From: Pocillopora damicornis
Lineage: Eukaryota
Direction: 5' to 3'
NCBI RefSeq assembly: GCF_003704095.1
Contig: NW_020845410.1
Span: 1,302,001 to 1,366,000 of the forward strand
Length of the DNA: 64,000 nucleotides
The notes below the pieces were generated by a model. That model was not told where the DNA came from and did not search any database. It saw only the letters and a list, made by a program, of their open reading frames with translations. This document shows, one piece after another, positions 1-64,000 of the stretch. Each line of letters begins with the position of its first letter. The stretch's first letter is position 1. The translations under genes and the position numbers were made by a program.

Positions 1-1928
1 CAGTAGACAAGGAGGTCATTACCAATGTTGTCAATATGTCTCAGACACCACAAGTGGTAAGGAAACAACTCAAACGTAGTGGTTTTTTAAGGTTGTAGGT
101 GACGTTTCTCCTTTGTGCGGTGACGCCCCAAGTTCCGTCAACCCAGGTGAAGTTCCATCGCCTCGAAGTATGGTTGCGTCGCCGTCAACTTTTTCTTTAG
201 TTTCATTAAGGATTTAGACATATTTTGACATAAGTTTCAAAGCTTTGAGGTTCAACGGCCTGATTATCAAAACCTTCAATCAACGGTCGTGTCCAAAAAG
301 CTAACAATATGAAGTCGCTCTAAGTTAGGAACTTAGCAATTGCAACATTGCGACCGTTGACCACACTTCGGGGCTACGTAACTTCTCTCGGGGGCGAAGG
401 GACTTGGAGCGACCGTGTAAGGGAGCGACATTACCTGTTACCGTATTCACAGTGCTTAGGATGGTTGGGTCTTTTGGTGATGCAGCTCGAAACAGTCATG
501 TTTCACGGAACGCTTTTTTTTTTAGGTTGCTGCTGTTGTAATGAGTGGACGAATTACTATGTACGATGTTTGTAGCTGTACAGCAATATGTCATGTTGGG
601 CTGCCCGAGTCTTATCTGCTCTCACCACAGCTGCCATGTATCTGTGCTAACGGCAAGGTCTTAATTTTGATTGGTGCGCAAAGTAATGGAGAGAATCAAG
701 AAGCGTTGAACAGAGAGGTGAGTGTATGATCCAAAACAGTCACATGATCGGCTGTACCTTGTGTGCTCACTTTCTGTCCTTACCACATTTTGACGTCATG
801 GGACCTATTAGTGAAGAGATACAGGACAACATAGATAGAATCTCCTTGTTAAACATGCACTGGGCAATTATCGAACGTTCTTGTCTGACTGTGCCTCCAA
901 ATTGATGATGCTGTCACAGTCCAAAAAAACATTGCCTAGCACCTTTTAATGATGAATATTATTCACTCATTTCACTGTCAGCCGAATTAAAACTCTAAAT
1001 CGTAATGTTTACAGAAACCTTACCTGAAGGTTGAAATCTTTGTTTTTTCGCCAGTCAAACTGTCATGACGCTGAAGAGCAACATTTTTTGTTCGTTTTTC
1101 AGACAACAGTGCCGTTTTCTTACAATCTGCAACTCTTCCCTACCCTGAAAAAATACTGGAGAGAAGATGTAACCTCTGAGGTGTCGCCTCCAAAGCAAAC
1201 TGATACTATCGAAGCAAGGCTACATTCTCTCATCCAGGGAAGGTGTGTTACCTTTAGTTCTACTCAGGAGAAACGATGATACATTTGATAAACGTAATTT
1301 TTGGAGTCCTCATTAATTTGAATTAATAGTTACGGTGATCATCTCAGCACAGGACTTGCTGACTGATTGTCGTGAAAGCCAAGAAGTACTTCAAGGAGGC
1401 AATGAGAACGCAGAGTAAAAACACAATTGGTTTTGGATTTTGCTCTATTTTGGCTAAGAAATGTTTTGAGCTAATCAGGGAGCGTGGTTAACCATATAGG
1501 CAAATGTTATTACAAAGTATTTCAAAGCCTGTTATTTCTCTTCTTTGCGCGCAAGCGCAGAAAATTTTGCAGCCATCATTCCAGAATAAATTCCAGTTAA
1601 TTTCATATTTTATGAAAATAAATAGGAGTGAAATAAACACAACTGTTAGGCATATACTATCCTGAGGGAAGCTCTTGCAAAACATTGTGCCTTACCCGAA
1701 AATGTCAGTGCGCTAAATGGAATCCCTTTCAGTTTTATTCGTCATCAGAGTTAAAAGTTTTTAGCTTAAATATTTCCTCTCTCCTCTCATGAAGACTTGT
1801 TAGCCAAGAAGACAGGCAGATGAGACTTCAACAGCGATGGGCTCAGTATCAAACTGAGCTGAAGAATATCCACAACAACAAGACGAGGAGAAATTACTCC
1901 ACATGGCTGACGGCAAAATCTGTGAGTG

Positions 1929-1983
1929 TTACATGAGGACATCACGTGAGGACATTACATGAGGACATTACATGAGGACGTTA
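1929..1983. repeat. 13-bp tandem minisatellite (TTACATGAGGACA x4)
   Basis: Four consecutive units with 0-2 substitutions each. Confidence 0.9.
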
Positions 1984-3642
1984 TCAGGGGGAATAGATAG
2001 CTTTTGCAATCTTGATCGTTGTCACAGTACCGTGACATTCTCAGAAATTTCACTTGTGTGCGAATTGCAGTGTAAGCTGGCCAACAGAATTTTATATCTC
2101 TGACAGAAAGGAATTTGAGAAAGTTCCATGACAAAACTATGCACAGTAAGTGCGAGAAAAATAGATAAATACTCAGGACGCAAAATTTATGCAGGACAAT
2201 GTGAGAAGTGTTTACTAGAATATAGTAGTTACTTATTTCTGTTCCACCACACAAACTTTCATGACACATATATATATATATATAAATTAAAAACTGTGTA
2301 CCACATTCTTTTAGCTTTGTTTCGAAGATTGCAAGGTCATGGAATAACATTGGTCTCATTTGAACTTTCGTAGAATGTGTTCACTCTGTGATGTTACAGG
2401 GTAAATTTATTACGCGGATGGTTTCGACCAAATAAACATGATGACTCTACAGTTTGACGAAAGAACGTTTTAAATTTCGAACTTGATGTTTTAACCAGAG
2501 ATTTGAAGAGAGGAAACTGGAGTCAAACAGGAAATGTTCTGCTGCAATTTATTCCGACGGATGTAACGAACCATTATTTAATCCGGTGCACATTTTCAGA
2601 ACACAGCAGCTTAACTTAGGTAAAGATACAATTGAAAATGTGTGATTCAAACATCGTTTTGTTGATTTATGATAACTCTTACGTTCTATTTCTGTCAAGA
2701 TAATATCATTGATGAAGTTAGGGACCTTCGTATTGCGTCAGAGCCTGCGTCGGACTTCAGACCCGTTCGTTGCTCCATACTGGAAAATGTAATATGTTAG
2801 ACAGTTGTTCAAAACAGTTAGGGATCGAGAAGTTAATTAACTGGTGGTGTAATTAAAAAAAATTGTTATAATTTTTTTTCTCTAATATGAGTATATAGGA
2901 ATTTAACATGCTGATTTCTTGTATGTCTGTGAACAATTCAGTACCACACATGCCACGCTGGCAATAAAATTGTCTGTTTTTCTTTTTTTTTCGGATAACA
3001 TAGTGTAGAACCCGTTTGCGTAATTGCGAGTCTTGGATCTTAAACGGCATCTTTTTTTTATCTTTGACTTGTAATGGAGACCCAACGAAACAGATCCATC
3101 GTGTATCTGGATGTGGAGTGTAACAAATTAAAATGCATACGTAGGCTCCAGATTAAGTTTTCCATCATTAACAATGAAAGCGTAACATGACAAATTTGAG
3201 AAAGATGTTCAAACGGAAGTCTGCATCCGGCGTAGTTCACCAGATAGGCTTCGAGCTGGTTTCACCCGCATCGTAAATGAATGAAAGATACATCATGCTA
3301 GGAAAGGAGCAACTTTACTCCCAATTTGTTAACGGTTAAGGAAAATTAAAACTGTTTAACACAAAATATTAAAGTATTCAAAAGCAAACTTTTCAAGAAG
3401 GAGCTGTATTGCACTGATTACCGTTCTCCTTTGTTTGTATTTCCGTTTGATGTTGATACTTTAAAGCCTTGGGGCATTAAGTTTATTTCTTTTCTTTCTA
3501 ATGACCAAACTTGCGTCAGAAGAGTCATTGTCAGCGTATAAAATGGCTTACGCATGGCACAAAACTCGTCTAACTACAAATTGCTGGAAAACTGAGGCAT
3601 CTGCTACCGTCGAGAGACTTTTAGCTGCATCTAATCCGAAAT

Positions 3643-4686
3643 ATGTACAACGTATCGGAAAAGAACACAAGCCAAAGCAACAGTTTTTATTATGTGCCAG
3701 CAATTTTACCTTCCCAGGCAGCTGGCATTGCATTTTGCGTCGCATTTTTCTGCGTTTTAATCTTCATTGTAGTCGGAAACGGTACCACCATTGTGCTTTT
3801 TGCATTTAACAAGACACAACGCAAGAAAACTTTACTTCTGGTCGTTAACCTGGCTATTGCTGATTTCATGTTAGGGGCTGTATCTTTACCTCTGTTCATT
3901 ACTTACTTCGTTGGGAATTATTATCAACTATGGTTGGTCCAGTTCAGGAATCTGCGAGTAGTCTTTTTCTATATATTCGTAGATTTAGCTCTCTCGCAAG
4001 CCTCGTTCCTCGCGGTGATTTTCGTATCTTGTGAGAGATTTTACGCCGTAAACTTTCCATTTAAGCACCGAACGTTGTCCTCGCGAGCATACTGGTTAGT
4101 CATTTTAACGGTGTGGATACTGGCCTTCCTAATTGCAGCGATAGGGACATTATTGAGTTACTTTGTTTCATTCAGAGCCACTGTGACTTTTTGGGTTTGT
4201 GTTGCTCTGACTCAGATACTCATCGTATGCGTTTGTACTATCGGTACGTGGAGAAAGTCTCACGAAAAAAATGTCGCATCGCAACAGCAAAACAGAGCCG
4301 CGAAAAACAAACGCTTAACAAAAACGTTGCTGTTTGTATCATTTGTTGAACTGCTAACCTGGTTGCCGTTGATTACACTCGACTGTTTAACCCTTTCAGG
4401 TGTTGGTCAAGCATATTTCGACTACCGAACTTTTCAATTCGTCGTAAACGTTCTTAATTTCTCGGGATCCTTTGTCAACCCCATCGTCTATGTATTAAGG
4501 ATTCCGGAAATCAGACAAGCGCTGAGTTTGTGCTTCAACAGAAGGGAAAACGTATCTAGCAGGAAACGGACTGAAACGACAAGTAGCGAGATGTCAGTTT
4601 CGACGCCAGTAAAAGAGTTTGGAATATTACCAAGCTATCCTAGTCGACTTCAAGTGGCCTCTCAAGTTTTTGATACGCGATTTTAA
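3643..4686 (+). CDS. Intronless class A (rhodopsin-like) GPCR, 347 aa
   Basis: 7 hydrophobic segments; GN (TM1), LAIAD (TM2), CERF (DRY-equivalent), WLP (TM6), NPIVY (TM7); ends DTRF. Confidence 0.95.
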   Translation: MYNVSEKNTSQSNSFYYVPAILPSQAAGIAFCVAFFCVLIFIVVGNGTTIVLFAFNKTQRKKTLLLVVNLAIADFMLGAVSLPLFITYFVGNYYQLWLVQFRNLRVVFFYIFVDLALSQASFLAVIFVSCERFYAVNFPFKHRTLSSRAYWLVILTVWILAFLIAAIGTLLSYFVSFRATVTFWVCVALTQILIVCVCTIGTWRKSHEKNVASQQQNRAAKNKRLTKTLLFVSFVELLTWLPLITLDCLTLSGVGQAYFDYRTFQFVVNVLNFSGSFVNPIVYVLRIPEIRQALSLCFNRRENVSSRKRTETTSSEMSVSTPVKEFGILPSYPSRLQVASQVFDTRF

Positions 4687-6095
4687 TTATGTGCAGCATA
4701 AGAGCTATTACTGATGTTGATCAACCGGCGTGCGTATTTACATAAAATGATATAACAATTATTTTCTCAAGAATTACCCAGCAGAATTGAAACAATCAAT
4801 AAATGTGTGAACTAAAATGTACTTTAAACATTTCGTTTGGAGTCAATCCCGTTTCAATTTACGACAGTGACATTTTTGAAAGAGACTTGGTAAAGTAAGG
4901 TAGTTGGACTTAACTTTCTGCAGTCTTTATCATTGCAGATCAAAATAACAGCCACTGAGTCTCACCCTATTGTACATCGGTATTGTACAGCCCATGAAAT
5001 TTTCTTGCCGTAAATGTAATATATCAAAATATCAGAAAAGTATTGTTATTGTAAAACGGGCTTTTTGCGATCACTCTAAATTTTTGCACCACTTTAGGTC
5101 TTGGGCTACGGGAAATTTGAGGATTTTGTGATCTTATTTTGCGTGGGACGGCCCGAAGACGAACAAAGGTTAAAAACACAAATGAAGAACTATTCGTCTA
5201 TTCATTTTCTCTTTTTTTGTTACATTCTCGTTGCCGCTGCCGTCATGGTTTTCTTAAATTCCCAAGTATAGCTGGAGGCTGACACACTTGACTTCATCCC
5301 CCTAGGCATGCGCATTACAAGTGTCTAATTATCCAACCAAAAATACCAAAAAGTATGCAATGACGTCAATAGTTTGAAAAGCTCTGTTTTCGGTGAGCGT
5401 TTTACCTATATTAGTGAGAACAGTAGAATCCAACCAAAAGGATAAACTCGCTTTTTCATATCTCTCCGGCGTGGTGTGAACGGGCTCTTAGGTTGATCCT
5501 CCAGCTTGTCTGTATATTTCTTTAGTCCTGAGGTACTTTGAAGATTGTTATATCTTTGACTCTATTGTTAGGACTGTGTCGTTTTAACCACATATCTCCT
5601 CAGCGTGTTCCTGATAGGATTTTTTTTCTGAGATGAATTAAAAATCGTTCGCTTATTCGAACTGTTAAATAATCTCTCAAACAACCCTTCCAAAGCTGCT
5701 CACTAATAACCAACGACACTTCTAAGTTAAGTCATAATTCTGATTAAATCATTTGCATAAGTTTAGCCTAAATTTTCCTAATTTACCTAAAAACTTGAAA
5801 GATCTGAGTTTTACTCAGTTGCCATCCTCTTACTGCTTTTCCGTTGTTGTTAAAAAATTGATCTCAATAGTTTGCCACATTCAGTGAGATTAAAATTGAA
5901 GTTGGTAATTGTAGTTCTGGTTAATCAGCTGCTTCCTTTGTGCCTGAAAATATAAAAAGCACTCGCGCTACGTAAACAGAAACCCACGACAGAATATTGT
6001 GGGCAGGAAATGGTTATAAATGTCATAATAGTTAAAAATATTTATTTCAGCTCATCCCAAAGGAAGCCTTTGGAGTGACAATGTTACTATGTGGT

Positions 6096-6319
6096 AGGAG
6101 ATGAACTTAATTCGTTTGTCTTCGTTTGTCTCACGATAGAGTCACTTTTGATGTTGACAATAGAGTCACTTATTTTGATGTTGATGTTGAATCGACCTCA
6201 TCGCCTGATGAAGACTAGCAGTATCGCAGTCGAAACGTCGCGATCGGCGTCAAAAGTGTCTCTATCGTAAAACAAACGAATAAAGTTCATTTCCTATCTT
6301 ACACCACGATGAACAATAC
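6096..6319 (+). mobile_element. Fold-back Penelope-type non-autonomous insertion (family A) with hammerhead motif
   Basis: Flanking 10-bp direct repeat ACTATGTGGT (6086-6095, 6320-6329); 6097-6155 is an imperfect inverted copy of about 6245-6294; similar to the 29.6-kb element. Confidence 0.8.
6200..6244 (+). ncRNA. Minimal type I hammerhead ribozyme with intact core
   Basis: ATCGC-CTGATGA-A-GACT(agcagtatcgc)AGTC-GAAA-C-GTC^GCGAT; stem I ATCGC/GCGAT, stem II GACT/AGTC, palindromic ACGT in place of stem III; predicted cleavage after C6239. Confidence 0.85.
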
Positions 6320-6439
6320 ACTATGTGGTGTTTTGAAATTGTGTTTATCTTGAACGTAGAGATATCAATTATCAAAAATAATCTACAGAGAAAAACTTCA
6401 AATTAGTGTGATATCTAATGAAAAGTCCGGCACGTGTGT

Positions 6440-6760
6440 TAAAACCAATTCCAATTCGGTTGCCTTCTTAGGCTGGGTAATCAACATGACCGATAACCCC
6501 CTCAACACATGTGTCTGCAGAGAAAAAACCAACAAAAAGCTTCTACTCCATTATCAGAGCCATGTTGACAATAGATATAAACGATCGCTAATAACAACTA
6601 TGCTTGATCGCACCAACCGCTTGTAATCCTCACCGGATCTTTTCTCGGATCTGAAAACAATGTTTCTGAAACTGAAACACTCTGAGAAATTTATTGATTC
6701 TAATTTTAAGAGATTCCACGCTTCCCAAGACCAGAACCAAAATCGAATTGAGCAAATCTG
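6440..6760 (+). mobile_element. Decayed Penelope-like element reverse transcriptase (C-terminal/thumb) fragment
   Basis: Translation ..VAFLGWVI..VCREKTN..LLHYQSHVDNRYKRSLITTMLDRTNRL*SSPDLF..LKTMFLKLKHSEKFIDS resembles the PLE RT pattern (PFL..VYRKPT..HY.SH....K..L..R...S..L....YP); internal stop. Confidence 0.75.
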
Positions 6761-7290
6761 GTTGTAGTGCACGGTCGATTTTCTTTCCACGGTCGCTTTA
6801 GATAGCTTTATCCAGCTATTCAGAACTTTGTTTAAAAAATCCTGGTAGGGAAGCAGTTTTTGTCAGCAAGTCTAGCTCGCTGTTAAATAACAGCCAATGA
6901 AAGAGAATGGATCTTTCTCTAATCTGTGTTATTCCTTAACGTCTAGCGCGTAAGTAATTATACATTCGTTAAAGCCAAGATTCTTTGGAAAACTTGAGTA
7001 GGTGAATAAGCTCTTGATATGAATGTAAAATGAGTACAGAACGGAAATATAAAAGAGCCCTGAACGCGAGAGAATTATTTCTACCGTTTTTTCTGTCAAA
7101 CGTTCCAAAATGGACTTTCGTCGTTCAAATCGCCTCTGTCCGTTCCTCCTTTCAGGACATGAAAGTAATAGCACTATCAGGTTTCATCGCAACTTCGATT
7201 CCCGACATTAAAGTATTCTACTTGTGTTTTCCAAACATAATTTTCATTTTCACAGGGTTTCTTTTTTTCATGGAAAAGATAAAAATTATG

Positions 7291-7813
7291 CTAAACTGTC
7301 GTTGTGTACAATTTGGTATGCATCGGATCTCGTTGACGAGATGTCATTTCATGTCTGTAATGAGTCATTGAGTGCCGAAGCCTATACTTTCTTCTCTTAT
7401 TAAGCAGATTATTCATAGCTGGTTGTCCTCGGAAACAAGAACGTTTCAGAGCCTGCCGAAACTCGGCAATTCTTAATACATAAACCACTGGACTAATAAA
7501 AGAATTGGAGTAGTTGAAAAGGTTTAGCAAATGATAAACGGTTTGTCGTAGATGAAAAAACCAGAACTGTACTGCGTTAGCAATAATCAAGGGCAACCAC
7601 GCCATCAAAGCCAGGCAAGATACAAATAACAAGGTCTTTGTTAAGCGCGTATTTCTGTTTGTTTCTGAGTCTCTGTTTAGTTGCGGTGGTGAGGCACCCT
7701 CTCCATGAAACTTTATCAAAATGCCAATGTTGCAACCACATATTATACACATGAGAATAAAAGCGTATGGCACCCAAAAATACATAACATACTCGTGCAG
7801 CTGCAAGACATAC
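7291..7813 (-). CDS. Class A GPCR, 3' half (TM5 to C-terminus); 5' part lost in N-gap
   Basis: RLTKTLLFVS..AWLP..NSFISPVVYVLRIAEFRQAL matches array paralogs; ORF runs into gap 7814-7913. Confidence 0.9.
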
Positions 7814-7913
7814 NNNNNNNNNNNNNNNNNNNNNNNNNNNNNNNNNNNNNNNNNNNNNNNNNNNNNNNNNNNNNNNNNNNNNNNNNNNNNNNNNNNNNNN
7901 NNNNNNNNNNNNN
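7814..7913. other. Assembly gap (100 N)
   Basis: Run of N. Confidence 1.
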
Positions 7914-8066
7914 ACCGTTTATCATTTGCTAAACCTTTTCAACTACTCCAATTCTTTTATCAATCCAGTGGTTTATGTATTAAGAATTGCCGAGTTTCGT
8001 CAGGCTCTGACAATTTCTTATTTCCGAAGACAACCAGCTATGAACAATCCGCCATTACAGACATGA
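7914..8066 (+). CDS. Class A GPCR 3' end (TM7 and truncated tail), close paralog of 7291-7813
   Basis: TVYHLLNLFNYSNSFINPVVYVLRIAEFRQAL..MNNPPLQT*; a 41-bp deletion relative to the paralog leaves HYRHEMTSRQRDPMDSKLYTTTV* out of frame (to 8124). Confidence 0.85.
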   Translation, partial: TVYHLLNLFNYSNSFINPVVYVLRIAEFRQALTISYFRRQPAMNNPPLQT

Positions 8067-9166
8067 AATGACATCTCGTCAACGAGATCCAATGGATTCC
8101 AAATTGTACACAACGACAGTTTAGCATAATGATACCGATTATAATAATGATGTTGGTCCATGTGATGACAACAACACATCATTTATTTATGTAGCTGCAT
8201 AACATTCAATAACGGTCAAGAAATGAATTACATTCTTACCGAGGCATGATTCATCCACGGCTTCAGTTTGGAGACTTTAAAATTAATCTAAACAGTCTGG
8301 TAACACCTTGCCGCTTATGTTCCTTGATATCTATTCAACTTTGTGTAATTTTATTCTCAGTAAACTGATTAGCATACCTAACAACTACATCAGGTTAACG
8401 TTTGTCACCGGAGGCTAGTGAACATGTAGATAAGATGAAAAAACGTATGTCATCATGACTTGTCTGCTGATGTGTCATTCGAGAAAAATAAGCAAACAAA
8501 CCGGCAGCCGGTTCGTCAAGTCAAGACTAGTGTCTTAGAAATCCCAATAATTGCCTGTTAAGTTTGCTCATTTGTTGTAAAAAGGACTTTCCTCAGCTAA
8601 ACGTGCATTTGAATCGTTCTATAATACCAGTAGAAAATACAAAAATTATCCATCGAATCATATCCACTTCCTCAAAATTGAAGTACAAAAAATATAGGAA
8701 TCGGTTGAAGATATTAATAAATTTGGCATACACTCACCACCACTTTACTTTTGTAGACGTACTTTTAAGCCTCCCTTGTAAAATGAAACTTGATGTTAGA
8801 TAGTCATAATTAATGACGACAAAACGGCGCTGTGGAGGCAATGTGGCATTGCCCAGCAATTTAATTTTGGAGCTTATTTTAAGATAAGTTTATGAACACG
8901 GAACATGGAAATGGCTATCTCACATCAAAAGTAAACTTAAACAGGTAATTGACATCGGAAGAAAACCTATTGGCCAAAGGAAGGCGACAGATGTGCTAAC
9001 TACTCAGACAAAGACTTCCTTTTAGTGGACTTGTGTACATATCGAAAAACACCAAGTTCAAAAGTGGAAAGAAGATCGCTCACATTATCTGAAGACTCAT
9101 CAGATAAATAGATTATATCGGAGTTGATAATTAGTACATTGGCCACCGAAAAGGGTTTCACCCGAA

Positions 9167-9200
9167 GCTTACGTTTCGGGTGTTAACCAATCGTCAGAGC
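9167..9200 (-). ncRNA. Minimal hammerhead motif (family B), core intact, stem II weakened
   Basis: Reverse strand: GCT-CTGACGA-TTGGT(taac)ACCC-GAAA-C-GTA^AGC; neighbouring 9110-9165 resembles the arm of the 20-kb element. Confidence 0.65.
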
Positions 9201-9404
9201 GAAAGGTATATAAATTCGCTGAAATTACGACGACGTAAGGTTCCAAACAAGACCATCCTTAGAACTGCGTCAGTTTCCCTATACCACTCCTCTGATGAAA
9301 AAAAGATCGTTCGGTCATGCAAGAAAAAACAAGAAGAAAAATGAAAACAAAACAAAACTCACGGTGGACCTAATGAATTTCTAATCAGTTGATGTATAGG
9401 GAAA

Positions 9405-9610
9405 CACAATATCTGTTACAATCCATTTTTTTTATGCATTAAGAATCGCTAAGTTTCGACAGGCTATGGAATTCACGTTGTTTCGGAAGAGACTGAGCCA
9501 TGCAGCTATGAACACGAAGCTTACTAAAAAATTAGGAATGACTGGAAAGTAAAAATGATTTCAGTCACGAATGGGGTTTGAACTAGATGTAATGGATAAC
9601 AAATTGCAAA
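9405..9610 (+). pseudogene. GPCR 3' remnant (TM7 to C-tail)
   Basis: Frameshifted NP..YALRIAKFRQAM and tail ..FELDVMDNKL; downstream flank 9760-9970 is homologous to 8360-8570. Confidence 0.75.
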
Positions 9611-11247
9611 TGAGATCAGTTAAACCAGCAGTTTAGTTTTAGTTATAATTCAATATAAATGACGCAGGATAATCACAACTGTTATATAACTACACCTATT
9701 GTATAATAGTTACAGCTTGGAGTTACTTAATAACTATCTAACTTTATGAAGTTTATTTAACAGTAAATTAGCATATTCTATGGCTACATCAGGTTAACTC
9801 TTAAAGATAACAACAAACAGAATAGATAATGAAGGTATATGCATGTCAAACTTGACCCAGGCGGCTGATGTGGGATTCAAAAAAATATAAACAAACAGAC
9901 CGCGGCAGTCAATATTAAGTCAATAATTGTGTTTTAGAAATAGTATAATCATTGCGGTTAGATTTTTAGGACTTTCCTCCGCAAAGCACGCGATTGTAAG
10001 GCTTTATGATTATTGTAGGAAAGACGAAAATTATTGGGTCCATTTTCTCAAAATTGAAATATACGATATAGTCATGGATAATGGCTATTTTTTGCGGAGT
10101 TAACGGGCTCAAAAATAAATAAAATTTGGTAACAAAAGGCATTTGACCACTGATCCTCTCATTGAGCCTTATATTTAATGGCGTTCTCTTTTCATTATTT
10201 GAAGACATGTCGTACTGCTTTTCTTGAGATTTTTAAATTGGAGAATATTTTGTAGGGATATTCCAATTTCTTTCATTGATTCCTGAATAACACGGAGAAA
10301 GACTTGACGATACGTGAGGACTTGTAATTTCTTATTAAAAAAGGATGTTTGACATCGGAAGAAATCATCTTTATTAATTTGCATGATAAAGAGTCCGTCT
10401 ATGAGACCAAGTGGGACAGATGAACCTGATCTATTCAACTGAACAAAGACTTCCCGAAGGGAGCGATTACGAAATGGGTTCATCAGAAGCTAATACAGTA
10501 TGACAAGAAGCCAGAGATTCTTATTAATAAGCGTTTCTCCAAATTTGAAATGCGAAGAGAATTTTCAGTCTATTTCTGAGCCTTCACTTCTAACGGACTG
10601 TCTTACTCAGATCCGCTGTGCAGTTACATCGAAGTTATCGTTTGGTATTCTTATTTGGGACCTTGGATTTCCATAATGCTGATGTGATGCATAATATATG
10701 CTTTTTCAATAAAAGAACGATTTTGATGTGAGTCGAAATGTAAATTTCGGTATGCCAAGGACACACGAGCAATATAGCTATAAAACCTTGACTAAGAACA
10801 CTTTTCAAGGTCGGAAAGGAGGGACGGACAGAGGCGATTCTGAACGACTAAAGTTCATTTTGTAACGTTTACCAGAGAAAAAACACACGAACATCGTCAG
10901 ATGGCATTGTGAGAGACACCTACTGTCTAAAACCTAATGTAATTTCTTTGTCTTTACAGTCACAGTGGAAATCATTCCCTCGCGTTCTGGGCTCCTTCAT
11001 ATTTCCATTCTGAACTCATTTCATATTCATATCACGGGCTTACTCACGCGCATGTTCCAAAGGATCCCCGGCTTTAACGACTGTTTGCATGTAAACTAAA
11101 CGTTGAGAATATCTCTATGAACTGCTTGCACTCGAAATGGAGGTTAGGGGAACACAAAATGTTTTCCAATTCTGCTACTTGACATCCAGCACTTCAGAGC
11201 TCTCGATACCAGCTCAGTATTATCGAGCGGAAGCATAAACTCCCAAA

Positions 11248-11278
11248 ATGAACATGATAACAAATACATCTGCTACTA
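11248..11278 (+). CDS. GPCR N-terminus running into gap
   Basis: (MN)MITNTSAT resembles the MNNTSAA starts of array paralogs. Confidence 0.6.
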
Positions 11279-11378
11279 NNNNNNNNNNNNNNNNNNNNNN
11301 NNNNNNNNNNNNNNNNNNNNNNNNNNNNNNNNNNNNNNNNNNNNNNNNNNNNNNNNNNNNNNNNNNNNNNNNNNNNNN
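11279..11378. other. Assembly gap (100 N)
   Basis: Run of N. Confidence 1.
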
Positions 11379-11403
11379 TAGTAGCAGATGTATTTGTTAT
11401 CAT
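11379..11403 (-). CDS. GPCR N-terminus running into gap (paralog of 11248-11278)
   Basis: MITNTSAT; about 95 bp near-identical to the other side with 2 substitutions; carries the conserved upstream module at 11565-11675. Confidence 0.6.
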
Positions 11404-12359
11404 GTTCACTTTGGGAGTTTATGCTTCCACTCGATAATACTGAGCTGGTATCGAGAGCTCTGAAGTGCTGGATCGGTCAAGTAAAAGAATTGATGCAAGT
11501 TTTGTTTTCTCCCTCAGTTTTCTTATTTACCGACCAATTAGGATCGCATGAATGCTACCGTCAACTGTCAAAAATTTGTCAAGTAGTAATAACGGTACTG
11601 TGTTTCTTGTCAGTCTCCAATTAAGCTTGAGGCAGCTGATAGACTGATAGTCTCTTCTCCCATTAAAAAGCGTGGCCGTCTTTAAGAAGGTCTAGTCAAG
11701 TAAAATCACTTTGAAAATTTTTCAAAAAGTGGTTGCCACAAGACTTATTTTAATCGAAATCCTTTATCCTCTACATCAGACCGCAGACGTTTAGGGTTTA
11801 GAGCGAACGCACACATTTCGGATCATTTTTTGACCTCAAACTTCCCTGTTCTTTTTTATGTTATTATTTCTTTTCTTTATTTATTTGAATATATTTACCG
11901 ACATAACGGCCTTCTTTTGAAGGTCTCACTTTGGTCAACCGTTGGCCGTCAAATGGCCAAAATTTTAACCGTTAGCCTTAAAAGACACCATCTATGGAGA
12001 CCCTCGCTTTACGTAAGGGAAAATGAAACGTTATATTGGAACCTTTTAACTTTCCTAGGGTTAGTTCCATATTTCCATCCTAAAGAAACCCTTCGGTCTG
12101 TGTTTGAACAACTCGCAAGCTCTTCATTTAACTCTTTCTTTAGATAATCTTTCATTAATTTTAAAGCATTTAATTAAATTCTGTTTGGTGAGATATTACA
12201 AATCCTCTGTTTTCAGAATTGTTTGTCAGCAAGTTTTTCCTTGTTTTTAATGCGATCACCGGTTATTAAAAAAAATGAAGCAACCTTACCCCAAGATATT
12301 CCTTAAGTAAAAGTAATGGCTCAAAGTCAAATGAAGATCACAATAGAATAAGAGAAACA

Positions 12360-12553
12360 GAGAAAAATGTCTTTTCGTCCCGTCATGAGCATGGGAAAAA
12401 GAAAAAATTCTGAGTCCCCATGAGGAATCTCAGATCTTCAGATTCCGAGCATCGGAGCGCGGAATCTGAAGGTCTGAGGTTCCATTCGTCATGGGGACTC
12501 AGAATTTTTTTCTTTGTCCCATGCTCGTGAAAGAACGAAAAAGCATCTTTCTC
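12360..12553. mobile_element. Palindromic element built from a tRNA-like module
   Basis: About 85-bp inverted arms (..AAAAAATTCTGAGTCCCCATGAGGAA../..TTCGTCATGGGGACTCAGAATTTTTT..); related copies at 36951-37245 and 47338-47441. Confidence 0.85.
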
Positions 12554-13759
12554 AAAGACAGCAATGTCTGAAAAACGTAAACAAAACCCGGAATTTGAAT
12601 ATGAAATATGCCCAAAACAAAAATACGAAAAAATCCAGAATGTGACGAAAATTTCTATTGTGATTACCGAATAAAAAATATACAAGCGCGGTACACAAAT
12701 AGCCTTGGTTTTTCGAATGTTGCTCGTAAGGGATTTTTTGCAGATTGAAAGTATTAAATATTCATACAGGCACCCATGTTTAACTCAAAAAAAGCCAAGA
12801 TAAATTCATGGGTAATGGTTCCCACTTGTCACTTCGTCGGTAATGAACACCCACACATCTTCACTTTAGAAGAATAAAGAGGAATCAAAAACGACGATAT
12901 TTTTTGCTTTGTGGAACCACTATTTCATCGAGGAAATTAAAAAAGGTAAGCGGTCAATTATAGCTTTTCTAGACGAATAGATAAACGAAATGGCAATCAA
13001 AACAAATTTTCAATTTTCCAGAGAGGTGAAGAGCTGCATATTTGAATAGTAAATGGTAGTGGGTGGACATTTTCTTCAGTCAGTCTCAATTTCATCACTT
13101 TTTGAGGTTTTATTCAAGAATTGGCTCACACTTGTGTGGAGATGGGTTGCCGAACCTTTGGGCGATTTAGCTCGATCAAAAGTAAGGGAAATTGGAAAAG
13201 CTTGCTTGCAAGTTTTGTTAATTAACTGTAAGGAAGGTAAGACCATTATTGAAAGCGTGAAAGAATGTCATTATGACCAACACTGATGGGTCCCGATGTG
13301 TTCTGAGCAGCCGTTCTATAGGAAGCTTTCTCTTGTGGTGAAGTCTTTTAGGATAAATTGGATTTACTGCTTACTCTCCAAAGATTAACAACTGCAAGTC
13401 TGGTTTTTTATTCAGAACCGCCTCTGATTCTTTTTCATCCCAAACAGCTCCCGCACATCTGTTCAACAATTATGTAAATGATAAAGAATGACTCTTTATC
13501 ATCTGTTTATTCAAAGGCGTAGGATGAGCTTTTTCTAACAAAAAACATCCTTGTAGTTGAGAAATTAAAATATCTCATCAAACATTGTGTATCAGCAAAT
13601 ATCTATCTCTGTTACAGCAATTATTGCAAGAAACCGGCCTATCCTTTCATTAGGTTCTTCAATTTAAAAAAATCTTGAGTGAAAGGGAAGACTTCCTATA
13701 AAATCTTCCAGGATGTGTCAAAAATGAGGGAAAATCACTAAATTTAGTTGTTCTGTAAC

Positions 13760-13842
13760 CGAGCGTTAGCTCTTCGCTCTGACAAAGGGCTAAAGCTATA
13801 AACAATTTACATAATGAACTAAGTTGATGGAACCATATTATC
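13760..13842. mobile_element. Degenerate family-B hammerhead fold-back remnant
   Basis: CGAGCGTTAGCTCTTCG followed by CTCTGACAAAGGGCTAA, then a degenerate tail (AATTTACAT..CTAAGTTGAT..ATTATCCTG). Confidence 0.55.
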
Positions 13843-13852
13843 CTGACGTTAT

Positions 13853-15050
13853 TTACAATTTGGTATCCATTACATCTTGTTTAAACATCGGTTCATGGCT
13901 AAAATCGGTTTTTTCTTTCCTTTCATTCCTACTCTTAGCGAGGGTTGCGTTTATAGCTGGCTCTCCTCTGAAACAACAATGAGCCAATGTTCGTCGACGA
14001 AACTCGGGAATTCTTAATGCATAAAGTACTGGATTGACAATTGTTAATCATGTAATAAAATTTCATTCGTACGCGAAAAAAACAGACAATTATCGAGAAG
14101 TTTAATGTGACTAAAGGCAGCCAAGCCAGCAAAGTAATGCCAGATACAAATAACAGTACTATTGTCTTTGTCAAGCGCTTGTTTTGCAAGTCTCTGTTTT
14201 GCTGATGTAAAGCGGCGACACTTCTACTTTGAAACTTTTTCCAAATACCAATGTTACATCCACGTGTCATCAAAATGAGAATCAAAGTATATGGCCCCCG
14301 AATTAACGTGGTGTATTTGTATGAAAGAAGGAGGTTTGATCCAGTGCATATCGCAGAGATAAGACGAGCGAGCATCCATGCTGTAAAAATAACAATACGG
14401 TATACTCGCGTTGATTATGTTCGATGCTTAAACGGCTAGTGTACGGCGTTAAATCTCTCACAGGGTATAAAGGCTGCGAGAAAAAAGGATCAACGATCAT
14501 GTGGGAATTATGGAGAGGTATGTTGCTCTCAAAGCTTTTCGTTAATGTCCATAACTGGAGATTTAATCCAGCTTGGTAAGTGTACATACATGAGGTAAAC
14601 CCACAGCCCCCAACAACAGGTCAGTAAATACCATGTCAAAGGGCCACGAAACAAATGTTTCCTGCAAATATTGACGTTCTTCGCAAAAAGAATAATCACG
14701 TGTAGGTTTCCGGCGACAACTACAACTAATGTTAACATAAAAAACATCACAGAATGCTATGCCGTCTGCCTGTGAGGGAGCATCCTTTGATGAATTAAGA
14801 TCCTCTCTGATACTCATGTCAGCAGCAGATGCATTAACGGCTGTGAATATATGAAAGTCAAATATTTGAACTGCGGATTAAGACGTGAATATGAAAGTGA
14901 TCTTCGCAGTAATAAACACTACTTGAATAGCAGTGAAGATAAGACCTAAAAAAAATTCAGGCTGGTACGAAATTTGTACTGTATCGTTCAAATTTGCAGG
15001 ATATATACCGCAAATTTATATATTTGCGGGATTTGAACTGTATTGTTCAT
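13853..15050 (-). pseudogene. Full-length GPCR pseudogene
   Basis: Homology is split over four ORF-track frames (frameshifts, stops, TM3 and TM7 deletions); ends ..DVMDTKL*; the MNNT start (15050) is separated from the body by a SINE-like insertion. Confidence 0.9.
14836..14979 (-). mobile_element. SINE-like repeat fragment inserted in the first codons of the GPCR pseudogene
   Basis: Interrupts M-N-N-T / S-A-A-D; reverse strand ..GTACCAGCCTGAATTTTTTTTAGGTCTTATCTTCACTGCT.. resembles a tRNA-SINE body downstream of the B-box. Confidence 0.6.
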
Positions 15051-15592
15051 ATTTGCGGGATATATGCCAAGAAGAGGATACTCAGTTAGTGAGGAGGACA
15101 GTACCGTTCTGAATGGATGGTAGAAACCGATGATGAGTAGATACTGAGTAAAAGCAGATGTTGTTTCCCTATACTGATCACCGACCGATTAGGAATACAT
15201 TAGCTGCATTGTGACTTCCTTTTTTTTCTCCTTCGCGGCACATCTGCTCAACCATATGTTGAGGACCGACTCTTCCCAAAACGTCTACAATGAATTTATT
15301 TTCCAACGTGTCTTAGTTGAAATGGCGAATGAATCAAGCGTCACTGAGTATGTTTGCACTGAAATAAAATCATCATTCCCGTAATCATAATCATAATGGT
15401 GGTAGTAACACCAGCTTCTCATTAAAATTTCCTGAGCTAAAGAAATTTTAGATTGTGTTTTGCGCAAGACCACATGTCTTACCGGTTTCAAAGGATTCTT
15501 AGTGCCCTAAAAAAAAAAGGAAAGATAAATAAAAGAAATTATTGGACATAATTGACGTAATTTACAATGAAGTATCCATAATATCTGGTTGT

Positions 15593-16555
15593 TCAGACGC
15601 TAGTTCCGTTCCTCTCGTTCCTGATGTTAGGAAGCGCTGTGTTCAAAGCTGGCTCTCTTCCGAGACGACAAGAAGTCAGAGCTCGTCGAAACTCGGCGAC
15701 TCTCAATGCATAAACGAACGGATTGACAAGAGAGTTAGAGTAGTTGAAAAGGTTTACCATGGGATAAAATTTCCAATCTATAGGTAAAAATCCCAAAATT
15801 ATTAAGAAGTTTGTTATGACTAAAGGCAGCCAAGCCAGCAAAGTAAAGCCAGACACAAATAACAATGTCTTTGTTAAGCGCTTGTTTTGCAAGTCTCCGT
15901 TTTGCTGATGTGAAGCAGAGGCAATTCCACCTTTAAATTTTCTCCAGATACCAATATAACAGCCACATATGATAAAAATGAGAAGAAAAATATATGGCCC
16001 CCAAATCATCCCGGTGTATTTGTATGAAAGAAGGAGGTTTGATCCAATCAATAACGCAGAAATAAGGAGAGCAAGGAGCCACAATACAAAAATAACAATG
16101 CGGTATGTTCGCGTTGACAATGTTTTATGCTTAAACGGCCGATATATGGCATGGAATCTCTCACAGGATATGAAGGCTGCAGAAATAAGTGAGGCTTGCG
16201 AGAAGAAAGTATCAACAGTCTGGAAGAGAATATGGAGCCACGTAAGGGTGCTAAAGCTTTCCGTTAGGGTCCACAGTCCGAAATTGAAGCCGACATAGCA
16301 ACTGTATATAGGTAAGCTCACAGCTCCTAACAGCAGGTCAGCAGACGCTAAGTTGACAGCTAGAAAGAAATGCTTCTTGCGAATATTTCTTTTCATCGCA
16401 AAAAGGACAATCGTTAGCGTGTTTCCTGCGACAGTTAAAACAGAAGTCAATATGAGTGCACTGAAGGATACGATGCCTTCTGTCTTGGAGGTAGCATCCT
16501 TTGATGAACTTTGATCGTTTGTTTGGCTGACATTAGCTGCAGATGTATTGTTCAT
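15593..16555 (-). CDS. Intronless class A GPCR, 320 aa (C-tail frameshifted)
   Basis: GN, LASAD, CERF, AWLP, NPFVY; ancestral tail ELASEQPDIMDTSL* lies out of frame to about 15562. Confidence 0.93.
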   Translation of the reverse strand: MNNTSAANVSQTNDQSSSKDATSKTEGIVSFSALILTSVLTVAGNTLTIVLFAMKRNIRKKHFFLAVNLASADLLLGAVSLPIYSCYVGFNFGLWTLTESFSTLTWLHILFQTVDTFFSQASLISAAFISCERFHAIYRPFKHKTLSTRTYRIVIFVLWLLALLISALLIGSNLLLSYKYTGMIWGPYIFLLIFIICGCYIGIWRKFKGGIASASHQQNGDLQNKRLTKTLLFVSGFTLLAWLPLVITNFLIILGFLPIDWKFYPMVNLFNYSNSLVNPFVYALRVAEFRRALTSCRLGREPALNTALPNIRNERNGTSV

Positions 16556-16934
16556 TTTGCCAGTTTATACTTAAACTCGATAAAAAGGAAAAGAACCGCA
16601 GTATATATTGGATAGGAAGTAACCGAGTTACAGCAATCGTCGTGTTTTCCTTCAGTTTTCCGTTCGCCGAACAATTAGGGATGTGCTGTAAGCTGGACTT
16701 CAGCTGCATGGTAGAGATCATTTAAATTAAAATTGAATTCTAATTGTCAAACTTTAATAACTGCGCTTCTTGATAGTCTCCAATCAACCTTTAGACAGCT
16801 GGTAGCCTCTTCATTCGAAAAGCCGCCAATGTATGCGTATTATTTAAGGTAACTGGTAGAGAAGGGAAGATACTCCTCATCTTGTTGCTATCTAAGTTCC
16901 CGATCCGTCTGGTCCACAGCTGAAAATCGAAGCC

Positions 16935-17003
16935 GCCGACATCTTAAATGAATAAAGGTAAATTCGTGGCCGACATCTTAAATGAAAAAAGTTAAACTCG
17001 TGG
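16935..17003. repeat. 34-bp tandem duplication
   Basis: GCCGACATCTTAAATGAAtAAAGgTAAAtTCGTG x2. Confidence 0.85.
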
Positions 17004-17090
17004 CTCCCAACAACAGGTCAGCAAATGAATGGGTAGAAACAAATGTTTCTTGCAAAAACGTTTTTCTTCGTAAAAAAAAGAATTATTATG
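17002..17090 (-). pseudogene. GPCR ICL1-TM2 remnant
   Basis: Reverse strand encodes ..KKHLFLP../..FADLLLGA, aligning to paralog TM2. Confidence 0.65.
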
Positions 17091-18276
17091 TTCGTAATAC
17101 TTCACTTAGAAACCATTGGTAATGGCGTGGAAATTAAACTCCTCTTAAATTTATCGCCGGTGCGTTGGTTATACTCTTTATCATATATATGTAAAACGTC
17201 CATGTTGAGTTTCTTTCCAGTGTCAAACATTGTTATTTATCAATTCCTCACCAAACATTGTGTATCATCAAATCTCACTCACGGTTACCTCGACCATAAC
17301 TAGAAACCGGCGTATCCCTGCGTGATATGTCTTCGTATAAAATGTTTCAAGGAGCGTCAAAAATAAGGGAATATCACAATATTCTGGAACTTTGCTCATT
17401 ACAGTGGCCGTTTGAATTAGCATAAACACACCATAAAAATTATTATAATATTTTGCGTTTTTCTGAGACTGCCAAAACCGATTCCACGGATCATTTTCGG
17501 TCTCCTCTTGAGGCAAACGCTGCAGTCACACGTTCAGCTGAAGAAGTTTCAGGCTGCTTCATCACCAAGACAACAAATCTAACCGGTAACGATTGGCGAA
17601 TCTGTTCTTAAAGACACAGTCCCTTGCCTGCTATTGATTGCCGATTTGTTAGCTTATTTTCCCTGCATCACACGAATTGGAAACACATCTGAATACCATA
17701 ACTCATGAACCGTTCAGTTCATTAGCATAACCGCCAACATCCCAAAAGTGCACCGATAAACTATACTGATTTATTGAGACGTATAACAATATACATATGA
17801 AAAGGTGTTAAGAAGCTTCCAGATGACAATCATATAAAACTTTCTAGCGGTAGTTTGGAATATTATTTTTATTTACACTTTACTACAATAAACCCAACCG
17901 TTTTTATCATCAAATTAAATGTTAATCGAGATAAATAGAAACATGAAACCATACGCATATATAGAATACTTTTACTTCGATTTCTAACAACTGAAATCGA
18001 GGATGATCCAAGGCAATCGTAACTAAGAAAGTGAATTATTTTTGGAGGGCTATTGGAGACATTGGATTGTTCTATTGGAAATAGATTCATCACCATCATC
18101 ATTATCATCATCATTCAAAGTATTACTAGGCTTTCGACAAAAATTCCCGATAAGATAAATTTACTTGTGTTTCGCGTAAGACTTCAATGTATTTTCAACT
18201 GTATTAAAAAAAAAAAAAAAGAGAAAAATTACAAAGATAAAAAAAAAACATCAGCGCTAAACATAACTGACGTGAT

Positions 18277-19290
18277 TTACAATGCGGTATCCATCTCATT
18301 TTGATGTTTAAGCGCCAGTTCATGGCTGATATCAGTTGTTCCTGTCCTCTCATTCGTAATTTTGTCAAGCGTCGTGTTTAGAGCTGGCTGTTTACCAAAA
18401 CAACATGAATGAAGAGCTTGTCGAAACTCGGGAATTCTTAATGCATAAACAACTGGATTGATCAAAGAGTTGAAGTAGTTGAAAAGGTTTACCATGTGAT
18501 AAAGTTTCCAATGAACAGGTACCGACCAAACAAAGATCAGAAAGTTCAATATCATTACAGGCAGCCAAGCCAGCAAAGTAAGGCCAGATACAAATAGCAA
18601 CGTCTTTGTTAAGCGCTTGTTTTGCAAGTCTCTGTTTTGCTGATGTGAAGCGGAGACACTTCCATTTTGAAACTTTCTCCAAATAGCAAGGTTACATCCA
18701 CACATGATTAAAATGAGAATGAAAACACATGGCGCCAAAAAAGTCGTAGCCGGCGAGAAAGTAAATACGAAGGTTAAGACTGTCCAGATCGCAGAAGCAA
18801 GGAGAGCGAGTATCCACACAACAAAAATGATAATGCCGTACGCTCGCTTTGATAAAGTTCGGTGCTTAAACGGCCAATATACGGCGTAAAATCTCTCGCA
18901 GGATATGAAGGCGGCAGAGATAAGTGACGCTTGCGCGAAGGCTGTATCAACTATCATGAAGAAAATGTCGAGAGGCTTCTTGCTCGTAAAACTTTCCGTT
19001 ATGGTCCACAGGTGGAAAGTAAAGCCGACATGGTAAATATATAGAGGTAAAACTACAGCTCCTAACATCAGGTCAGCAAATGCCATGTTGACAGGTAGAA
19101 ACACATGTTTCTTACGATTACTTTTGCTCTTCGTAAAAATAATAATCGTGAGTAAGTTTCCCGCGACAGTTAAAACAAATGTCAATATAAATGCAGTACA
19201 CCATGCAATGCCTTCTGCCTTGGAGGGAGCATTTTCGGATAATCTATGGTCGTTTGTTCGGCTGACATTAGCAGCAGATGTGTTGTTCAT
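18277..19290 (-). CDS. Intronless class A GPCR, 337 aa
   Basis: GN, MAFAD, CERF, AWLP, NPVVY; ends DTAL. Confidence 0.95.
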   Translation of the reverse strand: MNNTSAANVSRTNDHRLSENAPSKAEGIAWCTAFILTFVLTVAGNLLTIIIFTKSKSNRKKHVFLPVNMAFADLMLGAVVLPLYIYHVGFTFHLWTITESFTSKKPLDIFFMIVDTAFAQASLISAAFISCERFYAVYWPFKHRTLSKRAYGIIIFVVWILALLASAIWTVLTFVFTFSPATTFLAPCVFILILIMCGCNLAIWRKFQNGSVSASHQQNRDLQNKRLTKTLLFVSGLTLLAWLPVMILNFLIFVWSVPVHWKLYHMVNLFNYFNSLINPVVYALRIPEFRQALHSCCFGKQPALNTTLDKITNERTGTTDISHELALKHQNEMDTAL

Positions 19291-19952
19291 TTTAAGACTT
19301 TATGTTAAAGCTCGATGATATTGAAATAGCAAGGAGAGTACACCAGTATTAAATGAATAGAAACAAATTTACAGCAAGTGTTGATTCAATGTGACTGCCT
19401 ATCAATAACAAAGACCGCTTGAATTTACCTTGGCTCGAACTGTCAAATATTAGCACTGATCTACCTCTATTGACATTCTCAAATCAAATCAAATTCTACG
19501 AGCAGCTGATTACCTTCTCGTTTGAGAAGCTGCCAATAAATTCTTAGTATTCATCATAACCGGTATAGAAATGAAATTACTCTTTATCAAACCATATTTC
19601 GTTTAGACGTGGTCGAACAGTTTAATCGAATCCTCATAAAATGATTCGTTCCCTAAATGCCGCCGACGGAGCAATAATTTTAGAAAAAATAGTAGTGTAC
19701 GAAGGTAAAAAAAAAATTAAATATATTTGAATAGAGTGTAATGGAAGCAAGGGAAGGCAATAATGGTATTTTGAGGTAATCCAAAAAAAAAAACCAATAA
19801 CAATAGAAATAAAAAAATTAATTAAATGATAATTCCAAATGCATAACAAAATAAGAGTAACCTAAAAGGAAGAACATAACTCCCAAGTGTTTTAACTAAT
19901 AGTTCAGAGTCAGATTCTCCCATTCTGTATACATGGCCAGTTTTATCTTAAT

Positions 19953-19955
19953 AAA

Positions 19956-20000
<45 letters not shown>

Positions 20001-20196
20001 TATAGCAGGTAATGTAGTGTTAACAACTGGGTTGAAAACGTAAATTAGCCACCGTAAAGGGTAAAAAAGCTGACGTTTCGAGCGTTAGCCCTTCGTTGAG
20101 CGATTTCTAACGAAGGGCTAACTCTCGAAACGTCAGCTTTTTTACCCTTTACGGTGGCTAATTTACGTTTTCAACCCAGTTGTTAACACTAAATTA
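19953..20196 (-). mobile_element. Fold-back Penelope-type insertion (family B) with two opposed hammerhead motifs
   Basis: Direct repeat CCAGTTTTATCTTAAT (19937-19952, 20197-20212); about 90-bp near-perfect inverted arms (20008-20097, 20109-20198), each with ..ACGA-AGGGCTAAC(G/T)CTC-GAAACGTC-AGC; unique tail 19953-20007 also occurs inverted at about 37292-37348. Confidence 0.9.
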
Positions 20197-21243
20197 CCAG
20201 TTTTATCTTAATTTGAAACATCGAGGCGGTAGAATCTGAAATCGTGAAAGATTTTGAAAAGCATTAGCACAAGCTATGACAAGCATTGTAAAAATATGGC
20301 GAGTGGTCTCATTAACGCAGCAGGCATTATTGTCAGCAAAAGCGAATTTGTTAATTAAACGACCTGAAAGAAGACCCTGCGGAAAGCTTGCGGCACTGAA
20401 TCTTTACGCTTAACATATTCTAACCTTAAAAGCTGAAAAAAAAAACACAACATTCAAACCAGCTTTGCAATAGCGGTTGAACAATTTTCATAATTAGTTT
20501 TTTTAATAGCAGGTTACGAAGGTAAGCTTTATTTCAAATAGGACCCGTTTTAACTTCTATATCGCATACACTCATGGTTAAAAAGTGAATGCGCACATTT
20601 AGCTATTTCTTGAACTCAAGCTATCTTTGATTATTTTTATAAAAGTATTTCTCGAAAGGGAGAAGATGGCAAACGAAACGTTGATTAAGGATCTGTAGCC
20701 GTGTGATTAGGCCTTTGGACCTCCCAAGTTTTAGGCCAGTCCACTCTCCCGACCCACAGGAAGCCGGTCTTTATTGTCTGAACAGTTCACGCATCTGTCA
20801 TTCCCAGTTCAATTTGGATAGCTTTTTTTCTGTCGTTGAGTAACCAACTGTTCAAATTTTGCATGTTTGGTGGGAAATTAGGAATCCTCATACGTTGCTT
20901 GAATGGATCTTCGTTGTTCAGAATCGCCATTTTCCGTCGCTCCCTCCTTTCCGAACTTAGAAAGCCTTCTCAAGGGAGATTTCATACGTTTATTGCACGT
21001 GTGTCCTTGGCATGCCGAGATTTACATTCTGACTCAGATGAGATTCCTCTCTATTTTTGGAAAAGCATGGACTATGTGATCTAAAAAGACCTTACAAATA
21101 CTCTTTCAAAGGAAAATACCAAACTTGAAGAATTCGTTAGTTTAAGGTAGCAATGTTCCAGGTACAGCTTTTTATCAGTTCTGCGTGAACGCATATGACC
21201 ATGACCACTTCTGTCAGCCATATGCATCACAGCGGCATTGTCG

Positions 21244-22185
21244 TTATTTCACTGACTCATTGTTATTTCTTGTCACTTGTTTTCTGAAACAGCACATAAA
21301 CAGCCTTAGACGAAACTCAGGAATTCGAAATGCATATACAACTGGATTGACAAAAGAATTTGAATAATTCAAAATGTTTACTACGTGATAGGCCTTTCTT
21401 GTTACTGGGACATGACATACAACGATTAAAAAATTGGTAATGATTAAAGGCAACCACGACATCAAAGCAAACGCTGATACAAACAACAATGTCTTTGTTA
21501 ATCTTTTGTTTAGGGAGTGCCTGTGTTGCTGCCGTGAAGCAACACCTCCACGCTGGAACTTTCGCCAAATGCTGAAATTGCAGCCACATACAATTAAGGT
21601 AAGCATCAATATGTATGGCGTCCAAATATAAAACGCGTGTTTGTACGAGATCAGTTTACTTAATCCAGTCCATTGTACCGCAGATATGATAGCAGCGAGG
21701 ATCCACACCATAAAAATGGTAACTCGGTAGGCTATGGACGAAAGGGCTCTATGTTTTAAGGGTCTATATATGGCGTAAAATCTCTCACAGGATATAATAA
21801 CGGCGGAAATAAGTGACGCCTGAGAGAAAACTGTATCCACGATTATATGTAAATTAGAGAAAGACTCATTTTTCCACAATTCTCCTGCATGTTCCGACCA
21901 AAGATGAAAATTGCCTCCTACTAAATAAGTATATACAGGTAAAGTCACACCTCCTAACATCAAGTCCGCAAAAGCCATATTGATGACAAGAAAGAAAGTC
22001 TTCTTGTGCAGTCTTTTGTTGAACGCAAAGAGGACGATAGTCATTAAGTTTCCAAGCACGATGAGGATACAAACAGATACCAAGGCAATACACAAGGCAA
22101 TACCTACTATCCTAGAGCTATCAATCGCTGAAGAACCACAAGTAGTCCTCAAAAGGTCCGTGTCAGCTGCCAATGTGTTGTTCAT
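21244..22185 (-). CDS. Intronless class A GPCR, about 313 aa
   Basis: Start placed at the MNNT ATG (track start 22239 is GTG); GN, MAFAD, CERF, SWLP, NPVVY; short tail without DTxL. Confidence 0.93.
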   Translation of the reverse strand: MNNTLAADTDLLRTTCGSSAIDSSRIVGIALCIALVSVCILIVLGNLMTIVLFAFNKRLHKKTFFLVINMAFADLMLGGVTLPVYTYLVGGNFHLWSEHAGELWKNESFSNLHIIVDTVFSQASLISAVIISCERFYAIYRPLKHRALSSIAYRVTIFMVWILAAIISAVQWTGLSKLISYKHAFYIWTPYILMLTLIVCGCNFSIWRKFQRGGVASRQQHRHSLNKRLTKTLLFVSAFALMSWLPLIITNFLIVVCHVPVTRKAYHVVNILNYSNSFVNPVVYAFRIPEFRLRLFMCCFRKQVTRNNNESVK

Positions 22186-22875
22186 TTTTGCAAGTTTGTT
22201 TTCCTTTTTCTTTACCTGACAATAAACTGTTGTTTTCACTTCTTACAGAGCGTTATGAATACATTGAACCAACACCTGTCGCCGCAGCAATGTTTAACAG
22301 GTTATAACAAGGATTAAGTAAAAAAAAGGGTTAATATTTCTCAGCTTTACTAGCCAATAGGCGTTGCACAATATCCAACACTTTTAATTAATGTTAATAT
22401 ACTAAACCCCTGTTAAATTCTGAGATCGCAGTGCCGACTAAGCCTACAAAGCGGTCAAAAGCGGAACGTTTATGCCGGCTTCGAGTGACTTAAGGACTAT
22501 TGATAGGGAAATAAGGACACCAAGTCTTAATTAGTCACAATTCTAAGTACTCGTGTGTAATTTTGGATAATTACATCTAACACAGCATAAGTTAAGTAAC
22601 TCTACAGGCCTCATTGCAGCCAGATAATCACATGAACTCGCTTCATTTATCAGTGCGAATTTTTTGTAATCATTGTCAGTAAAGAAATCAACAACTAAAG
22701 CAACAGTGATATTTAAATAAATCCTTGAAAATCATCTTTCGGTTGGTAGTATTTTCGTTAACCTTCTTTTTTTTTTTTTTTTTTCAATTCAGCCCTCCTC
22801 TTCCGACTTTATAAAGCAGGTGTTATTGAAACCAAAGAAAATGCCGCTGATCAACTTAAGATGCCGGGACATCAG

Positions 22876-23898
22876 TTATAACTGCGTATCGATTACTTCT
22901 TGTTCAAACGCCAATTCGTGAATAAAGGTAGCTGCCGAGTGCAAATCCACACTCCTTATTAAATCGTTTGCGTGCTGCCTGTAATTTCTTTCCCTGCAGA
23001 TACAAAAGCGAGCCATCGCGTGTCGAAACTCTGCAATTCTCAGTACGTAGACCACTGGATTGACAAAAGAGTTGAAGTAGTTGAAAAGGTTTACCACGAG
23101 GTAGAATTTCTGCTGCACAGGAAATAACCAGACGTACCTCAAGAAGTTTAATATAACTAAAGGCAACCAAGCCAGCAAAGTAAGACCAGATACAAATAAC
23201 AATGTCTTTGTTAAGCGCTTGTTTTGTAAGTCTCTGTTTTGACGATGTGAAACGGCGACACATCCCCTTTGAAACTTTTTCCAAATACAAATGTTACAGC
23301 CACAAGTAGTTAACGTGAGAATCAGTGTATATGGCCCCCAAATTAACATCGTGTGTTTGGACGAAAATAGAATATTTGATCCTGTCCATACTGCAGAGAT
23401 AAGGAGAGCGAGCAGCCATGCTGTAAAAATAACAATATGGTATACTCGCGCCGATAATGTCCGATACTTAAACGGCCAGTATATTGCGTAAAATCTCTCA
23501 CACGATATGAAGGCTGCGGAAATAAGCGAGGCTTGTGAGAAGACTGTATCAACAATCATGAAGGAAACAGTTAACGGCCTGTTGCTCCACAGTCCCCAAG
23601 TCCCGTCCGTCCACAACCGGAAATAGATGCCCACATCGTAAATGAAAATAGGCAAACTCACGGCTCCTACAAGCAGATCAGCATATGCCATATTGATGAC
23701 CAAAAAAAGACTTTTCTTGCGAATTTTCTTGTTCGTAACAAAGAGAACAATTGTAAGAATGTTTCCTGAGACTACTAAGACAAAGGTGACTATAAAGGCA
23801 GTGCTCCAGGCGATTCCCTCTGCCCTGAAGTGACCATTCATCGATAAATTTGGTTGGTTATTTTTCATGTGAAAATTACCAAGGGAAATATTGTTCAT
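22876..23898 (-). CDS. Intronless class A GPCR, 340 aa
   Basis: GN, MAYAD, CERF, AWLP, NPVVY; ends DTQL. Confidence 0.95.
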   Translation of the reverse strand: MNNISLGNFHMKNNQPNLSMNGHFRAEGIAWSTAFIVTFVLVVSGNILTIVLFVTNKKIRKKSLFLVINMAYADLLVGAVSLPIFIYDVGIYFRLWTDGTWGLWSNRPLTVSFMIVDTVFSQASLISAAFISCERFYAIYWPFKYRTLSARVYHIVIFTAWLLALLISAVWTGSNILFSSKHTMLIWGPYTLILTLTTCGCNICIWKKFQRGCVAVSHRQNRDLQNKRLTKTLLFVSGLTLLAWLPLVILNFLRYVWLFPVQQKFYLVVNLFNYFNSFVNPVVYVLRIAEFRHAMARFCICRERNYRQHANDLIRSVDLHSAATFIHELAFEQEVIDTQL

Positions 23899-25742
23899 CC
23901 TGAAATTTTATGTAAAGATAATCGTATGATACTGAGAGAGCAAAGAGAGCAACGCTGTAGTGGATGGATCGGGATGGATACATGGAGGACCAGTGATGCA
24001 CAATTTACTGATTACAGCGAATGTTTTTTTGATTTCCCGCAAGTTGATCAATTTAGCATGACCCCTCACTGAGATAGCTTTTAAATTAAAGCTAAGAGCT
24101 TATTTGTATGTCAAGAGTTTTTAGCAACTTTATTTTTGCAGCTGCTTTTTTATAATTTTTTTCAAGCCGCCTGTTTGTAAATTGAAGATAAATTTGTTAA
24201 CACTCGAAGCGACGCTAGTAGAACAAATGGTAGAATCGATGTGGGTTTAAAATTATTTCTGAAAAAAGGTGAATAAAAGCTTTAGCCATACATGAAATGT
24301 AAGAAATTCTTTATAAAACTGGATGTAACGAAAAATAATATAAAAGAATAACGATGAATTGAAAACCGAGGATTTGATAAGACTCGTTTAACTAAAATCT
24401 CTGTCATTAAAAGTAAACTTTTTGCAATTAAAGTCTACCACGGCGTTTACTGTCGCAAATTGGATGAAAGTAATTATGTTTTTAAAATTAACAATTTTCC
24501 ATGTTGCAAATAATCACATTTTTTGGCGACAAGATCTTTCTCGATGAATTTTACTCTCATTAGTAGTTAACAGAAACTGATGCTCGTTCATTTCACATTA
24601 CTACGCATGCGACAATTCTGACTCAACCAGTTTCTAGTCTTTGACCCAACTAAATCTTCCACAGATCTGCGCTACTTTTAGCTTACGTGACTGGAGGGTT
24701 TGTGTGAATTTAAAAAGCGATGGGCGCAAACCCGTTTGACGCCTCTGGTCAGCACTCCTAATGAAGAGGCTTCTTAGCACAAAAACGTATGTTAGCGCTT
24801 TTTCAGATTTTCCTGTTTGTTTTCACCAGCCAGTCATTTTATTAACAAATATTTTGGATTTGACAAGACCCTCCGCCAAGCGTTCCGCTGGACAAGGAAA
24901 ACGAAGACTCTAGAAACAAGATATTATCGGATCGTGCTTTTCGGTCAATGACTCTGCGTACTGACATAAAACACAATCTTTCATCGAAGTCTAGTCATAA
25001 ACATTGAAAACTATATTTAACTGCAAATTGAACGTCAGACAATATCGATATCAACCGGTTTCAGTGCTGTACGTCGATTTGAGGTTTCGTAACAATCGTA
25101 TTCTCTTTGCGAAATTCATCACTTATTCATAAGGCGTTAGACCATCCAAGCGTCTCTTAATTTCTCGCGAGTTTTAGAAAATACAGGAAGATACATTTCA
25201 AAATTTCGCCACACTCAGCGTAAACTTAAGAATGTGATGATTTTTTTTCTATTTAAAGAAGGATTTAAGCGTCTTACGCTCAGACTGCGAACAATACAAT
25301 AAAACACCTCGTAAAATTTAATTAGTTTAATCTCAAGAGATCTGTTGTACTCTGCCAAAATCAAATAGACATTGTATTTTTTAATGCCTTTATCCAAAAA
25401 AAAACCTCATTGTGGTTTTTGCTGTCGGACATTTTTGGTTGCAGATAAGAGAGTTCCCTTCTTAAATTGCAATTGTGTCAAACCAATCCTTGATATGACT
25501 TCTGCGTTTGCTAATCGCATTTTACTTAATAATTTCGCCGGAAACATCGTAATTAAGCCAACCGCACTCTGAGCAGCCATAGGAAAAAAGCCAGCTGAAA
25601 ACATTCGAGCAATTCAAACTGAAAAACCTGCTAAAAACGCCCAAATACGGCCATGTTGCTCTAGATTTGCCATCAGCCCGTAGACCAGCGGTATATCCAG
25701 AAATAGTTTTGCAGCATTTCGTTTAGTAGAAACCTGCATAAA

Positions 25743-26783
25743 ATGGTGAACAATACATCGTGCTCAGCACTCAACACTAGTTCAGAGATATCTCCTTCCA
25801 AGGCAGAGGGCATTGCACTGTGCAGTGCTTTCATTCTGACATCCGTTTTCAGTGTTGCAGGAAACTCTCTCACCCTTTTTCTCTTTGCAGTCAACAAGAA
25901 ACTTCGTAAAAAGAGTTTATTCCTAGTCATGAACATGGCGTTTGCTGACTTTATGGTAGGAATATTGTGTTTACCCATTTACATTTATTTTGTTGGGGAT
26001 TATTTCCAGCTTTGGACGAATCAATGGGAGGAAATCCATTCATCTGGGTACTACACGTTTATTGACAACACGTTTACCCAGGCTTCCATAATTTCTGCAG
26101 CTTTCATATCCTGTGAAAGATTTTACGCAGTGTACTGGCCTCTTAAGCACCGAACATTAATGCGGGCACACCGTATTGCTGTAATCCTTGCTTGGATCTT
26201 AGCTTTTGTTATTTCTGGGCTCTTGAGTGGACTTTGGCTCTCAGTTTCAACTCCCAAATATTCAATATTTCTTTGGGCGCCGTATATCTTGATTTTAACT
26301 TTTGTCATCTGCTCCGGTAACCTATGCATCTGGAGGAAACTTCGACGGGGAATTCTCGCTTCGCAGCGGAACAAATCAGCGCCCAACAAACGCTTGACAA
26401 AGACTTTACTTTTTGTATCAATTATTTCTTTATTTTCGTGGCTACCTTTAGTTTTTACGAACATTTGGTTGATGTTAACTAGCATCACTTCGATATCATT
26501 AGAAATATATTTCATGGTAAATGTTATCAATTATTCCAACGCATTTATCAATCCAGTTGTATATGTATTGAGGATTCCTGAGTTCAGACAAGCGCTAGGT
26601 ATGTGCTCTTTAAGGAGGGGAAGAGCTAAGATGGAACGTAAAGACAGAGGAAATAACATGACAGGAGTTTTGACGCCATCGTCGGAACTGAAAACGTTTA
26701 GAAAAGATTCAAGGAACCAACAGGGCGTGCAATTCACTACAAGGGAAGACATTGCAGAGGACGTTTTGGATACCGAGCTGTGA
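25743..26783 (+). CDS. Intronless class A GPCR, 346 aa
   Basis: GN, MAFAD, CERF, SWLP, NPVVY; ends DTEL. Confidence 0.95.
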   Translation: MVNNTSCSALNTSSEISPSKAEGIALCSAFILTSVFSVAGNSLTLFLFAVNKKLRKKSLFLVMNMAFADFMVGILCLPIYIYFVGDYFQLWTNQWEEIHSSGYYTFIDNTFTQASIISAAFISCERFYAVYWPLKHRTLMRAHRIAVILAWILAFVISGLLSGLWLSVSTPKYSIFLWAPYILILTFVICSGNLCIWRKLRRGILASQRNKSAPNKRLTKTLLFVSIISLFSWLPLVFTNIWLMLTSITSISLEIYFMVNVINYSNAFINPVVYVLRIPEFRQALGMCSLRRGRAKMERKDRGNNMTGVLTPSSELKTFRKDSRNQQGVQFTTREDIAEDVLDTEL

Positions 26784-28713
26784 TCGTGGCTTGAAAACTC
26801 GAAGTTGCTAATTGTTCTTCCTTTTTCAAATGTCATAAACAAAAACTTTGGTCACTTGATTTTAGCCTTAAAGACGCCCAAACTGCTGACGAACAATATG
26901 CTGCAATCTTTAATCGCTATTGCCTGCAGCGTTATGACGGATTTCGATGATCTGGATGGAAAAATATATGTACAACGGATGTTTGCAAAACAAAAACAAT
27001 CTTAAAAACTATGGCTGGCGAAAGCTTTTACTTTCTTTCAGAAAATCTTCAATCTGATAATGGTCAGGTTCCACTTTTAGTTTCAGATATCACCTCGAGT
27101 AATAAGTAAAATTAGCTTCACGTTCCCTATAGGACGGGATTTCAATGAGTATATTGCTTCTTGAGGGGAACTGAGGAACCGACAAAGATTGATAAATTGT
27201 GCAATATTCGCCGTTCGTTTAAGATATTAAAATTGTTTTACCACAAATTTACCAGCCGATCTGTTGCGACAAATCGTTTCTGGCTACGAATTTCAGGATG
27301 CTGATAGCATTTAAAAAACTGTCCTAATAGGCATCGTAAATAATTTTTTCGAATTTTAAATTGAAGTGTTTATTCAAGGGAGAAAGAGACTTTAACTTAT
27401 TTTACTAAAATATTGATGAGGTAATCATGAATAAAGATGAAAAAAAACAGATTTTAATGACTGCTAAAAGTGCCGATAGCCCAATGTGTCGGCGGTTTAA
27501 TTTGCAAACTATAGAATTTATGTCGGCTATGAATAAATATAGCCTGAGGCTTCGACGTCCATGCAATCATTGGAGATATTTATGCAAATGAGATCCAAAA
27601 CTGAAAACCCATTTCGACTTTCATGTGCTCGACAGTGATAAAATTCCTGGATCGCATTTATTCGATACTTCATTAGCTTCCTGCTTGTCTGGTTCCCAGG
27701 CCTTTACATTTAGCGTGGTCTTTCGTGTTGTTTAGCCCGCGGTTACGTCCCGCCCGAGATGGATTGACCGCGAAGGCCTAAGATGAAAAGCCGTACGTAG
27801 GTAAAATTGCTATCAAATGGACACATGCTTCAAATTTCCCCAAGGCGAAAACGTCAACTTGTTTAAATCCAAATGAATTCGGATTGGTTGGAAGTTATAA
27901 TAATTCGATAGAGTGCGTACAACAAGCTTTAGGCCACCAGCTGTTTCTTGCCACTGAAACCGGGATAAGCAAGCCCTGAAATCTAAAGTCGAGTGTCAAA
28001 ATCCGCACCAACCGCAAGGCTTTTTCTCAACAGCGCCCCTATAACAGGATTAGAAAACCTTCTCAAACAATTACATGTTGGCCAAAACCAACTACAACTC
28101 GTTCACTCGTGTTTTCCCGCGCTCGTGCACTTTATTACGAATTTCAATTCTCAATGATTGGTTTCCCGTGGTATATTTCTTTCCTCTTATTGTTTATGAG
28201 TATTTTAGTGGAAGTTTTACTGCTCGAAAAGGGAAATCATTTTACTAAGAAACTCAGCCTGCCCTACGCTCAAGCCTTCAAGACCGATGTCATTTTTACT
28301 TTAACTAAACGCCCCCCAGAAAAAAACGTCTCACAAGGCTTCAGTTCATCATATTTATTACGAAAAGAGACCGTGGTATTTTCTTTAATGCAGTTGCATC
28401 ACGTTGAGGAACATAAATTGTTACATTTAATGAATCAAGACTTAATTTTTTTGTTTTTTAGAGGCAATCAAGTATCCAAATGCAATATTCTTCTTTATAT
28501 CCCTTTCTGGATGAATAAAAAAAAGGGATGTTGGATTTCCCTATAGGAAGATTATTTGGGGCTACTACCGTCAAATTCTACAGAACTACAGCATGATTCA
28601 GTGTGCAGCACCAATAATGAATGTATCCACCATTGTAGCAAGCCATATTGTCGTCTGCACTTTGTACAATGTCAAATAAAGTCTTCACCAGGGTCTATAT
28701 TCCTTGTTAACTC

Positions 28714-31438
28714 TCATGTATCTCCTTTCTTGGTTACCCTACTTGTGTCTAGTGTCTTATCAGTGTCACCTATGTCTGGTGTCTCTGTTCTACTGCTTAA
28801 ATTCAGACTCTTACTTATTGCGCCTGTATCCTTGTTCCCTTTAACTTCAAAGTCAATGGTGTCTTTTGCCCCCGTCAAATCAGGCAAGTCCACTGTGCCT
28901 CCTGCATTACTTTCTTTGAATTCTTGAGCACCTCTTCCAAACAACCCACTCTGACTATAAGGTGTTTCAGTGACTGTCCTCTCTGTATCAACTGTCTTAT
29001 CTTTTAATCCAGGACAATTTTCCTGACTACTCTTTGCCTCTGCATTTATAGATGCCACAGGCAGAATTGAGTTTCTAACTGATTTATCATCAGTACATTG
29101 GTCTTTAATGCTTTCCTCTCCCAGAAGTTTATAGGACGTTGATTGACTTATGCCACCTTGACATGTGCCTTCTTCAGCACTTTGGTGAATATTTTTTTCT
29201 CCAGTTGCCTGTTCTTGGTTTGAAGGCTGATTGTCTGATTTAAACTCCTGGCTTTCTGTCAATGTGTGAACTGAAGAAGCATCTTCATTCTCAATACTAG
29301 CACCAAGTTCTTCCTCCAGTTTTTGTATACCAGCTGAGACAGCTGACAAATGGAGGAAATAACACAACCCTTGATTAATGGTAATGAGAAATTATGAAGC
29401 ATGGCAGTCATAGCATACAGAGACTCCAATTTCCAAATGATAAAACCCTGGTGTTTTCCTTTAAAACCACAACAGTATTCTGGTCTTCCAGTTGAGCAGT
29501 TAAACACTTTGGAGAATGTTGTAATGATTTGTATCTTGACCCTTTAACCCAAAGAGTGATTGTCACTAAATTTCTCCTAACAGTTTCACCTCTAATTTCA
29601 TAAAAAAAGGTTGTGGTTATTCATCGTGGCGAATAACAATAAAAGCTAAGTTTTTTTGTTTGTCTCATGATGTATTCACGTGCGATGTAGATTGCGACAT
29701 TTCGACTGCATACTGCTAGTCTTCTTAAGGTGATGAGGTCGACTGGTCATGTGTGATCTTATAAAGCATGATGCTCTGCTGTGATTAGTTGGTTTTTTTC
29801 AACAATCAGAGCTGTTCAGTTAAAAACAACTAATCACAGCAGAGCTTCATGCTTTATAAGATTACACATGACCAGTCAACCTCATCGCCTTAAGACTAGC
29901 AGTGTGCAGTTGAAATGTCACAATCTACATCACACGTGACTACATAGTGAGACAAACAAAAAAACTTAGCTTTTATAGTTTCACCTCTGAATCAAATATA
30001 AAGTGCTTTGAATAAGGAAATGAACACTAACTTAAGAGGTTCTTGATTGTTTGACAAATTCTCTTTGTTAATACCATGTGATAAGAGAATATGTTTCTGA
30101 TATAAGGATGCAAAGATTGAAGGCAAATATTCATGTCATCATATGTTATAAGCATAGACTTTGGGTAATGAGCTGGGAGAAGCTTCAGTACTTACCTTCA
30201 AAAGCAGATCCATACTGCTTTGTCAGTTTAGTCTTTAATGTTCTAATAGAAAAAAAAAACAATCACATAAGCAATCAATAATTTATCTTTGACTGTGTTA
30301 TCAGAAACTCATTTCAGGATATGACTCATTTCTCAAGAGCACAAAATTACATCAAGTGCAGTGTAAGAACAACATAAAAATACCAAACTGTTACATAAAG
30401 GACAATGAAAAGGAATTTTGTAAAGTTAAACATGACATTAATAACATGAAATCAATTTGTTCAAATCAAAGGCTCTACATTTTTCACCTTATTCTTCTAA
30501 AGATTGAATCCAAATCTTTTTTCATGTCTAATAACATCTTGGTATGACCCTTCAGTTGATTGTTTAAGTTCAGGAATCTGGCTGCAGACAAATCATTGAA
30601 TTTTCCAAATTTGGCATTCGTCTTCTCAAAGTTTGCTAGCCTGTCAAACAGTAAAAGGAATATCAGAGATTACAGCAATAGTGTTTAAATTTGGCATTCA
30701 TCTTCGCAAAGTCTGAGAACCTATCAAACAGTGATAGGAATATCTAAGATTACAACTATGGTGTTAATTTTCAACAAGTGAAAGACCACGCACACAAGGA
30801 AGAAAAAGCCAGGCTCTTATTTTTCCATTTCTACATGTTTATGTCACTGTATAGAAAATATCAAATTGCAGGCCAAAATACGGCAGAATTTTGTACACCA
30901 AATATTTTCTGTGTTAATGTACAACGAACACCCAACTGACAATAGCTGTCTAACAGCTGTAAAGAAATCGCACACGTTTACTTAAACAATAATAGCAACA
31001 ACATCGGCCAGAATTTTATAAAATTTGAAGGATCGTGGAATTTTCAAAACAATAATACAAAATACGGTAAAATTTCCGCACAGCCTCATCCTACATTATG
31101 CATTCAGTTCTTGGATAGAGAAAACAATGACAAAAACAGTACATTGCCATTGGGAAAACAGATTTGTTTTACAATAGTATGGGGCTGTGCGGAAATTTTA
31201 CCCAAAATACTAACGTTTTTCTCTGTTGCTTAAGAATTGCTTCGACGTCCCCCTTCTTTATCATCCCTTCCATTCTGTGGTAGAAGCTGTCAGATGCCAT
31301 GAACTGATCAGTTCTTCTCTCTGATTCGCGTTCCGCATGTGATGCCGTGGATGGCGATACTTTCCCATCGTTACCACCTCCCCTTTTTTCTGAGTGTCTG
31401 AAAGTATCGCCAATTCTTGAAGTAGAGCTGTACGCCAT
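28714..31438 (-). CDS. KXD1: KxDL motif-containing protein 1 (BORC subunit); exons 31438(or 31300)-31215, 30640-30488, 30242-30196, 29342-28714
   Basis: Spliced product ..[68 protein letters not shown].. matches the KxDL domain; GT-AG introns in frame. Confidence 0.9.
29536..30121. mobile_element. MITE-like repeat in KXD1 intron 3, interrupted by the family-A insertion
   Basis: Ends TTGACCCTTTA.. and ..GCAAAGATTGAA; an oppositely oriented relative lies at about 35087-35285. Confidence 0.55.
29594..29976 (-). mobile_element. Fold-back Penelope-type insertion (family A) with two opposed degenerate hammerhead motifs
   Basis: 12-bp direct repeat AGTTTCACCTCT (29582-29593, 29977-29988); about 155-bp inverted arms (29639-29799, 29822-29976); CCTCATC(A/G)C-CTTAAGA-AGACTAGCAGT..GCAGTC-GAAATGTC; tail CCACGATGAA shared with the 6.1-kb element. 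Confidence 0.88.
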
Positions 31439-31838
31439 CGCAGTGAAAGATAAACCCCTAAAACCTTGAACGAACTCGCTCAAACAAGTTATCCGCCATG
31501 TTTTTACCTGAAGAGGTCTTTTGGGACTGGTTACAAGCAGGCCTCGTTTCTGCTTCATTGTGTCGACCGCTGCCCTATTATCATAAATTTCAAAATGGCA
31601 GAAGGCAGTGGGAAGGCGGGAATTTTGTTCTATTTATTTCTACTGCAGTTTTCGGCATCTTCTTCATCAGCTATAAAGCTTTTTAGCTGACATACTTTCC
31701 TATAAAAGTGTAGTCTTTCAATGACCTTTTACACTTCGTTGCCTCACGAGTCTTGTCTTAGACACGTCTACTTATTCCAACTGATACAACTGTGTAAAGT
31801 AGTGTACGTGGTCACGATATTTGAGCCATATATTTGTC
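31439..31838. promoter_or_regulatory. Probable bidirectional promoter between KXD1 and FAN1
   Basis: Divergent start codons about 400 bp apart; relatively CpG-rich. Confidence 0.65.
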
Positions 31839-34800
31839 ATGAATCGAAAAAGGACGAGGCTGTCTCTCTCCCGGAGAAAGAAGACAAAAATCAGTGAAGT
31901 GGAAGACATGAAGAGTGAGTTGTGCGGCCGAGATGGAAACTCTGAAATTGTAGTTTTTCCTCCAGATGAAAATCCAGTTATTGAATCAAAGCAGAACCAC
32001 GCTGAGGCAAAAGATTCTCAAAGCAACAAAAAAATCAAGTCATCAGGCAAAACAAAAGAAACAACAGGAGTTAATTGCATGGATAACAATAATGGGAACC
32101 CAGCAAATAAGAGAATAGCGACGTGGTTTCTGAAACCATGCAGTCCAAAATCAGTTTCTTGTCCATTGTGTGGAAAACTTGCAATTCTTTCCAAGATAAA
32201 CCAACATTTAGACAGCAACTGTAAACTACACTTAGCTCTACTTATAGCTGAAGATTGTACAGCTAATGAACTTGCTGGAGCACACAGTTGTTCTCCATGC
32301 AGTTCAGACTACTCAGCAAAAGAGGTACTAAAGCCAAGTTACCAGAATGCAGACAGGAAAGAAAATAGGTCAGAATGTTACAAACCCTGTGTGAAAAGTC
32401 CAGAATCAAGGGATGAAAATTTAGCCCTTGAGGGTGTTTCTTCTATCTTAAAACCTGCAAATGAAAGAAATGATTTTATCCCCTTGAAGAAAATGTCACG
32501 GAAGATGGATAGTAAGAAACAAAGTCCTTTTGCCATGGATGAAGAAAGCTACATTGAATCCAGTAGTGATTGTGATCAAGGTACTGCATGTCAGGAACCA
32601 TGTGATACATTTGCAACTCTTTCTAGGGAAGGAAAATCAATTCACAATGATGGCAATGATCCAAATGAAGTTCAAGCATCTAACATAAACTTAACAGAAG
32701 ATGTTTCTGAAAATTCCAAGGAGAAAGAAGACAAAGACCATGAACCATACTATTTAGCTAATTTTAAGCTTGTAGTGAACAATGTCTTGTCAAACAAGGA
32801 TGACAGGCAGTTGTTCAATGAAGAAGATAATGGTATAATTGATGCTTTCAATGTCATGTCTTCAGAGGAGCAGAAGCTGTATATCCGTCTTTTCCAGCGT
32901 AAACATGGATGGTTTAGGTGCAGCAAACTGGAATATCTGAGGATCAGTAACAATCTGACACCAATATTAAAGTCTCTTGCAGAGAAAGGTTAAATCTCTT
33001 ATTTTAAATGTTTTTGTGAAGTCAGAATAACATGGTGAATGGCAGGAGTATGAGGCCTGGGTGGAATGGGGGGGGGGGGCTGGGTTGCAGAAAAGTGTCA
33101 ATTGGAATAAGAGTGGGAAGAGAGGCTGACAAACAAACACAGGACCTCAGGGTACATGTATGCTTTTATGGTAAAAGTTGTCCCCAAGGGGCTTCAAAGT
33201 GTTGACATTGGCTTCAATTTGAATTAGCTCCCTTCTACAGTACCTCTCAGTTATGCTGTAGGGTCCATTGACTTACTCAATACCCTTTCCAGCAAAATGT
33301 TAACCACAAGCTCACAAAATTGTGGTATGCATCAGGAAAACCTCTGTCCAAATCAGGCACCTACATGTAACTTATAGATACTTTCATTCATGGGAACGAG
33401 TATGATCCCTTTGTCCTGTTATCCACTATTGTTACCCACTCTGTAACATTACTGAGTACAGATTCCAATAAGCTCTTTTCAGTCCCATGAATTGAAATAA
33501 AATAATGAGTTCAAAAGAAACATGTAGAGAATTACCATCCCCCTTTTTCCTTATAGGTTTTTTAGAAGACGAAAGTCATCTCAGAGATCTCCGGGAGGCA
33601 TTAAATCTTTCAGCAGCTCCAGACTTAAAACTTTTGGTCAAAACTCTTCATATTTCATCAAAATCTGTTGGCCAGAAGGGGGGAACCAAGGAAGACACAA
33701 TAGAAATGATTGTTAACCATGCCGAGAACCAAAAGACACTCTTTGGAAGTTCTAAAGCTGTTGTTTTAAAGAGGTAAGAATTTGACTGTCAAATGAGAAT
33801 TCATTCAATAGTAGTTTGAACATTTACATGTTTGTGTAGTTTACTCAGGAGGTGTAGAGATGGCTAAGAGATAAATTTTTAGCAGCAAGCGGTGTGTTTC
33901 TGTCCATCGTTTTATTTGACTGTCCAGTGATATGATTGGTAATCACTCATGATAAATTACATGTACTAGTGTGCAGCAATAAAAGCCAAAGTATGTTAAC
34001 TCTATATGTAGTCTTTTTTTGAAGTTTTGTTTTGTCATTCATTTATTTTCTGTAGGGTTAAGCAAGCCCTTGGTTGTTGTGTGAGACTGGCAGCTTATCC
34101 CAAAGATGTGTTCAGCAGACTTCTTTTGTTGTTTAGTATGAATGTTATCCCAGATGATGAAGACTCCTCAAACAATGGACAGGCGCAGCAATTGTAAGAA
34201 TCTTTCACTATCTGATACCAGTTTTTGAGATTCATGAAGAAAATGGTGAGGGCTTGAAAAAGCTTTGCAATTTTATTACACAAAAATTTCACAGTTTTTA
34301 CTCACTGTAACTGGTCTAACTGATCTATAACAAATCTTAATGCCACACAAACCTGAATATACATGAATGTCACCAGTATTTATCAGTTGTGGCTCATTTT
34401 GATTACTTGCTGTTTTCCAATGCTCTACAATGTACATATACATCTGATTTTCAGGTCAACACTCTACCTTGCTAATATTGGTAAAGTTGTCTACCCAGCA
34501 TATGTGATTGACAGACCAACACCAGTTTTCCACTCTCGAGATAGCCTCATCCAATTCTCTGAAGCGTATCAGCATAAGTATGAGATGCTTGTAGCGCTTG
34601 AAAATAAGAACTTTGAACAAGCCTATATTTACTATCCAGAAGCTTCAAAGAAATTTGATGATATTCTGGCCAAGCTGAAAAATTGTTCAGAAATCTCTGC
34701 TGCACTACTCCCAGGCCACTTGCGATGCTTCACTGCTGAGTGGGCCATCACTAAGATGTGTTATTATGGAGTGGAACTGTTACAGAAATGGCGAAAGTAT

Positions 34801-37800
34801 GATGAGGCTGTCAATCAACTTGAAAGTCTGCTTCAACAAGACATATTTTGCTTTGATTCGCGTGGACGGTGGTATGATAGACTGGCACTGAATTTGCATC
34901 AGCACTTAAAACAACCTGAAAAGGTGAGTCCTCGTTAATTTTTTTCTTAAGTTTTGAAAGATTAAAGAAAGAAAAGTGAACTATGGCCAAAGACAATGTT
35001 TTTAATATATGATATAAATTTAAGGGTTGCATATCCATGGATGTGCCACCTGTTCATTTATCCAGGCTGATCTGTGACTTACCTTGAGACCCTTTACACT
35101 TTGATATCAGTACCTATATTCTCCACACTGTTCTCTATACATTTCTTACAGTACTAATGAAGAGAATGTGCTTAATAATCAAGAGCTCCCTGACCTGACA
35201 ATCCTTTCATAATGTTTGATTCAGCAGTTTTACTGTGAGAAGAAATACATGTAGATGCTAGTCACTCGATGGGGTCAAAGGCTAATATCAGAGTTTTGCT
35301 GTTTTACTCAAAGGCTATGCAGGTCATCCGGGAAGCCCTTCTAGACCCACATGTTCGGTTTGGGCGTCGTCTTGCCCTGATACAGAGAGCCAAGCGCATC
35401 CTCTCTTCCCCAGCATTTACTAAAGGGAAGAAGAAAAAATGTGAAGATTATGGAGACCTGGAGTTAATAGAACCAGACTCATCTAAGAGTGTAAGTCTTA
35501 GTTGTTACTTTAATTTTGTCGTTGGTTTTGATATTTAAAAATAAAATGGACTTGAGTTTGAGGTGGCTTGTTCAACAGTAGAATAGTTTATCTGTATTTC
35601 TTTTTACTCATCCCTGCAGATCACTATATCTGGGACAAGATGTGCAGAACTTGGAGTCTTCATTGCTCCTGAGATTGATCAAGATGGCCAAGTAATTGAT
35701 GGTACAACAACCTTCTGTGCAGTGGAGGAATATGCCTTGTCATATTATCGCCAGAAGGGATTTGACCAAGGAATCCATGGAGAAGGATCCACTTTCTCAT
35801 CACTTTACATCTTATACATGTGGGACATCATATTTGCAAGTGGAATTCCAGATGTTTTTCGAAGTCCATTCCAAGTATGAAACTTGCTGACTTTAAAATG
35901 TCCTGTGGTCATTTTCTGACATTTTTTGTGTACAGTGTAAAGCACTTTTAGTAATATTCACCACCATATTTTTACCAGGAAGAAAAGTCTGGAACAATTC
36001 CTTTAACATTATTATTTGCGAGGTTTTTATTTGCTCTGATTAGTGATTAATTAGTATCTGTTTGGTTTTTTTTTGAGGCTGCTCCCCTTGACTTCTGCTA
36101 TGATGCATTTTACGAAAGTCGCAAAGAAATTATTGACAAGAGGCTGGAGGAAATCTCAATAACGTCAGTTGAGGTAAATGTGATTGATAATGCATGAAAT
36201 CTTTCTTTGTGTTGTCTACATGTACACAAAACGTAATGATTATTATGTTAAGTGGTCAATCAAATATGGTCAGTTTAAGGCAAAAGATTTATTTACACCA
36301 AGTTTTTCGATATATGTATATTTTGTGACAGAAACTTCAGGACATTCTGTCCAAAGCTTGGAATGATTACGAAGGGCAGGTTTGTGCAGGAATAAGCTGG
36401 GATCGATTCACAAGTGTGGAGCAAGCAAAAGTAAGTGGGTGGTTTTGAGAAGTTTCGCATGTGAAATTACTTGTGTATTCCTTTTTAAGAATTTTTTAGT
36501 TGTTTAATTTGTTGTTGGGTGTTGGTTGGTCACATATGTGAATGGGAATACCTTCAAGTTGAACTAACGTTACGTCAGGTCCAGGGCATAAATGTTTGAC
36601 GATAAACATTGTAAAAATACACAATAACTTGTGGTTTTTCTTTCTGTAGCAACTCGTAGCCTGCCTGGGTGGTCAGATAATGTCTGGGATCTTCACTCGG
36701 TTTGCTCAAGGATACCGCTATTGTCGCGCTGGTATGCCTGATCTGGTCGTATGGAATTCATCCACTCTTGATTACATGGTAACTTAGTTCGTCTTTCAAA
36801 TAAACTGCTTTTGTTTGAGTATTGGAAGACCAGAAACAAAACCTGATTACACCGGCTCGGGTGAACGAAGGAGAACGTCACAGGATACCCAATAAGGACA
36901 CGAAAAGATTTCAAGCGTGACGAATGTTGCGAATAACAGCGACAATAACAGAGAAAGACGTCTTTCGTCTTGTCACGAGCGTGGAACAATAAAAAAAAAT
37001 TCTGAGTCCCCATGAATGAGGAATCGAACCTCAGACCTTCAGATTCATCTCTACCACTGAGCTACAGAGACTCCACGGTGAGCTAGGTCTATTACGAAGT
37101 TCATATGACACACGTCCTGCATACTGATAGGATCAGCAATGTCGATAGCGTCATGACGCATCGTAGCGCGGAATCCGAAGGTTTGAGGTTCGATTCCTTA
37201 TGAGGACTCAGAATTTTTTCTTTGTCCCACGCTCGTAACAAGACGATGGCTGATTTACGTTATCAACTCAGTTGATAACACTAAATTACCCTGTTATACT
37301 CTCCTACCGATGCAGCTCCACAGTTTCTTTAGAAACTTACCCTCTTTAATCACTTAGTTATGTTTGTTTGTAGCTCATGAATTTGATTTGTTTAGAAGGT
37401 GGTGCTATATCTCTATACCAATCACAGAGCGTAGTAAAGCAAAACCAAAACAATGACGAATCGCTTTCTTACAGAATAACAGCTATGGTGGTGATTTTTG
37501 TAAATTCTGTAAAGTTCATCTTGTCTCCAACTTACCCTAAGTGAGCGGAGATTATTTTTTTCCTTTGTCTTAACGTCAGATTTCTGAAGTTAAGGGTCCA
37601 GGGGACAAGCTTTCTACCAAGCAATTAATCTGGCTAGATGTTTTACAGTCCCTTGGAGCTAATGTCGAAGTCTGCTATGTGACTGGTATGTCTGTGCTTC
37701 CAAAACGATTTACATGAAGTCAAGTTATATGACAAATGACTGTCAAGCCAGAGGATCACCATCCCATGAGTAACTTTCGAGCAAAAGAATTGTTTGATAT

Positions 37801-38250
37801 TACGAAATCACACAATTTCATGCAAACTCGTTTATCGTGGCTCACAGATAAGCTAGAAAATAATTAATCAGTATACAACAGTCTCGAGAAATCATAGCAC
37901 TGCAGGCAGGGTAACTTGTTCAGAGCATAGTTAGTAGAGGGGACTCCCTCCATTAACTATGTTCAGAGTGGGAGTTTAGAGCTCCGACTGAGAACGGTCC
38001 CTGTTTCAATAATTACAAATGACGCTGCTGTCTTGTTGAGTCAGGAATGTGCTGGTTGTAAATTTTTTTAGAGCTCCATCACTTTTCTCGCTCCAAGACT
38101 CGGTTGTGGGCATCCATCTTCATTCCATGGATATGGGTCTCCATTCCATATTGATAGTGATACTCGTACAGTTCACCAAACATGTTGAAATACTCAACTT
38201 TCTTTTTCTTTTCAGATGTTGGCGCTAAGCGCCTTAAAGTGTCAAAATAA
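31839..38250 (+). CDS. FAN1: Fanconi-associated nuclease 1; exons 31839-32988, 33557-33773, 34056-34193, 34455-34923, 35314-35490, 35620-35874, 36078-36173, 36332-36430, 36650-36778, 37580-37685, 38216-38250
   Basis: UBZ finger [13 protein letters not shown]; [35 protein letters not shown]; VRR-NUC motifs GMPDLVVW and [12 protein letters not shown]; GT-AG introns in frame. Confidence 0.97.
36951..37245. mobile_element. Fold-back tRNA-like element in FAN1 intron 9
   Basis: Reverse strand has A-box TAGCTCAGTGG and B-box GGTTCGATTCC; inverted partial copy at about 37158-37245. Confidence 0.85.
37246..37348 (+). mobile_element. 3' tail of the family-B Penelope-type element
   Basis: Reverse complement of about 19953-20050 (..TGGCTGATTTACGTT..CACTAAATTACC..CACAGTTTCTTTAGAAACTTACCC). 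Confidence 0.85.
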
Positions 38251-38712
38251 ATGTCCTCCACGAGTCAGCTGGGGATGGAAATTCGACCTTCGCTTTGAAA
38301 TAATATTTCAAATATTATATGAATTACTTCGTTACTTACTACAGAGTAGAGGAATAAATCGACAAGTGAATATTTTATCCTCGTGTTAATTGATTATTCT
38401 CATTTTTGTTGCTGTTCGTGTTTTTTTTGTTTTTGTTTTTGTTTCGGCTTCTTTGGACTTTGTAGAAAGTTTTCTTTTGACAATCACCTTTGCGTACTTA
38501 ATCATAATTCTCCTCCATTACTTTTTTATGTTATGGTCGGTCCCTTCTGTTTCGCAAATTATAATCCAGTCATCTTTGCAAACGTGTACGTCCTCCAAAG
38601 CGCGCGCGCTCGTCTATGGCTGTCATGGTTACTAAACTATTGTTACGTAACGTTCTTGGCTGCATCAAGTGCACGATTTGTGCGCTTCACATAACACCGC
38701 GAAGCAGCCACA

Positions 38713-40000
38713 ATGTCGTCTGGTAATCAGAGTCCAGCGATACTCCCAGTATCATGCTCATTAAGCTCCATTTCGTTGGGAGAAGGTAAACCGATTTGTA
38801 GAATTTGCCACAATACTAGCGGAAAGGACCAAGGTCGAGAACTTTTACAAAAAGTTTGTTGGTGTAAAGGAACCATGGGAAAGGTGCATAAATCCTGCTT
38901 GGAGTTGTGGTTAAATTCAGCCCACAACAGAACGTGTCCAATTTGTCGCTACCGTTTTCGCACAAGAAGAGTTTATAAGCCTATCAGAAAGGTATTTTAT
39001 AAAAAATAGTATTCCATTTTTTAGCGTTCTTGTGACCAAATCTCGAAACATTTCCCAGACTGAATACCAAAATTAATGACCCGTAATGAATTCATCTCAG
39101 CATGCGAGGCAAAATGAAATTAGAGTTGCGTTTCATTAAGTTCTTTGTTGGTTACACTATGACCTTTACTTTCGATTCGTATTAGAAATCCCATTTTGAC
39201 TAGTTAACAACTATTCACCGAAGTGGAGGCGGCGAAGCAGCGATGTAAGTATCCATCGCTAGCCACCGACACAGGTGAACAGTATTTTTAGTGTATACCA
39301 AAGCAGTGAGATAATATAGCACAAAAAGGTGATTTACACTTGTAATATTTCCGGGTGCAAGTCCCGCGCGCAAATGCTCGGAGGTGAATAGCAATGGTAC
39401 CCGAAATTTAAGTAGCCAATCAGAGCACGCTATCGACGCTATCCTCTATTTTAGTATATAAATATACTAATTTGGGTTACTTGGGGTAGTGCAGAATTGC
39501 CTTAATGATAACAATGACATTTACTGGTCTTTGCTGATTGTTTCATTTCGGTTGATGTTAGATATGAGTCGAGATTGCAAGATATCACAAAATTGTGCAT
39601 ACTTTACCTTCCCTTGTCCTTGAATTATTAGAGAAACTACATTCGCTGCTTTGTAAAATATCATTTCATCTCATGCTCTCTGTGTTTGCAGTGGCGATGC
39701 CTTCCAATGCAAGCAAACGACATTGCCATGCTGATATTCAATGTTTTGTTTCTTGGGATGGTGTGTGTTCAAGTTTCCGGTATTGGCTTCCTTCTCAATC
39801 GTTACAGCAAACAATCAGAATGCAACGCCGCACTGAGTTTAGGAATTGCAGGAATCGCATCTGGACTTCCATTTTTCTTGTCTTTTTGGATAGGATCGAT
39901 GGTGAATATCTATACTTCTAATTATTGGGCTATGTGGCGTCGAAAAAACAAACACGTGGTAGTGATCATCGAAAACTTCAGTGACACAGAAGTTGTTTAG
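38713..40000 (+). CDS. Membrane-associated RING-CH (MARCH-family) E3 ubiquitin ligase; exons 38713-38991, 39692-40000
   Basis: RINGv pattern CRICH..CWCKGTMGKVHKSCLELW..CPIC, then two TM helices and W..WRRKN. Confidence 0.9.
39205..39470. repeat. Interspersed repeat in the MARCH intron
   Basis: CTATTCACCGAAGTGGAGG start and internal inverted GGAGGTGAATAG; CpG-rich against its flanks. Confidence 0.45.
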
Positions 40001-40409
40001 TTTGTTTTCCTGAAATTATTTTCAGTGTGGCACTTGTAGTTATTGAATAACCTGTCTGTTGTTTTTTGTCGAAATAAAAACTACTGGCACTTAATAAAGA
40101 AAGAATCTAACTTCTACCGCATTGATGATTTCATAGAGGTTCCAACATCCATTTTCTGAGCGTATTTGGTTAAACAAAAGCAAACAAGTAATCCGCTGGG
40201 AAAGAAAAAACTTTCCATTCTTAGAAGAACACACACGAAATGCCGAAAATACGAGCTTTACGTTGAAAGATAAAGCCGCAGTCTTCTCGAAAACCAGTGA
40301 AAACACGATGTGGAAAAATCAGCTATGAACTGATTTCCAGAAAGAAAGACAAAATCGTGTCGCCATCGAAAGATCGTCTGTTGGAACGGTAAGCTAGATA
40401 TCTCCGTCT

Positions 40410-40685
40410 AATTTCGAAACCAGATTTCGGAAAGTTCCTTGTGATTTCGAATGCTTCAGTCCGATTTCGGATGCTTTCGCCCTATTTCGCTTCTTTTCGG
40501 AAACTATTGTTCGAACTCAGACGCTTTCATGAGACATTTCGAAGCTTCTCTCCAATTTCGGATGCCATCGTTCCTTTTCGGATTCTTCTGTCCCATTTCT
40601 GACGTCATCGCTTCATTGACACACTGTCCTCCTATTTCAGACGCTGTCGTTTGTTTTGCCTGATTTCGGACATTTTCCGTCTGAA
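40410..40685. repeat. Degenerate minisatellite of ATTTCGGA-like motifs
   Basis: More than 12 TTTC(G/A)(G/A)A occurrences, many at about 20-nt spacing. Confidence 0.6.
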
Positions 40686-41398
40686 ATTAAAGGACAGCTT
40701 TGTTGAACTAGCTTAAAAATAGAAGCCATGATAAAAATGGATTCGCATTTCATGAGCTTTTTCGTCTCGAAACTTTTTAAAATTTCCCAGAAAACGAAGT
40801 AGTCCATCTAAAAACGAAGTAGATTTACTGAGATAAATCCATTAAATTTCTTGAAAACCTGACATGAATTTTTGTGAGTGGGAAAGTACAAAAACGTGCT
40901 TCGAGTGCAGGGAAGGGCGCAATACAGTTGCAAAACAACAATGTTGACAAATCTCTTGAGTCAACTCAAACTAACAGTCTCCATGACAAAAGAGACTGCA
41001 ATAGACAAAACAATATCGAGCATTATACAATGCGATAAATCTGAATTAACAATTCCTGATGTTTCTATGTAATTAGCCGGAAAAGAAAGCAAAAGAGTGT
41101 TAGTGAGGCTGCCAAGGTTACGAACTCTTCTACGATGAACTCGGAGTTTTCAGTATTTTACGTTTTGCGTGAATCTGTCACGTACTCCTGGTTTAATGCC
41201 CAATAACAAATATTCATCATTGCTGGTGGTTAATATTTCACTCAGTGAATTGTTGTGCGAATGACAGTATAATCGTCAAAGCGCTGTCATAAAAGCCATC
41301 CGTCAAGTGGAGGTGAAATTCAGTTGCATTTACGGAACTTTAAAAGGAGAAAGGATTGCTGTTTGTTTCGTGGACTCAAAGCAAAACGTATCGACACG

Positions 41399-42484
41399 AT
41401 GAAGTCTTCCACGTGTCCATTTACTGTGACTGCGGCTTCTTGTTTATTCCTATGTATTACTGTTTCTCTTTCCATGTTATGCATTTCACTTTGGCTCACA
41501 AGTCAAGGACTTACAAATTATGTAGAGTCCATGAAGTATAACCTCCAGAAAGAAGGTCAAATTGGCAAGCGTGGGTCTGCGCACACAACGGTGGGAACTT
41601 CATTTCGCAGACGAAGCGATCGAGACAAAACGGGCTCTGTTGACAGTCAGTTAATCGATGATGCATTCTCCGACTCTTGGCTTGAAGTACGTAAACATCG
41701 TACCCGTCTTCTAACACGAACAAAGTGTTTACAGGACTTGTTCCTCATAATAATCGTCTCTAGCTCTCCTGAAGCACATAAAAATCGAATGGTTATTCGA
41801 CATACTTGGGGAACGGATAACGCACTTCACCGGAAATGGAAGACGGTGTTTCTTATCGGCGAAGCTAGCAGTGTTGACATTTCGTATCGCATCTCGCGCG
41901 AAGCGCAGATATTTGGCGACATAATTCAAGGTGACTACCCTGAAACGTTTACAAATAAAGTGTTTAAGATTGAGTCTGGATTTGAATGGGCAGCAAAGTA
42001 CTGTAGCTTTAAATACTTGCTTAAGACAGATGATGACGTGTTCGTCAATACTCGCGGTCTCATCGAATTCCTCACCCAAACTGGCACGGCAAATACAGAC
42101 TTTTATTTTGGACATTTAATGCATGGAAACCCTGTTCTTCGTCATGGTTTCTATGGTGTTTCAGAAGAAGATCATCCTGAGAATACTTATAAAGACTACA
42201 TTTCTGGAGGCGGCTACGTGTTGTCAAGGGATCTGGTCTTGAAATTAATTCCAATGTTTGATGTTGTGAAACCGCTTAAAGTTGATGATGCATATATTGG
42301 AATCCTAGCGGCCGATTTGGGTGTTCAGCCAATCTCTAGTACAACGTTTTTGATGTATAACGATAATAAATCATGCAAGGATGACCCCAATATTTTGCTC
42401 ATTAGGCCAATTGATCACGATTGCATGGTCAAACTTTTCGACGATACACAGAAGAAACTACTCTCTCAGAGTACTACAAATTAG
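41399..42484 (+). CDS. GT31 beta-1,3-galactosyltransferase-like, single exon, type II membrane protein
   Basis: N-terminal TM; R..IRHTWG, DIIQGDY, KTDDDVFVN (DxD), GGGYVLS, DDAYIG; first ATG at 41399. Confidence 0.93.
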   Translation: MKSSTCPFTVTAASCLFLCITVSLSMLCISLWLTSQGLTNYVESMKYNLQKEGQIGKRGSAHTTVGTSFRRRSDRDKTGSVDSQLIDDAFSDSWLEVRKHRTRLLTRTKCLQDLFLIIIVSSSPEAHKNRMVIRHTWGTDNALHRKWKTVFLIGEASSVDISYRISREAQIFGDIIQGDYPETFTNKVFKIESGFEWAAKYCSFKYLLKTDDDVFVNTRGLIEFLTQTGTANTDFYFGHLMHGNPVLRHGFYGVSEEDHPENTYKDYISGGGYVLSRDLVLKLIPMFDVVKPLKVDDAYIGILAADLGVQPISSTTFLMYNDNKSCKDDPNILLIRPIDHDCMVKLFDDTQKKLLSQSTTN

Positions 42485-42894
42485 AGATCAAATATGTAAA
42501 TGATAATAATTAATGCAAATGTGGCTCAATAGTACTAGAACAAAAATTTTTGAAAGTGATGTATGCTTTAAAAATATTTTTATTACAGGCAAATAAAATT
42601 TGATTTTAATCACTGCCATAGTCACTGAGTTATTCAAAACTCTGTGAGGGTTCACAGCTGGTTAACTTCATAAAATATTTTTGTTGATTTCGCTTCGGAT
42701 TTTGCGACTCAACGCATTATATGACATGACACTTTTGACTGGGGCGTTACATATTCAAATATATTTTCGATTGACTTTTTCTTCTATATTAATATTATTA
42801 ATTTATTTTGCTGTCGTCACGTAACTGTCCACACCTTGCACTTTGTCAGTAGCGTGACATTGCGTGACAACAATAGCATCGAAGTCATCTTAAA

Positions 42895-45800
42895 ATGGCG
42901 TCCACAACAAAAAAGGTAAGAGGTTAAATACGCAACATGTCTCAACTTATGCTCGTTAAATGTTTATTTTCTGTTTCCAAACGATGCTTTTGACAAAGAA
43001 TACATGTTCAAAACACCGAGGGTCCATCCCCTTACTGTCGTGAAAACCCTAAAATGAGCACGGTTACACCGTAGAGATTGTGCAACCGTCTGGTGTTCTA
43101 GTTAAGCATCTGAAGAAGAAAGTGGTATTAGGCTTGTGTTGGAAATTTTAAAGCTAAGACTAAAAAATATCTTGATGATTTTAAACGACAAACACTTTCT
43201 CAACCCTGATGGCTGCGGTAACTTGACCTGAGGGAAGGATATTTATGTCTGCTGGGCATTTGTCCGCTAGAAGGCTCGCAGTAAGCTAGCTGAAGAAGTT
43301 ATTTATAATTTGTGATAGTTGTCTGAAACATAGCTAGAATATGGAAATCTGCTTTACTCGGCTCATACTTCCTTCAGGAACGTTGAGAATTTCAGGGCTG
43401 CTCTTGTTTCATAACTCTGGCGGAATTTGCATGACTAGTTGCAAAGCCTGTGTGCGTGAAAGAAATAAGTTTCTTTTTATTTTGCATAAATTTAATACGA
43501 ACTACCCCTCAGTTCCTATTCAAATGTCAAAAGCCAGAGATAAAAGGATTATCAAGATTTATTACCGGCCCTGTGGGATCACAGGTCGTCTAGTGAACTT
43601 TTTCTGACGTCAAGTAAAATGAGTAATAAATCTAGCGGCCGTGGGAACAGGAACTACTAAGCAGGTAAATAACTGATCGCAGCCTTTCGCGATATATTTA
43701 AAAATCTATGATAGGAAGATATTTTCACATGTTTCTTGTACATCAGAAAAGCCACTTTTTTTTCATAAGTTTATTTGCTAATTATTTACAAAATACAGGA
43801 ATATTTGTCATATTTCTGCTGTAATCGTCAAGCAAATGCTAGAGGGCTTGCCTTCCAAAAAGTCTTTACTGGTTTTCCATGAGTGCATGTGCAGCAAAGC
43901 CAGGACGTTTAGTGCAATAAAGAATATCCTTTGTTTTATTTTTTCCTCCCTTTTAAAAAAAAGGAATTCTAACTTTGTGCTTTTTGCGTTGTTAATTTAC
44001 TTGATTAATGAAACTTGTTGAATTGATCAGCCAAGGGGAATTCTTGAGAGACTTGACGCAGGAGAAGTCGTGATCGGTGATGGCGGATTCCTCTATGCTC
44101 TTGAAAGGCGAGGCTATGTAACAGCTGGTCCATACACACCTGAATGTACAGTAGAGCATCCTGAGGCAGGTGAGTAAATGTCGATTGAGGAGTGTGGTCG
44201 AGGGATAGTTTCGTAAAAAGAGGCTCTTAGACGTATGTAACCCTCGGGGGACAACATCGTTACCAATGAGGGTCATTCTCAGAACGGAAAGGACAAGTGC
44301 AAGAATTACAAGGGAATATTGCTCAGTCTCAGTTTAGATCGATATCGAAGTCCCTTGAATGAAATTGTTTCCTGAATAGCGACACACCAAGGGGAAGGTT
44401 CTGCTAAAGTTTCGTGGGCGTGGCTAGGAACCCAAAGCAATTCCCCAATTTTTTAGTAGGAAGTGGTTAGGGTACGGTAGGGTAGGGTTGGGTTGTGAGA
44501 TGTCATCACGTGGGCACCAGGGTTGTTCCAGTGTTTTTACCTAAGTGTAAAACCTCGGATAATTCTAGATACTTGTTTTCATTGATTAGACCTGAGGCTT
44601 GTGAAAATTCATTTGATAGCAATTGCTGAAAATCCTTTTAATGCTGCAATGTTGTTTTAGTGCGACAACTTCACAGAGAATTCCTTAGGGCTGGAGCAGA
44701 CGTCATGCAAGCGTTCACATTTAATGGAACACAAGAATCCATCGTCAGCCGCGGAGTGAGGATTAAGGTATTCCCTGGAAACAAGTATTTTCATTGACAC
44801 TAGTCAAAGTGGACAATAACGGATGAATAGAAGAAAGGAAACCAGCAAAATTAGAATTTCAGCCTCACAGCGTTACTCTTTACAAGCTCACTTTGGATTA
44901 GACTGTTCGCCCTTCCTGTGTTCTTTGCGGTCTATTCCTCTCGGCTATGTTACGGTATTTTCTTCAATCTATAAAATGCAACTGAAATCAAAAACCCCTA
45001 CAAGTGATTAATTTGAGTTGTTGTTTTCTGATATAGGCTGACGACATCAACCAAGCTGCGTGTAGGATCGCGCGTGAAGTCGCCAACGAGGGTGACGCCC
45101 TGATGGCGGGAGGAGTGTCTTACACCCAGAGCTATCGAGAAGGGCGTGGTAAGCATGCAGTTCAGGAGGAGTACTTAAAACAAGTTGAAGTACTTATCAA
45201 GAATGATGTAGATTTTCTTATTGGTGAGGTAGGTGTCCATCAATGGTCACGTGTGCATCCAGATGTATCAAATCAATAACGAAAAAAAATGAAGCTCATC
45301 CCTTGCGAGTGCTGGTGCGCGCTCTAAGAACCAGATGAATTTAGAGGGAATAGAATAGGAATGCCACAGTGTGATATATGTCTCGGAGAATCTTGATAAT
45401 GATAACGATACATTAATAGAGCTCATTCTCCATATCAATATACTCCAATGCGCTTTACAACACTTTGCGCGGGACTTTGGCCAGACTTCGCATGCATTGA
45501 CTAGTTTGCAGTTTTTGAAAGGAAATTTTACCGGTTCCCCCAATGTATTGATTTTTTGGAGACAAGGCCAGAATCATAGCAGAATCAAGGAACCCGGATT
45601 CAGATCTTCTGTACAGACACAAATAATATGTCTTAAGCCTCAGCAAAAGTTTAAATCGAATCCGATCAATTTACTTAAGATCATTACTTTATTTAGTAGC
45701 TTCCATCTGTGACTTTTCAGTATCTGATGAACATTGATGAAGCTGAATGGGCGACAGAAACTTTGAAATCTACCGGCAAACCTGTCGCCGTTACAATGCC

Positions 45801-47697
45801 CATTAGCCCCCAGGGGGACGTTCTAGGCAAAGTTAACCCTGGGGAAGCAGCTGTCAGGCTTGCTAAAATGGGTAAGGTTGGTATGCATGGATCATCCATC
45901 CATTCATCAGTCAGTCAGTCGCAGTCAGTTAGTCAGACAATTAGACAGTCGGCCAGTCAGTCAGTCAGGCAGTCAGTCAGTCAGGCAGTCAGTTGGTCAG
46001 ACAGTCATTTAGTGAGACAGTCAGTTAGGTAGTCTGTTTGTCAGTCATTGGGAGAGTCATGGCCAGATAATAGGAAGTGTGGCAGTCAGTAAGTCAGTCA
46101 CTCTGTCGCCGGTCATTCATCCGGTCACTTTCTTGGTCGGTCGGTCGGTCGGTCGGTCGGTCGGTCGGTCAATCAATCAGTTAGGCAAGCAACTAAAGAG
46201 TCATTTATCAACTCTGAATGCCCTAACTACCTCAACTTAATTCTTGTCTTTAAAATTTTGTCTTTAAGGCGCTGATATTATTGGCGTAAACTGTCTTTTT
46301 GATCCGGACAGCTGCTTGCAAACTGTGCAAATGATGAAAGATGCTTTGAACGCCTCAGGAATGCTTCGTCCGCTTATGGTCCAGCCTGTAGCTTATAAAA
46401 CCACGGATGCTGACAGAAGAGGAATTCTCTCGTTACCAGAGAATCCTTTCGGTAAGAAGAAATTCTAATAAGGTGTTTGAACGCTGACAATATTTACCAT
46501 GACTTGTCACGGTGATCTTGACCAGTTTTTCATTTGCTTTCACAGTGTACATGGTTTCAATGCATCCTACCCATTTGGACAATTTGTGTAATATTTGCTT
46601 TCAGAGATGTAAATCATTCTTACCCGTCGTTTTCTCCCTGGCTTGTTGCGGACGACATTGAAACTTTTACTCTCTAATGAAATTTAATGGGTTTTTTTTT
46701 GTTATTTCTGTGCAGCAATGGAAAGTCGTGTGATGACGAGATGGGACATGCAGAAGTACGCACGCGCAGCTTACGACATAGGCATTCGTTATATTGGTGG
46801 ATGCTGTGGTTTTGAGCCATACCACATCCGGGCGCTTGCAGAAGAGGTACGATTAGATGCTACGTATTGTACCACGTTGAGTTCGTTTTGGACATGCAAA
46901 ACTCATTGCAAGATAGTGTTGCCATTTTAGTACTTCAGCACAATATGACATACAAAATAACCGGATAGCGCTTTATTTGAGGTGCGTTTAATATCTTGAT
47001 ATGAGAAATAGCTAAAACATGATATCTTGAGCTGCTACATTGGGAAGTCAACGTTACAACGTTTTCTGCTGCTAATTTAGTAGCTTTTCTCTCCGTCTCG
47101 ACGTAAAAGGTATCAGATTTCCCCACAAAAGCAAACACAGTTCAATAAGGCATGAGCAAACATTACAAGAAACGTATTTTAAGTTATATATATTATAGCT
47201 GTCAAATGAACGAGGAAAGCTTCCACCAGCAAGTTCGAAGCACGGATTTTGGGGAGAAGCGTTAAAGTATTCTTCCAGTGCCTCCCATAAGTAAGTAAAG
47301 TCTTATTCCTTTATTTCCACTAAACAATTTATTTTTAAGAAAGATGTTTTTTCGTCTTGTCACGAGCGTGGGACAAGGAAAAAATTCTGAGGCCCCATGA
47401 GGAATCGAACCTCAGACCTTCGGATTTGCGCTCTGATGCTCTTGTTTGTTTGTTTGTTTTGTTTTGTTTATTTTTTTCTCGTGGAGACGAGAAAGAGAGG
47501 GCAGGCAGTTTGACGACCGGGCTGACAAACGACAGCCCCTTTAATTAAGGAGCGAACGGAGTTAATTGTTTTATTACACTGTCATTTCTTTCTCTGACAG
47601 AATTGGAAGGCAATACTGGGAAAACCTTAAACCAGCCTCGGGACGACCTGACTGCCCGGCAATGTCCGGACCTTTATCCAACAATCAGAGGGTTTGA
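42895..47697 (+). CDS. BHMT: Betaine-homocysteine S-methyltransferase family; exons 42895-42915, 44031-44169, 44661-44767, 45037-45228, 45721-45871, 46269-46451, 46716-46846, 47200-47290, 47601-47697
   Basis: [49 protein letters not shown]; Zn ligands GVNC and [15 protein letters not shown]; YWENL..ASGRP. Confidence 0.95.
45906..46180 (+). repeat. (CAGT)n/(CGGT)n degenerate microsatellite in BHMT intron 5
   Basis: Visible directly in sequence. Confidence 0.95.
47338..47441 (-). mobile_element. Single arm of the tRNA-like element in BHMT intron 8
   Basis: Reverse strand AGAGCATCAGAGCGCAAATCCGAAGGTCTGAGGTTCGATTCCTCATGGGG. Confidence 0.85.
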
Positions 47698-48475
47698 CTG
47701 AAATTTTGCTTTACACCTGCCTAGAACAAGGACTACCTGTGGGGCGCCTTGATTGATGGAGAATGTGATTGAAAATTTTAGAAATAATAGATAATTAAGA
47801 CTCAACTCTTTGGTTAGCTGTTATCTGTGGTGATATACCCAGCAGTCCCTCTCTAATTTTTAGGCAACATAGGAGACCATATTACTCTGGAATAATAAGC
47901 TTTAATTAATTTAATTTATTTACAATCCGCCTATCTTAAGAACCAATCGTTGGAAAATTATTTAAAATATTATTTAAAAATTAATAATGACCATCAACGA
48001 CGCGAAAGAAAAAAGGAATAACAAAATTGAGTGTAAATGTATTTTAATTTGACGACGAAAATAAAAATTTATGAATGAGAAAATTGCTAAATGGATAAAG
48101 GAGAAGAGGAGTTTTGATGGATAGTGGGGGTTTGGCAGGACCTCTATTTTTCAAATCAAACGGTGCCGTTCTCGTCGTTTTTTTTTTTCTTCGTTTTTCG
48201 TTGTTATCATTGTAGCTTTGGTTGCTGTTCTTTTCCTCTTTTAATTAAACTCTACTCTAACGCGTACGATTGCATATAATTTAACAATTAATTTTTTATA
48301 TATAAATAACTGGAAGGTATCTTAGGTAATTATTAGCAATCTGACACTTCTGACACAACAAGTTTTCTTTTAAATAGTTGTTAGATTGATCATATATTTT
48401 GCTCTATTTAATCCAGCTATTAAATTATCATTAACTCATAACTATGTTATTCCACCAAGCGTCTTTGATGACTTC

Positions 48476-51400
48476 TCAAACAACGCCTTTTCCTTTGCCA
48501 TGAAATGAAGATGATCGTATTTTTCCGTTCAACTTTCTTCGAAATTTCCTAAATAGTGCGTAACCGATCAATAGCAACAATTCCAGGACTTCCGCAAACG
48601 ATAGAACAGACATTCCAATCCACAAACCAAGGGACCCTCCGAGATCAGACACAAAATTGGCCAGCTGTGGATAAAACAGGACACTGGTCAGCAAACTGGC
48701 TTGAAAAGGTGTTGATGACTACGTGTTCAGTATTAGTGCAAAATCCTCAGAGAAATGTAAGCATACCTCATAAGATCTTTCCTCTGTAATGGTTTCATAA
48801 TTTAGTTCCTCGTAGAATATGTTTAGCTTCAAAACATTGGAGCGAAGATTACTGGAAATAAATCATTTGTGGAGTCCATGTGTTAATCTTATATGTAGTC
48901 CATGATACTAATTATGCTCTAGCACGTGCATCACTTAGTTTCATTTGGTGTAGCGGTGTTGTTTTTATCTTTTATGAGACTCTCTCAGTACAAATGTCCG
49001 CAGACATGCAAGGAAAAATTGGATATGGATGATGGAAAGAACGAAAAATCCCATTTTTCCTCGACTGTTTTCCTTTCCTCTTGAATACGACGCTCTATGG
49101 TTACAAGCAGTGGAAGATCGATATTATATATATATTTTTTGCCCCAATACTCTACATTGTGAACACAATTGAGCACAGGCCAATAGAGATGCTCTGTTTA
49201 AATTTGGTTGAAAGTAATTTTGGGAAATAAATAAAAAAAGAGGGTAATTACCTTGAATTTGAATTAATATCGAGGTTATGAGATTTGTCCTGCGAGTTGA
49301 GCTTGTCAATATAGAAAGGCTGAAACCGAAGAAATTAGGACAAAACAAAGTTTAGATATCCAAAAAGACACATTTTTTAAGGAGTGTGTCAGGCGCTTCC
49401 AATTGTGGCTGCTATAAGCTCAAATTATCAAACTGGAAGGTATACGTCACATGAACATTATCTCCACTTAGTCATAGAATTTTAAGAACTGTTTACAAAC
49501 CTTGTAACCACTGGATGGCCAGGCTGAGAATGATGATGTGAGCTGAAATATACTCTCCCTACGAAAAACCATGCAAGAATACGCCTATGATTACTTTCAC
49601 AATCGCTTACCCAGTGACGAACTGACAGACAGACTGAACACGCGATGGACTGACTGACTGACTGACTGACTGAATGACCAACTGGCGACTGAGCAACTGG
49701 CGAACAGACAGACAGACAGTGAGTGAGAGTATGACTCACCGACCAACTGACTGACATACGGAGAGACTGTGGATTGATTAACTTACTGTGTGACTGAATA
49801 ACTGACCCTCCGACTGACTGACTTAGTGTCTGATTGTCTGACTAACTGACTTAGTGTCTGATTGTCTGACTAACTGACTGATTGACTGCCTTAATTAATG
49901 ACTGACTAACACTCTGGCTGACGAACTGACCGACTGACTGACTCTGACTGAGAGAATGGTTGACTGACAAATTGACTGACGCTTTGTCTAGGAATCTCTC
50001 ATCTCTTACCTGCAGGGTGGTGGACATGACAATGTACAGTTCAATTCATTTCGTTTAAATGCCTTCTGTACTTTGCTGAGACAGTCAACTACGACAAAAC
50101 AATTGAACAAATCGGCCATTAACCTCGTTATAAAAAAAACTACGTCATCATTCTTATCAATGGTTTCTTCTTATTCCTCTCTCTGGTAACCTATGTATAC
50201 CTCCTACATCCCAGAACTCACTTGTTGTAAATTTTGGATGCACAGAGATATCACTGTCTTAAATTAAGAACTTATAGTTGGCTCCAATCTTCGCCACTGA
50301 TTCCAGTTTTGGAATTTTGAGATCCTTTTGTAACTATAACGTTATATTTCCATGAAAATGTTTGTTTACATTGTTAGGTTGTTAAACCCTCGTCAAACAT
50401 CTTTCCCCAAAGGCTAGATGATTACCTTCAAAGAGGATTCCCCTCTCCGCCTGCCACAAATTTGCCTTTACGATAACGTGATTGATCTTGCCTGACACAT
50501 GACTCTAGCCGAAGAATCTTAGAGAAATCATTAAGTTTGGCATTCTATCTTACTGCCTCAAAGTGAATGTCTCAAAGGTTTAGTTCATCGATACTTACCA
50601 ACTGTTTTATTTAGGATGTCGCAAACTGGGGTTTTATCATTAGGAAGAGGAAATCTGTACTCCATACATTTGCATTCTTTTCTCTGATTATAAGCGAGAC
50701 ATGATTCCTTGCATGCCTGTGTGGGACGAATGATCCGAAATTAGTGAATAGATGGTCATGAATCAAACTTTGCCAAGCTGTAATAAGTCTGAGATCAGGA
50801 CATGCCAGCCAGAAATGTATGTTGTCGTTTTATGTTGTTTTTGCTAAACTGATTGCTGTTGATCTCCTCAAGTACTTAAATTTTTTTTTCAACCAAAGTT
50901 CTCTTTTAGCGAGGTGAGAGGTTAAAAAACTTGATGGTATGAGTAATGATAATGATCATGATTACAATGAGATTGATGAAGATGATAATGGTAATGACGA
51001 CGATGATGACGTCAAGCTAGCAGCCATCATTTTGTTACCCTGGCTGCTTTGTATACAAAAAGTGACGGGAATTCAAAATGTAATCGAATTGACAGGGGTA
51101 CGATACACGATGGTTATTTTCTATATTTTCAGTAATGACCTGAATGCGCCCTGAGGAATACGATTTGTGAGAGCGCAGTCTTCGTCACACATAGGTACTA
51201 ATTTAAGGGTTTATTGTACTTAGTAAAAATTAACTGTTCCACCTTATCTATGTTCTATTTTTTTTTTCTCACCGTGGCTGAATAGTTTACTTGAAAGTTA
51301 TGTTTGTAGAGGTTTGCGTCGCTTAGACTCGAGCTGTTTTGGCATCGTTTTTTGGTGAATGGATCCTTTCTGTGGATTTCTACCTATAATGAAAAATTTT

Positions 51401-54329
51401 AAAAAGTTACTCTTTATGAAATTATGACTTCAATAGCAGGTAACGACGGTCAGGTTGATAATTAATCTGATAAAAAGGAGTAAGCACATATGCCGTGTGG
51501 CCCTTACCGCCGGAGGTCTTAAAACCAACGTAATTTACCTTCCCCCCGCCTGCCCCAGCCCTCTCAATTTATCGTCCAGCCTATCTTAAAGACGGCAGAT
51601 ACCAATTTATACTCTTTGGTGGAAGCACAGATAAAGTAAAGTGCCTTTTTCTAGAAACATAACACAATGACCAAGCCAAACTCCTACGACCTGGGCTGTT
51701 GGAACTGAACTCAAGCGCGCGCACCATCCGCCAGGCAGCCGCGGGCGAAAACTCGTTGAACGAGTTTTGCCTGAAAACGAGCCCTCCTTGCAAATTCTCT
51801 GAGATAATCGATATAACAATACTTGATTACAATTTAGATGAGAGTTTCCCACCTTCCGTATTCCTATTGACGTGGCAAATCCTGGAGCTGCACTGAGTCC
51901 TTTCTCGCGAGGAAACGACATTTCTCCTTGATTCGATATGTCTATCCTAACCCCAGCTTCCTCTGTGAAGGCTCCAATGTATTCGTCTTGCTCAATATTT
52001 AGCTCGAGGTTTAGTCCTGAAAGAAGAAGCTGTTCCATTTAAGCCATTTAAACGTAGTTTCTTAAGTCAACTTCTTTTCAATTGATGTTTTTTAGGAAAT
52101 GAAATTGTAAACTTCTCCAGTACAGATTATAACGGATTATTTTCATGCCATAGACAGTTATAACTATATGTGCTTAATTGGATATAATGACTAATTCAAT
52201 ATTTTTAAAATTCGCGTGATCGTTATCTTGAGTCTGCTGGCATTTGACTTCCTGGTCAGTGCAATTAGGGCCGAAAAATGTCGTTCGTTCTTAGTCACAT
52301 TGCTTAGCGAAATTACAGCCATGATGCATCTGGGATCGTGTCTGGGCTCTGTTTCTAGAGATTTCCCTCGGACCAGTCTTTAGAAATGCTCCCTAGTGCA
52401 TTTTACTCACGCGTAAGTAAAGGAATAAGAGCTCAGAGTTTTTCTGCCTTAAAATAATCAATATAAATTCAGTTAAACAGCTATCTTACCATGCGATGGG
52501 CCGGGCTTGTTAGACTTCAACACTGTAGCACTGTTTCCTGATTTATCTTTACCAGCGTTAAAAACATAACAGTTTCCGTACGTATAATGCCAATAGCTTG
52601 TCCAATAGGAACTCGCGAAATTTCTAGGAAACAAATACTCCGATAACAATGCAGATCAAGAAAATACGCTTTTTATTTGCTGCAGTGTGAATTGTTTAAT
52701 TTGTCAATTTGAGTTAATTTGTTAATTTGAGGTAATCTGTTAATTTGAGATACAATACAGCTAATATAACGCTCCAAAGGTCATTTTTTCATTTTCAGGT
52801 GATGCATTCGAACTGAATTTTAAGAATTCAGCCTTAGCCAGACAAGAGAGCAAAGAGAAACTAGTCATAGTAGCTTTTTGGGCAGATTTGTCCCACGAAC
52901 CCATACGGACAAAACGTGACTTTGAACAATTTGAATAAGAAAAGTTCTTCTTATTCTTCATTTGCAAATTTAATGGGAGACTTTAAACTTACCCACACGA
53001 GATTCCGCGGTATCTGCACGACAAGAAAAACTCTTTAAACTGGTGACCAAGGGGTTTCAGTGCTTCAACACCAGCCTCAGCCATTATCATTATCATTTGC
53101 TCCCTATTCTTAAAATCCTCATCCAGATCATCCGGGTTCTCAATTCCTTCCTCTTCCTCTTCGGAGAAGTCAAGGTTATTTGGACTATTGGACGAGGAGG
53201 GTTGGTTTACTGCTCTCTTCCCTCGTGTCGGTGGGTTAGAGCCTATAATGTTGATAATAATACTGATGATAATGATAATGAGATCGCAAAATACATCAAA
53301 CAAGAAGGGTCTAGAAATCAATATGAAAATACTAAACTTAAAATCGAAGCTTAAAAATTCGAGACGGAGCCCCGTTTACCATGAAAGTGGAACAGCGCAA
53401 AATGAGCGATGTCTGTTTATACCTCAAATTGCCATCCTGCGAACAATGCCCTCTATAATCTACACTTGTTGTAGGTGATTAGTTCAGGGCGCTGTAAAGT
53501 GATGTTATTATTAGTTTAGGGCACATATTTCTTACTGGTAGTCTCTGCTTGAATATCTTTCTTCAGCTCCTCAGGGAAATTTTCAATGTTACCAATTTTC
53601 ACAGCATTGAAGTTGCAAATTGTAATCACAGGAAAGTCAAGACTCTGGAAACATAACAAGAAGATGTTAAAAAATAGTGAACTTGGTGAAAAAGCGGTGC
53701 TAAAACGTTCAACACGTCGATTAAGTGAGCACCTCTCCAATATTAATCAACTAAAAATTGCAAAACAGAATGAAAAACTTTAAGTGCTAATCCTAAATAT
53801 TTTGTGAGTTTTTCATAACAGTTATGGTCTCCATTTTTACTCCTGACTTACTGTGAGTGAGAGTTTTGCCCCAAGAATACAACTCAATGATATGATAAGT
53901 GCATGAAGTTGGGCTTGCTCTCAATGATCACAAAGTCACTGCTTGCGTCTTCCGTGGAATTAAAAATTTAGAGCCCGGGTAAGAAAGAGATATACACACC
54001 GTTTCATGTTTTATCGAGACATGAGTGCTCAGCGGTCTTGCCTTATACGTATTAAACAGAGTGTTTATTTGCCATGAAGACATCGCCAATGCTGCAAGAA
54101 ATAACAACGTCCAGAATATTTTTCTTATTGTTTGTTTTGAGGCGATGATGCGCGGTGGACCGTGGCCAGACGTGTATTCACAATAGTCCAGAATCAAATG
54201 TCGTATAGAATACGTTTTGTCCTCATTATCTGTTATATCTTGGCTGACGTCTTCACCAGCTGCTTTCATTCCTCCTCTGACGGACATCTCAAAATCGTTT
54301 TGCCGTTGAAAAGGGTTTGTATTTTCCAT
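48476..54329 (-). CDS. DEG/ENaC channel subunit A; exons 54329-54000, 53644-53536, 53242-52993, 52623-52490, 52016-51853, 51383-51273, 50716-50599, 50088-50010, 49558-49501, 49319-49252, 48851-48767, 48664-48476
   Basis: TSGHG, FPVITICNFN, YGNCYVFN, GPSHGLNLEL, Cys-rich thumb ending CPPPC, FYEELNYE, TM2 SDLGGSLGLWIGMS; GT-AG introns in frame. Confidence 0.96.
49612..49981 (-). repeat. (GACT)n degenerate microsatellite in DEG/ENaC-A intron 8
   Basis: Visible directly in sequence. Confidence 0.95.
51597..51735 (-). mobile_element. Degenerate tRNA/CORE-like SINE
   Basis: Reverse strand ..CATTGTGTTATGTTTCTAG..GGCACTTTACT..TCCACC..AGTATAAATTGGTA resembles a CORE-type SINE centre. Confidence 0.5.
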
Positions 54330-57300
54330 GCCAAGCACTATTTCGGCGTCACTGGTTTATCCTCTGAGCATGGATCAAAGCAAGACCAACGAGCTCTGGA
54401 ATATTATGAAAATTCATAAAGGTAAATTGATGCCCAAAAAATTAGATGTCTGCACCACCTGCGCGAGAGGCGCATCTACATATCCCGGCAGGTCTTTAAA
54501 AAGTTATTCCCAGTCTCAGTCGTCTTTCAGCGTTTAGATCTCGTAATGTAGGATGAAGAATCTTATGTTAATGTTTTAAACGCTAACAATAAGCAGATGA
54601 CTCTTATTTGAAAGTGCAGGCTCAATACATTTAGAGTCAATTTGCATATGATGAAAAGAAATGAAGCTTTTATGCAATTAATTTCTATCTCGTATTTAGC
54701 AGTGATGATTATTCAAGTAACCAGGTCTTTATCACCTACAGTTGTCATTGTTTTATCAAAACAGTTTTCATCAATACGCTCTCAAAATTATTTTAATTGG
54801 AGGATATTATCGTCTTCATGGCTATGTTTTCACCTGTGAATCATAGATTTAAAATTTCTTTTTATCGAATGCAGTAACTCTCTGATCCTACAAATTCCCC
54901 TTGAAATGATAGCAACTTTTTCTTAATACTATATGAAATCGAATTTTGAAACCGAATAAGCTACAAATTCGTTAATACAGAGAATTGTAGCAAGGAGCTA
55001 GGTATACGTGTTAGATGTGGTCGACCTGCAATAAAAGAAGATTTCCTTTTAGTTTTTCTATTCATTTCGAAAAATAATTTCTTACTTGTTACAAAAAAGA
55101 AGTCATGTAATTATATCATGCTGTTGAAGAGATTTCTACTTTTGTGTTACATGTGTAGATTTAGCAAAAACTATTATAAAATAGCACAATAATGTATTTC
55201 TCGTTCCCCGGCCAGACATTTCATTTCATATCTTTACAAATGCAAATGACTACAAACTAATACGAGTTTTTAATCTTAAACCTATAACAAAGTGATAAAA
55301 TTTGGAGCCTGTAAAGGAGCTTGAAAGCGTACCTCTCCTTTTTCGTTGTTGTTGCTTCAGGGAAGAGTTCTTGTGAGCAAATTCTGCCGATGTACATTTA
55401 TTGTAATAAGGCGTCAGTTGCAAAGGTACAGGCTGTTTCTTTTTATACATGTAGAGTTTATATTTGCAAAGAGTCCCCAAACAGCTATAGGCCAATTATG
55501 TGTACTAGAGGTTTCCACGATTGTAGCACTAAAATATAATGATATTAATCGGTCGAACCTGAAACCACAAGTATGTTTGAATGGTGCAACTATGAAATCC
55601 AGTCGAATCGCAAACGGTAAGCGTGTTACACCGTAACCAGAGTGAATACTTGTTCTCTTGATAGTTTTTGAAGGCAAAATCCTCTCAGCTTAGAAATTCT
55701 TGGAAGTACTCTTTTTGTAGGAGACATTGCTTCGACCCTTGGTGAGCATTTAGCCGGACACACCAAAAAACAGAACGTTTTGTACCAGCGACAAACGATG
55801 ATAAAAAGCCAGACATTGCTTACTCTTCCTCTAATCCTTAAACCAGACCAAGAAAACCACTGGACAATTGACTGACATTGAACCAAAAAAATATATACTA
55901 TTTATGATTAATGAAGGTAATCAAGTACACTAAGTGCAAATTACTGACAGCAGTTAGTAAAAATAAAAAGTCTAGTTTGGGCAGTAACGTCATTCTAAAG
56001 TGTCTGACGCTCACCAAACCAGCATAGCGTCAATATTTTTATACTTTTTGTTGGTGATCAGTAAGCTAGTCTCCAATGAACCCGAATTGGATTGTCTTAC
56101 AATCTAAACTGAACAAAGTTCTCAGCATGTACACCAACTCACTGCTTTTCAGCGCTCTAATAATAATTAAGTTCTCCGTGATTAATTGCTGACACAAAGA
56201 ATGAGTTGAGATCCTCTTTTTTTTCTTCAATATCAACCCAACTTTTCCTTTTTGCGCTATATTAATGATAAGGAAGAGTATTTTAAAGTATTAATCTGCT
56301 AAGAATAGCCTTCAATCTTTGACTAATACATTCAGATGCAGCTCAATACGTTATGGCCCATCCAGATCCTATGGAGATGGTGCAAAGCAAAGACAGTATC
56401 AGATCAATAGCTTTACGACCCATGCTTATCTGATACGATCAAACGGAAAAAAAATCGCGTATTAAAGAAGTGAAACACATAACAATTCAACAGTGGTACA
56501 TGTGGGTAATACATCTTCATTATCTTGATTCTCGGCCGAATAGCGTGCTTTCTGCGAATTAGAATTTTAAGTGTTGATATACAAGCTTGTACAAAATTAT
56601 CACATGGTGGGAAATGATATTGAAAAGGAAATTAAGGAGGAGGGCTTGACTAAATCAAACAAAGGTTACAGCATACTTATGATAATGTAGTCCATTATAT
56701 ACGAACATTTCACTTCCATTAAGGAAGAGCTGAAGCCGAGAGGATTGACCCTTATCTCCCATCACTAGTTGATTAACACTGCAAAATTAAATGTTTTCCA
56801 TTGATGCTAAAAGGAATTGTCAGATTCCTGGGAAATTTGCTTTGGGACAGTCAGTTTTCATGCTAACTCAACTGCAAAAGCCTTCTAAAGTTACCAACGA
56901 GCTTGATAATTCAGGTGACTATTGATAGTTTTGTACTCTCGCACGAGATAGGGAGAAAACTTTGAACATGTGAGGGAGATAAGATTTACAATTACTTGAA
57001 AACTGAACCCAACTCCGTAAACCACACATTTCATTTCAGTTTAAAGGTTTTTCTGCACTTTAAAAAAATTTGAATCTCAAAACCAATAAATTTTTTTCAC
57101 ATTAATTACTGAGAGTACTACTTTAAATCTGTCAAGCGAGTTTTCTAGCTCGTAAGCATATTGGCCCCTTCGTATTTGTCCGTCGCCTGTGTTGACATTA
57201 GCCTCGAAAAGAAATTAATCGGGAAAAATTAATTTTTTAAAATAATTGTTCATAATTTTCTAAAGACTGTGTCAAAATTACAGGTGTCATTTGGTGATGG

Positions 57301-58306
57301 TGAAAATACAATGATTTCCTTTTTTTCGGTTATACATTTACAGACACCCCATATTTCCCTTGGATATTCAGGACAAGATGTTACAAAGTGTAATTGGTCA
57401 TCTAAAGTCAGGTACTCTCGCGTCAGTCACGGGAAAATTCTTGGCTTGGTGAGAATTTTTTCAAATTCTTGTTATTGTTGCTTTTAAAGCACAAGTTGAG
57501 TCGACATTTTTGTCAAGGAGTTTGCTCTTCACTCAAATGTAAAATGAGATCTGTGAAATCTCAGGCTGTTAATTCATTCAAGCATGAACAACTGACAGCA
57601 TCTTATAGCGCTTACAGTTTGCTCCTCAGTAGTATAGAAGATATTGAAATAAAATGATGTGTTCCGCAGGTGAACAAAGAACATACAGCCAATCGGAAAT
57701 ACAAAACCAACAACAGATTATTTAGCGATGGGATTAATCGGCAGTTTATTGTTCGCTGCTCGCTTTGAACTGACTAATTGAAAATGTTCGAGAGCAGCGA
57801 CCCACTCCACAACAACATTCGATTTAACAAACAAGTGTATGTTCAGATGGCGGTTAAAAGACTCTGAATGGCACGGTTGTTGGTAAAATAACACAATAAA
57901 AAAATGCAATAAATTCAAGCTTGGTTACCTGAGAACCTTTTCCTCTCGGCGTGCGAGTGGAGTAAATTTTCTGATTGATTACAGCTACGGTGTATATCGG
58001 CTCCTTGGTGATGTACGTCGTGACGAAGAACTCTTTTTCAACGAGCACAGGTGAACGATTGGTGTTCGGTGGGCTTCTCCTACAGCGGTCCGTCGTTCGG
58101 TCATCGTGTAGTGATCTAATCTTTGGGCCAATGCGCGCAATCAAGGGCAAGAAAACACTCTGACGTCAAAACATTCCGCACCATTTCTATGCTAAATATG
58201 TCGTTGGATATATTACTAACCCTTGTTATTGACCTTGTTTTGCATAACAAAAAACCGCACAATTAAAATTGCTATGTTTACTACAACGCCTAATAAATGT
58301 TATGGA

Positions 58307-58491
58307 GTAAATAGTTTTTGTCTGAGCAGCATAATTAGCGCTTTTATTTGAACAGCCTGACAAGTGAATTCGCAGTGGAAAAATAGGTTGTGCACAATAG
58401 TAAATAGTTTTTGTCTGAACTGCATAATTAGCTATTTTATTTGCACAGCCTGAAAAGTGAATTCGCAGTGGAAATACGGGTTGTGTACAAT
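58307..58491. repeat. About 93-bp tandem duplication
   Basis: AGTAAATAGTTTTTGTCTGA..GTGAATTCGCAGTGGAAA..GGTTGTG(C/T)ACAAT x2. Confidence 0.9.
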
Positions 58492-60189
58492 TTTATGTCA
58501 GCTAAAATAGATTATTGACCAGTTTCCATTTCTGATTGCTACTTAAATCAAAAGTATCTATGAGTAAGTAATCGCGTGTTTCAGTTTCCAGACCTGTGTA
58601 TAAAAAGTTTACTTGACGTCATGGGACAGTAATCAATAACTGTTCGTATGGAGTGTTATCCGATAAAAGCTATGACTGTTTTTTAAGATTCTTCAATTAA
58701 GAGTGAAAACAAAATTATCACAGTAAAGCAATAACAAGTGACAAATTTCTAAACGTTAGACAATGTTACAGGCAGCCATTGTTAACGTGCAGGGAAACTT
58801 GGTCGGTGAGACTACACCGTGAAAATCAACCTGGTCAAAAGCAACAACGTTTAATCGCTACTGGAAGAAGAATTACATATAGAAAATTGAATATCCTCCA
58901 ATTTTACTCCGTTATTTCAACAGACCTTGATGTGCTTTTCGATTCAGTTGCGAGGTTTCTTTCCTCAAATAATGAAGTTTCAGAGAATTGGAGAAATCAT
59001 TTTTGTTCTAATTGATAGGACGTCGTTAACAAAGCAAGGAGCCTGTTTGATCAAGACAAGCTGGCAGTCTACCTGCTTACTCGCGCTTTTCTCCGAACCC
59101 CTAACTAATCAGGTGGTAAGGATTTACGTGAGAATATTTCTCCGGAAGTGTGGTCGAACGAGCATATCTGCGTCACGGAAGAACCACCCACGCACGTGCT
59201 GTTTTTCTGTTTTTGTTAATCCCATTTGTTTGTGACTGCTCTGTAGCTAGGCAACATCTATGATCTCGGCACTTGATCAAATTGATCAAAACTGATTCAT
59301 CGGTTCGGTTTGATCGATGTTCGACTGGCTGGGATCAGTGAAGACATGTGCAGGGAGGTCCTTGCGGATGAAACTCACATGTAAATAAAAACATCAACTT
59401 AACTTGATATCAAACTGAAAGATGGTTTTTTATTCAAAACAATTGAATGAGAATGTGGGTTGTGTAGCAATGAAAGTCATCACTTTTTAACAAAACTGAC
59501 CTGTTATTAAATTGAGCGATATCAGTGACTAAGTTAAAATTATCAAGCGACCTATATTTTGTTATTTCCTGGTTTAATATTTGTAGCACAGCACTCAGTG
59601 AGAGACCTTCAAGTCGCATTGAAGGAGGAAGACAAGGTTCTGTAATTATAAGTATGATCGATGCTTCAGTATGCAATAAGAAACTATGGGGTTGTAACAG
59701 GCAAGACCGAACTGAAAGGAACTGAAAATAGCTACAGCCTGATACCTTCACATACTGAAAAAGCTTTGCACAGTGCCTCGTGTGACGATTAATCGGTAAC
59801 GGAAACTATATTCTTTTGTGTGAAAAAGACACGTTCTCTCTTCTATTTTTAAGTTAAATATATGAGTGAAACTGTTGCATTGGATACGTTCAAAAAATCC
59901 GAAAATCAACACAGAAATACAAAACGGAACGAAAAAAAAGTCAAGCAACGATGCTATCGTTTCACAACACAAAGTGAATTAATTATTATAGAATGCTCTC
60001 CCCTGACACCTTGTCGTAACCAATAACAAGAGTTTTTCTCTTTTTAAACCATAAAATAAGGATAAGGAAGTCTTGTTTCACATCACGTAATCAAACGTTC
60101 CACACCATCGTGGCAAAGATGTACACCCGTTGAAATTTGGTTTTGAATTGGTAATTATCAGGCTAGGGGAATTCCACAGCTTTGTCTGT

Positions 60190-63100
60190 TTAGGCCACGA
60201 TATCCTGATGGATGTGGTTTGACTTTTGCGTCTTCTTGGCCCCGCAGTTCTTGAAGACTGCGTGAAATATGAGCATGAACAGCTCTAAGAACTCAGCTGC
60301 AGTCAGCACGGAGAAACCAATCCACAGATCCAACTGACCGCCAATGTCTGATACAAAATCTTCAATCTGTTAAAGGACAGAAACACTCGTTATCAATTTT
60401 CCAGGTTCGTCAACCTCAACGTTAAAAAAAAAATACTGGCATGTTTTATTAAGATTACCACATGACTACCTTTGACGACTGCTGTCAGAAGTAAGAATTC
60501 CTTATTTCGTCTAATTCATTAACATGCATACCTCATACGACCGCCGTTCCATTATCACTTCCAAGTTGAGTTCTTCGTAGAAGACTTGTAACTTGCAAAC
60601 ATTTTTTCTGTTTGATTTAAAAGAAAAGTTAAAAAAGACTACAACTATTTTAGAACTCATCAAAATAAATAAATTTTGACTGGATTTTAAGATTATTAAA
60701 TACGTTTAAATCATTCTGTAAAGTACCCCCTATCTCAACAGTTACTTCCTTAAAGTGGCTATCCTGGAGGAGCTTCGGTTATCGTTTGATATGAATATTA
60801 TTTACCTGTGAGATGATCCTCTCTTGGTGAACAAAATTTTATATTCCTTCTGCAGAGCCTTCTCGTAGATTGGCTATAAGTGGATCATAGCAAACTTATT
60901 AAGGGCTGAAGAACGTTATTATTGTTAATATCATCCAAAAAATGATCAGTAAACATAAGCTGTACCTCATACTTCTCCGATGGCCAAAGAGCAAACGAAG
61001 AACTAATTTTGTAGCCTTCTTCTCTGAAAACAAATTGAAGATCAGAGTATCAGGATATTTACATCAACAGTTTTAAGTTCTATACGTTATAAACACAACT
61101 TTCGCTGTGTTTCTTTTATCGGGCAGCTAAGGTATTAGGCGGGCGAAACATCTAAGAAGAGTACATCGTCAAACTCAACAATGGGAAATGTTAAGATGAC
61201 GGTATTTTTAATGTTGATAGTGTTCTCAGAGGAAGGAGGAAGAATGGAGAGGGGAGGCACCTCCTCCTTCTCTCTCAGTCCAGTGCAAAAAATGGGACAC
61301 AAAACGATCGAGAAGCGCAATCTATAGCATTCTTTTTCCAAGAGTGTCAGAAACGATAATTGCATTAAATTTTTTGTTTCAACTTGCCTTTTACGTTGTA
61401 GTTATAAGCAATAATTTTGTGCAGTAATTTGTCCCAAAAGAAAATTGTAACTCCTAAACATGTAAAATATCCTGAATTTTATGACTTGCTTTGGACATTT
61501 CTTGTAATTTTAGTTGTCTTTACCTGCAAGGTGGCGGACAGGATGTAGTACAATTCAAGTTGTTCTCTTTAAACATCTTCTGGACGTTGCTGAGACATTT
61601 GACTTTGGACAAAGGACAAAATTTTGTTGAAGTTAATAAGAGGTATTTGGAAAAACTACCAAAAAAAATATAACTTAAAAAATTTGTGTGAAGTCTTACG
61701 TGTTGATTTGTCGATGACGCTACAGATACCATACTTGGAACTTCCTGGAAATTGGTATTGCATACATCGACACTTTCTGAGCTGATTGTACGCCAAGCAG
61801 GATTTTCTACATGCCTGGGATGAATTTTAAGACAACGAATAGGATTAGAGGATTTTGGTGCTTAAACGAAAGAACGACAGACATATAGCGACAATATAAT
61901 AACGTAGACAACAGCAATGTACCGTTGAAGAGTATACTGCTCCAAAATGCTTTGTATACAAGTTAGTATCATCTTTGGTGACCTCCTTCAAACATCGCTT
62001 GCTCTGAAATGGATCCTCTCTCTTTATCACCTCCTATTAATAACAGAATAATTTTTTTACACAATTTTAGTTGGGTAAATTTCACTGATTTTAATTGTAA
62101 TCAGGTCTCTTATCGGAAACGAAAAACGCACTATAATGCCTCACTCTTAACGTGCGGCTTCGTTGCTCAGTTGGTTGGAATGCCCTCGGGTTCGTATCCT
62201 ATCGAGACCTGAAAATTTTCAGGCGTCTTATCTGTATTTGCTTGAACTACACTTTACACGTGAGGATCATTTCTTCACTTGATATTTCATTTATGTTTTA
62301 AATAACATTAAAAAATTAAGCTAAGACCGATGTACTTAGTTTCCCCAAATTCATTTTTGTGGGCGTGTGCTGTCCTTGAGATCATTGCCAACCGCAAAGA
62401 TCCTTCATTCCGACTTTGTTTACCAATGTCATTGCTGGCCGATCGGGCTGCTGAATTCCTTTACCTTCCTCATTCCAATCATGGTAGCGTATCCTGGAGC
62501 AAGACTCAGGCCCCTTTCCAGTGGAAATGGCATCTCACCATGAGGAGAGATATCAAGTTTAATTCCTGCCTCTGGACTCATTTGTCCCAAGTATTCTTCC
62601 TGTTCTATGTTAAGTTCCAAGATGAGTCCTAAAAAGTAGCATAAACATTCTTATCATTATTTGGAAATAATAGGCTGGTGAAATGATGCAAGTTCTGCAA
62701 CACCTGTCAGCGAGTTTCACAGGAGCTCGTAAATGTAAAGATATACACCATTCTTTAGCAAGATACTTCTTTACTCTCTGGTGGCACTTATAAACATTCG
62801 CGCCCGCTAATATGGTCGCCATCTTCACGTGCGCAGTCTGCAAATCAAGGATACTTGAAAGTACTTAAAAATTCACCAATGTCGTTAAGGCATTAATGAG
62901 AGAAAATGATAGTCAATCAATTTTTAAGGTTCCCTCAAATAATTCGTTTTCACTCCTCGCTTCCGTGCTGTCTTCGTGAATCAAATATGACAGCTTGAAT
63001 CCTCCTCAGTTGGTTTACTTCTTGCGTAAATGTACAGGTTGGAACCAGATGGTACCATATAGATAAGGAGATAAGGAAATCATTGACTTGACGTTACCAT

Positions 63101-64000
63101 GAGATGGTCCTGGTTTGTTGGATTTTAGGATTGGTGCGTCCTTCCCTGATTTCGTTTTTCCACTGTTAAATACGAAACAGTTGCCATACTTATAATGCCA
63201 AAACTTATTCCAAAAAACAGAAGAGAAATTCCTGAAACAAAAGGGGTAATGTGAATCTTATTTGGTCAGAGTGCAAACTGCGTTTTGCCTTCTCTGCCTG
63301 TTAGTTTTGCTCTGAGGATTGGTAAAATCATTTTTGCCTTGAAGAACTTAACTGAAACAATTTTTCTGAAGTTCGAAATGTAGGTAGAAGAATATGCGTA
63401 ATAGTTCTAGGCTAAATATCTTTTTGAAGTTCTCGAACGTTTTGCCAATATCAAAGTCTTCTATTACGAAAATGATATTAGGGCAATTTTCAGTTGACTG
63501 TCGAAAAACAAAAACCAAATTGAACACAACTACCTCTCAGAACAAAGGTCGAAGTCATCATTTACCAATGGTGACCTGCTAGAGGCGCGGGAAAAAGTAA
63601 GCGGTCAAGTTGGGACTGGTATTAGCTTTGTATTTGATTATCTTGATTGGTTAAGATAGTGGCGTCAATTTTCTAGACCAATCACGGAGCGAAGTGAAGT
63701 AAACTGAACCAGCAATCCAGGATGGCTTTCGAAACTCAATTGCAAATTGCTCTTTAACGTAAGAGAAAACAGCTAACGTACAACTTACTTGCATGGAACA
63801 CCCCTGTAAGTGCAGGACAAAACCATATCGTCAAATTGGTGACCTATCATGCTTAAAAGTCTAAGATCTTCCTTAGCCATAAGAACCGCTAGCTGCTCAT
63901 TTTTTAAAAAGGTTGGGTCTTTCTTAAACGGATCTTGAAACTCTTCGTCGTCATCCCAAGAAAGGTTCCCGTCATCATCGTCATCAGAATCATAACTTGA
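60190..64000 (-). CDS. DEG/ENaC channel subunit B (5' part outside window); exons >64000-63789, 63231-63098, 62628-62465, 62033-61923, 61814-61700, 61602-61524, 61023-60966, 60873-60806, 60607-60532, 60366-60190
   Basis: Same intron positions as subunit A; GHQFDDMVLSCTYRG, YGNCFVFN, GPSHGL, CPPPC, FYEELN, TM2 SDIGGQLDLWIGFS. Confidence 0.94.
62154..62292 (+). mobile_element. Degenerate tRNA-derived SINE
   Basis: A-box TTGCTCAGTTGG, B-box GGTTCGTATCC, followed by CCTGAAAATTTTCAGG hairpin. Confidence 0.65.
63480..63754. mobile_element. MITE with about 27-bp imperfect terminal inverted repeats
   Basis: AGGGCAATTTTCAGTTGACTGTCGAAA ... TTTCGAAACTCAATTGCAAATTGCTCT; internal CCAATCAC(G/A)GAGCG motif also near 37418. 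Confidence 0.7.

What the first reader, a model, noticed from the sequence alone, without database searches (positions are those of the whole stretch)
6200..6244. Intact minimal hammerhead ribozyme
All core nucleotides are present (CUGAUGA, GAAA, GUC cleavage triplet), with a perfect 5-bp stem I and a 4-bp stem II. Stem III is reduced to the self-complementary ACGU, so activity would probably need a dimer of two transcripts. It lies in the 3' region between two convergent GPCR genes, about 1.5 kb downstream of the + strand GPCR stop, so it could cut a long 3' UTR or read-through RNA.
Basis: partly seen in the sequence, partly recalled or inferred. Interest (0 to 1): 0.7.

Follow-up and report, generated by a model that had tools for sequence, protein, structure and literature searches.

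The report
Leftover jumping-gene hammerhead ribozyme
The motif is a real minimal hammerhead sequence, but it is the end piece of a broken jumping gene (a Penelope-like retrotransposon), one of about 1,900 such motifs in this genome, and as a lone copy it likely does not cut RNA or control the neighbouring receptor genes, so it is ordinary.

Summary
6200-6244 has a complete type I hammerhead core, a 5-bp helix I, a helix II and a palindromic ACGU in place of helix III; a structure-aware scan finds it once in the window and in 0 of 60 shuffles. It lies in a 234-bp insertion flanked by a 10-bp target-site duplication: an inverted piece, then a 5'-truncated pseudo-LTR ending in the first codons of a Penelope-like ORF. 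Other genomic copies carry reverse-transcriptase and GIY-YIG frames directly upstream. A core pattern matches 1,873 places in this genome against 13 for the control, about one per 125 kb. Such ribozymes are published (PMC4209133): inactive alone, weak as dimers. This copy has no tandem partner, is no better conserved than its sisters (16 of 28 keep the core), and is predicted to misfold. Unstranded RNA contigs cross the site uncut and weakly hint that the + gene ends before it. Verdict: new member of a known kind, likely inert. This scan has noted the same kind in other genomes.

The parts
6200..6244 (+). Minimal type I hammerhead motif of the pLTR; predicted cut 6239/6240
6190..6319 (+). 5'-truncated pseudo-LTR piece of a Penelope-like element (family positions 1 to about 130), 8 differences in 129 nt from the column majority of 29 other copies
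6309..6317 (+). First three codons (MNN) of the element's ORF; the insertion stops here, part-way through the usual tail
   Evidence: most other copies read on as MNNKHIFYY-like; full-length relative P0014 begins MNNHNLFYE
6095..6157 (-). Inverted piece of the same pLTR (family positions 55-107) with a 10-nt internal duplication; lacks the ribozyme and the tail
6158..6189 (-). Short local re-duplications of the inverted piece at the junction
6086..6095 (.). Left copy of 10-bp target-site duplication
   Evidence: chance about 2e-4 with slack at both ends
6320..6329 (.). Right copy of 10-bp target-site duplication
3643..4686 (+). Flanking intronless rhodopsin-family GPCR ORF, 347 aa (context only)
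   Evidence: PF00001, E 8.8e-24
7291..7813 (-). 3' half of flanking convergent GPCR, cut by an assembly gap at 7814-7913 (context only)
   Evidence: (PF00001, E 3.9e-9)

Best explanation
The motif is the minimal hammerhead in the end repeat (pLTR) of a Penelope-like retrotransposon, left in a 234-bp truncated insertion between two receptor genes, where it is likely inert. In an intact element, two such ribozymes in one tandem pLTR-ORF-pLTR transcript would swap strands so that the two ACGU palindromes form a shared 4-bp helix III and each core can cut after GUC (published model, inferred for this family). This copy was likely pasted by target-primed reverse transcription from both cut strands: one cDNA started in the ORF's first codons and ran through the uncut ribozyme, the other started about 40 nt upstream of the usual 3' end and gave the inverted piece (inferred from the geometry). 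Alone, it has no helix III and is predicted to pair its core with itself. Its core is intact because the copy has drifted only about 6%.
For: Dispersed family: 85 matches among 40 scored of 382 candidates, with sharp common limits. RT and GIY-YIG-type frames lie directly upstream in other copies; copy L008 matches residues 322-801 of an 837-aa relative at 68-72% and L075 matches residues 25-831, followed by the pLTR. Copies end in the ORF's first codons. 3' ends are bimodal, 41 of 63 pieces at positions 140-150 and 16 of 63 at 103-112: the PLE tail. 12 of 29 other copies have an inverted element piece upstream. 10-bp TSD here. 1,873 core matches against 13 control. The core is intact in 16 of 28 sisters; core differences 5.8% against 7.3% elsewhere, p=0.32. 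The monomer is predicted to pair core with core; the open form is 1.6-2.3% of the ensemble, 0.7% with the inverted arm. PMC4209133 reports no cleavage for a single motif and low cleavage for dimers. 25 of 30 copies picked on the part 3' of the cut run across the cut site, in line with uncut RNA being the template in PMC11167929.
Against: No assay was run, so 'inert' is inferred. The insertion is present in every run whose locus-specific contigs were listed, under three organism labels, and no empty site was seen, so it may be fixed. This copy has 1 change in the 56 nt around the ribozyme and 7 in the next 46. Without CpG sites the core is slightly better kept across copies (3.8% against 6.9%, p=0.044). 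RNA-library contigs cover the site. Pfam support for the family's own frames is thin: RT below cut-off for L008, above it only for the sibling L064, and no GIY-YIG hit. No copy with two pLTRs flanking an ORF was found in the 2 regions fetched for it.
Confidence: 0.9

Rival explanations
1. Co-opted cutter: the remnant is transcribed as part of a long 3' UTR or read-through RNA of the + strand GPCR and is cut after dimerising in trans with another family transcript, which limits read-through into the convergent gene.
For: Same strand as the + gene. Single RNA-library contigs run from its ORF to more than 900 nt past the stop (X1 4032-5591, X5 4421-5634). Other family copies are abundant in RNA libraries. 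No empty allele was seen. 1 change in 56 nt around the ribozyme.
Against: The strand-swapped dimer is predicted 6.2 kcal/mol less stable than two monomers (the model ignores Mg2+ and core contacts). Published dimers are slow even in cis. A locus-specific contig bridges the cut site with 45 and 437 letters (X1). Contigs of X1, X2 and X8 stop at 5971, 5983 and 5954, near variant poly(A) signals at 5949-5951, and a - strand AATAAA lies at 6046-6041: a weak hint that the + RNA ends before the motif and that the - gene's RNA crosses it antisense, where no core exists. X6 covers that gap and speaks against the hint.
Confidence: 0.04
2. The insertion matters, if at all, as structure or signal rather than as catalyst: the inverted arms (6095-6157 with 6245-6296) form a long hairpin, or its AATAAA at 6279 serves as a + strand poly(A) signal.
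For: A long hairpin is predicted. 7 of 8 private changes fall in the paired arm (P about 0.009, post hoc). AATAAA at 6279.
Against: The private changes weaken the hairpin rather than keep it. Inverted arms are routine in this family (12 of 29). There are no stranded or 3'-end data.
Confidence: 0.04
3. Monomer of a non-LTR retrozyme (non-coding tandem repeat that makes RNA circles).
For: Type I hammerhead, dispersed, non-coding at this site; corals hold retrozymes (PMC7229834).
Against: No tandem unit here. The sequence is colinear with the 3' end of an RT-endonuclease ORF and carries its start codons. The coral retrozymes in that paper have canonical hammerheads in 220-240 bp tandem repeats.
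Confidence: 0.02

Closest known systems
Minimal hammerheads (min-HHR) in pLTRs of metazoan Penelope-like elements (Cervera and De la Pena 2014, PMC4209133; parts 1-2 of 4 read)
   Same: Type I core, extra base between positions 9 and 10.1, G10.1-C11.1 pair, palindromic 15.2-16.2, 4-5 bp helix I, long helix II, location in the pLTR; mostly single motifs tied to truncated PLEs; reported from cnidarians.
   Different: Nothing of kind. This family's helix II has a bulged A, which that paper describes for the Drosophila virilis variant. Whether this exact family is in its supplementary figures was not checked.
Penelope/Poseidon clade of endonuclease-bearing PLEs (PMC8557442, PMC3846280, PMC11167929; passages read)
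   Same: RT followed by C-terminal GIY-YIG, ORF of about 840 aa, pLTR holding the first codons, 30-40 nt optional tail, inverted 5' piece, 8-10 bp TSD, no Cys-rich linker in the 837-aa relative.
   Different: All copies seen in this genome are truncated or broken. This copy's 3' end falls mid-tail (position about 130; 1 of 63 pieces). Clade not tested by a tree.
Minimal type I hammerheads of the coral Acropora millepora (PMC7229834; passages read)
   Same: More than 6000 type I motifs in 16 families in a stony-coral genome, of which up to 1508 are canonical and the rest PLE-like minimal ones.
   Different: That paper tested the canonical tandem retrozymes; this motif is a lone minimal one.

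Membership tests
PLE minimal hammerhead (min-HHR) | Conserved core C3 U4 G5 A6 N7 G8 A9, G12 A13 A14 A15.1, U16.1 H17 | tested here: met
PLE minimal hammerhead (min-HHR) | Extra nucleotide between A9 and 10.1; G10.1-C11.1 pair | tested here: met
   A6212; G6213-C6231; feature from PMC4209133
PLE minimal hammerhead (min-HHR) | Palindromic 15.2-16.2 in place of helix III; helix I of 4-5 bp; long helix II | tested here: met
   CG at 6236-6237; 5 bp; 6 bp here, 7 bp in 28 of 29 sisters at that column
PLE minimal hammerhead (min-HHR) | Lies in the pLTR of a PLE | tested here: met
PLE minimal hammerhead (min-HHR) | Self-cleavage as a dimer | not testable with these tools
   needs an in vitro assay
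EN+ Penelope-like element | ORF with RT and C-terminal GIY-YIG endonuclease | tested here: met
   Other copies align along an 837-aa RT protein. RT passes Pfam's cut-off in sibling L064 only. The GIY-YIG motif was read by eye; PF01541 is on 4 of 120 listed homologues.
EN+ Penelope-like element | pLTR includes the ORF start; optional 30-40 nt tail | tested here: met
EN+ Penelope-like element | 5' truncation, inverted 5' piece, short TSD | tested here: met
EN+ Penelope-like element | Partial-tandem pLTR-ORF-pLTR copy in the genome | tested here: inconclusive
   2 long regions fetched (L075, L076); each gave only the 3' pLTR; L076 holds assembly gaps
Penelope/Poseidon clade | No extra Zn-finger-like motif between RT and EN | tested here: met
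   No Cys in that linker of P0014, read by eye; criterion from PMC8557442
Penelope/Poseidon clade | Placement in an RT tree | not tested
   no tree built
Non-LTR retrozyme | Tandem units, each with a hammerhead | tested here: not met
   single forward copy; next family copies at 29.6-30.0 kb are broken
Rfam hammerhead families | Covariance-model match | tested here: not met
   no hammerhead hit at gathering score or E<=10

The most novel reading that the evidence does not exclude
A lone, possibly fixed Penelope pLTR ribozyme has been co-opted between two convergent coral GPCR genes: read-through RNA of the + gene is cut at 6239/6240 after pairing in trans with transcripts of the same repeat family, so transposon expression would tune a host gene's 3' end.
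Probability: 0.03. Interest if true: 0.65.

Novelty: new member of a known kind. Interest (0 to 1): 0.1.

Why it matters
As it stands it matters little: it adds one family to the published link between minimal hammerheads and Penelope-like elements, and it shows that a lone intact core near a gene is the expected background in this genome (about one per 125 kb). One small data point for an open question: most copies run through the cut site, which fits copying from uncut RNA. If trans-dimer cutting of a host transcript were shown, the many solo motifs in animal genomes would become candidate regulators.

Tried and rejected
Rfam: no hammerhead hit; three unrelated hits at E 4-9 taken as chance. 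A loose core pattern did not clearly beat shuffles. Pfam on the family's broken frames gave only a sub-threshold RT hit, and nothing for GIY-YIG. Empty insertion site: no joint skipping 6096-6329 in 8 runs; contigs show presence, not absence. No RNA cover at 7909-8400 in 4 of 4 runs was not used as a control for DNA carry-over, because it follows an assembly gap and no DNA run was laid there. Summed depth over the motif is 300-400 times the flank in X15, X18 and X19; not used as a copy number. Cut-site footprint (lead from e1-8654857): 2 of 30 copies begin at positions 49-53, 3 at 56-61 and 25 further 5'; no peak. ADAR editing as the source of the A-to-G cluster at 6246-6249 was set aside: 6247 reads A in locus-specific contigs of several runs, so the changes did not arise together. 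The dimer energy for 6190-6256 was dropped because the flanks were left unpaired. The script counted 14 of 29 inverted pieces; 2 (L012, L025) were unrelated self-inversions and were dropped, leaving 12. Lunse et al. (dimer cleavage of such ribozymes) is not held and is known here only from a reference list and a review passage. No supplements were opened; those of PMC4209133 and PMC7229834 may list this family.

Full report
Observation. The motif is at the stated place: helix I 6200-6204/6240-6244, CUGAUGA 6205-6211, an extra A at 6212, helix II (4 bp, bulged A6217, 2 bp), GAAA 6232-6235, CG, then UC with the predicted cut at 6239/6240. A scan that demands core, helix II, a palindrome in place of helix III and helix I found this one site in the window and none in 60 shuffles. 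A loose pattern alone was not clearly above chance, and Rfam did not detect it. The flanking ORFs are rhodopsin-family GPCRs that converge, with stops 1514 and 1047 nt away; the - strand one is cut by an assembly gap at 7814-7913.

What it belongs to. A search of the own genome with 6000-6450 gave 85 matches among 40 scored of 382 candidates; the best are confined to 6190-6321, at 83-92% identity. Other copies extend 5' for variable lengths into frames with RT motifs and a GIY-YIG-type motif read by eye. Pfam support on these broken frames is thin: RT below cut-off for L008, above it for the sibling L064, and no GIY-YIG hit. A homologue search with one frame gave 902 proteins; the best named ones are from stony corals, and 4 of the 120 listed carry PF01541. 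An 837-aa relative, P0014, aligns to copy L008 over residues 322-801 at 68-72% and to L075 over residues 25-831, directly followed by the ribozyme-bearing repeat. Most copies end in codons reading MNNKHIFYY or close, against MNNHNLFYE at the start of P0014. The repeat is therefore the pseudo-LTR, which holds the ORF's first codons as described in PMC3846280 (passages). The host is likely a stony coral (inference from these homologues).

Anatomy of this insertion. An exact 10-bp direct repeat at 6086-6095 and 6320-6329 brackets it (chance about 2e-4). Inside are an inverted piece (6095-6157, family positions 107 to 55), short re-duplications (6158-6189) and the forward piece (6190-6319), which stops after MNN. 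Across 63 family pieces that reach past position 60, 41 end at 140-150, 16 at 103-112 and 6 elsewhere (some pieces share a contig and are not independent). That 40-nt step matches the optional tail, which PMC11167929 traces to two reverse-transcription start sites (passages). 12 of 29 other copies have an inverted piece upstream, as PMC8557442 describes for PLEs (passages). No copy with two pLTRs around an ORF turned up in the 2 regions fetched.

How common. An exact 35-nt family pattern matches 11 places. A general core pattern matches 1,873 places against 13 for the reversed control, about 0.5 per 64-kb window. PMC4209133 (parts 1-2 of 4 read) describes these motifs, the extra base, the G-C pair and the palindrome, says most are single and probably tied to truncated PLEs, and reports no cleavage by a single motif and low cleavage by dimers and trimers. 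PMC7229834 (passages) counts thousands in another coral. The bioRxiv paper 10.64898/2026.07.22.740005 (part 1 of 5 read) derives tandem retrozymes from pLTRs; this site is not tandem.

Is this copy special? It differs from the column majority of 29 other copies at 8 of 129 positions (6.2%; the others average 7.2%). 16 of 28 of them keep the 12-nt core, and core columns vary 5.8% against 7.3% elsewhere (p=0.32; without CpG sites 3.8% against 6.9%, p=0.044). With stems also required, 13 of 31 fully covered pieces pass, this one included. These copies were picked by likeness to this one, which inflates both counts. An intact core is thus common. Against my reading: only 1 of the 8 changes lies in 6190-6245 and 7 lie in the arm that pairs with the inverted piece (P about 0.009, post hoc), and no empty allele was seen in 8 runs under several organism labels.

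Likely mechanism and activity. Shown: the sequence, the insertion geometry and the link to a PLE ORF. Inferred from the literature: in a tandem element transcript two motifs exchange strands and build a shared 4-bp helix III. Predicted here: the monomer pairs GAUG with CGUC across its own core; the open form is 1.6-2.3% of the ensemble and 0.7% with the inverted arm, where helix I drops to 27%. The swapped dimer of the 45-mer is 6.2 kcal/mol worse than two monomers. These models ignore Mg2+ and core contacts. No partner lies in cis: the other family copies in the window, at 29648-29967, have broken cores, and the 10 kb upstream of the window hold none. Of 30 copies chosen on the part 3' of the cut, 25 run across it and 2 begin at it, which fits copying of uncut RNA.

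Transcription. Only unstranded contigs were available. In poly(A) libraries single contigs run from the + ORF to more than 900 nt past its stop, and a locus-specific contig of X1 bridges the cut site with 45 and 437 letters. So an uncut form, the antisense strand or carried-over DNA is present. Contigs of X1, X2 (one study) and X8 (another) stop at 5971, 5983 and 5954, near variant poly(A) signals at 5949-5951, while X15 and X18 (type not on record, presumed DNA) go on to 6150 and X19 to 6085; a - strand AATAAA lies at 6046-6041. This weakly hints that the + mRNA ends before the motif and that the - gene's 3' UTR crosses it antisense, where there is no core. X6 covers 5937-6197 and speaks against the hint.

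Verdict. A genuine minimal hammerhead, a new member of a published kind, in a truncated Penelope-like insertion, likely inert here (0.9). Co-option as a cutter of GPCR read-through RNA is not excluded but has no positive evidence (0.03-0.04). Earlier notes of this scan describe the same kind in other genomes; they served as leads only. Interest 0.1.

Noticed in passing
window 9120-9205 (-): Decayed copy of a second minimal-hammerhead repeat family (196 candidates), the commonest type among the listed matches; triplet and helices are damaged here. Its link to a PLE ORF was not shown.
   Followed up: partly
window 29648-29967: Head-to-head inverted pair of copies from a sibling subfamily of the same element, both with broken cores.
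   Followed up: partly
window 6246-6249: Three private A-to-G changes; two add pairs that lengthen helix I in the predicted fold. 6247 is polymorphic.
   Followed up: partly
window 6245-6296: 7 of this copy's 8 private changes lie in the arm that can pair with the inverted piece, which itself stays close to the family. Unexplained.
   Followed up: partly
window 7814-7913 and 11279-11378: Two 100-N assembly gaps. The first cuts the - strand GPCR; RNA contigs go on past 7813 into sequence absent from the window.
   Followed up: partly
window 3643-26783: Cluster of at least seven intronless GPCR paralogues at 43-62% identity to one member, with a frameshifted copy at 13919-14835 and a fragment at 7920-8048.
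   Followed up: no
window 5943-6174: One contig of run X5 joins 5943 to 6174, skipping 230 bases: a deletion allele or an artefact (29 letters on the short side).
   Followed up: no
L036:3342-3396: A third minimal-hammerhead family with different helices and the same core; it recurs in the list.
   Followed up: no
window 31839-34938, 41399-42484, 51607-54329: ORFs that look like a FAN1-type nuclease, a beta-1,3-glycosyltransferase and DEG/ENaC channel exons (names recalled, from no call; ORFs).
   Followed up: no
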